DNA from: Pseudoalteromonas translucida KMM 520
GTDB lineage: Bacteria; Pseudomonadota; Gammaproteobacteria; Enterobacterales; Alteromonadaceae
Assembly: GCF_001465295.1 (NCBI RefSeq)
Contig: NZ_CP011034.1
Location: 1,350,001-1,382,000, forward strand
DNA: 32,000 bases
Direction of reading: 5' to 3'
A model generated the notes under the pieces. The model made no database searches, had not been told where the DNA came from, and saw nothing but the letters and a program-made list of their open reading frames with translations. Every line of letters starts with the position of its first letter. Position 1 is the stretch's first letter. Both the position numbers and the translations under genes were made by a program. Below are positions 1 to 32,000 of this stretch, piece by piece.

Positions 1-13
1 CGACGATCCGGTA

Positions 14-529
14 ATGACCTACACGCCGAAAGAGCTTGTAAACACTATAAAAACGCGTGCCATGATGGCCGATATGATGGAACGCCCTGAGTATTGGGAC
101 AAAATGGGCGCAGAGGTCGCCGCAAACTTTGGCCGTGGCACGAAAGCAAGCGCCGGCAAAGGTGGAGATAATGGGTATCAAAAGCAACTCAACTCGATAC
201 AAGATGAAATGACTAAAGCGCTCGCTAAAATCGAAGGCGGATCAGACCTGGACTACCTTGATGATGGTGGTAGAGAGGAAGCTAAAAACAGAGTTAAGAA
301 GCTTTATCAAGAGCGTATAGAGCAGCTACAGCAGTCTTACGGTACATCATCTAGCAGCAAGCCTACAAATTCTAATCAGACAAATGAATCTGTTAAATAC
401 ATTAGTAAAATAGATGGCGTTGATGCCAAGGGCGTTATCTCCAAATTCATGGAAGCGAACAAAAATTTATCAGAACAGCAAGCTACACAAATAGCCATTC
501 AGCAAGGGTATTTATCAAATGACCAATAA
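14..529 (+). CDS. Hypothetical protein of the acquired segment (171 aa; may extend 5' beyond the window)
   Basis: Open frame with ATG at 14; the frame is also open from position 2, so the true start may lie upstream of the window. Its stop overlaps the start of the giant ORF (ATGACCAATAA, 519-529), a typical translational-coupling arrangement. No recognisable motifs. Confidence 0.6.
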   Translation: MTYTPKELVNTIKTRAMMADMMERPEYWDKMGAEVAANFGRGTKASAGKGGDNGYQKQLNSIQDEMTKALAKIEGGSDLDYLDDGGREEAKNRVKKLYQERIEQLQQSYGTSSSSKPTNSNQTNESVKYISKIDGVDAKGVISKFMEANKNLSEQQATQIAIQQGYLSNDQ

Positions 530-3500
530 AATAGTAGATCCATTTACAAATAAAGAAATTGAGTTTGTTGATCCCTTTGCTGAGCCAGAAACTAAAAGTG
601 GGATGGCGGCAGCATTTGGAGCGGGAGTTGATAAAGTTGAAGAGCTAGGTTACCGCGCAGTAAAGGGCTTTACTGACACAGGCGAAAACCCAGATGATCA
701 CGAAGAGGGCTCGTTTTCTCAGTCGGTGGCAAAGGCAATTGGCAAAGGTGGCTCAGTTTCTAAATGGGCGCAAGAAGGCATCGATCGCAATGTTAAAGAG
801 CAGGAGGCATACGAGCCAACCGTTAAATCATATAAAGATATTGATGGGTTTGGTGACGCAGCCAGCTATACCGGCGAATTGCTGGCTGGCTCGCTACCCT
901 ACATGGCAGGCGCTGCTACTGGAATAGGCGCGCTTGGTATGGCTGGCGGTTTATCGCATGAGGCTTATGAAAAGCAGCCAGAAGGCGAAAAAGACGCGGC
1001 AAGAGCTGTTACATCGGGTGCCGCTCAAATGCTACTTGAGCGTTTAGGTATCAAGGTAAGCATGGGCCAACTTGGCAAAGATATTTTAAAAGATGGTGTG
1101 GTAGAAACCGCTAAGCGCATGGGCAAGGGAGAGCTTGTAGATGCTGTACGCGATCCAAGTTTTGCTAAGCGCATATTCAAAGGCGCTGTAGGCGAAGGCT
1201 TAACCGAGACAGGTCAAGAGGCACTAGCGCAATGGGGCGCAGGTAAAAGCATTGATGAATTTGAAGGGCTAGACGAAGCATTTGTAGGTGGTTTTGCGGT
1301 CGGTGGCGTAATGCGTACTGGCTCAGAGTCAGCGCAAAAGGTAATGGGATACCAGAAAAAAACAGCCGAAGCGGTAAAGCAAGGTGTAGATCAACTTGTT
1401 GAGGCAGGCGCAAGCCACGGTGAGGCAATTGATACTGTACGTAAACAGCAATATGACGCCGCTAAAAAGCAGGGGCTAAGTGAAGCAGAGGCGTCCGCAG
1501 TTGTTGCGCGCACCATGAAAGAAAAATTTGGCATTGACGATCCTTTGTTTGCAGCAGCAGCGGAGCCAGTGGCGGTGGAGTCGGTAGAAGCGGGCATGGA
1601 GCCAACCATACCCGAAGATACGCAAACACCTATTTTTCAAAATGATGAAGTGGATTTCGATGCGCCAACAGCAGCTAGACAGGCGGGATTTGATCAAACA
1701 AATAAAGCGGCCGGCCAATATGGGGATATGCTTACAAGCCCTGCGCAACAGTCATTAAGCGCTTTAGATGCAGGCAACAATGCGCCCACAGTAGACGAGC
1801 GAGTAAAGGCGGCGGCCTTTGATAAATCACCAACACCAGAAGATCGTTTTAGCCCAATAAAGTACCAGCATGAAGGCGATTTATTGGGGCCAGAGGCGCA
1901 AGACGCGCAAAGCATAGACAATGCCCCTATTGATGGGCAAACAGTGCCAGAACAAGGTAAGTTACCAACGGCAGAGCAAACACAAAGCCGGCAAATGCGT
2001 GAGCAAGCCCAAGTAGATCTTGAATCGCAGCCTAAAAGCATTGAGCAAAAAGATATTATTTTTGGTGAAGATGGCAGGCCGCAGCAGCGTGCAGCACAGC
2101 AGGTAAAGCAAGCTGGTAAAGACTCACAAAACTTATTGCCACAAAAAGATATTATTTTTGCTGACGATAATAGTGGGGTTAACGTTTCTAAAAATGGCGA
2201 GCCATTCAAAACTAAACGCGGTGCACTGCTAAGTAAAGAAGCTCGCGCAGCACGCAGAGCAGGCCAAAAAACAAAAGCAGTTAGCTTTGATAATGGTTTT
2301 GGCTGGGAGATTAAAGGCAGCGATATAAGTGCTGCACCTAATGCAGCTCCGGATATAAGTGCGGACAATACTAAAAGTACGCAACCGGCTGCCAGTTTAG
2401 CGGGCGAACCAATAGATAGTGAATGGACTGTGTTTAATCAGCAAAGCGAAACTAAAAATATTCCAAGGGCAGAAATGCCGCAAATTAAAGCGGAAAATCG
2501 CGGCGCATTGGTTAACTTTATGAAAGCGCGTGACATAAGTCATGAGCAAGACGAGGTAGCAGCAGCCTCATTAAAGCCAACGCAGCAAGAGTTTTCACCG
2601 GCCAAAGTTAAAAAGGCAATGGAGTTTGAAGGTGGTAATCGCTCTATACTTGTATCGAATGATGGCTATGTGCTCGACGGCCATCACCAGTGGTTAGCCG
2701 CCCGTGAAAAAGGTGAGCCAGTAAAAGTAACTCGCTTAAATGCGCCTATTGAGCAGTTGGTACCATTGGCCAAAGAAATGCCCAGCACTGAAACGCAGGG
2801 CGATAATAGTAAATTAATTACTGCTGATAACGATGAAACGGCCATTTCTAGTAAATTAAATACCCAGAATGATACTGAAAACGCAAAAATCAGTAAATTA
2901 AATGAAAGTGCCGAGCCTACCGCGCCGGTAACAAATGCCGCACCTAAATTAGATCGGGCAGAGGCTGAGTTGCCCGCAGTATTAAAGGTAAGCAAAACGA
3001 AATGGTTGCAGAGCCAAGCTAAAGAGCAGGGGCTAAAAAAAGGTTCGCCAGGCTTTGACGTTGCCATGGCCAAAATAGAAGAAGGTTACGAGCCAGCTAT
3101 TGATAGAGCGCTTGCTGAGTCGTCGTTTGAAACTTATAAAAAGTTTAACGACGATACGCCAGAGAGCATTAACCGCATGGCGCATAAAGAGCTGCGCAAA
3201 GAGTTTGGCATTGATGATACGCCACCGCCAATAAAAGAAGCCGTTAAGCCCGCTAAAAAAACAGAGCCGCCTAAGAGCGGTTTTTCTTTGCCTGAAAATC
3301 GGAATGTAAATGGCATGGCTGCCAATGAAATAGAAGCGATCATCAGCAAAACAAGTAACGACTTAGCCACAACAAGTAAAGAAGATTGGGGCAATTTACG
3401 CGGGCAAGGTAAGCGCGTTGGCGGCATGGTGATGGGTGGCATGCGTGATTCATCACTGCAAGGTGAAAAAGCTTACACTAACGTCATTGGTAAACTAGAG

Positions 3501-6500
3501 CAGGAAAGCAAGGCTGATTACGATGATGCAATAGCAACATTTAATGATGATAATAATGGCAAGATAGCCTATGGAAAAGCTAGAAGCGCGGGCTTTGATC
3601 ATGACACGTCACTGCGTTACGGGCTAAGCAAGGTAGCAAACATAGGAATGACTTTTGATGAGCTTTTAAATGTCGAAAGCAATAATGTCGGCGATAATGC
3701 GACACCTAAGACCAAGGGCGGCACGAATCCAGATGAAAGTAATCAAGCAACAGTCAAACAACCAGCAAGCGAGCCAGATCAGGCTAGCCCACAAGAGAGT
3801 ATTGATGACTTTGGAGAGAAGCTAGGTGGCGCGCGTAAAGATGCATGGAGCGGCTTTAGCGAAGCAATACAAGATCAGCAAAACACCGCTGAGCTACCAT
3901 TAAGCAAGGCATGGCCTGAGCCAAACTACAAAGAACTTGCAAGCACTGGTGCTAGCCTTGAGTCTATAGCGCTAATGGCTGCAATGCGCAGTGAAATACC
4001 ATCAAAACCAAGAGTTGCACGCAAGGTTGCAAGGTGGGCAAAAACAGTAAACGACTTAAAAGAATTTGCAGCAGACTTAATGAGCGGCGATCGCGATATA
4101 GCAACTGTAATGCAAAGCATGCGAAACCATAGCTCAAAGCTAGCCGCTGTTGTTGACGCCATACCCTCTATTGCAAAGGCTGATATTGATACATTAAAAA
4201 ACGTTGCAGATTACCGTATCTCTTCTGGTAGTTTTTCCGTATTTGGCGGTAAAACATATTCGCCTAGCAAGGTATTTTATTTTATAGAGCGCAATGGCCG
4301 CCCAGTTTATGACGGTGCCAGCGAAACATTAAGTGACGTACAAGCACTACTAACCAAGGTTGTCAAAGCGGAGCAGAGCGACACATCTAATGCGACAAGT
4401 GGCAAGAAAAGCAAAATTAGCGTTTACCGTGATCGATACACTAAAGATGTTTATTTGGGATGGAAAGGCGCAGGTGGCGTTTTAAAAATAAAGTCATTCG
4501 ACGATTTAGGTACCGCCAGAGAGTACCTTAAAAACAATCGCGAGGAAGTAGAGCAAACCCTACAAAAAATGAAAGAAACCCCAAGCATGCGTAAACCTGT
4601 TAATGCAGAGCGCGCGGGACCTGAGCGTTACGCAGGCAATGTAACACCAGAAACGTTTAGTGAAGCATTTGGCTTTAGAGGTGTTGAGTTTGGTAATTGG
4701 GTAGAGCAAGCTAAGCGACAAAAGGATTTAAACCAAGCATACGATGGCTTAATAGATTTAGCCGAAGCGCTCGACATACCACCAAAGGCGTTAAGCTTAA
4801 ACGGCAAACTAGGCCTTGCGTTTGGCGCGCGTGGTAAGGGCGGTAAAAACCCTGCAGCCGCACACTACGAACCAAACAGCGTTGTTATTAATCTTACCAA
4901 AAAGGCAGGCTCAGGATCTCTTGCGCATGAGTGGTGGCACGCCCTTGATAATTACTTTGGCAAGCAAAGGGCTAATACAGACTTTATTACTGAGTCGCCA
5001 TACACATTATCAACAGATGAAATTCGCCCTGAAATGGCAAGCGCTTTTAAACATGTAAGAAATGCCATTGTGCAAAGCGGGTTGCCTGAGCGCTCAAAGC
5101 AGTTAGACACTAGGCGATCTAAAGCTTATTGGGCAACGACAATAGAAATGACAGCGCGATCATTTGAAACTTACATAATAGACAAGCTAAGCCAGCAAGG
5201 TATAGAAAACGACTACCTTGCTAATGTTCTAGCTGATGATGCGTGGACAGCGGCAGAGTCACTAGGCTTTGAGTCCAGTAATTCATATCCATACCCAAAT
5301 AAAGCAGAGCAACAGGGAATAAATGCTGCATATCAAACATTGTTCGACACTATAGAAAGTGAAAACACCAGCGAAGGCATACGGTTATTCTCAAAATCTA
5401 AAAACCTTAACACTAGTAAGTCAATAAGCGCTGAGAAAGCCCAGGGTATTGCTGATGAGTTTGTTAAAAGCTTAAAAGGTGCTAACGGGATCACAGTAAG
5501 CATATTGGAGGACACCGCTACCGCAGAAAAGCTATGGCGTATGAGTTTGGACGGTGCGACAGTTAAAGGTGCTTACAGCGAAAACAGTAAAACAGTGTAT
5601 GTGATAGCCGAAAACATCGACAGTGAAAGCGACTTGAAGAAAACTTTGGCACACGAAACGATAGCTCACGGCGGCTTAGATACAGTAATTGGCGCCGATG
5701 CTAAGCAAGCATTTATTGATCGCATAAAAGCTACTAAGGGCCGCAAGGCATTTGAGAAATACTGGAAGGACGCAAACAACGACTATTGGGATGCAAGCCA
5801 GGACGTAAAAGCCGAAGAGATATTTGCCCGCTTTGTAGAAAACGAGCCCACCAAAGGCGAGCTTAAATATTGGTGGCAAGCACTTAAACGTTTTATACGT
5901 GCACAGCTTGATAAAGTAGGCCTGGCATATAGTGAAGATACAGAGCTAACCGCAATGCGCGAAATGCTTGAGAGTATAGTTAAGGGATTTAAAGCGCAGC
6001 GTGAGCCGATGACTAGCAGTCAAACTGAAATGGCTTACAGCCAATCTGATAAGAAATTCAGCCATACAACCAGCAATGGCAACAGCCAAACATCAAGCAA
6101 AATATCAGAGGCTATAAAAAAAGCAATCAACCGTGAGAGCCGCTTTGAAAAATCAAGAATGCCAGAGTGGGAGGCACTAAACGCTCAGTTAAGAGAGACA
6201 GATAAAACAACTGGCAGCAAAATAAAGCGCCAATTATCACGATGGATAATGCCTGGCGGAAACATGCCGGAAACAGTAAAACAGGCCGTTAGGGGGCGTG
6301 ATCGCGATGTGGCTGTGCATGAATTTGATATATCAATGCTGGTAGGAAAGTTAAATTCAGCAATAAAGTCTGCAAGTATCAATCCTGACAGGCTTACTGA
6401 TGATCAGTGGGCTAAATATCACCAGTTTTTAACTGGCGAAAATAATGGCTCGACACTTGGGCAAAGTGAGCGCGATGTGTTGGTGCTTATGCGGGAGCAT

Positions 6501-8816
6501 ATAGATGGCCTGACCCGCGATTATGTAGCAAGCGTAAATAATAAGCTGCAACAGCGATTGGCAGAGGATGGAGTGACCGACCCCAAAGAAGCTGCTCGCC
6601 TTGAAAAAATGCTAGGTAATGTAGGTAAATATTTAAACCGTAGTTATAAGGCCTTTGATGATAAGGAGTGGTTTAAGAAGATCCCCACGAAAGTTATTGA
6701 TGATGCCCGTACATACTTAATTAACCAGTATAAACGAGATGGACATGCAGCTGAGGAAGCTCAAAATAAAGCGCAGGTTACTTTAAATGAAATAGTAAAA
6801 ACTGGTACAGCTTACGAAAGCCTGGGCTCGTTTATTGCTGAGAGTAAACTTGGCTCTAAAGATCTTTCCACTTTAATACCGAGAAAAGATATATCGCCAG
6901 AAATTAGAGCTTTATTGGGTGAGTACGCAGACCCACGGATTAACTACGCTAAGTCAGTATCAAAAATGTCCTCTATGATCGCAAGCGACAAGTTGTTAAG
7001 TACAATACGCGATATGGGCATCAATAATTTTATTTTTGAAAAAGACACTCGGCCACCGGAGGCAACTGTTCAATTGGCGGGCGAAAAATCTGAGGTGTAT
7101 TCGCCGCTGAACGGTATGTGGACCACGCCAGAAATAAAAGAAGCATTTGAGGATGCAATGGGAACTGGTGGTGGCGAAGGGTGGCTTGATACAGCGATAC
7201 GAATTAATGGCTTTATAAAATACGGCAAAACAGTTTTATCACCCACAACGGCAATGCGTAATGTGATGTCATCTTACTTTTTCACAGTTGCAAATGGTCA
7301 CTTTAATCAAAAGTATATGAAGCAAGCCGTATCTGCTTTTAATGCGCAAGTTAAAGGTAAGGTTACTGATGGCGAGTCTGATTATATCAAACGCCTTATT
7401 AAGCTAGGTGTTTTGTATGACTCAGCAAACGCCGGTGAAATGGTCAAAATGATGACCGACGGAAAGATAAGCCAAATGCTAGAGGGCAAAGGTGGAGCTG
7501 CATTTGAAAGCTTACGATGGCTGACTGACAAGGCGACAGGCTTTTATCGCTTTGGCGATGACTTTTGGAAGATTGTCGGCTTTGAAAATGAAAAGGCAGC
7601 ACTCATAAGAACAGGCATGCCGCAAGGCGAGGCCGAATCAGTGGCCGCAGAGCGAATACAAGATACCTACCCAACATATAGCCGCGTTGGCAAAGCGGGG
7701 GTTTGGCTGTCAAGATTTCCGCTGGCTGGTACGTTTGTTTCATTTCCTGCTGAAATAGTTAGAACTACTGGCAACATGATCAAGCTTGCAGCTAGCGAAA
7801 TTAAATCAGACAACCCTAAAGTGCGCGCTATGGGAGCAAAACGAATTGTAGGTATAACTATGGCAAGTGGCGGCATGTTTGCTTTATCAGCCCTCAGCGC
7901 AGCAATGTTTGGTGTGACGGATGATGAAGAAGAAGCACTTAGGGACATGACAGCTGACTGGCAAAAAAACTCAACTTTCGTTTATGCAGGTAGGGATAGC
8001 GATGGGAATTTACGTTATTTTGATATGTCATTCTTAGACCCGTACGGATATTGGAAGCGCCCTATAGAAGCGATGATGCGAGATCAGCCAGTAGATAAAG
8101 CGATAGCATCATCATTAAGCGATATGATTTCGCCATTCTTAGGAGCCGATATAACTGCAGGGAAAATACTTGAAGTGCTTAGCAATAAAAAGCAAAGCGG
8201 TGGGCAAGTTTATAAAGAAAACGATACGGCCATTCGTAAAAGTGCAGATATTGCTGGGTACTTAGCATTAGGCCTAGCGCCAGGCGCAGTAAATAATGCT
8301 TGGCGAATTGGTATGGCGGCAGGTGATGTTAAGCGCTCGACAGGTAAGCCATATAGTTTGCCTGATGAAATGCTGGCACTAATGGGATTTCGTAGTTCAA
8401 CATTTGATCCCAAGGTTAGCCTTTATTATCGGACCTTTGACTTTAACAGCTCAATTGCAGAGGCTAGAAAAGAGCTAAGCGGTGTACTAAGAGATCCCAA
8501 TAAGGTGTCAGATGGCGAGATAAGTGCGGCTAAAGATCGAGCAAAATCAAAGCAAGAGCAGGCGTTTAAGCAAATGTCTCGCTTAATTCAGGCCGCGCAA
8601 ACTGGCGGAGCAAGTCGCCCTCAAGTTGTACGAATATTATTGTTAGCAGGTATTAGCAAGCGCAATGTTGGGTTTTTACTGCAAGGGCGAGTGCCGCCGG
8701 TTAATTTATCGGACACATCATATGAAAGCGCTGTAAAACGAGCTCAATTAATAATGGACAATGAATCAGCGAGGGAAATAAGAAGTCGATTTAACCGCAT
8801 AACTAGTAAGGATTAA
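519..8816 (+). CDS. Giant 2,765-aa multi-domain protein, polyvalent-protein-like (ParB-like module + HExxH zincin-like module + low-complexity linkers + hydrophobic segments)
   Basis: 8,298-nt uninterrupted ORF, which cannot arise by chance at this GC content. It contains LKPTQ...DGYVLDGHHQWLAA (ParB-like), FGFRGVEFGNW...LAHEWWHALDNYF (HExxH), Q/A/P-rich linkers, a glycine-rich hydrophobic N-terminal stretch (GELLAGSLPYMAGAATGIGALGMAGG) and a C-terminal TM-like stretch. The function is inferred, not demonstrated. Confidence 0.85.
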   Translation: MTNKIVDPFTNKEIEFVDPFAEPETKSGMAAAFGAGVDKVEELGYRAVKGFTDTGENPDDHEEGSFSQSVAKAIGKGGSVSKWAQEGIDRNVKEQEAYEPTVKSYKDIDGFGDAASYTGELLAGSLPYMAGAATGIGALGMAGGLSHEAYEKQPEGEKDAARAVTSGAAQMLLERLGIKVSMGQLGKDILKDGVVETAKRMGKGELVDAVRDPSFAKRIFKGAVGEGLTETGQEALAQWGAGKSIDEFEGLDEAFVGGFAVGGVMRTGSESAQKVMGYQKKTAEAVKQGVDQLVEAGASHGEAIDTVRKQQYDAAKKQGLSEAEASAVVARTMKEKFGIDDPLFAAAAEPVAVESVEAGMEPTIPEDTQTPIFQNDEVDFDAPTAARQAGFDQTNKAAGQYGDMLTSPAQQSLSALDAGNNAPTVDERVKAAAFDKSPTPEDRFSPIKYQHEGDLLGPEAQDAQSIDNAPIDGQTVPEQGKLPTAEQTQSRQMREQAQVDLESQPKSIEQKDIIFGEDGRPQQRAAQQVKQAGKDSQNLLPQKDIIFADDNSGVNVSKNGEPFKTKRGALLSKEARAARRAGQKTKAVSFDNGFGWEIKGSDISAAPNAAPDISADNTKSTQPAASLAGEPIDSEWTVFNQQSETKNIPRAEMPQIKAENRGALVNFMKARDISHEQDEVAAASLKPTQQEFSPAKVKKAMEFEGGNRSILVSNDGYVLDGHHQWLAAREKGEPVKVTRLNAPIEQLVPLAKEMPSTETQGDNSKLITADNDETAISSKLNTQNDTENAKISKLNESAEPTAPVTNAAPKLDRAEAELPAVLKVSKTKWLQSQAKEQGLKKGSPGFDVAMAKIEEGYEPAIDRALAESSFETYKKFNDDTPESINRMAHKELRKEFGIDDTPPPIKEAVKPAKKTEPPKSGFSLPENRNVNGMAANEIEAIISKTSNDLATTSKEDWGNLRGQGKRVGGMVMGGMRDSSLQGEKAYTNVIGKLEQESKADYDDAIATFNDDNNGKIAYGKARSAGFDHDTSLRYGLSKVANIGMTFDELLNVESNNVGDNATPKTKGGTNPDESNQATVKQPASEPDQASPQESIDDFGEKLGGARKDAWSGFSEAIQDQQNTAELPLSKAWPEPNYKELASTGASLESIALMAAMRSEIPSKPRVARKVARWAKTVNDLKEFAADLMSGDRDIATVMQSMRNHSSKLAAVVDAIPSIAKADIDTLKNVADYRISSGSFSVFGGKTYSPSKVFYFIERNGRPVYDGASETLSDVQALLTKVVKAEQSDTSNATSGKKSKISVYRDRYTKDVYLGWKGAGGVLKIKSFDDLGTAREYLKNNREEVEQTLQKMKETPSMRKPVNAERAGPERYAGNVTPETFSEAFGFRGVEFGNWVEQAKRQKDLNQAYDGLIDLAEALDIPPKALSLNGKLGLAFGARGKGGKNPAAAHYEPNSVVINLTKKAGSGSLAHEWWHALDNYFGKQRANTDFITESPYTLSTDEIRPEMASAFKHVRNAIVQSGLPERSKQLDTRRSKAYWATTIEMTARSFETYIIDKLSQQGIENDYLANVLADDAWTAAESLGFESSNSYPYPNKAEQQGINAAYQTLFDTIESENTSEGIRLFSKSKNLNTSKSISAEKAQGIADEFVKSLKGANGITVSILEDTATAEKLWRMSLDGATVKGAYSENSKTVYVIAENIDSESDLKKTLAHETIAHGGLDTVIGADAKQAFIDRIKATKGRKAFEKYWKDANNDYWDASQDVKAEEIFARFVENEPTKGELKYWWQALKRFIRAQLDKVGLAYSEDTELTAMREMLESIVKGFKAQREPMTSSQTEMAYSQSDKKFSHTTSNGNSQTSSKISEAIKKAINRESRFEKSRMPEWEALNAQLRETDKTTGSKIKRQLSRWIMPGGNMPETVKQAVRGRDRDVAVHEFDISMLVGKLNSAIKSASINPDRLTDDQWAKYHQFLTGENNGSTLGQSERDVLVLMREHIDGLTRDYVASVNNKLQQRLAEDGVTDPKEAARLEKMLGNVGKYLNRSYKAFDDKEWFKKIPTKVIDDARTYLINQYKRDGHAAEEAQNKAQVTLNEIVKTGTAYESLGSFIAESKLGSKDLSTLIPRKDISPEIRALLGEYADPRINYAKSVSKMSSMIASDKLLSTIRDMGINNFIFEKDTRPPEATVQLAGEKSEVYSPLNGMWTTPEIKEAFEDAMGTGGGEGWLDTAIRINGFIKYGKTVLSPTTAMRNVMSSYFFTVANGHFNQKYMKQAVSAFNAQVKGKVTDGESDYIKRLIKLGVLYDSANAGEMVKMMTDGKISQMLEGKGGAAFESLRWLTDKATGFYRFGDDFWKIVGFENEKAALIRTGMPQGEAESVAAERIQDTYPTYSRVGKAGVWLSRFPLAGTFVSFPAEIVRTTGNMIKLAASEIKSDNPKVRAMGAKRIVGITMASGGMFALSALSAAMFGVTDDEEEALRDMTADWQKNSTFVYAGRDSDGNLRYFDMSFLDPYGYWKRPIEAMMRDQPVDKAIASSLSDMISPFLGADITAGKILEVLSNKKQSGGQVYKENDTAIRKSADIAGYLALGLAPGAVNNAWRIGMAAGDVKRSTGKPYSLPDEMLALMGFRSSTFDPKVSLYYRTFDFNSSIAEARKELSGVLRDPNKVSDGEISAAKDRAKSKQEQAFKQMSRLIQAAQTGGASRPQVVRILLLAGISKRNVGFLLQGRVPPVNLSDTSYESAVKRAQLIMDNESAREIRSRFNRITSKD
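2460..2750 (+). other. ParB/sulfiredoxin-like (ParB N-terminal nuclease-like) module inside the giant ORF
   Basis: Translated segment: PRAEMPQIKAENRGALVNFMKARDISHEQDEVAAASLKPTQQEFSPAKVKKAMEFEGGNRSILVSNDGYVLDGHHQWLAAREKGEPVKVTRL. The LKPTQ motif and the hydrophobic-strand-DGHH-x3-A pattern (DGHHQ codons at 2676-2690) match my memory of ParBc/ParBc_2-type domains. Confidence 0.55.
4668..4965 (+). other. Zincin-like metallopeptidase-type module (HExxH) inside the giant ORF
   Basis: HEWWH is encoded at 4926-4940, within FGFRGVEFGNWVEQAKRQKDLNQAYDGLIDLAEALDIPPKALSLNGKLGLAFGARGKGGKNPAAAHYEPNSVVINLTKKAGSGSLAHEWWHALDNYFG. This resembles domains I recall from large polyvalent proteins of phages and conjugative elements. 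The exact family was not verified. Confidence 0.45.
7845..7916 (+). other. Predicted transmembrane or hydrophobic helix in the C-terminal third of the giant ORF
   Basis: IVGITMASGGMFALSALSAAMFGV is a 24-residue uncharged hydrophobic stretch followed by the acidic run TDDEEE. Confidence 0.5.
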
Positions 8817-8830
8817 CTTTTACAAGAGCA

Positions 8831-8856
8831 ACAAAAAGCCCGCAATTAAGCGGGCT
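8831..8856. repeat. Copy 1 of a 26-bp direct repeat, ACAAAAAGCCCGCAATTAAGCGGGCT (hairpin; terminator for the minus-strand cassette)
   Basis: Exact 26/26 match with 10117-10142. AGCCCGC / GCGGGCT forms a 7-bp stem with a 6-nt loop. The A-run on the plus strand becomes a U-run on the minus strand, so it is a good terminator for the convergent yafO-like gene. On the plus strand it is followed by ATCAGG (no T-run). Confidence 0.85.
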
Positions 8857-8865
8857 ATCAGGTAA

Positions 8866-9261
8866 TTAGTTTCTATTTCTAAAGTCATCAGCAGTTTGCT
8901 TGAGGCCACGCATATAACCATAATCTTTGCACTTTTCATGTGCGTTATTATGGATTACGGCAAATACGTAATGAGCCTCTTCATTCATATATCCATAAGT
9001 GTAGACGATATAGGAATCAGAAGTTTTATTTCTTTCCCACTTATCAGGGCAAGATACTCCTTCGATATATATATGAAGGTGGTGTACCTCAGAATCTTGA
9101 ATATTATCAGGCCGCAAAAAGGGTGCATCTTTACCTATGTAATGAGGCTTCTCTTGTGTGGTGAAATAAGTCTTAAGATCTTTTTTTAAAGGCTCTACAT
9201 CTTTGCCGAGTTTTTTTATTCCGGCTTCAAGTGATGCGCTAAACTGTAATGATACTTCCAA
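8866..9261 (-). CDS. YafO-family mRNA interferase-like toxin (131 aa, TTG start)
   Basis: The length and the pattern IGKDAPF...VHHLHI...NKTSDSYIVYTYG...AHYVFAVIHNNAHEKCKDYGYMRGLKQTADDFRNRN align by eye with E. coli YafO (FGRDA...VAHIHL...SRTNDEAHLVYCQG...AWLLIAILKPEPHKLARDNNQMHKIGKMAEAFRMRF, recalled from memory). The only in-frame start is TTG at 9261, with a weak SD. The gene begins 14 nt after the stop of the upstream ORF. Confidence 0.6.
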   Translation of the reverse strand: MEVSLQFSASLEAGIKKLGKDVEPLKKDLKTYFTTQEKPHYIGKDAPFLRPDNIQDSEVHHLHIYIEGVSCPDKWERNKTSDSYIVYTYGYMNEEAHYVFAVIHNNAHEKCKDYGYMRGLKQTADDFRNRN

Positions 9262-9275
9262 TGTAAATTTCTCAG

Positions 9276-9815
9276 TTAATGAATATTAAAAATCTCATTA
9301 CTAACTGCGTTAGCTGCTATAAAAAAATCTTCAGAAGGTGTGAAACTGCAATTTTTATTAACAGAAGTCTCTTTTAAAGAGCTTCCTAATACTCTACAAA
9401 TATTAGATATATTCTTTCTCAACTGCCCAGATTTAGAAACTAAGTCTTTAAAGTTTTGATGAACTACAGGGCCGTGTGCATTTAATATATCTTGGTTGTA
9501 AAGGCTCCAATTTCTTTTCAGGTATTCAGACACACCACGAAGAGCTAAATCTAGACTAACTAAATCATCTAAGTTTGCTAAGGTTTCTTGGTTAACGGTG
9601 TCAGAATTAGACAGATCAAAATAAACCTGACGAGCTTGAAGTAAAGTTTTATCAAGTTGTACTAATTTTTGCCCAAGCCTAATAGATATATCACTAGCAC
9701 TTATATTAGTAGCTACTGACTTGCTTGGTATTAAAAAACTAACCTCTTCCGAAGCATTAACGGAAAAAGCACTGGAAACCAAAGTTGCTAACAACATAAC
9801 AGTCCCCTTAAACAT
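9276..9815 (-). CDS. Secreted hypothetical protein (179 aa with Sec-type signal peptide)
   Basis: ATG at 9815 is preceded by AGGAG at a 7-nt spacing; the track ORF starts 8 codons earlier at 9839. The N-terminus MFKGTVMLLATLVSSAFSVNA/SEE has a signal-peptide n-h-c architecture with an AxA-like site. The rest looks helical with no recognisable motif. AT-rich. Confidence 0.6.
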   Translation of the reverse strand: MFKGTVMLLATLVSSAFSVNASEEVSFLIPSKSVATNISASDISIRLGQKLVQLDKTLLQARQVYFDLSNSDTVNQETLANLDDLVSLDLALRGVSEYLKRNWSLYNQDILNAHGPVVHQNFKDLVSKSGQLRKNISNICRVLGSSLKETSVNKNCSFTPSEDFFIAANAVSNEIFNIH

Positions 9816-10116
9816 AGCGATACTCCTAGTATAGCGCATTAAATCAAACTACTTCATTCTAACTAACAATAAAATAGTGCGCAGATTATCCATGTATTGA
9901 GATAGAAAACAAGGAAAATAGAAAAATCAGTATAAATAATTATACCTAACAGGCCTTAATAAGGGCTTAATTATGATCTATTTTAATGCCAATTCCATCA
10001 CTTACAGAAGTTACACTATACATATGAGATAGATTTATCAACAAAAGTTTGAATAGATTGTTGGCATTAGCTGTATTGGGACGCGGCACAAGCAGGCTAG
10101 CTGAAAAGCGTTACTC

Positions 10117-10142
10117 ACAAAAAGCCCGCAATTAAGCGGGCT
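10117..10142. repeat. Copy 2 of the 26-bp direct repeat (hairpin followed by TTTT)
   Basis: Identical 26-mer to copy 1, here followed by TTTT (10143-10146) and preceded by an A-run, so it is a bidirectional intrinsic-terminator shape. No plus-strand gene ends immediately upstream of it. Confidence 0.85.
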
Positions 10143-10256
10143 TTTACAGAGTATCGAGTCATCAACCTACAATTATAATATCGTGCTGTATTATGATTGC
10201 GTAATAAAGCTATAATAGGTTTGTTGTTAAGTCTACGACAAATTTACAAATTCCCC

Positions 10257-10286
10257 CTTGAAATACCCACCGACAAGCACAATATT
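10257..10286 (+). promoter_or_regulatory. Putative sigma32 (RpoH) heat-shock promoter of htpG
   Basis: CCCCCTTGAAA (-35; CTTGAAA at 10257-10263), a 14-nt spacer, then CACAATAT (6/8 to CCCCATNT), about 70 nt upstream of the htpG ATG. Confidence 0.55.
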
Positions 10287-10357
10287 TCAGTCATGGTAAG
10301 AACTTCAATTATTCACTTGTGTACCAAAGTGTGTACCAAATAATGAAAGGTAACATT

Positions 10358-12274
10358 ATGACAAATCAAAAAGACATTACAAAACATGAGTTTGGAACAG
10401 ACGCGGGTAAGATACTCAACTTAATGATCCATTCTCTTTATTCTAATAAAGAAATATTTTTACGTGAACTTGTGTCAAATGCCTCAGATGCAGCAGACAA
10501 GTTACGCTTTTTAGCATTATCACAAGGTGATCTGTACCAAGGCGACGCTGACTTACGTGTACGTATTAGCGCTGACAAAGAAGCTAACACCATTACTATT
10601 TCTGATAATGGTATTGGTATGACACGCGATGAAGTAATAAGCTCATTGGGTACTATTGCAAAATCGGGTACTGCTGAATTTTTCAAAAACTTAACTGGCG
10701 ATCAAAGTAAAGACTCGCAGTTAATTGGTCAGTTTGGTGTTGGTTTTTACTCAGCATTTATTGTGGCAGATTTAGTAACGGTACGTACCCGTAAAGCCGG
10801 CGAAACAACGGCTTACGAGTGGGAGTCTCAAGGTGAAGGCGAGTACACGCTGCAAGAAATTGAAAAAGAGGGCCGTGGTACCGACATTATTTTACATCTT
10901 CGCGAAGAAGAAAAAGAGTTTGCTGATGAGTGGCGCCTGCGCAGCATAGTGACTAAATACTCGGATCATATTTCGACCCCAGTACAAATGTACAAAGCAG
11001 AAGTACCAGAGTCTGAAGGTGAAGATGGCGAAAAAATCCCAGCAGTACCAGGTGAGTGGGAAAGTATTAACCGCGCTACTGCACTGTGGACTCGTGATAA
11101 GTCAGAGCTTTCAGATGACGAATACAAAGAGTTTTACAAACACGTAAGCCACGATTGGGAAGACCCACTAAGCTGGGCGCATAACAAGGTAGAAGGTAAA
11201 ACTGAATACACTAGTTTGTTATACATCCCTAAAAAAGCGCCATTCGACTTATGGAATCGTGATCGCCAAAGTGGTTTAAAACTGTACGTACAGCGCGTAT
11301 TTATCATGGATGACGCTGAACAGTTCATGCCAAGTTATTTACGTTTTGTAAAAGGGTTATTGGACTCAAACGATTTACCACTAAACGTATCTCGCGAAAT
11401 TTTACAAGACAACAAAGTAACGCAAGCTATTCGTAAAGGGTGTACATCGCGTATTATTAAAATGCTTGAGCGTATGGCTAAAAACAAAGCTGACGATTAC
11501 CAAGTATTTTGGAATGAATTTGGTCAAGTGATCAAAGAAGGCCCTGCAGAGGATGCAGCTAATAAAGAAGCAATTTGTAAACTATTACGTTTTTCTTCTA
11601 CGCATACCGATTCAGCAACGCAAGATGTATCGCTTGAGCAATATGTTGAGCGCATGAATGAAGGCCAAGACAAAATATACTACGTAGTGGCTGACACGTT
11701 TACTGCTGCGAAAAACTCTCCGCATTTAGAGATTTTCCGTAAAAAAGGCATTGAAGTATTACTGCTAAGCGACCGTGTAGATGAGTGGATGATGAGCCAC
11801 TTAACTGAATTTGCTGATAAGCAACTACAATCAATCACCCGTGGTGATTTAGACTTAGGTAAGCTTGACGACGAAGAGACTAAAAAAGCGCAAGAAGAGT
11901 CTGAAAAAGAAGTTGCCGGTTTAGTAGAGCGTATTAAAACGGCGTTAGGTGATGAAGTTAAAGAAGTACGCTTTACGCATCGTTTAACCGACTCTCCAGC
12001 ATGTGTTGTTAGCGATGACAACGACATGAGCTCACAAATGCAAAAGCTAATGGAGTCGGTTGGTCAAGCTGCTCCTGAAGCAAAACCTGTGTTTGAGCTA
12101 AACCCAGAGCATCAACTTGTTAAGCATTTAAATGATGAGCAAGACGAAGATAAGTTTGCACAGTGGTCGCATGTACTACTTGACCAAGCGCTACTTGCAG
12201 AGCGTGGCACACTTAAAGACCCTACAGGGTTTGTAACTCGCTTAAATAAACTAATGCTTGAATTAAGCAAATAA
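10358..12274 (+). CDS. htpG: Molecular chaperone HtpG (Hsp90)
   Basis: [51 protein letters not shown] is near-identical in pattern to the E. coli HtpG N-terminus. ATG at 10358 is preceded by AAAGG. The track's GTG start at 10319 is an upstream extension. Confidence 0.97.
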
Positions 12275-12300
12275 GTTTAAAAAATGAAAGATTAAGTTAA

Positions 12301-13083
<783 letters not shown>

Positions 13084-13103
13084 TTTACAGTCCTATATTA
13101 AAT

Positions 13104-13138
13104 AAAAAACCGCTAATGTAAAATTTAGCGGTTTTTTT
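13104..13138. terminator. Bidirectional terminator between adk (+) and tpx (-)
   Basis: AAAAAACCGCTAA-TGTAAAAT-TTAGCGGTTTTTTT, with A- and T-runs on the two sides. Confidence 0.8.
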
Positions 13139-13157
13139 GTGCAGAGTTTAGGTTAAT

Positions 13158-13739
13158 TTAGAGTGCCTTTAGTTTTTCAATCACGCTGGCGTATTCTGGT
13201 TCAGTTGCAAGGCTACTCACTAATTGCTTATAAACCACGTTATGGTTTTTATCTAAAATAAGTACAGCGCGTGTTAACAGCCCCATATCTTTAATTATAA
13301 ATCCATACTTCTGACCAAAGTCGTGCCATACCGAATCAGAAAGCACAATTACCTTATCTATGTTCTCAGCTTTGCAAAAACGTTTTTGCGCAAAAGGTAA
13401 ATCGCTACTAATGGTCAACATGATTATGTTTGGAAATTGTTGTGCTACTTTTTCGTTAAAGTGTTTAGTTTGTAGGCTGCAAATACCGGTATCTAAACTA
13501 GGTACTACGCTAATCAAAACGGCTTGGCCTTTATACGCACTCAATGTAACAGGGGTAAAGTTAGCGTCGACCACTTTAAACTCTGGTGCGCTATCACCTA
13601 TAGCAACTCCCTCACCTAATAAAGTAACAGGTTTGCCTTGTGCAGAGACTTTGCCTGCATCAAGCGTGTTTTCGGTATAATCGGCAGCAAAAGCCACAGA
13701 ACTAAATGCACTTAATGCAAAAATTAACGAGCGAAACAT
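13158..13739 (-). CDS. tpx: Thiol peroxidase (Tpx, atypical 2-Cys peroxiredoxin) with an N-terminal signal peptide
   Basis: SLDTGICSLQ (peroxidatic Cys) and KRFCKAE (resolving Cys) motifs. The start was chosen at MFRSLIFALSAFSSVAFA/ADY (ATG 13739). The upstream 22 codons of the track ORF look non-coding. Confidence 0.9.
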   Translation of the reverse strand: MFRSLIFALSAFSSVAFAADYTENTLDAGKVSAQGKPVTLLGEGVAIGDSAPEFKVVDANFTPVTLSAYKGQAVLISVVPSLDTGICSLQTKHFNEKVAQQFPNIIMLTISSDLPFAQKRFCKAENIDKVIVLSDSVWHDFGQKYGFIIKDMGLLTRAVLILDKNHNVVYKQLVSSLATEPEYASVIEKLKAL

Positions 13740-13963
13740 AGGGTATTTCCTTTTAGATTCAGGCTGTAATAGCGTTAAGTGTATTATACTCGAAGTGCTC
13801 ACCAAGCAGAATAAGCATGTGCTTTTATTTATTAATCAAAAATTGTAAACAAGGTATACTTTGATATAACATACACATGTAAAAAATATGTATATAAAAA
13901 TAATAATTAAACCTTTATTAATGCAGTTTGATACCTAGAATAGGGTCAAAATAGAGAGAGAAT

Positions 13964-14968
13964 ATGTCGACATCGGTACTAATATGTGATGATTCAAAAT
14001 TAGCTAGACGCCAGTTAGCTCGATCTTTGCCAGAGGATTGGGATATTAAAATTGAATTTGCGCATGACGGTGTAGATTGTATAAACCAAATAAAAAAATT
14101 ACAGCCCGAAATTCTTTTTCTTGATTTAAATATGCCGGAAATGGATGGCTATGAAGTACTCATAGCAATACGAGAGCTGGGTCTTAATGTGCTCACTGTG
14201 GTGGTTTCTGGCGATATTCAGCCGGCGGCACATGAGCGTGTATTAGAACTAGGTGCAATTGATTTTATTCAAAAACCTTGCTCCGCAGAAAAGCTAGCCA
14301 CTATTATTGAACATCACGGCATTAAAGACAAAGCAATACGAGAACGCCTTGCGCATTCGTTAGGTGAGCAGGTAGACCCAGATGTGCGAGATATATACCA
14401 AGAGCTTACTAACGTAGCCATGGGGCAAGCAGGGGATCTGCTGGCAAGGTTACTGAATGTATTTGTTAAGCTGCCCATACCAAATGTTAATATTTTAGAG
14501 GTAAATGAGCTTGATATGGCGCTGCGCTCAATTGATAACAGCACCTCAACCTCGGGTATTTGCCAAGGTTTTATAGGCGGCGGTGTATCAGGAGAAGCGT
14601 TATTACTTTTAAATGACTCGAGCTTTAAAGAAATAGCATCGCTAATGAACTACGACGGTGAGCTTAACGAAAAAGTAGAGCTAGAGTTGTTAATGGATAT
14701 CAGCAATATACTTATTGGCGCTATTTTAACAGGACTCTCTAAGCAGCTCGATATGACATTTAGCCAAGGGCATCCCATAGTCCTGGGCCAGCACCGAGAT
14801 GTATCAGAGCTGGTTAAATCTAACAAACCACGCTGGCAACGTACCTTAGCAATTGAAATAAGTTACGGTATTGAAAACCACGATATAAATTGCGATTTGA
14901 TGTTGTTATTTACCGAAGACTCACTAAAAACTTTGAAGTACAAAGTTGCCTACCTATTAGAAGATTAA
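13964..14968 (+). CDS. Response regulator: CheY-like receiver fused to a CheC/CheX-like phosphatase domain
   Basis: REC hallmarks are present: CDDS acidic pocket, FLDLNMPEMDG phospho-Asp, FIQKP Lys. The C-terminal half carries D-x3-E-x2-N-x22-P (DIYQELTN at 14390-14413, then 22 residues, then P), which is exactly the CheC active-site consensus. A second, degenerate copy follows (E-x3-D-x2-N-x22-P: ELLMDISN...GHP). Confidence 0.8.
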   Translation: MSTSVLICDDSKLARRQLARSLPEDWDIKIEFAHDGVDCINQIKKLQPEILFLDLNMPEMDGYEVLIAIRELGLNVLTVVVSGDIQPAAHERVLELGAIDFIQKPCSAEKLATIIEHHGIKDKAIRERLAHSLGEQVDPDVRDIYQELTNVAMGQAGDLLARLLNVFVKLPIPNVNILEVNELDMALRSIDNSTSTSGICQGFIGGGVSGEALLLLNDSSFKEIASLMNYDGELNEKVELELLMDISNILIGAILTGLSKQLDMTFSQGHPIVLGQHRDVSELVKSNKPRWQRTLAIEISYGIENHDINCDLMLLFTEDSLKTLKYKVAYLLED

Positions 14969-14973
14969 CGATT

Positions 14974-15945
14974 ATGTCAGCTGATTTAAATATGAATGAA
15001 ATCCATTGGTTAATGGATATGTTTAATACTGTTGATGTGGGCCTAGTGGTGCTCGACAGAGAATATAAAGTGTGTGTGTGGAATGGTTTTATGGAAAATC
15101 ATTCAGGATTACTGCCAAGCGCAGTTAAGCACAAAGACTTGTTTGATTTATTTCCCGCAATAGATGAAAAATGGTTTAGAAGTAAATCTGAATCCGTATT
15201 TGTATTAAAAAACCGCTCGTTTACAATTTGGGAACAGCAGCCTTATATTTTTCGCTTTAAAAACTATCGACCAATTACCGGTAAAGCAGATTATATGTAC
15301 CAAAACGCCACTTTTATTCCACTAACAAATACCCGTGGTGACGTTGAGCATATATGCATTATTATTTACGATGTAACCGATGTAGCCGTTAATAAAAAAG
15401 AACTCGAACAGTTAAATAAAAAACTTGAGCAAGTGAGTCAAACCGACAGCTTAACGCAGCTCGCTAACCGAGGGCATTGGGAGCATACGTTACGCCAAGA
15501 GTTTTTGCGTACTAAACGCAGTGGTGGTTGCAGTACTTTATTAATGTTTGATATTGACCACTTTAAAAAAGTGAACGATGAGTATGGCCACAGTTGTGGT
15601 GATGAGGCATTGCGTCATATTGCAAAACTACTAAAAGACACTTTGCGCGAAACCGATATAGCAGGGCGCTACGGTGGTGAAGAATTTGCTATCACCTTAC
15701 TCGATACCGATAAACAAGGAGCACTGATAATAGCTGAGCGTTTACGCGAGCTAATAGCGGCAACTCCGGTGGTTTACAAAGATCAGCTAGTGAGTATGAC
15801 GGTCAGTATTGGCATTGCCTCTTATAGTAATGAATTTAAAAATCATGAACGCTGGATTGAGGCGGCCGATAAAGCACTTTATAATTCAAAACATAATGGT
15901 AGAAATAGTATTACTATGTTTGACAATGTAAAAAATGACGGCTAA
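14974..15945 (+). CDS. PAS-GGDEF diguanylate cyclase (GGEEF active site, RxxD I-site)
   Basis: ATG at 14974 lies 5 nt after the upstream stop. The N-terminal region is PAS-like. RYGGEEF (GGEEF codons 15673-15687) has RETD five residues upstream, forming an intact I-site. The track's upstream extension from 14890 overlaps the previous gene and was rejected. Confidence 0.9.
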   Translation: MSADLNMNEIHWLMDMFNTVDVGLVVLDREYKVCVWNGFMENHSGLLPSAVKHKDLFDLFPAIDEKWFRSKSESVFVLKNRSFTIWEQQPYIFRFKNYRPITGKADYMYQNATFIPLTNTRGDVEHICIIIYDVTDVAVNKKELEQLNKKLEQVSQTDSLTQLANRGHWEHTLRQEFLRTKRSGGCSTLLMFDIDHFKKVNDEYGHSCGDEALRHIAKLLKDTLRETDIAGRYGGEEFAITLLDTDKQGALIIAERLRELIAATPVVYKDQLVSMTVSIGIASYSNEFKNHERWIEAADKALYNSKHNGRNSITMFDNVKNDG

Positions 15946-15958
15946 GCGTCATTTTTTA
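15931..15958. terminator. Terminator hairpin containing the cyclase stop codon
   Basis: AAAAAATGACG-GCTAAG-CGTCATTTTTT, an 11-bp perfect stem flanked by A/T runs; TAA lies in the loop. Confidence 0.8.
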
Positions 15959-16023
15959 CATTGGTTAGTTAACGCGAGTATGCAGCGTTGCTTAATAAAT
16001 CTATTATCCATAACCTAGGTTAT

Positions 16024-17538
16024 TTACTCTGTAGTATGACGATAATCATCTATTGGACATTGACTAAGAATAGAAACCTCACCGCTACTCGACTCTTGCT
16101 CTAGCTTTACTTTAAACCCCCATAAACGGTACAGATGTTTAAGCACTTCATCGTGTGAGTTAGCGAGCGGAATATTATTGTGCGGCACATAACGTAATGT
16201 AAGTGATCTGTCGCCTCTAATATCAACATTATAGATTTGAATATTAGGCTCGTGATTGCTTAAATTATATTGCGCCGACAACGCTTCTCTCACTGCTTGA
16301 TAACCATTATCATCATGAATAGCACCTATTTCTAAGTGAGAGTTATTTGTATGATCAACAATAGTAAATAATTTAAAGTCACGGATCAGTTTAGGCGATA
16401 AAAACTGGCTTATAAAACTCTCATCTTTAAAGTTTTGCATTGCAAAGTGCAGCGTGTCGAGCCAATTACTGCCAGCATACTGCGGGAACCAGCGTTTATC
16501 TTCCTCTGTTGGCTGCTCACAAATACGGCGAATGTCTACCATCATATTAAAGCCCAGAGCATAAGGGTTTATACCCGAGTAATATTGGCTATTATAAGGC
16601 GGTTGATAGATCACATTAGTGTGGCTTTGTAAAAACTCCATCATAAATGAATCAGTCAATTTTCCTTCGTCATATAAGTGATTCAAAATAGTATAATGCC
16701 AGAATGTAGCCCAACCTTCATTCATCACCTGGGTTTGTTTTTGCGGATAAAAATATTGCGATATTTTACGTACAATCCGAATGATTTCACGCTGCCATGA
16801 CTCTAGCAGCGGCGCATTTTTTTCAATAAAGTATAAAATATTTTCTTGTGGCTCTTGTGGAAAATGACGCTCATGCTTTTTAGCTTCTTGTTGTTGCGCT
16901 GGAATAGTGCGCCACAACTCGTTTACTTGTGATTGTAGATAGTCTTTTCGTTCTTGCTGGCGCTTTTGTTCTTCAAATAATGAAATACGTTGCGGGCGCT
17001 TGTATCTGTCTACGCCGTAATTCATTAGCGCATGGCAAGAGTCGAGCAGGGTTTCTACCTCAGTAATACCGTATTTTTCTTCGCAGCGGCTAATGTACTT
17101 TTTAGCAAACAGTAGGTAATCGATAATTGAGCCGGCGTCGGTCCAGGTTTTAAATAAGTAATTCCCTTTAAAAAAAGAATTATGCCCATAACAAGCATGC
17201 GCCATAACCAGTGCTTGCATGGGCAGGGTGTTTTCTTCCATTAAATAGGCAATGCACGGATCGGAGTTAATGACGATTTCGTAGGCTAATCCCATTTGAC
17301 CGCGTTTATAATTTTGCTCAGTTTGAATAAACTTTTTACCGTATGACCAATGGCTATAGCCTATAGGCATACCAACGCTAGAATAGGCATCCATCATCTG
17401 CTCAGCGGTGATCACTTCAATTTGATTAGGGTACGTGTCTAAGCGATAGTGCTGTGCAACACGGGCTATTTCATCACGGTACTGGGCCAATAACTCAAAA
17501 GTCCAATCTGGGCCATCACTTATATGTTTATCCTTCAT
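16024..17538 (-). CDS. ycgB: SpoVR family protein (YcgB)
   Basis: MKDKHISDGPDWTFELL... is a full-length SpoVR/YcgB-like sequence. ATG at 17538 is preceded by GAGG and lies 19 nt after the yeaH stop. The track's 40-codon extension overlaps yeaH. Confidence 0.9.
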   Translation of the reverse strand: MKDKHISDGPDWTFELLAQYRDEIARVAQHYRLDTYPNQIEVITAEQMMDAYSSVGMPIGYSHWSYGKKFIQTEQNYKRGQMGLAYEIVINSDPCIAYLMEENTLPMQALVMAHACYGHNSFFKGNYLFKTWTDAGSIIDYLLFAKKYISRCEEKYGITEVETLLDSCHALMNYGVDRYKRPQRISLFEEQKRQQERKDYLQSQVNELWRTIPAQQQEAKKHERHFPQEPQENILYFIEKNAPLLESWQREIIRIVRKISQYFYPQKQTQVMNEGWATFWHYTILNHLYDEGKLTDSFMMEFLQSHTNVIYQPPYNSQYYSGINPYALGFNMMVDIRRICEQPTEEDKRWFPQYAGSNWLDTLHFAMQNFKDESFISQFLSPKLIRDFKLFTIVDHTNNSHLEIGAIHDDNGYQAVREALSAQYNLSNHEPNIQIYNVDIRGDRSLTLRYVPHNNIPLANSHDEVLKHLYRLWGFKVKLEQESSSGEVSILSQCPIDDYRHTTE

Positions 17539-17557
17539 ATTTACTACCTCGCTTAGG

Positions 17558-18841
17558 CTATGCAGCCCCTTGCTGCTGACGACCTTTTTTAAATAGCTCT
17601 CTAAAAATAGGGTAAATATCCTCAACGCTTTGAATATGTTGTATGGCAAAATTAGCATGGCTTTGGGTTATGTCTTGATACTCGCGCCATAAACTTTGAT
17701 GCGCCCGCGTGGTTATTTCTATATAGGCAAAATAGCGCACTGCGTTTAATAATTTATTACGCAAAATTTGTCCACATTGCGGTGTGTCGTCTGCCCAGTT
17801 ATCACCATCAGACGCTTGCGCGGCATACACATTCCATTGTTCAGAGTTGTAGCGCTCTTTAATTATTTCGTCCATGAGTTTAAGGGCACTCGAAACAATC
17901 GTGCCGCCGGTCTCTTGGGAGTAAAAAAACTCTTGTTCGTCAACTTCTTTAGCTTGCGTGTGATGGCGAATATATACCACTTCAATGTCTTTATAGCTGC
18001 GTGTTAAAAACTGATATAGCAAAATATAAAAGCGCTTAGCCATGTCTTTTGTGGCCTGATCCATAGAGCCAGACACATCCATAATACAAAACATCACGGC
18101 TTTGCTGGTAGGGTGAGGGCGTTTTTCGTAATTACGAAAACGTAAGTCGTAATTATCAATAAAAGGCACTGCCTTAATTTGCTTTTTAATCAGTTCAATT
18201 TCACTACTTAACAGCACAATAGCAGCTTTATCAGGATGTGCTTGTGCAAGTAAAATAACTAACTGAGCTTCAAGCTCTGCTAATAAACGCTTTTTACCTG
18301 CGCTCATGGCCACGCGCCGTGCTAACGAGCCTTTGAGTGAGCGTACAATATCAATATTACTTGGCATACCATCGCTGCAAAAACCAGCGCGATGAGTTTT
18401 CATTTGTACTAGTTTGTCGAGCTGATTTTCTTGCAGGTTTGGCAGCTCTAAATCCTCGAACAATAAATCTAAATATTCATCCTTTGAAATCGAAAATACA
18501 AATTCATCTTGGCCTTCTCCCGAGTCGCTCGCTTCACCGCCTCCTGCGCCACCACCTTGCCCACCTTTAGGGCGCTCTACTTTATCGCCAGTAGAGAACT
18601 GATCGTTCCCTGGGTGTATTTGTTCTCTATTGCCGCCTTTGCCTTGATGAAATGTAGGTTCGCTAATATCGCGTTGCGGAATAGAAATACTCTCTCCCGA
18701 ACTTGCGTCGGTGACACTGCGTTTATTAATCGCATCAGAAACCGCTTCTTTAATTTGTTTTTTATAGCGCCTAATAAAGCGCTGGCGATTAAGCGTGCTT
18801 TTATTCTTTGCGTTTAATCGCCTATCTATAAAATGCGCCAT
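17558..18841 (-). CDS. yeaH: YeaH (DUF444) protein with a vWA-like MIDAS motif
   Basis: [10 protein letters not shown]... N-terminus typical of YeaH/YhbH. It has a glycine-rich acidic linker and a DVSGSM MIDAS-like motif, and sits between the prkA and spoVR homologues. Confidence 0.9.
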
Positions 18842-18871
18842 TAATTACCTCCTAAACTACCAACATGAAGG

Positions 18872-20794
18872 TTATTGCGATTTTCTAACCCGTAAATACC
18901 ATTCAGATAACAACCGCACTTGTTTTTGTGTGTAGCCTTTTTCGACCATACGATTAACAAAGTCTTCGTGTTTTTGCTGATCCTCGGCAGAGGTTTTGGT
19001 ATTAAACGAAATAACGGGTAGTAAATCTTCGGTGTTAGAGAACATTTTTTTCTCGATCACAGTGCGCAATTTTTCGTAGCTGGTCCACAGTGGGTTTTTA
19101 CCGTTATGGTGCGCTCGAGCCCTAAGCACAAAGTTTACTATTTCGTTACGAAAATCTTTTGGATTAGATATACCCGCTGGCTTTTCTATTTTTTCAAGTT
19201 CTGCATTAAGGGCGTCTCGATCAAATAGTTGGCCAGTATCAGGGTCGCGATATTCTTGATCTTGAATCCAAAAATCGGCGTAAATAACATAACGGTCAAA
19301 AATATTTTGTCCGTATTCAGAATACGACTCTAAGTATGCGGTTTGCAGCTCCTTACCAATAAACTCAACATATTGTGGAATTAAATAGCCTTTTAAAAAA
19401 CTCAGATAACGCTCTTCAGTATCAGATGAAAATTGCTCACGCTCAATTTGTTGTTCTAACACATAAAATAAATGTACTGGGTTCGCAGCAACCTCTAGGG
19501 TGTCAAAATTAAATACTCGCGATAAAATTTTAAAAGCAAAACGGGTAGAAAGTCCTGTCATACCTTCATCAACCCCAGCATAGTCTCGATACTCTTGATA
19601 CGATTTAGCTTTTGGGTCGGTGTCTTTTAGGGTTTCGCCGTCATATACTCGCATTTTTGAAAAAAGACTCGAGTTTTCAGGCTCTTTTAATCGTGATAGC
19701 GTTGAAAACTGCGCTAAAATTTTAAGTGTTCCCGGGGCGCACGGCGCGTTGTACAACTCACTGTGCTGAAGTAGCTTATCGTAAATTTTAATTTCTTCGG
19801 TAACACGTAAGCAATAAGGAACCTTAACAATATATACCCGGTCTAGGAATGCCTCATTGTTTTTATTGTTTTTAAAAGTTTGCCACTCAGATTCGTTAGA
19901 GTGGGCTAGTATCATGCCGTTAAAGGGCAGAGCACTAATACCTTCAGTACCGTTATAGTTACCCTCTTGGGTGGCTGTTAGCAGAGGATGCAGTACCTTA
20001 ATAGGCGCTTTGAACATCTCAACAAACTCCATTAAGCCTTGGTTTGCTAAACATAAAGATCCAGAGTAGGCGTAAGCATCGGGATCATTTTGTGCAAAAT
20101 GTTCTAGTTGACGAATATCTACTTTACCCACTAGTGCCGAAATATCTTGGTTGTTTTCATCCCCAGGCTCTGTTTTGGCAATCCCTATTTGATTTAAAAT
20201 AGAAGGGTAGCGCTTAACCACTTTAAATTGGCTAATGTCTCCGTTAAATTCTTTTAAGCGTTTTCCGGCCCAAGGCGACATAATGGTTTTTAAATAGCGA
20301 GGTTTAATGCCGTATTCTTGTTCAAGTAATTTAGCATCTTCAATCGGGTCGAATAATGACAGCGGATGGTCGTTTACAGGGGAGCCTTTAATAGAATAAA
20401 TTGGTACTTGTTGCATCAAGTATTTCAGTTTTTCGGCAATTGATGATTTACCACCACCAACCGGACCCAATAAATAAAGAATTTGTTTACACTCTTCGAG
20501 ACCTTGAGAGGCGTGTTTTAAATAAGAAACAATTTGCTCGATGGCATCTTCCATACCATAAAAATCGGCAAAGGCAGGGTAGCGTGCTACAACACGATTA
20601 GAAAATAATCGACTTAAGCGTGCGTCTGTTGCTGTGTCTACCATTTGTGGCTCGCCAATTGCCATTAGTAGGCGCTCAGGGGCACTTGCATAGGCAGATT
20701 TGTCGGTTTTACAAATATCTAAAAACTCAGCGATACTGTACTCTTCTTCTTGTCCAGCTTCGTATCGTGCTTGGTAATGATCAAAAATCGTCAT
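18872..20794 (-). CDS. yeaG: PrkA family serine protein kinase (YeaG)
   Basis: MTIFDHYQARYEAGQEEEYSIAEFL parallels E. coli YeaG (MNIFDHYRQRYEAAKDEEF...). Walker A is LLGPVGGGKSS. ATG at 20794 is preceded by GGAGG. Confidence 0.95.
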   Translation of the reverse strand: MTIFDHYQARYEAGQEEEYSIAEFLDICKTDKSAYASAPERLLMAIGEPQMVDTATDARLSRLFSNRVVARYPAFADFYGMEDAIEQIVSYLKHASQGLEECKQILYLLGPVGGGKSSIAEKLKYLMQQVPIYSIKGSPVNDHPLSLFDPIEDAKLLEQEYGIKPRYLKTIMSPWAGKRLKEFNGDISQFKVVKRYPSILNQIGIAKTEPGDENNQDISALVGKVDIRQLEHFAQNDPDAYAYSGSLCLANQGLMEFVEMFKAPIKVLHPLLTATQEGNYNGTEGISALPFNGMILAHSNESEWQTFKNNKNNEAFLDRVYIVKVPYCLRVTEEIKIYDKLLQHSELYNAPCAPGTLKILAQFSTLSRLKEPENSSLFSKMRVYDGETLKDTDPKAKSYQEYRDYAGVDEGMTGLSTRFAFKILSRVFNFDTLEVAANPVHLFYVLEQQIEREQFSSDTEERYLSFLKGYLIPQYVEFIGKELQTAYLESYSEYGQNIFDRYVIYADFWIQDQEYRDPDTGQLFDRDALNAELEKIEKPAGISNPKDFRNEIVNFVLRARAHHNGKNPLWTSYEKLRTVIEKKMFSNTEDLLPVISFNTKTSAEDQQKHEDFVNRMVEKGYTQKQVRLLSEWYLRVRKSQ

Positions 20795-20956
20795 AAAGAC
20801 CTCCAAAACCCACTTTAAAAATAGCTTAACTTCTTAAAGTCTAGTCACGATTTTGAATTTTTGTGCAATAAAATTAAAAATTTATATTAAAAATTATGAT
20901 CTTGACTTTTTAATATAAGAGGTACTAGTACAGGGAGGTGGTAATTGACCAAGCAT

Positions 20957-20982
20957 AAAAAAAGACGCCGCAGCGTCTTTTT
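20957..20982. terminator. Terminator downstream of sodB (hairpin with A/T runs on both sides)
   Basis: AAAAAAAGACGC-CGCA-GCGTCTTTTT. Confidence 0.8.
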
Positions 20983-21004
20983 AAATTTAGCTTTTAAGGG
21001 CTAA

Positions 21005-21586
21005 TTAAGCGAAGTTAGCGTTCGCGAATTCCCAGTTAACTAGCGACCAAAAACCTTTAAGGTAATCTGGACGAACGTTACGGTAATCGATGTAGTAAGC
21101 GTGTTCCCATAAATCCACAGTTAGGATTGGAGTAACGCCATCATCAGTTAATGGTGTAGCAGCGTTAGAAGTGTTAACTATGTCTAGTGAACCATCAGCT
21201 AGTTTAACTAACCAAGTCCAGCTTGAACCAAAGTTATTAACTGCTTTGTCGTTTAATGCTTCTTTAAATGCATCAAAAGAGCCCCATTTAGCATTGATTG
21301 CATCAGCAACCGCGCCAGTAGGTGCGCCACCGCCATTTGGCGATAAACTGTTCCAGTAGAACGTATGGTTCCAGATTTGTGCAGCGTTGTTAAATACGCC
21401 ACCGTCTGATGAACATACGATTTCTTCTAGAGATTTGTTTTCAAACTCAGTGCCTGGGATCAAGCCATTAAGTTTAACAACATAAGTGTTGTGGTGTTTA
21501 CCATGATGAAACTCAAGAGTTTCTTTTGAAATATGTGGCTCAAGTGCATCAATTGCATATGGTAGTGACGGTAGTTCAAATGCCAT
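21005..21586 (-). CDS. sodB: Iron superoxide dismutase
   Basis: [32 protein letters not shown]... and ...[19 protein letters not shown] are classic Fe/Mn-SOD signatures. The sequence is closest in style to SodB. Confidence 0.95.
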
Positions 21587-21852
21587 TTTTTATCTCCATC
21601 TTCTTTTAGTTAATAGTCCATTTAGTAATACGTAATGCCTGTTGGAACAGGCCAGTTATCTATACCAAACGGGAATATAGTGTTACTATAATTGTTGAGT
21701 ATTCTACTCAAGTTTTAGCAAACAGCAATGCTGTTGCTAAAGACTATTTCAATTGCGGCTTTATTTGCCCATTTTAAGTTATAGATCTATGGTCTCACTG
21801 AGTTATTTTCAAGGCCTAGGTATATTAAATTATCGTCATTTTGAGGTTGTAG

Positions 21853-22191
21853 ATGGAAACCATTGATAAAATTAAACAGCAAATTTCAGAAAACCCAATA
21901 ATCCTTTTCATGAAAGGATCGCCTAAGTTGCCTAACTGTGGTTTTTCTTCACAAGCATCACAAGCGTTAATGTCATGTGGTGAACCATTTGCATATGTTG
22001 ATATTTTACTTAATCCAGACATTCGTGCTGAGCTTCCTGCTTATGCAAATTGGCCTACATTCCCACAGTTATGGGTAGATGGCGAATTAGTTGGTGGTTG
22101 TGATATTATCATCGAAATGTTTCAACGTGGTGAATTACAACCACTAATTACTGAAACAGCAGCTAAATATAAAGAAGCTGACGCAGAATAA
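21853..22191 (+). CDS. grxD: Monothiol glutaredoxin (Grx4 family)
   Basis: CGFS active site (KLPNCGFSSQA), WPTFPQLWVDGELVGGCDI, 112 aa. Confidence 0.95.
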   Translation: METIDKIKQQISENPIILFMKGSPKLPNCGFSSQASQALMSCGEPFAYVDILLNPDIRAELPAYANWPTFPQLWVDGELVGGCDIIIEMFQRGELQPLITETAAKYKEADAE

Positions 22192-22241
22192 TATATCTCA
22201 ATAAACACGCTTTTTAAGGTATATTGATACAAAATTTTGCT

Positions 22242-22304
22242 AAAACAATAAAACCACTTTTATAGTGGTTTTATAGTGGTTTTATAGTGGTTTTATTGTT
22301 TTTT
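22242..22304 (+). terminator. grxD terminator: 17-bp perfect stem whose 3' arm/loop contains 3 tandem copies of an 11-mer (TATAGTGGTTT)
   Basis: AAAACAATAAAACCACT (22242-22258) is the exact reverse complement of AGTGGTTTTATTGTTTT (22286-22302) and is followed by more T. TATAGTGGTTT repeats at 22261, 22272 and 22283, with a degenerate fourth unit at 22294. Confidence 0.75.
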
Positions 22305-22522
22305 ATTAATCGTTTCTTATGTATGATTTTAGTATTAAAAATTTACAAAGCAGCCCCAGCCTTGAAAGCATAACCGCTATGCAACCAGAGCCCTCAGCTT
22401 TAAAAAGTTAACGTAGCTTACCGATAAAATACCTACTAAAAGCCAACATTAGAACACCACATTAAAGCGCTTTATCACACTGTAAGTACTTTATTTATTG
22501 CTTGAATAAAATGTAGTAACAC

Positions 22523-22846
22523 TTAGTCCATAGAAAAATGATCTAACGAGGGCCTGCCTTTAGCTTTTGCGCGTTTTAAACCTAAATAACAAGCTAAATT
22601 ACATAGTAATTGCAATGTAATTATGAGCCCACAACTAATAATAAAATTATTTAAAGTGGCTGTTGTATTATTCATTATAAAAACCAGCGTGACCAATAAC
22701 TGCCACACCAATGCTGTATTTAAATAGCGCAATAAAACCTGCTTAAAGTGAGTATGTTTAAAGGTACTCAAAATCAGAAAAGCGAGGCTAATTATTAACA
22801 CTAACCAGCCCGCAGTTAAACAAAAGTAGGCAACTGTATTTTGCAT
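22523..22846 (-). CDS. Small hypothetical membrane protein (107 aa, about 3 TM helices)
   Basis: ATG at 22846 is preceded by AAGGA at a 5-nt spacing, 53 nt downstream of the recN stop on the same strand. There are three long hydrophobic stretches and a basic C-terminus (KRAKAKGR). Confidence 0.5.
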   Translation of the reverse strand: MQNTVAYFCLTAGWLVLIISLAFLILSTFKHTHFKQVLLRYLNTALVWQLLVTLVFIMNNTTATLNNFIISCGLIITLQLLCNLACYLGLKRAKAKGRPSLDHFSMD

Positions 22847-22899
22847 TTTAATCCTTAACCCTACTAATCACTTATTAAAATAAACGCACAAAACTAATA

Positions 22900-24573
22900 C
22901 TAAGCGTGTGCCATTATTAGCTCTTTAGCGTTTGCTTTTGCTGTTTTACTTATATTGTCACCCCCTAATAGGCGGGCTATTTCGTTAACTCTGCCATCTT
23001 TGTTTAAAGGCAGCATTTGGGTAAAGGTTTCTCCATTTGCTATTTCTTTAGCAACAAAAAACTGTTGATGCGCGCTACTGGCTACTTGCGGTAAATGGGT
23101 AACACAGATCACTTGGGTAGACTTACCTAATTGACGCAATAACTTACCAACAGCAGAGGCCGTTGGCCCAGAGATCCCCACATCAACTTCATCAAAAATG
23201 AGGGTAGGTGTTGTGACTTTTTGCGCAATAATGACCTGAATAGCTAAACTTATACGCGACAACTCACCACCCGAAGCAACCTTTGCTAATGGTTGTAATG
23301 GTTGCCCTGGGTTGGTTGACACTAAAAACGATACATTGTCGTAACCTAAGCTATTGGGTGCGCGTTCGGTTTCTTGAGTTAGGGCAATTTCAAATATGCC
23401 GTTTTCCATTGACAGGTTTGCCATGCTGTCACTAATTAAGTGGTTTAGTGTATTAGCATACTCACGGCGGCTTTGGCTTAGTTGTTCACTAGCATGTTGA
23501 TAATGGCTAAGTGTGTTTTCAATTTCAGATTCTAACTGCTCTAAGCGAGAGCTGTTATTGCTAATAGACTCAAGCTCTTGGCTAATAGCTTGGTGAAATT
23601 CAACCAATGCTTGCGGTTTAATATGGTGTTTACGCGCTAAATCCATAGCGCCGCTTAATCTGTTTTCTACCTCTACTAAGCGAGCTGGGTCTAAATCGGC
23701 CTGTTCAGTGTAACTGCGTACTTCTCGGCTAGCTTCCTCTACTTGTACTGCGGCCTCTGCAAGCAATGTAGCTACGCTTGCTAACGTTTCGTCATATTGT
23801 GCCAGCTCAGAAAATTGTTGCGCGCTGTGTTGCAATAACGAACAAGCATTTTGCTCATCACTTTCGTATAAATGCTGTAACTCACGCTGACACGTTTCTA
23901 AAATCGTTTGGCTATTACTTAATTTGTAATGCTCAGCTTCTATTTGTTCAAATTCACCTTCTTGTAGGGCAAACTCATTAAGCTCTGCTACTTGGTACTC
24001 TAATAGTTGTTTTTGCGCAGATTGTTGCTGCTGTTGTTGTTGTAAGTGTTTAAATTCTTTTTGTAAATTAGCAAATTGCTTATAGCTTTGGCTAACGTCA
24101 CTGACCAAATTATGATGTCCAGCATAGGCATCTAGTAGCTGCAGTTGATGCTCGGCTTTTAACAAGTGTTGGTGGGCATGTTGGCCATGAATAGAAATTA
24201 AATACTGGCCAAGCTCTTTTAGTTGCGCTGCAGTTACAGCACTGCCATTAATGTAGCTTTTGCTGCGGCCATTTTTACACACCACGCGGCGCAATAAACA
24301 TTCGTTATCGGCGTTGCTCAACATATGGTGTTCTAAAAAAGCATGAGCGAGGGGCAAATTACTTAAATCAAATTGCGCGCACACTTCCGCTTTATCTGTG
24401 TTTGGGCGCACAGCAGAGGCTTCGGCGCGCTCCCCTAAGCATAGCGAAAGGGCATCAATGGCTATCGACTTACCCGCACCCGTTTCACCGGTAATTGCGG
24501 TCATGCCGTTTTGCCACTCTGTACTTAAATTACTTACAATTGCGAAATTTTTAATTTCTAAACCAATTAACAT
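22900..24573 (-). CDS. recN: DNA repair protein RecN
   Basis: MLIGLEIKNFAIVSNLS...ITGETGAGKSIAIDALSLCLGERAE parallels the E. coli RecN N-terminus. It has a long coiled-coil middle and a C-terminal SGGELSRISLA signature. The start was chosen at ATG 24573, 7 codons inside the track ORF. Confidence 0.95.
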   Translation of the reverse strand: MLIGLEIKNFAIVSNLSTEWQNGMTAITGETGAGKSIAIDALSLCLGERAEASAVRPNTDKAEVCAQFDLSNLPLAHAFLEHHMLSNADNECLLRRVVCKNGRSKSYINGSAVTAAQLKELGQYLISIHGQHAHQHLLKAEHQLQLLDAYAGHHNLVSDVSQSYKQFANLQKEFKHLQQQQQQQSAQKQLLEYQVAELNEFALQEGEFEQIEAEHYKLSNSQTILETCQRELQHLYESDEQNACSLLQHSAQQFSELAQYDETLASVATLLAEAAVQVEEASREVRSYTEQADLDPARLVEVENRLSGAMDLARKHHIKPQALVEFHQAISQELESISNNSSRLEQLESEIENTLSHYQHASEQLSQSRREYANTLNHLISDSMANLSMENGIFEIALTQETERAPNSLGYDNVSFLVSTNPGQPLQPLAKVASGGELSRISLAIQVIIAQKVTTPTLIFDEVDVGISGPTASAVGKLLRQLGKSTQVICVTHLPQVASSAHQQFFVAKEIANGETFTQMLPLNKDGRVNEIARLLGGDNISKTAKANAKELIMAHA

Positions 24574-24574
24574 A

Positions 24575-24590
24575 CTGTTTATCCATCCAG
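24575..24590. promoter_or_regulatory. Imperfect LexA (SOS) box abutting the recN start codon
   Basis: CTGT-TTATCCAT-CCAG, i.e. CTGT-N8-CCAG, 15/16 to the CTGT-N8-ACAG frame. Confidence 0.5.
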
Positions 24591-24598
24591 TCAATTAA

Positions 24599-24614
24599 CT
24601 GTTAATTTATACAG
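24599..24614. promoter_or_regulatory. Consensus LexA (SOS) box upstream of recN
   Basis: CTGT-TAATTTAT-ACAG, a perfect CTGT-N8-ACAG with an AT-rich core. It overlaps a TATAAA/TAAATT -10-like element, with a TTGCAA -35-like hexamer at 24627-24632 (minus strand). Confidence 0.8.
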
Positions 24615-24648
24615 TGTTTTGGTTTTTTGCAAATTAAATTTTTATGAC

Positions 24649-25206
24649 TTACGCAATTTCTTCATCTTGAATAATTTTAGAATGGCTATTAATTTCGCTT
24701 ATTTCGTCAGCATTATTAATATTATCAGCGAGTTGTTCTATGTCTTCTGTTTTAATATTAACAATCAGGGCGGGTAAAATAGTTTGATAAAAAGTCTTGT
24801 TATATAAAATACCTTGCGAGGGAAGTTCTGCTACAAAGTACTGGATATTATCGACTAAATTTTGAGAAACATTGCTTTGATAAGTTTTAATTAACTCGTT
24901 CGACAGTACATTAATAAGTAAATCGGCAGTACTTTCTAACTGGTTTAGGTTTTCATCCGTGTGAGCTTGCACCACAAAAAAATTGCTTATAATTGCTTGT
25001 ATGCGTGGCAGATATTTGGGGCGGATAAGTTTAGCGTCAAGTAACTCATTGAGCTTTAGCTTTAAGCGAGTATTAACTTGTGATACTCGAGCATTAAAAA
25101 GCTTTTTTTTCGCTTCGATGGCTTTTTTACGGTTATTTTCAACAATTAAATAACTAGCTAATAATGTAATTAATAATAATAAAGCAAAAAAAACAATATA
25201 AGTCAT
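24649..25206 (-). CDS. Hypothetical membrane-anchored protein (185 aa, single N-terminal TM, helical remainder)
   Basis: ATG at 25206 with AGGA upstream. The N-terminus is IVFFALLLLITLLASYLIV followed by a basic stretch. No recognisable family. Confidence 0.6.
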   Translation of the reverse strand: MTYIVFFALLLLITLLASYLIVENNRKKAIEAKKKLFNARVSQVNTRLKLKLNELLDAKLIRPKYLPRIQAIISNFFVVQAHTDENLNQLESTADLLINVLSNELIKTYQSNVSQNLVDNIQYFVAELPSQGILYNKTFYQTILPALIVNIKTEDIEQLADNINNADEISEINSHSKIIQDEEIA

Positions 25207-25283
25207 TGCCGCACAATCCTGATTGGGTTAGCTATTTTATAAAAAATATATTTTGCTCTAAAGCACGATACTTAGCAATAAAA

Positions 25284-26168
25284 TTAGTATAAACGACTGC
25301 CCCAATTGAGCTTTTGGCGTAATACGTTGTAATAAGAGTAATTTTTAGGATGAATAAGGCGCAGCTTTTTATCGGCTTTTTTAATGACTACCTCATCACC
25401 GGGTAAAACGGCGAGTACTACATGGCTGTCGCAGCTAACTTGCAAGCTATCGGTGTTTTCAAGGCTTAGTTTTAAGCGCACTTCGTTATCAGCATCAACT
25501 ACCAGCGGACGGCTCGATAAAGTATGTGGAAACATAGGCACTAGCGCTATTGCGTTAAGCTCAGGAGTAAGGATAGGGCCGCCCCCCGATAGTGAATAAG
25601 CAGTTGAGCCGGTAGGGGTAGATACAATAAGTCCATCAGAGCGCTGAGAAAACACAAAGTCGTTATTTATAAAGGCTTCAAACTCAATCATGTGCGCTAC
25701 TTTGTCGGCATGTAAAACGGCTTCGTTTACAGCAGAGTTAGCACTTTTAAGCTCGTTATGACGATACACTTCTACTTCAAGTAAGAAGCGCTTTTCTTCA
25801 ATATACTCGCCGCTGAGTACCTGCTCTAAACTGGCTTCAAAACCCTCGGGGTTTAAATCGGTTAAAAACCCAAGGTTGCCTCGGTTTACACCTATAACGG
25901 CTATATCAAAGCGTGCTAATACACGCGCTGCGCCAAGCATATTGCCATCGCCACCTACTACAATGGCTAAATCAGCTTGTTCACCTAAGTCGACCAGTTT
26001 AACTAACTTATTTTTGGGTATATCAATAAGTTGGCTTCCTGTACGTTTTTCTACAATAACTGCAAAACCAAGCGCAAGTAAAAATGTATGCAGGCGTTGC
26101 AAGGTTGCCGCCGCATCTGGATGATTTGGTTTACCAATAAGGCCGATAGTGCGAAAAGGAGAATCCAT
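25284..26168 (-). CDS. nadK: NAD+ kinase
   Basis: [11 protein letters not shown] and the [26 protein letters not shown] motifs; 294 aa. Divergent to the grpE locus, as in E. coli. Confidence 0.95.
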
Positions 26169-26299
26169 AATAAATACACAGCAAGTTTTAATATTTGTAG
26201 AGTAACCTAAAACAGAAGTGTTTGAAAATACAGATCGTTAGCAATACTGCCATGAATTAATCCTGCAGCTCATTAATTTAGGTGTCGTATAGCTAATCA

Positions 26300-26328
26300 C
26301 TTGAAATTAAGAAGCTCTGCCCCGATAT
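26300..26328 (+). promoter_or_regulatory. Sigma32 promoter upstream of the hrcA-like gene
   Basis: CTTGAAA (26300-26306), a 13-nt spacer, then CCCCGATAT (26320-26328). The predicted TSS is at or next to the ATG at 26336. Confidence 0.7.
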
Positions 26329-26335
26329 AAAGCAC

Positions 26336-27301
26336 ATGAGACAAGATGCAGTAACCATGAAACTAAACCCACGAGATCAACAAATTTTTGCGGCTGTAAT
26401 GAGCACGTATTGTAATGGTGAGGGTTTACCTGTGCCATCAACAAAAATTGCCAAGCTAAAAGGTATGGCAGTTTGCTCGGCTACAGTACGTAATGCCATG
26501 GCACGTTTAGAAAAAGTGGGTTTACTCTACTCACCCCACACATCAGCGGGGCGCGTGCCAACAGACTACGGATTTGATTATTGGTTTGAGGAATTTTTTG
26601 CACTCGCCGATATAGCTAATTACTGGCAACCCGCGCAAACACAATTAGTTGAATTAGCGCATGGTTTAAGTCAGCGTTATCAGGTGTGTTGTTGTGTTGG
26701 TTTGCCACAAGTACGCTCGCAACAAGTATTTAGAGTGGAAGTGCTCGATTTTGATTCCACTGATTGGTTAATTTTATTAATAGACAGAGCAGGGCAAAGC
26801 CATAACATTTGTATTAATAAGCCCGATGACGCAAGTGATAGTGTGCGTTATCAGTTTGCCACGTGGTTAAATACAGTATTTAGCCAACAAACCTTAATAG
26901 AAGGTTTGTATCGTATGCAGGCAATGGCAAATACTGCGCCGCGTAACTGTCATGATTCACTGAACCAGTGGACGCGTGAACTAAGCCAAAAGCTTGGATC
27001 TGATAATAGTATTGTGGTTGGTGAAAACTATTTGTATAAACAAATAGATTGCGAGCAAAGCCTAAACATTGGGGTGTCTTTTTTAAATTTTGTTGAAGAC
27101 AAACTAGTATTTAAAAATGGGGTGTCGGTACTTAATACTGAAAACCTCCCTTTTTCAGATTGTAACGAATTGATTGTGATTAGCTTGCCGTACTTTCAAA
27201 ATCAAGAATATCAGAGTCGTTTTTGTGTAATTTGTCCAAAATCAGCGCCAATCGAAAAAATAATCCAAGAATTTAAATTAATTGAGACAGCTAACTCTTG
27301 A
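26336..27301 (+). CDS. hrcA: HrcA-like heat-inducible transcriptional repressor (divergent)
   Basis: The N-terminal winged-helix pattern LNPRDQQIFAAVMSTY...GLPVPSTKIAKL...CSATVRNAMARLEKVGLLYSPHTSAGRVPTDYGFDYW matches the conserved HrcA signature (SxATIRNxMxxLExxGLLxxxHTSAGRxPT). An alternative start is ATG 26357. Neither start has a clear SD. Confidence 0.8.
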   Translation: MRQDAVTMKLNPRDQQIFAAVMSTYCNGEGLPVPSTKIAKLKGMAVCSATVRNAMARLEKVGLLYSPHTSAGRVPTDYGFDYWFEEFFALADIANYWQPAQTQLVELAHGLSQRYQVCCCVGLPQVRSQQVFRVEVLDFDSTDWLILLIDRAGQSHNICINKPDDASDSVRYQFATWLNTVFSQQTLIEGLYRMQAMANTAPRNCHDSLNQWTRELSQKLGSDNSIVVGENYLYKQIDCEQSLNIGVSFLNFVEDKLVFKNGVSVLNTENLPFSDCNELIVISLPYFQNQEYQSRFCVICPKSAPIEKIIQEFKLIETANS

Positions 27302-27325
27302 ATCTTTTAATTCAATCCCCATAAT
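27297..27325 (+). promoter_or_regulatory. Sigma32 promoter of grpE, overlapping the hrcA-like stop codon
   Basis: CTTGAA (27297-27302), a 14-nt spacer, then CCCCATAAT (27317-27325). The TGA stop of the upstream gene is 27299-27301. Confidence 0.75.
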
Positions 27326-27358
27326 TACCGCAGTTGTAAAGAATTGGAGCACATATTT

Positions 27359-27976
27359 ATGTCTGAACAGAGACAAAACCCAGAACAAGAAGTAGAACTA
27401 AACGAAGACCTAGCAAAAATGGAAGCTGATGTTGAAGCCGCAGTACAAGCAGCAGAAGAACACGCAGAGCAAGATCAAGAGCAAAGCCCTGAAGCTGAAA
27501 TTGCAATGTTATATGCAGAGCTTGAAGTAGCAAAGCAAACAATAGCAGATCAAAAAGATGGTGTAGTTCGCGCCGCTGCTGATGTTGAAAACATGCGTCG
27601 CCGTGCCGCGCAAGATGTAGAAAAAGCACATAAATTTGCACTAGAGAAGTTTGCTAACGAATTACTTCCGGTTATTGATAACTTAGAGCGCGCAATTGAG
27701 TTTTCTGATAAAGAAAACGAAACGCTAAAGCCTGTGCTTGAAGGTATTAGCATGACGGTAAAAAGCTTTAACGATGCTGTGGCAAAATTTGGCGTTGAAA
27801 TTGTTAATCCACAGGGTGAGCAGTTTAATCCAGAATTTCATCAAGCTATGTCAATTCAGCCAAGCAACGATGTATCGCCAAATACAGTATTAGCGGTAAT
27901 GCAAAAAGGCTACACCTTAAACGGACGTTTATTACGCCCAGCTATGGTTATGGTATCTAAAGCAGCTGACGCTTAA
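27359..27976 (+). CDS. grpE: Nucleotide exchange factor GrpE
   Basis: The acidic N-terminus, then [42 protein letters not shown] and a C-terminal beta domain, match GrpE. ATG at 27359 with GGAG 8 nt upstream. Confidence 0.95.
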
Positions 27977-27993
27977 GTTGTTATAAATGATTT

Positions 27994-28024
27994 AAAAAAT
28001 GCCTCAATTTGAGGCATTTTTTTT
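27994..28024. terminator. Bidirectional terminator shared by grpE (+) and the MFS gene (-)
   Basis: AAAAAATGCCTCA-ATT-TGAGGCATTTTTTTT. The MFS stop codon (28004-28006) lies inside the hairpin. Confidence 0.8.
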
Positions 28025-29206
28025 GCTTTTTAAATAGTGAACCAATTGCACTAAAACAGTGAGTATTACAGCGCCAAACATCAAGCTTGAAAAAGGCACG
28101 GCACTTTTAGCATGTAATATCGCTAATAGCGGGCCGACCAAAGCACCACTACCAAAGCGTAACGTGCCAATAACCGCGGTTGCTGTGCCTGTATTTGCTT
28201 CAAACTTCATTAAAATAAGTGAGTCGGCATTACTGGCTATTATGCCTAAGCTCATCATAAGTGGTGCAATAGCGCCAACAATAAAGTAAAGCGACAGCTG
28301 CATAACACTAAAAGTAAGTAACGCAGCGCCCGAAAGTAAGCCAAATATTAATCCGTAGTAGAGCATTTTACGAGAGCCAATTCGCGGCACAATACGAGTA
28401 TTTAAAAAATTCCCCAACATGAGCGCTACAACGTTAAATGCAAACAAAATGCCAAATAACTGCTCCGATACTTTAAATAGGTCTAAGTATACAAACGGCA
28501 CTGAGGTTAAAAAACAAAAAAATCCAAACGATACAAACATAGAGCTTAAAATATCGGCACGTGCATCTTTGTTGCTTAGTATTGTTTTATAACTATTAAA
28601 AAATAATGGCAGCCCTTTAAGGTTACTTTTAAAAATAGGAATGTCGATTAAATACACATGCACAAAGGCTAAAATAATAAAGCTGTAGGCCGCTAAAATT
28701 AAAAAGATGGTAGACCAAACAGAAAACCCTAAAATAAGCGAACCAATTGAAGGTGCAAGTAACGGCGCTACCATCATAATCATCGACACATAAGACATAC
28801 CTTTGGCGGTGTTTTTTTGGTAAATATGCCTAATTATTCCAGGTACTACCACGGTTGCGGCTGCACCGGTAAATGCCTGCACGGTACGCAATACCCAAAA
28901 TGCATATATATCGGTAGTAAAGGCAAGAGCTAATGACGTTATACCAAATAAAGTTAAGCCAATTTTAGCCAGTTTACGGCGACCAATTTGATCGGCAATA
29001 GGGCCAAAAAATAACATCCCTAATGCATAGCCCGCTAAATAAATACTCAACGATATTTGTACGTTAGGCATACTGGTTTGTAAGTCACCCGCAATAACTA
29101 ACATTGCCGGTAAATACATATCAATTGCTAAAGGCGTAATTGCCACAATACTGGCGAGTAAAGGCAATAAAATACGGGTGTTAAAAGACGAAGCCGAGGC
29201 AGGCAT
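28004..29206 (-). CDS. MFS efflux transporter, Bcr/CflA-like drug resistance family
   Basis: About 12 hydrophobic segments. The N-terminal pattern LPAMLVIAGDLQTS...SLSIYLAGYALGMLFFGPIADQIGRRKL is typical of Bcr/CflA-subfamily MFS pumps. Confidence 0.8.
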   Translation of the reverse strand: MPASASSFNTRILLPLLASIVAITPLAIDMYLPAMLVIAGDLQTSMPNVQISLSIYLAGYALGMLFFGPIADQIGRRKLAKIGLTLFGITSLALAFTTDIYAFWVLRTVQAFTGAAATVVVPGIIRHIYQKNTAKGMSYVSMIMMVAPLLAPSIGSLILGFSVWSTIFLILAAYSFIILAFVHVYLIDIPIFKSNLKGLPLFFNSYKTILSNKDARADILSSMFVSFGFFCFLTSVPFVYLDLFKVSEQLFGILFAFNVVALMLGNFLNTRIVPRIGSRKMLYYGLIFGLLSGAALLTFSVMQLSLYFIVGAIAPLMMSLGIIASNADSLILMKFEANTGTATAVIGTLRFGSGALVGPLLAILHAKSAVPFSSLMFGAVILTVLVQLVHYLKSKKNASN

Positions 29207-29408
29207 TTATAAACTCAATCATTACTAAACAGGATGTGTAGTGTAACAGGGCATGCAGATTGGATAAACTTAGTTTGCCTGCTAAGTTAATTTTAATGGG
29301 TAAATGAATAACAAAAATTTATTGTTACTTGCTAAAAAGCAATTATTTTAAACGGCGGTGGTATTTGCTATTCTAGTGCTAACAAAAAATATAATTTGAG
29401 GGAATATA

Positions 29409-30206
29409 ATGAAAAAACTCGTGATAGCTATATTAGCTACTGCAGTGCTGGCTGGCTGTAAAACATCACCAACAGGGCGCACCCAAATTGCGCTTTATTC
29501 TGATCAACAAATGAGTGAAATGGGCACAGCCAGTTTTGCTGAGATGAAAAAAAATCAGCCTATTAATAAAAATCCACAAACTAACGCGTATGTAAATTGT
29601 ATTGCAGAGCAAGTAGTGGCTGTATTACCAAAAGAATACGCGTCGCAAAAATGGGAAGTAGTAGTATTTGAAGATGACTCAGCGAATGCGTTCGCATTGC
29701 CAGGCGGTTACATTGGTGTGCATACAGGGCTGCTAAAAGTGGCTACTAACCAAGACCAAGTAGCTACAGTGCTTGGCCATGAAGTAGGGCATGTAATTGC
29801 AGAGCATTCGAACGAACGTGTATCGCAAAGCTCAATGCTACAAACCGGCATGCAAATTGGCGGAGCAGCTCTTGAAATGGCCAATGTTGGGTATCGTAAC
29901 GAAATTATGCAGGGCTTGGGCTTGGGCGCACAATATGGTGTTGTATTGCCGTTTAGTCGTTCGCACGAATCAGAAGCTGACGAAATTGGCTTGGATTTAA
30001 TGGCGCAAGCTGGTTTTGATCCAAAAGAGTCAGTTACTTTATGGCAAAACATGAGTAAAGCGGGTGGTGGCGCAACGCCTGAATTTTTATCAACTCACCC
30101 AGCACCAGCAAGCCGCATTAAAGACTTGCAAGCACAAATGAGCCAAGCATTAGGAGAGCAAAAAACAGCAAGAGCACAGGGTAAAAACCCACAATGTAAG
30201 CTGTAA
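29409..30206 (+). CDS. M48-family zinc metalloprotease lipoprotein (LoiP/YggG-like)
   Basis: Lipobox VLAGC after a signal peptide. The HEVGHV zinc motif is followed by ESEADEIG. Size and layout resemble E. coli LoiP. Confidence 0.8.
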   Translation: MKKLVIAILATAVLAGCKTSPTGRTQIALYSDQQMSEMGTASFAEMKKNQPINKNPQTNAYVNCIAEQVVAVLPKEYASQKWEVVVFEDDSANAFALPGGYIGVHTGLLKVATNQDQVATVLGHEVGHVIAEHSNERVSQSSMLQTGMQIGGAALEMANVGYRNEIMQGLGLGAQYGVVLPFSRSHESEADEIGLDLMAQAGFDPKESVTLWQNMSKAGGGATPEFLSTHPAPASRIKDLQAQMSQALGEQKTARAQGKNPQCKL

Positions 30207-30224
30207 TCTAGTTTAACTACAAAC

Positions 30225-30260
30225 AAAACTCCCTGTGAGTAATTACTTACAGGGAGTTTT
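30225..30260. terminator. Bidirectional terminator between the M48 protease (+) and the porin (-)
   Basis: AAAACTCCCTGT...ACAGGGAGTTTT, a 12-bp perfect outer stem with a further palindromic interior (AGTAATTACT). Confidence 0.8.
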
Positions 30261-30310
30261 ATATTCAGTGCTAACCTTTATTTACTGAGTAAATAGCTAT
30301 TGATTAAAGC

Positions 30311-31099
30311 TTAAAATGTCCACTCAACATGAAGTTGTGGTACCGACTCTGTTACATCAGTGCCAAATTTGTTATGCCAATATTGCCATTCCATCCCTAG
30401 TAATAGGGTGTTTTCTTTCATTTCAAGGGCATGACCTAAATCCCAGGTAATGATAGGCTGCGCTAAAAACCACGCACGCACATCTTGACCAAATTCATTT
30501 TCACGCTCAGCAATGTATTCAACATGGCCTTTTACATTAAATTTTTGCGCGCCAATCATAAATGGGTAGTCAAACGCAACATCAAACATCCAGCTATTAG
30601 TCTCTATTGGTGCGCCACCTTTTGCTACGCCTTCACTGTCATCAATGTAGGCAGTTACCAATGTCTGAAAAAAGTTAAATCCAGGTACATCCCAGCTTAA
30701 TTTAACACCCGGTAAGTATTTCATTACCTTGGCGTCTCCTGCTACGTTAATACCGGCGGTTAAACCAACATCAATTAACGCGCCCGAACCAACCTGCTGG
30801 CCGGTAATAGCCGATAGGCTAACGGTTGAATACCATTCGCCATAAAAATCACGGTCTTGAAAGCCATCTTCAAGGTCGTCTTTACTGTAATCAATAAAGA
30901 AAAAGTTATCGCCGTAATCATAACCAGATGCGTGCTGAATTGAATACACAGCGGTATCTGACTCTTGCTCTGTAAATGGGTTTGTTTGCTCGCCATAATT
31001 AATGTGTAGAGCAGTACTGCTCCAATTAGCAGCAACAGCTGAGGTAGATAAAGCGCAAGTGCTTAAACATAAAGCGGGAAGTAATTTTTTTAGTTTCAT
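30311..31099 (-). CDS. Tsx/OmpK-family outer-membrane channel (nucleoside-specific porin-like)
   Basis: Signal peptide MKLKKLLPALCLSTCALSTSAVA/ANW (ATG 31099). The sequence has beta-barrel-style alternating aromatic residues, the YWHNKFG motif and a C-terminal aromatic residue (VEWTF). The family assignment is from pattern memory only. Confidence 0.6.
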   Translation of the reverse strand: MKLKKLLPALCLSTCALSTSAVAANWSSTALHINYGEQTNPFTEQESDTAVYSIQHASGYDYGDNFFFIDYSKDDLEDGFQDRDFYGEWYSTVSLSAITGQQVGSGALIDVGLTAGINVAGDAKVMKYLPGVKLSWDVPGFNFFQTLVTAYIDDSEGVAKGGAPIETNSWMFDVAFDYPFMIGAQKFNVKGHVEYIAERENEFGQDVRAWFLAQPIITWDLGHALEMKENTLLLGMEWQYWHNKFGTDVTESVPQLHVEWTF

Positions 31100-31176
31100 A
31101 ATAATAATAATTAGAGTGACACGCGGGAGCGCTAGTATAAGCAAAGGGAGGTGGTTTGTTAATTATTATATTACAC

Positions 31177-31203
31177 GTTGTAGCTTAATCACTAAGCTAC
31201 AAC
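31177..31203 (-). terminator. Hairpin downstream of the NhaC-like gene
   Basis: GTTGTAGCTTA-ATCAC-TAAGCTACAAC, an 11-bp perfect stem. There is no strong U-run on the minus strand, so its terminator function is uncertain. Confidence 0.45.
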
Positions 31204-31217
31204 GCAGTAACATTAAT

Positions 31218-32000
31218 TTATGCTTTATTTCTGCGCAGACAAATAACCGCAATCGCACTAAAAGCTAATATAAAGCAGTAGTAAGAAGAAGTTGATACTT
31301 CCCATGGGCTAATTTTAAATGTAGCTCCAAGTAGTAATGCTTGCGCGCCATAAGGCAGTGTACCTTGCGTTACACAGGCAAATATATCGAGCAAACTAGC
31401 TGAGCGTTTGCCTGTAATATTACCGTCATCGGCAAGCTTTTTGGCAATTGGGCCGGTAACAATAATAGACACGGTGTTATTAGCAATACACATATTGCTG
31501 GCCATTACTAACGCCGCAATACCAAGTTGGTCTGCCACTTTTCTATGCCACTTAGCAATCACTTTGGTAATTGATTGGATTTTTTGCGCTATGTAATCCA
31601 GGCCACCATTAAGGCGAATAAATTCAGAAAGACCGCCTATAAACATCGACAGCAAAAATATTTCTTGCATGTCGGTAAAGCCTTTATAAATATCTTTTAC
31701 AAAGCTGGCGCCTTCGTAACTACCAGTAAAACCCATAAGGGCAGCAAAAATAATACCGCTAAGCAAAACTACAAATACGTTAAAGCCCATCACTGCAAGC
31801 ACTAAAATAAAGGCATAAGGCAACACTAATAAAATGTCGTAATCTTTGGTTTCAACAACTTGTGCAGCGGGTGTTAAATATAACAACAACGCAATTGTGA
31901 CAATAGCGGCTGGAATAGCTATTTTAAGGTTTTCTTTAAACTTATCTTTCATTTCACAGCCCTGAGTACGGGTGGCTGCAATAGTGGTATCTGAAATTAT
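31218..32000 (-). CDS. Polytopic membrane transporter, NhaC-family Na+/H+ antiporter-like (5' end outside the window)
   Basis: The frame stays open upstream of the Met at 31952 to the window edge (..IISDTTIAATRTQGCEMKDKF..). It has multiple TM segments, and ...NMCIANNTVSIIVTGPIAKKLADD...DIFACVTQGTLPYGAQALL resembles NhaC C-terminal regions. The family call is tentative. Confidence 0.55.
   Translation of the reverse strand: MISDTTIAATRTQGCEMKDKFKENLKIAIPAAIVTIALLLYLTPAAQVVETKDYDILLVLPYAFILVLAVMGFNVFVVLLSGIIFAALMGFTGSYEGASFVKDIYKGFTDMQEIFLLSMFIGGLSEFIRLNGGLDYIAQKIQSITKVIAKWHRKVADQLGIAALVMASNMCIANNTVSIIVTGPIAKKLADDGNITGKRSASLLDIFACVTQGTLPYGAQALLLGATFKISPWEVSTSSYYCFILAFSAIAVICLRRNKA

Follow-up and report, generated by a model that had tools for sequence, protein, structure and literature searches.

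The giant gene and its genomic surroundings

The 32,000-nt stretch of the Pseudoalteromonas translucida KMM 520 genome that was analysed here (the window) begins with the 3′ end of one gene, followed by a single, very long ORF on the same strand. This ORF (519..8816, + strand) starts with ATG and spans 8.3 kb, i.e. 2,765 codons plus stop, none of which specifies cysteine. It was found to be open throughout, as an earlier note on this DNA had described, and the GC content, also reported there as raised, was indeed above that of the neighbouring chromosome (mean of 1-kb windows ∼0.449 for positions 1–9000 versus ∼0.393 for positions 10001–32000). The ATGA-type overlap at its start had to be corrected: the two reading frames share 11 nt (ATG at 519; TAA of the upstream ORF at 527–529), and the same 11-nt overlap is present in a relative (L003). 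The upstream ORF (1..529, + strand) leaves the window at the left end and corresponds to the 3′ end of a late gene identified by its PHROG match (phrog_601), which encodes 421 aa in relatives; positions 1–132 of the window align with positions 9474–9605 of L005, within the 421-aa ORF.

A metagenome scaffold is co-linear with positions 2–8801 of the window at 77% nucleotide identity, and the giant protein is co-linear with a relative of 2,746 aa (P0099) apart from one exchanged module. The dN/dS ratio calculated against Pseudoalteromonas sp. APC 3691 lay between 0.01 and 0.16 in every window along the whole ORF. Taken together, these data rule out an assembly chimera and, judged by its pattern of substitution, the giant ORF is a real and functional gene that is under purifying selection over its full length. 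In a related scaffold the gene is interrupted by an in-frame stop; fission at a domain boundary was considered for this split gene and rejected, as the interruption consists of a single in-frame TAA. Near-identity DNA searches of phage and plasmid collections with positions 1–10300 of the window gave no match, and neither did an exact-sequence look-up of the giant protein.

The window covers no more of the element than its final 8.8 kb, in which the phrog_601 gene, upstream of the giant gene, is represented by its 3′ end; the late-gene context was taken from relatives with the same flank. In one of these, the gene order is internal virion protein, tail fibre, phrog_610, phrog_611, phrog_596, phrog_594, phrog_601 and the giant gene. 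The same order, including the 421-aa ORF before the giant gene, is found in Stx2 phage 86, where an integrase follows, and in vB_Pun_Y3 the giant gene closes the structural module. The neighbours in relatives are thus phage late genes and not those of a conjugative or adhesin locus. On its other side, htpG comes directly after the giant gene in each of three independent genomes or scaffolds, in agreement with the proposal that it marks the end of an acquired segment.

Just 3′ of the giant gene, a terminator-like hairpin is located (8831..8856), which constitutes the first of two directly repeated 26-nt sequences. A variable AT-rich cassette (8857..10116, − strand), carrying a YafO-family toxin ORF (8866–9261) and a 187-aa ORF (9276–9839), separates it from the second copy (10117..10142), at which the conserved chromosomal sequence toward htpG begins. 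In APC 3691 a different cassette is placed between the same 26-nt repeats, and in scaffold L002 no cassette is present between the giant gene and the htpG side. PADLOC analysis of the cassette ORFs returned no significant match, and a tRNA scan of the window for a possible attachment site found none.

Modules of the giant protein

All motif positions given in the earlier note (DGHHQW at residue 720, DDFGEKLGGARKD at 1096, HEWWH at 1470 and LAHETIAHGG at 1710) were confirmed. Its view that at least half of the protein lacks any recognisable motif has to be tempered, as most of this sequence belongs to modules that recur in the class (the N-terminal module, the DDFGEK block, the HExxxH module and the LPD38-type C-terminus) and is not unique to this protein. 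The N-terminal conserved module (residues 1–355; 519..1583, + strand) contains Gly/Ala-rich hydrophobic stretches and is without a Pfam match, and constitutes an N-terminal ‘frame’ in 18 giant or partial relatives. Of the 18 proteins that have portions of residues 1–1078 in common with the giant protein, 13 end in LPD38 and seven carry an InPase domain; ddrB-ParB, MuF_C, PBECR or helicase domains occur in others. The following Q/A/P/D/E-rich region (residues 356–619; 1584..2375, + strand), which includes KDIIF motifs, had been described as a Q/A/P-rich linker. It is, however, partly conserved, with 48% identity between its residues 376–607 and residues 380–605 of phage Y3 and a dN/dS of ∼0.07–0.14.

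The ParB-like module proposed earlier was supported at the level of the fold. For residues 620–760 (2376..2798, + strand), in which an LKPTQ...DGHHQ signature is invariant, the AF2 model reached a pLDDT of ∼79 for residues 620–629 and of 94–98 for residues 630–759, and displayed the alpha+beta fold of the ParB/sulfiredoxin (Srx) superfamily. The top 15 Foldseek matches in the PDB were all ParB N-domains, Noc or sulfiredoxin, with probabilities of 0.92–1.0 but weak E-values of 0.03–0.13, the next match having a probability of 0.04; ParB and Noc were superimposed with an rmsd of 2.4–3.3 Å across ∼90 columns. At the sequence level, residues 620–760 had no Pfam match whatever, ParB families included. 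Tile-wise searches at E-values up to 5 did not detect ParBc, ParBc_2 or ddrB-ParB, the last of these (PF18763) being absent also from tile 560–830 at the same limit, and neither a PDB sequence search with the profile of the domain nor NCBIfam gave a match. At the position equivalent to the DGHHQ domain, ORF30 of phage Y3 does match ddrB-ParB (PF18763).

Most of the best 150 of 2,469 representative matches to the DGHHQ domain are 55–65% identical to it, and the matches sit in giant proteins of 2–6 thousand residues. The domain is bordered by low-complexity linkers, and in some other proteins it is fused with Mu-like portals; fusion to portal proteins is a known way into virions. In the mode of action proposed below, the ParB/sulfiredoxin-fold domain is probably an NTP-binding enzyme or a nuclease. 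The DGHHQ motif has Gln at what we take to be the place of the conserved active-site Arg of the superfamily, which makes enzymatic activity of the domain uncertain; other Arg residues are invariant at positions 22, 33 and 80 of the alignment. Downstream lies a rare helical region (residues 800–1078; 2916..3752, + strand) with only 3–22 homologues, for which AF2 predicted helices of moderate confidence. Together with the ParB-like domain it makes up a swappable slot (residues 603–1068).

The core that is common to the giant proteins of Stx phages starts with the DDFGEKLGGARKD block (residues 1079–1242; 3753..4244, + strand). Residues 1057–1857 matched phrog_616 with an E-value of 1.1e-133, tblastn revealed 33% identity to Stx phages over residues 1071–1820 (∼750 aa, E = 1e-109), and phmmer aligned the core block to the Stx-phage giant protein with an E-value of 2e-117. 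The block is followed by an LPD5 domain (residues 1243–1383; 4245..4667, + strand; Pfam PF18799, E = 1.2e-25) and then by a segment (4668..5363, + strand) that comprises a zincin-like metallopeptidase, recognised by its motif HEWWHALD (1470–1477), and LPD1 (1529–1615; E = 4.4e-19), both LPD matches exceeding the Pfam gathering score. NCBIfam CLCA_X was aligned over residues 1365–1611 with an E-value of 1.2e-41, under the cut-off of that family. A Pfam search with the whole protein returned no metallopeptidase family, and MPTase-PolyVal remained unmatched also with tiles at E-values up to 5. The HExxH module of the earlier note nevertheless stands, as HEWWHALD agrees with the phage-type form of the polyvalent metallopeptidases, a clade with Asp three residues past HExxH (Iyer et al., 2017, PMC5512222).

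The second motif of this kind lies in a separate module (residues 1625–1860; 5391..6098, + strand), in whose alignment the E, H and E never vary and the first H hardly does. Profile searches of Pfam and the PDB gave no significant match. The sequence HETIAH (1712–1717), however, fits the HEXXXH variant recorded for metallopeptidases of polyvalent proteins by Iyer et al. (2017, PMC5512222), and on the basis of this motif the module, noted earlier as a second LAHETIAHGG module, is considered a putative zincin.

The C-terminal module (residues 1893–2765; 6195..8813, + strand), which had 87 homologues, was confidently predicted by AF2 as a compact all-alpha structure (870 aa, pLDDT 76.5, pTM 0.72). 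A TM-like helix had been noted in this ∼900-aa terminus, and a hydrophobic helix is indeed located at residues 2443–2466, but it sits inside a long helix of the compact all-alpha model. Foldseek against the PDB yielded only nonspecific matches to helical repeats and transporters (E at least 0.2), and a fold search of BFVD produced 83 matches, all C-terminal pieces of phage polyvalent proteins, LPD38-annotated ones included. The proteins that share this fold in BFVD are annotated as helicase, zeta toxin, ADP-ribosyltransferase (ART), RelA/SpoT, lysozyme or methylase. Alignment of the family against LPD38-bearing C-termini by hhalign gave a probability of 97% and an E-value of 1.6e-10 over ∼800 columns. 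The link was visible only in this alignment-against-alignment mode: Pfam LPD38 (PF18857) was not matched, tiles at E-values up to 5 included, and neither HMMER with the C-terminal family profile nor hhalign against the single Stx gp35 sequence connected the module to LPD38. By these profile alignments, the C-terminal module is a remote homologue of LPD38 and not a member of the Pfam family, and may be described as a divergent LPD38-type ‘carrier’. It also matched phrog_22602 (‘virion structural protein’) and is present in gp123 of Cellulophaga phage phi18:3 (E = 8e-68).

Module exchange and relation to known giant phage proteins

Over residues 1069–2765 P0099 shows 97% identity, whereas another module takes the place of residues 603–1068, and in P0100 MuF_C is found in place of the LPD5–zincin–LPD1 block. 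Comparisons of this kind indicate that a constant N- and C-terminal frame is combined with variable cargo. Cysteine is entirely missing (0 in 2,765 aa versus 0.98% in the chromosomal genes nearby, P ∼ 1e-12), and is also absent from 94 of 111 giant relatives and from the virion RNA polymerase of phage N4, which is thought to unfold for ejection. Complete avoidance of cysteine in ejected giant proteins could be a usable sequence signature for the prediction of virion-ejected proteins.

A polyvalent protein combines at least two unrelated domains including an LPD, and here LPD5 and LPD1 occur together with at least seven further separable modules. These two signature Pfam domains, the zincin motif, the phage late-gene context and the occurrence of homologues in virions support the polyvalent-protein reading put forward in the earlier note. 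Phage-type polyvalent proteins as delineated by Iyer, Burroughs, Anand, de Souza and Aravind (2017, PMC5512222), who predicted that they are packaged and injected, have in common with the giant protein the many unrelated domains, the zincin hub, the LPDs, a ParB-superfamily domain and the late-gene context; its N-terminal, DGHHQ and HExxxH modules and most of its C-terminal module are unmatched by the Pfam models derived from that study.

The giant proteins of Stx phages (phi24B gp47, 2,811 aa; Stx2 phage 86 gp35, 2,783 aa; phrog_616) fall into the same size class. Their gene, too, closes the late region, where it follows five small ORFs belonging to the corresponding PHROG families, and lies next to the attachment site. 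They share the DDFGEK–LPD5–zincin–LPD1–HExxxH core with 33% identity, have a C-terminus that is homologous at the profile level and also lack cysteine. In contrast, no similarity exists between Stx2-86 gp35 and N-terminal residues 1–1070, and the Stx-phage protein bears MuF_C and a Pfam-recognisable LPD38, neither of which Pfam detects in the protein from KMM 520; only the latter, from a marine Pseudoalteromonas host, has the ParB/Srx-fold domain. The closest isolated phage, vB_Pun_Y3 (‘Poorviridae’), infects the same host genus and encodes ORF30 and ORF31 (3,421 and 1,027 aa), which are 69% identical to the giant protein over residues 1079–1851 and 82% over residues 1893–2765. Its N-terminus differs, a Pfam ddrB-ParB replaces the DGHHQ ParB-like domain, and an ADP-ribosyltransferase and a methyltransferase are additionally present; in the Y3 record the gene is in two parts, with a 167-aa segment occurring twice.

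Two further systems are comparable in general character. The N4 virion RNA polymerase gp50 is a giant, cysteine-free, beads-on-a-string protein as well, which is housed in the capsid and leaves it through a narrow tail upon ejection, its N-terminal part being implicated in injection and its C-terminal part in encapsidation; it differs in having no detectable sequence similarity and in its RNA polymerase module, which is missing here. The Dar system of P1 comprises large proteins (DarB, DdrB) that are packaged in the head and injected, DdrB having a ParB-superfamily domain and a C-terminal zincin. P1, however, is a myovirus with separate, smaller proteins, and the Pfam ddrB-ParB model does not match the giant protein. 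Going by entries in the reference list of PMC11879866, anti-restriction activity has been reported for P1 Dar.

Proposed role in infection and competing explanations

On this evidence we consider it likely that the gene encodes a phage-type polyvalent protein and is the final late gene in a temperate prophage that resembles short-tailed phages and is integrated next to htpG, with the following mode of action. The protein would be synthesized late and, as the conserved 11-nt overlap leads us to infer, in translational coupling to the preceding virion gene. Mass spectrometry of homologues suggests that it would then be packed inside the capsid: phi24B gp47 was detected by this method in purified virions, although it was absent from the cryo-EM map, and phi18:3 gp123 is annotated as a structural protein from virion MS/MS. 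Together with the DNA it would presumably exit by way of the tail channel, its cysteine-free chain of domains being only loosely folded. The constant frame for encapsidation, ejection and possibly spanning of the envelope may consist of the conserved N-terminal module and, at the C-terminus, the 870-aa LPD38-type module, with slots inside this frame that would hold exchangeable enzymatic cargo, in the present case the ParB/sulfiredoxin-fold domain. After entry, the LPD5–zincin–LPD1 block and the HExxxH module might cut the chain or other targets, and the targets of the cargo, during the first minutes of infection, would be nucleic acids or defences of the host or of rival elements.

The claim that such proteins are delivered in order to counter host defences has to be tempered, as the sole functional data on such proteins indicate that they are essential for ejection or infection, and the sources on PTXU04 gp25 and phi24B gp47 contain no evidence of an anti-defence function for either protein. 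A pure ejection or conduit protein, all modules of which would serve envelope penetration and DNA delivery and none an effector or anti-defence function (the metallopeptidases cutting peptidoglycan peptides and the helical C-terminus forming a trans-periplasmic tube, for example), is an alternative that we regard as rather improbable. A conduit is exactly what the authors of the phi24B study propose for gp47, the LPD38-bearing PTXU04 gp25 is essential for plaque formation and infection, the N- and C-terminal frames are conserved, and short-tailed relatives need ejection proteins of such a type. The ParB/Srx-fold domain, on the other hand, has no obvious role in the envelope, and in relatives the same frame bears an ADP-ribosyltransferase, methyltransferase, RNase-type MuF_C/PBECR, helicase and pyrophosphatase, which act in the cytoplasm; the rapid swapping of modules in near-identical backbones also fits conflict-driven cargo better.

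The remaining explanations place the protein outside an active phage or outside this class. As no more than the final 8.8 kb of the element lie within the window, a related scaffold carries the in-frame stop and host genomes are known to capture polyvalent proteins (Iyer et al., 2017, PMC5512222), the gene might be the remnant of a decayed prophage, kept by the host as a toxin, exclusion factor or tailocin-like component and no longer delivered by phage. The strong purifying selection over all 2,765 codons, the full upstream set of virion genes in relatives and the plaque-forming isolate vB_Pun_Y3, whose version is 69–82% identical over residues 1079–2765, make this very unlikely. Large size and a multi-domain layout would also be expected if the protein were a secreted adhesin or polymorphic toxin, or belonged to the polyvalent proteins of conjugative elements, and tblastn did match many plasmid records through the LPD5/LPD1 core. 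Yet the Pfam and NCBIfam searches revealed no ArdC-N, primase-type, relaxase, T4SS, RHS, RTX or adhesin-repeat domain, inspection of the translation showed no evident signal peptide, the neighbours in relatives are a tail fibre and internal virion proteins, and the C-terminus is of the LPD38 type, so that hardly any credence can be given to this origin. An N4-like virion RNA polymerase was suggested for ORF30 in the Y3 paper, which ties this ORF to the N4 enzyme through PSI-BLAST; the Y3 capsid belongs to the N4 gp56 family, and the giant, cysteine-free, beads-on-a-string character is common to both proteins. Kinship with N4 gp50 was rejected when phmmer and profile searches with the whole protein, the N-terminal and the C-terminal module gave nothing. 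Pfam and whole-protein PDB sequence searches were devoid of an RNA polymerase domain, the latter being empty altogether, and Iyer et al. place any link in the zincin region and not in the polymerase; a polymerase function thus appears scarcely conceivable.

As a phage-type polyvalent protein, the product of the giant gene is of a known kind that related phages pack and probably eject with their DNA; the system is thus genuine without being novel in type. Few phage proteins are as large or as poorly understood as polyvalent proteins, and it is only recently that members were detected in virions (phi24B) or proved essential (PTXU04). The giant gene clearly illustrates how middle modules are exchanged as cassettes between near-identical genes while the N- and C-terminal frame stays constant, its Pfam-invisible 870-aa C-terminal module is now tied to the LPD38 type, and the absence of cysteine is displayed class-wide. 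The DGHHQ ParB/Srx-fold domain and the HExxxH module emerge as two recurrent, unnamed modules and candidate injected enzymes. It is possible, albeit doubtful at present, that residues 620–760 define an undescribed ParB/sulfiredoxin clade that phages widely use as an injected enzyme. That the DGHHQ domain is so strongly conserved, although the proteins around it are reshuffled rapidly, suggests a single target that is universal and evolves slowly. A nucleotide (through a CTP/NTP switch) or the DNA ends present in a cell just after infection could be this target, and the domain could provide a new anti-defence or takeover activity.

The giant gene at the prophage–htpG junction

The giant gene forms a single unbroken ORF of 2,765 codons that begins with ATG (window 519–8816, + strand) and, as the earlier note had stated, it is GC-richer than the neighbouring chromosome (mean over 1 kb windows ∼0.449 in 1–9000 versus ∼0.393 in 10,001–32,000, with an AT-rich dip of 0.335 at 9001–10,000). 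The motifs quoted in that note were all found (DGHHQW at residue 720, DDFGEKLGGARKD at 1096, HEWWH at 1470, LAHETIAHGG at 1710 and a hydrophobic helix at 2443–2466), but its ATGA-type start overlap has to be corrected to an 11 nt overlap between the ATG at 519 and the TAA (527–529) of an upstream ORF that extends beyond the left edge of the window. Assembly chimerism, a possibility raised earlier, was not borne out: window 2–8801 aligns co-linearly with metagenome scaffold L002 at 77% nucleotide identity, the 2,746-aa relative P0099 is likewise co-linear apart from one exchanged module (81% amino-acid identity at residues 1–602, 97% at 1069–2765), and dN/dS against Pseudoalteromonas sp. APC 3691 is low throughout (0.01–0.16 in each 200–300-codon window). 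Sequence comparison thereby confirmed the gene as real and non-chimeric, and showed it to be under purifying selection. Against APC 3691, dS was 0.14–0.67 in the C-terminal half, 1.0–1.6 at residues 1–800 and higher (saturated) beyond, with amino-acid identities of 96% at residues 1069–2765 and ∼73% in the N-terminal part (dS > 1). This uneven divergence indicates recombination inside the gene, which is therefore a recombinational mosaic. In L002 one in-frame TAA (∼9968–9970, ∼residue 1597 of the window protein) splits the gene into two called ORFs of 1,598 and 1,157 aa; since frame and similarity run on past it, this TAA is either a read-through site or the result of a nonsense mutation or sequencing error.

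The giant gene lies immediately before htpG in three independent sequences, namely the window, APC 3691 contig 76 and L002, in agreement with its proposed position at the end of an acquired segment, and inspection of the upstream DNA in relatives revealed virion genes. In APC 3691 it is preceded by genes for an internal virion protein (phrog_511) and a 1,287-aa tail fibre, then by five ORFs of 138, 210, 144, 78 and 421 aa (phrog_610, 611, 596, 594 and 601). The order of these five is matched in Stx2-converting phage 86 by ORFs of 133, 217, 148, 83 and 421 aa, followed by a 2,783-aa ‘LPD5 domain-containing protein’ (Stx2-86 gp35) and an integrase. In the nearest isolated phage, Pseudoalteromonas phage vB_Pun_Y3, the gene closes the structural module and is split (3,421 + 1,027 aa). 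Therefore, the window opens within the final 8.8 kb of a prophage of this lambdoid, short-tailed lineage, with the giant gene as its last late gene, adjoining the attachment site. The remaining window is ordinary gammaproteobacterial chromosome (htpG, adk, genes for peroxiredoxin, a response regulator, a GGDEF protein, SpoVR, DUF444 and PrkA, sodB, a glutaredoxin gene, recN, genes for NAD kinase and an HrcA-like protein, grpE and an MFS transporter gene).

A perfect 26 nt direct repeat, ACAAAAAGCCCGCAATTAAGCGGGCT, forming a terminator-like hairpin, occurs at window 8831–8856 and 10117–10142 and encloses a 1.26 kb AT-rich cassette (8857–10116) with a YafO-family toxin ORF (8866–9261, − strand) and an unassigned 187-aa ORF (9276–9839, − strand). 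Near-identical repeats in APC 3691 enclose another 1.2 kb cassette, a single HTH + ATPase-like ORF (335–388 aa depending on the start codon), and L002 has a single hairpin and no cassette; the prophage–htpG junction appears to be a slot for variable cassettes. The GTG assigned mechanically as start of the htpG ORF falls within a tandem GTGTACCAAA-GTGTGTACCAAA repeat (window 10319–10340) that is kept in relatives, and the true start is probably an ATG lying a few dozen nt further on, as in L002.

Domain anatomy and modular exchange

An N-terminal module with Gly/Ala-rich hydrophobic stretches (residues 1–355), common to 18 giant or partial relatives, is followed by a partly conserved Q/A/P/D/E-rich region (356–619). 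When residues 1–1078 were compared with 1.84 billion representative proteins, most of the best 150 of 2,469 matches covered residues 600–830 at 55–65% identity, in proteins of 2,000–5,900 aa. AlphaFold2 modelled this part with a pLDDT of 94–98 for residues 630–759 and ∼79 for 620–629, and the best 15 Foldseek PDB matches were all ParB N-domains, Noc or sulfiredoxin (probability 0.92–1.0, E only 0.03–0.13; rmsd 2.4–3.3 Å across ∼90 columns for ParB/Noc), followed by unrelated proteins. The ParB-like module of the earlier note hence holds at the level of predicted fold, residues 620–760 being modelled as a ParB/sulfiredoxin fold with an invariant DGHHQ motif in the alignment. The Pfam ddrB-ParB model did not match this domain, whereas phage Y3 carries a true ddrB-ParB domain at the equivalent position. 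About a dozen other proteins (including P0283, P0291, P0292, P0297, P0300 and P0309) from Luteolibacter and metagenomes carry the DGHHQ domain as a fusion with a Mu-like portal protein (PF06074). Such fusions were taken as evidence for virion delivery (Iyer et al., 2017; PMC5512222), and would represent a second, independent virion route for the domain.

A rare helical region (800–1078) and a DDFGEK block (1079–1242) lead to LPD5 (1243–1383; Pfam E 1e-25) and to a zincin with HEWWHALD followed by LPD1 (1384–1615; Pfam LPD1 E 4e-19, NCBIfam CLCA_X E 1e-41 at 1365–1611). The HETIAH module (1625–1860), in which the first H is nearly invariant and E and H...E are invariant, had no significant match in Pfam or PDB. 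Both motif forms have been described: an Asp three residues after HExxH is the hallmark of the common metallopeptidase of phage type, and HEXXXH is known as a variant (Iyer et al., 2017; PMC5512222).

LPD38 ends 13 of the 18 giant relatives sharing parts of the N-terminal 1,078 residues, which between their ends carry InPase, LPD5/LPD1, ddrB-ParB, MuF_C, PBECR, helicase, ART or methyltransferase domains. P0099, 97% identical downstream, has another module in place of residues 603–1068, and in P0100 MuF_C replaces the LPD5-zincin-LPD1 block. As middle modules are swapped in this way, these alignments show modular exchange, with exchangeable cargo slots in a constant N- and C-terminal frame. The giant protein contains no cysteine (P ∼1e-12 for 2,765 residues, given 0.98% Cys in the chromosomal genes of the window). 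Stx2-86 gp35, N4 gp50 (the 3,500-aa virion RNA polymerase), Y3 ORF30 and ORF31, Cellulophaga phage phi18:3 gp123 and 94 of 111 giant relatives are likewise Cys-free, which may be a class-wide adaptation to unfolded translocation through both the tail and the oxidising periplasm.

The C-terminal module

The AlphaFold2 model of residues 1893–2765 is confident (pLDDT 76.5, pTM 0.72) and wholly helical. No counterpart was found among solved structures; 83 predicted viral structures matched it (E < 1e-3). These come from the C-terminal portions of giant phage proteins with LPD or LPD38 annotations, which elsewhere in the chain carry helicase, zeta toxin, ART, RelA/SpoT, lysozyme or methylase parts. 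Many of its 87 homologues are separate ORFs of 890–1,500 aa, some preceded by an ADP-ribosyltransferase domain. HMMER and profile-versus-single-sequence comparison gave no link to the Stx-phage C-terminus, but alignment-versus-alignment hhalign with 14 LPD38-bearing C-termini did (probability 97%, E 1.6e-10, ∼800 columns; common motifs include DDEEE..PW.KN and PYGY). Because of this match the module is regarded as a divergent LPD38-type module, and LPD38 is listed as phage-only (Iyer et al., 2017; PMC5512222). In the Y3 record (L001, 33894–34950) a ∼167-aa segment equivalent to residues 1893–2059 is duplicated, closing ORF30 and recurring within ORF31; the latter ORF, annotated as an auxiliary metabolic ADP-ribosyltransferase, is mostly this C-terminal carrier module.

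Role of the giant protein

The polyvalent-type interpretation of the earlier note is supported by LPD5 and LPD1 (Pfam), the HEWWHALD and HETIAH motif forms and the phage late-gene context. In phage phi24B, the 2,811-aa gp47 (LPD5, LPD1, LPD38, MuF-C) was abundant in purified virions by proteomics and unseen in the cryo-EM map; its proposed role is that of an ejection protein carried in the capsid. Phage phi18:3 gp123, which has the C-terminal module in common (28% identity, E 8e-68), is annotated as a structural protein on the basis of MS/MS, and efficient infection by coliphage PTXU04 requires its LPD38 protein, gp25. N4 virion RNA polymerase has a beads-on-a-string layout and probably unfolds for passage through the 35-Å tail channel. 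Virion presence and essentiality, demonstrated for homologues only, would apply to the giant protein by analogy. The giant protein would be synthesized late, packed into the capsid and, as a chain that is only loosely folded, ejected together with the DNA. Packaging and ejection, and perhaps a trans-envelope role, may fall to the frame modules; the zincin modules may process the chain, and the ParB/Srx-fold domain may work early in infection as a nuclease or an NTP-dependent enzyme. All of this, from ejection and processing to enzymatic activity, is proposed, as is any part played against host defences.

The main alternative is a pure conduit role, as the phi24B authors proposed. Three other readings, a domesticated remnant, a conjugative or secreted protein and an N4-type RNA polymerase, are poorly supported; for the last of these, phmmer and profile searches gave no similarity to N4 gp50. 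The giant protein belongs to the polyvalent proteins of phage type and is the marine counterpart of the giant virion protein of Stx phages; its unnamed DGHHQ ParB/Srx domain, its LPD38-type carrier without a solved structure and its Cys-free signature are leads to follow.

Follow-up and report, generated by a model that had tools for sequence, protein, structure and literature searches.

A two-gene cassette between identical hairpins

The window, that is, the whole 32-kb stretch of DNA that was analysed and to which all positions refer, carries a small type I cassette on the minus strand (8857-10116), whose 1,260 bp lie between two copies of a hairpin sequence. Its GC content is 34.2%, compared with 45.1% for the giant ORF to its left and 39.4% for the chromosome, and only two of its ORFs, both on the minus strand, reach 100 aa; two short + strand ORFs (97 and 74 aa) overlap the first cassette ORF. 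A preliminary description of this DNA had reported an integrase-less, AT-rich segment (about 33% GC) with only a yafO-like gene and a secreted-protein gene on the minus strand, and our analysis agrees with it on each of these points. No recombinase, integrase, transposase, reverse transcriptase or nuclease was detected in the cassette with Pfam, PHROG, NCBIfam or PADLOC. Terminal inverted repeats and structured ends are absent apart from the hairpins themselves, and Rfam gave no family at threshold, only sub-threshold attenuator-leader matches that are caused by the terminator shape. The cassette had no match among GenBank phages. Two related sequences are close to it at the nucleotide level, namely L072 (94.7% identity over window positions 8818-10440) and L055 (94.4%, over 8830-9261 only, where the L055 contig stops).

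The downstream gene (8866-9261, minus strand, TTG start) encodes a 131-aa protein that matches Pfam PF13957 (YafO_toxin; 3.3e-20) and phrog_1651 (1e-21). Its score against the NCBIfam YafO equivalog (8e-14, 52 bits) is under the 153-bit cut-off, and it is thus a member of the YafO family rather than an equivalog; PADLOC found nothing for this protein. The upstream gene, sec187 (9276-9839, minus strand), encodes 187 aa; its N-terminus is conserved and signal-peptide-like, and a helical bundle is predicted. The true start is likely Met9 at 9815, which would give 179 aa. No family was found for sec187 in Pfam, PHROG, NCBIfam or PADLOC, its AlphaFold model (pLDDT 77) has no PDB neighbour at E ≤ 0.001, and it has no relatives in IMG/VR, where YafO occurs on the L055 contig only, which ends inside the cassette. 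In every related contig with a readable neighbouring gene, the YafO gene adjoins sec187. The presumed promoter region upstream of both genes (9840-10116, minus strand, 32% GC) is partly conserved between cassette types I and II. It contains no sigma-70-like promoter matching at 9/12 positions or more; the best matches reach 8/12 and are weak, and one of them contains a perfect TATAAT that ends, on the minus strand, at ~9939. One remote possibility is that YafO and its secreted or membrane partner form a new kind of toxin-partner or exclusion system, serving as a lysogenic-conversion module.

The hairpin sequence, ACAAAAAGCCCGCAATTAAGCGGGCT, occurs exactly twice in the window, on the + strand in direct orientation, at 8831-8856 (copy 1) and 10117-10142 (copy 2). 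As the preliminary description had noted, the two copies are 26/26 identical and their flanks diverge at once (GAGCA versus TACTC on the left, ATCAGG versus TTTACA on the right). No further copy was found in the 32-kb window with 3 mismatches allowed, and the 26-mer was matched in 0/100 shuffles. Folding gives each copy a 7-bp G+C stem and a 6-nt loop. Copy 1 (fold of -14.5 kcal/mol) is predicted to be the intrinsic terminator of the minus-strand cassette: on that strand it begins 10 nt past the YafO stop codon and reads AGCCCGCTTAATTGCGGGCT followed by TTTTTGT, while the T-tract is missing on the + strand, where GCGGGCT runs directly into ATCAGG. Copy 2, which with its tracts extends over 10117-10145 as AAAAAGCCCGC-AATTAA-GCGGGCTTTT, has the features of a complete bidirectional terminator. 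Its fold of -23.8/-25.4 kcal/mol includes the A/T tracts and a fortuitous outer stem; this stem, TACTC...GAGTA, is not conserved in L072 and was set aside as chance. Copy 2 terminates no gene in the window: both htpG and the cassette read away from it. In this respect, too, the preliminary description was accurate.

Beyond the window, the exact 24-mer core of the hairpin was scanned against 185,579 species genomes. It matched 47 times, once per locus and never at more than two loci per assembly, and in IMG/VR it likewise occurs once per contig. The 47 matches are unrelated terminators in ~20 orthologous groups from other genera; none of them lies near htpG, YafO, sec187 or the giant gene, and none comes from the source species. 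REP/BIME-type repeats number tens to hundreds of copies, against two copies in 32 kb for the 26-mer and at most two loci per assembly for its core. Among the genomes searched this speaks against a high-copy repeat, and the suggestion in the preliminary description that the 26-mer might be a terminator repeated throughout the genome found no support there.

Prophage context and the end of the island in htpG

Comparison with related sequences indicates that a temperate Pseudoalteromonas phage of ~50 kb is integrated in the 5' end of htpG and that its right end makes up positions 1 to ~10433 of the window. To the left of its accessory region lies, as a conserved neighbour, a giant phage gene (519-8816, + strand, 2765 aa) that matches PHROG virion structural and large-protein families, and whose homologs carry the polyvalent-protein domains LPD1/LPD5/LPD38. 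It is found on six IMG/VR contigs of 48-56 kb and is 79-80% identical at the nucleotide level to L049-L055, with the homology stopping at 8815. Within the 14 nt between the stop codon of the giant gene and copy 1 there is an apparent remnant of the 3' end of an antirepressor-like (ANT-like) gene, on an 8-nt match only.

To the right of copy 2 lies a phage right arm (10143-10417, + strand) that is conserved in related phages and that supplies htpG with its first ~20 codons and a putative substitute promoter region. It is followed by the att core (attR), AACTTAATGATCCATT, at 10418-10433, within htpG codons 21-26. By comparison with an empty-site relative, L048, the htpG of the window (10358-12274, + strand) is chimeric, a phage-derived 5' end being joined to the chromosomal gene. 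L048 is 97.4% identical at the nucleotide level, and its match to the window begins only at 10418, 60 nt into htpG; upstream of this point it has no phage, no such hairpin and none of the 275 bp to the right of copy 2. Conversely, the attP-form contigs L052, L053 and L072 match the window up to the att core and then diverge towards a tyrosine integrase of phage type (PF00589 and Arm-DNA-bind_3), which adjoins the right arm. L049 is a related element with other cargo and the same right arm. Because phage homology runs to the att core at 10418 and both phage and hairpin are missing from L048, the cassette and its two hairpins belong to the prophage, with the cassette ~300 bp from the right end of the latter, and in attP-form contigs the cassette travels with the phage beside the integrase. 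The IMG/VR contigs of L052-L055, the cassette-bearing one included, also encode a Rad52/22-family protein (PF04098).

These comparisons bear directly on the origin proposed in the preliminary description, in which copy 2 was the original terminator or attachment sequence, here taken to mean a chromosomal one before htpG, and the cassette had accreted beside the larger acquired element. Within the window this looks natural, since copy 2 stands between foreign-looking DNA and htpG and terminates nothing. An empty site does exist in L048, yet it has no hairpin copy, the att core is at 10418-10433 rather than at copy 2, and hairpin, cassette and right arm occur together beside the integrase in excised or attP-form phage contigs. 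These findings contradict the proposed origin, which we consider most improbable. The annotation is corrected accordingly in two respects: the island ends inside htpG and not at the hairpin, and the toxin-like cassette is prophage cargo that may be lost or swapped.

Putative terminator hairpins, empty sites and occupied sites in related phages

Most of the accessory-region boundaries that were read in related phages carry AAAGCCC(G/T)C-loop-G(C/A)GGGCTTT, a common design made of an A-tract, AGCCC(G/T)C, a 4-8-nt loop, G(C/A)GGGCT and a T-tract. This family hairpin is found at all boundaries in the window, L072, L076 and L069, and a different hairpin at some giant-gene boundaries (L050, L051, L052, L054, L055 and L088). 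The stem appears to be under structural constraint: two of its positions show compensatory changes (GC to UA/AU), and pairing holds in 95% of cells versus 21-61% with the partner slid. Loop and A/T tracts are class-specific, agreeing between the two flanking copies within a genome while differing between genomes (G/aattaa, T/aattaa and G/c(t/a)taactg, each twice).

The hairpin to the left of the cassette follows its neighbour, being of the T-type after the ANT-like gene whether or not the cassette is present. The one to its right, copy 2, has its homolog in the single hairpin found at the end of the ANT-like gene or of a 69-aa gene in cassette-free relatives, and the window homology of L052, L053 and L069 begins right at copy 2 (10117-10119). 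The cassette-side junction of the window, GxGGGCT followed by ATCAG(A/G)TAATTA, recurs in L055, L072 and L073 and, as the variant ATTAGATAATTA, in L074, and their left neighbours are all different. The same cassette is found with five different left neighbours, each joined through a hairpin. In L055 a T-type hairpin is combined with a type I cassette. The insertion point of type I is always directly 3' of GxGGGCT, while types I and II are offset differently from the hairpin. Flanking repeats that match are, however, not found throughout. The cassette lies between unlike hairpins in L077 (T/aattaa versus G/tataaa, with 13 bp in common) and in L088, and a 48%-diverged cassette (L085, L089 and L090) has no such hairpins at all. 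The preliminary description had held that relatives with the cassette but without flanking repeats would refute its reading. These five cases go part of the way towards that, and show that repeats are frequent and not obligatory, so that identical flanks are not required.

Two pairs of phages show the same position empty and occupied. L053 has the ANT-like gene, a 31-bp hairpin with a T-type stem and the right arm in direct succession, and in L087 the 31-bp repeat AAACAAAAAGCCCTCAATTAAGAGGGCTTTT stands on either side of a 1,213-bp cassette, with flanks 97.6% and 99.0% identical to those of L053. Similarly, L069 has one hairpin between the giant gene and the 69-aa gene where L076 has two hairpins around the cassette, with flanks 93% and 91% identical and a repeat of about 30 bp with a different loop. 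The hairpin of L069 is a hybrid: it agrees with the left L076 copy in its left part and loop and with the right copy at its right end, which places a crossover inside the shared TAACTGCGGGCTTT. In addition, a mosaic joint falls exactly at the hairpin of the window: as far as the G/aattaa hairpin, L072 follows L069 with 98.5% identity; beyond it come a window-type cassette, a second hairpin and the right arm, where identity is 94.7% with the window but only 70% with L069. The cassette is absent from L049, L052 and L053. The cassette-free form of the arrangement in the window, with giant gene, G/aattaa hairpin and right arm in succession, was not found among the relatives, and the sequences fit an insertion as well as a deletion.

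Proposed recombination at terminator hairpins

We favor, with moderate confidence, the view that the cassette is reversibly gained and lost by short-homology recombination at phage terminator hairpins. Recombination between flanking, near-identical hairpins of 26-31 bp would delete the cassette and leave one hairpin, sometimes a hybrid, and could release a circle made of the cassette and one hairpin. The cassette would reach a new hairpin by the reverse reaction, or by a crossover at hairpins when two phage genomes reside in one cell. These steps are probably catalyzed by the Rad52-type annealing protein that the phage itself encodes. The preliminary description had also proposed that site-specific or homology-driven recombination duplicated a terminator; the homology-driven form agrees with the single hairpin in the cassette-free member of each pair and the two hairpins in the cassette-bearing one, whereas an ancestral chromosomal role for copy 2 does not fit. 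Several points stand against hairpin recombination: the cassette lies between unlike hairpins in L077 and L088 and has none in L085, L089 and L090, the cassette-free form of the window's own arrangement was not found, a homology of 26-31 bp is little for homologous recombination to work efficiently, and gene conversion could also give identical copies.

It would be tempting to see in the hairpins nothing but related terminators that play no part in mobility. The cassette and the right arm would then each have kept a family-standard terminator, identity would come from descent, structural constraint or occasional gene conversion, and modules would be exchanged by ordinary recombination within long conserved flanks or by illegitimate joining. 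Similar hairpins do stand at most boundaries of the region, the stem is structurally constrained, and in other genera about 20 unrelated loci have acquired or kept the same 24-mer as a single-copy terminator. Furthermore, L077, L088 and L085 have the cassette without matching repeats, and the hairpins are nearly unchanged while the cassettes of the window and L072 have diverged by about 5%. This explanation nevertheless seems unlikely to us, as loops and A/T tracts match within a genome and differ between genomes, both empty/occupied pairs break exactly at the hairpin edges, one of them leaving a hybrid hairpin, and illegitimate joining would not keep striking the same 30 bp. We give about the same low weight to replication template switching (copy choice), in which a stalled or slipped polymerase would jump between hairpins of sister or co-infecting genomes without a recombinase. 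Hairpin-forming palindromes are known hot spots of slippage and deletion, and the products to be expected, one versus two hairpins and a hybrid hairpin, are those observed; sequence alone cannot separate this process from annealing-based recombination. However, no specific evidence favors it, and the phage encodes a dedicated annealing protein.

Less probable again is an insertion targeted to hairpins, by which a trans-acting phage or host enzyme would insert a non-autonomous cassette and duplicate the whole 26-31-bp target, with group IIC introns, IS200/IS605 and REP-targeting IS elements as possible analogies. The same cassette lies between duplicates of three different hairpins, as target duplication predicts, and type I is always inserted directly 3' of GxGGGCT. 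On the other hand, the cassette has no transposase, reverse transcriptase, nuclease, terminal inverted repeats, structured ends or Rfam family at threshold, target duplications of 26-31 bp are not a known signature of transposition, types I and II meet the hairpin at different offsets, and L077 and L088 show no duplication. If true, insertion by a phage-encoded enzyme would represent a hairpin-targeted kind of mobility in which the cassette carries no recombinase, and it would differ from that of integrons, IS200/IS605 and group IIC introns.

Thus, with recombination at hairpins as the preferred reading, the locus is a clear but fairly ordinary case of phage accessory-gene gain and loss at short repeated terminators. 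Its two empty/occupied pairs and one hybrid junction make it a natural example in which a terminator hairpin of 26-31 bp marks the entry and exit of accessory genes in a temperate phage.

The cassette can be compared with several known systems. Like integron cassettes, it is a small promoter-poor gene unit that has palindromic borders and does not encode a recombinase. Sites of the attC type are longer, imperfect palindromes with conserved core motifs; in contrast, the hairpin here has 26-31 bp, a perfect 7-9-bp stem and, by inspection, no GTTRRRY-type core. No integron integrase is apparent nearby, and the integrase of the attP-form relatives is of the phage type with an arm-binding domain. 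Unlike transposons, IS elements and MITEs, the cassette has no terminal inverted repeats besides the hairpins and no transposase domain. The IS and group II intron readings were rejected, as their defining features were not found, and on inspection the integron reading is improbable as well. With the type II toxin-antitoxin YafN-YafO of E. coli, the cassette shares a downstream YafO-family gene, a 14-nt gap to the upstream partner that suggests close translational coupling, and the constant association of the two genes. The upstream partner differs, however, being a predicted helical protein of 179-187 aa with a signal-peptide-like N-terminus and no family match; it is not YafN/Phd-like, which makes an antitoxin function doubtful.

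The cassette also resembles phage morons (Juhala/Hendrix, reviewed in PMC3594210) in being present in some family members and absent at the same position in close relatives (L087 versus L053, L076 versus L069), in its GC content of 34% versus 45%, in its own putative terminator, and in its position near the prophage end, where a lysogen could express it. It departs from classical descriptions of morons, which do not have a duplicated terminator on both sides, and in that its promoter is weakly predicted. Rad52-like recombinases drive mosaicism in temperate phages via relaxed homologous recombination (De Paepe et al. 2014, PMC3945230), and the family studied here is likewise temperate, encodes a predicted Rad52/22-type protein and shows short traces of homology at the borders of mosaic joints.

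A close parallel in arrangement is offered by the T4-type phages RB49 and phi1 (Arbiol et al. 2010, PMC2839356). In a plastic part of their genomes, non-essential ORFs stand between PeSL (promoter-early stem-loop) repeats, which contain a terminator stem-loop. There, an ORF flanked by two PeSLs corresponds to a single PeSL in a sister phage, mini-circles were detected, and reversible recombination between the motifs, possibly via a circle, was proposed as the mechanism (PMC2839356). Here, too, a repeated motif stands at the boundaries of accessory ORFs, with two motifs where a sister phage has one. PeSLs, however, are about 100 bp long with a strong early sigma-70 promoter, whereas the present repeats are 26-31 bp and have the bidirectional terminator only; PeSL hosts are virulent myoviruses, whereas the present phage, known from sequences alone, is temperate and encodes a Rad52-type annealing protein. 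Our findings may carry the PeSL idea over from virulent phages of the T4 type to a family of marine temperate phages, and the locus offers a simple system for asking what minimum length of homology phage annealing proteins can use.

Hairpin repeats inside a prophage at htpG

The 26-bp sequence ACAAAAAGCCCGCAATTAAGCGGGCT lies on the plus strand at 8831–8856 and 10117–10142. The two copies are 26/26 identical and the sequence beside them diverges immediately; no further copy occurs in the window even when three mismatches are allowed, and none was seen in 100 shuffles. The direct repeats around a two-gene cassette were thus correctly reported in the preliminary description, as coordinates, identity and gene content were all reproduced. 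Either copy folds into a hairpin whose 7-bp G+C stem closes a 6-nt loop. A good T-run follows copy 1 on the minus strand only (AGCCCGCTTAATTGCGGGCT-TTTTTGT), where a terminator-like site was called, and copy 2, with A- and T-tracts flanking both sides, is predicted to be a complete bidirectional terminator.

Upstream lies a 2765-aa giant gene (519–8816, plus strand) that matches phrog_22602 'virion structural protein' and whose homologues carry LPD1/LPD5/LPD38 domains; its product is a polyvalent or virion-associated phage protein. The gene is also present on six IMG/VR viral contigs of 48–56 kb. The empty site that the preliminary description proposed to look for was found in L048, a contig whose HtpG (P0001) is 99% identical to that of the window, a match that marks the source as a Pseudoalteromonas. 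Here the order is dnaX-ybaB-recR ... pseudouridine synthase-htpG-adk, the giant gene is absent, and identity to the window (97.4%) begins only at window 10418, 60 nt into htpG, the first ~20 htpG codons and the entire upstream region being unlike. A related element, L049, carries a giant-gene homologue with LPD1/LPD5 polyvalent-protein domains, followed by 3.6 kb of cargo unlike that of the window, with Arc-like and pRha/ANT antirepressor-like (ANT-like) genes; from window 10186 on, it shares both the upstream arm and the substitute htpG 5' end. On several contigs the right arm runs beyond AACTTAATGATTCATT into other sequence and a tyrosine integrase (PF00589 and Arm-DNA-bind_3); these contigs are attP forms. 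Because of the empty site, the related element, the phage contigs and the attP forms, we conclude that a temperate phage has integrated in the htpG 5' end, its right end spanning window 1 to about 10433 and the att core AACTTAATGATCCATT lying at 10418–10433. Both hairpins and the cassette therefore lie inside the prophage, ~300 bp from its end. Copy 2 is neither an ancestral chromosomal terminator nor the attachment site, and the cassette is no separate accretion beside the acquired element.

The prophage supplants the native promoter and first ~20 codons of htpG (window 10143–10433, compared with L048 ~10001–10073). The phage arm has a sigma-32-like -35 box, CTTGAAA, at ~10258–10264, with CACAATAT 14 nt on, and the native site in L048 reads CTTGAAG-N13-CCCCATAT. 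It might therefore be that the phage mimics or alters heat-shock control of htpG.

A shared terminator design at module boundaries

All related loci were brought into the orientation of the window and screened for perfect G+C hairpins. Most module boundaries in the accessory region share one terminator design (A-tract, AGCCC(G/T)C, 4–8-nt loop, G(C/A)GGGCT, T-tract), with another hairpin at a few giant-gene boundaries (L050, L051, L052, L054, L055 and L088). Naming hairpins by stem type (G or T) and loop (lower case), the window reads giant gene, G/aattaa, type I cassette, G/aattaa, right arm. In L072 and L073 this series from the first G/aattaa onward is preceded by the giant gene, a (ttaa) hairpin, DUF4325, a (tcca) hairpin and a 60-aa ORF. 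The ANT-like gene is joined to the type I cassette through T/aattaa in L055, where the contig then ends, and through G/aattaa in L074; to the type II cassette through T/aattaa in L077 and L087, followed by G/tataaa and T/aattaa, respectively, and the right arm; and directly to the right arm through a T-type hairpin in L052, L053 and L049. L076 has the giant gene, G/cttaactg, type II cassette, G/cataactg, 69-aa ORF, G/aattaa and right arm, and L069 the giant gene, G/cttaactg, 69-aa ORF, G/aattaa, right arm and htpG. In all, five different left neighbours are joined to the cassette, each via a hairpin, and the type of the left hairpin goes with the left neighbour rather than with the kind of cassette.

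At two stem positions there are compensatory changes (GC to UA/AU), which fits selection for the hairpin, and pairing is kept in 95% of cells versus 21–61% with slid partners. Flanking copies are identical or near-identical within one genome and class-specific between genomes, with exact common stretches of 26 bp in the window, 23 bp in L072 and 31 bp in L087, and a 14-bp exact match within about 27 bp in L076. Matching flanks are not universal: the L077 hairpins share only 13 bp, those of L088 are unlike, and a 48%-diverged version of the cassette's gene pair (L085, also adjoining htpG; L089; L090) has no such hairpins. Relatives with the cassette and without matching repeats, which the preliminary description had set against its own proposal, thus exist alongside the matching or near-matching copies of the window, L072, L087 and L076.

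A ~210-bp block with a hydrophobic 69/70-aa small ORF lies within the right arm in L049 (9570–9816) and L077 (reverse, ~9300–9530), and between two hairpins in L076 (reverse, ~10811–11200) and L069 (reverse, 9637–10100). In the latter two loci the right-arm motif TTAAGTCTA is present twice, a partial duplication of the right arm.

The 24-mer core AAAAAGCCCGCAATTAAGCGGGCT has exact matches at 47 loci across 185,579 species genomes, with a single match each and at most two loci per assembly, so the alternative of a high-copy, genome-wide repeated element finds no support. These loci collapse to about 20 unrelated orthologous groups, none of the 47 near htpG or cassette genes, and in IMG/VR the core occurs once on each of 15 contigs, two of them from this phage family. 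Single-copy hairpins of this sequence mark about 20 unrelated conserved loci in other genera, among them nine that are orthologous in Glaciecola/Brumicola and several in Pseudomonas, Pantoea and Klebsiella, so the sequence recurs as a terminator of the ordinary kind.

The cassette and its genes

GC content is lower in the 1,260 bp between the copies (34.2%) than in the giant ORF (45.1%) or the window's chromosomal part (39.4%). Between the copies lie a YafO-family gene (8866–9261, minus strand; PF13957, 3e-20; phrog_1651) and, 14 nt away on the same strand, a 187-aa partner gene (9276–9839) whose product starts with a signal-peptide-like N-terminus and matches no family; a promoter is only weakly predicted. 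The YafO-family gene adjoins the partner, at 43–98% identity, in every related contig with a readable neighbour. The partner, which is not YafN-like, starts with a conserved hydrophobic segment (MxKGTVMLLATLVSSA) and is predicted to form a helical bundle, for which no structural neighbour was found. Across L072–L090 and the window, an uncharacterised helical protein of 179–190 aa always stands where a YafN-type antitoxin would be expected. Its signal-peptide-like N-terminus is strongly conserved, and such a partner is unusual for a cytoplasmic mRNA-interferase-type toxin. We would not call the pair a canonical toxin–antitoxin system. A version at 45% identity occurs in L081 (5600–12546; GCA_037027245.1, JAYMDY010000004.1), where small minus-strand ORFs form an array on the chromosome with repeat units spaced about 850–880 bp. 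Inverted motifs of 30–40 nt (GGCAAAAAGAxAGACCTGACCC and complement) flank the pair there on both sides, and the array may be integron-like or another cassette array.

Proposed exchange at terminator hairpins

The simplest account of these arrangements would be reversible short-homology recombination between terminator hairpins. Identity between L087 and L053 is 97.6% as far as the last base of a 31-bp hairpin and 99.0% from that hairpin's start; the hairpin, AAACAAAAAGCCCTCAATTAAGAGGGCTTTT, occurs once in L053 and twice in L087, where it brackets a 1,213-bp cassette. L069 and L076 are likewise related as one hairpin versus two, their flanks (93% and 91% identical) overlapping by 30 bp on L069, whose single hairpin at this joint resembles the left L076 copy in its left arm and loop base and the right L076 copy in its right end, as would be expected for a crossover within the shared TAACTGCGGGCTTT. 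L072 is 98.5% identical to L069 as far as the G/aattaa hairpin, beyond which its cassette, of the window type, its second hairpin and its right arm are 94.7% identical to the window and 70% to L069; this is a mosaic joint exactly at the window's type of hairpin. These two pairs, the mosaic and the hairpin joints to five left neighbours bear out the earlier suggestion that a cassette lacking an integrase came to be bracketed by a duplicated terminator, with homology as the probable route. Each event may have been a gain or a loss, and no cassette-free form of the window's own arrangement occurs among the related loci.

Other explanations are less well supported: that the hairpins are functionally unrelated terminators made alike by gene conversion, that templates were switched at hairpins, or that a hairpin-targeting enzyme inserted the cassette, which has no terminal inverted repeats, recombinase or known RNA family. 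Under short-homology recombination, crossover of two flanking copies would lose the cassette, perhaps as a circle, and leave one hairpin behind; reversal of this step, or hairpin crossover between the genomes of two phages sharing a cell, would place the cassette in a new context. Rad52/22-type proteins generate temperate-phage mosaics with relaxed homology needs (PMC3945230). In this phage family the gene for a Rad52/22-family single-strand annealing protein (PF04098) lies close to SSB and MT-A70 methyltransferase genes (L092–L102; L091 20688–21629), and such a gene is on the same IMG/VR contigs as L052–L055, the cassette-bearing one included.

Behind the giant genes of the nearest cultured relative, Pseudoalteromonas phage vB_Pun_Y3 (L091, OR779980.1), come a hairpin of similar form (AAAAAAGGCCCGT-ataaa-ACGGGCCTTTT) and then the motif GTTAAGTCTACGAG of the right arm; neither cassette nor integrase lies beside them. 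In T4-type phages, an ORF between two promoter-early stem-loops (PeSLs) corresponds to a single PeSL in a sister phage, and mini-circles have been detected (PMC2839356). Such shuffling is a close parallel to the one-versus-two hairpin pattern described here, and the cassette as a unit fits the moron concept (PMC3594210).
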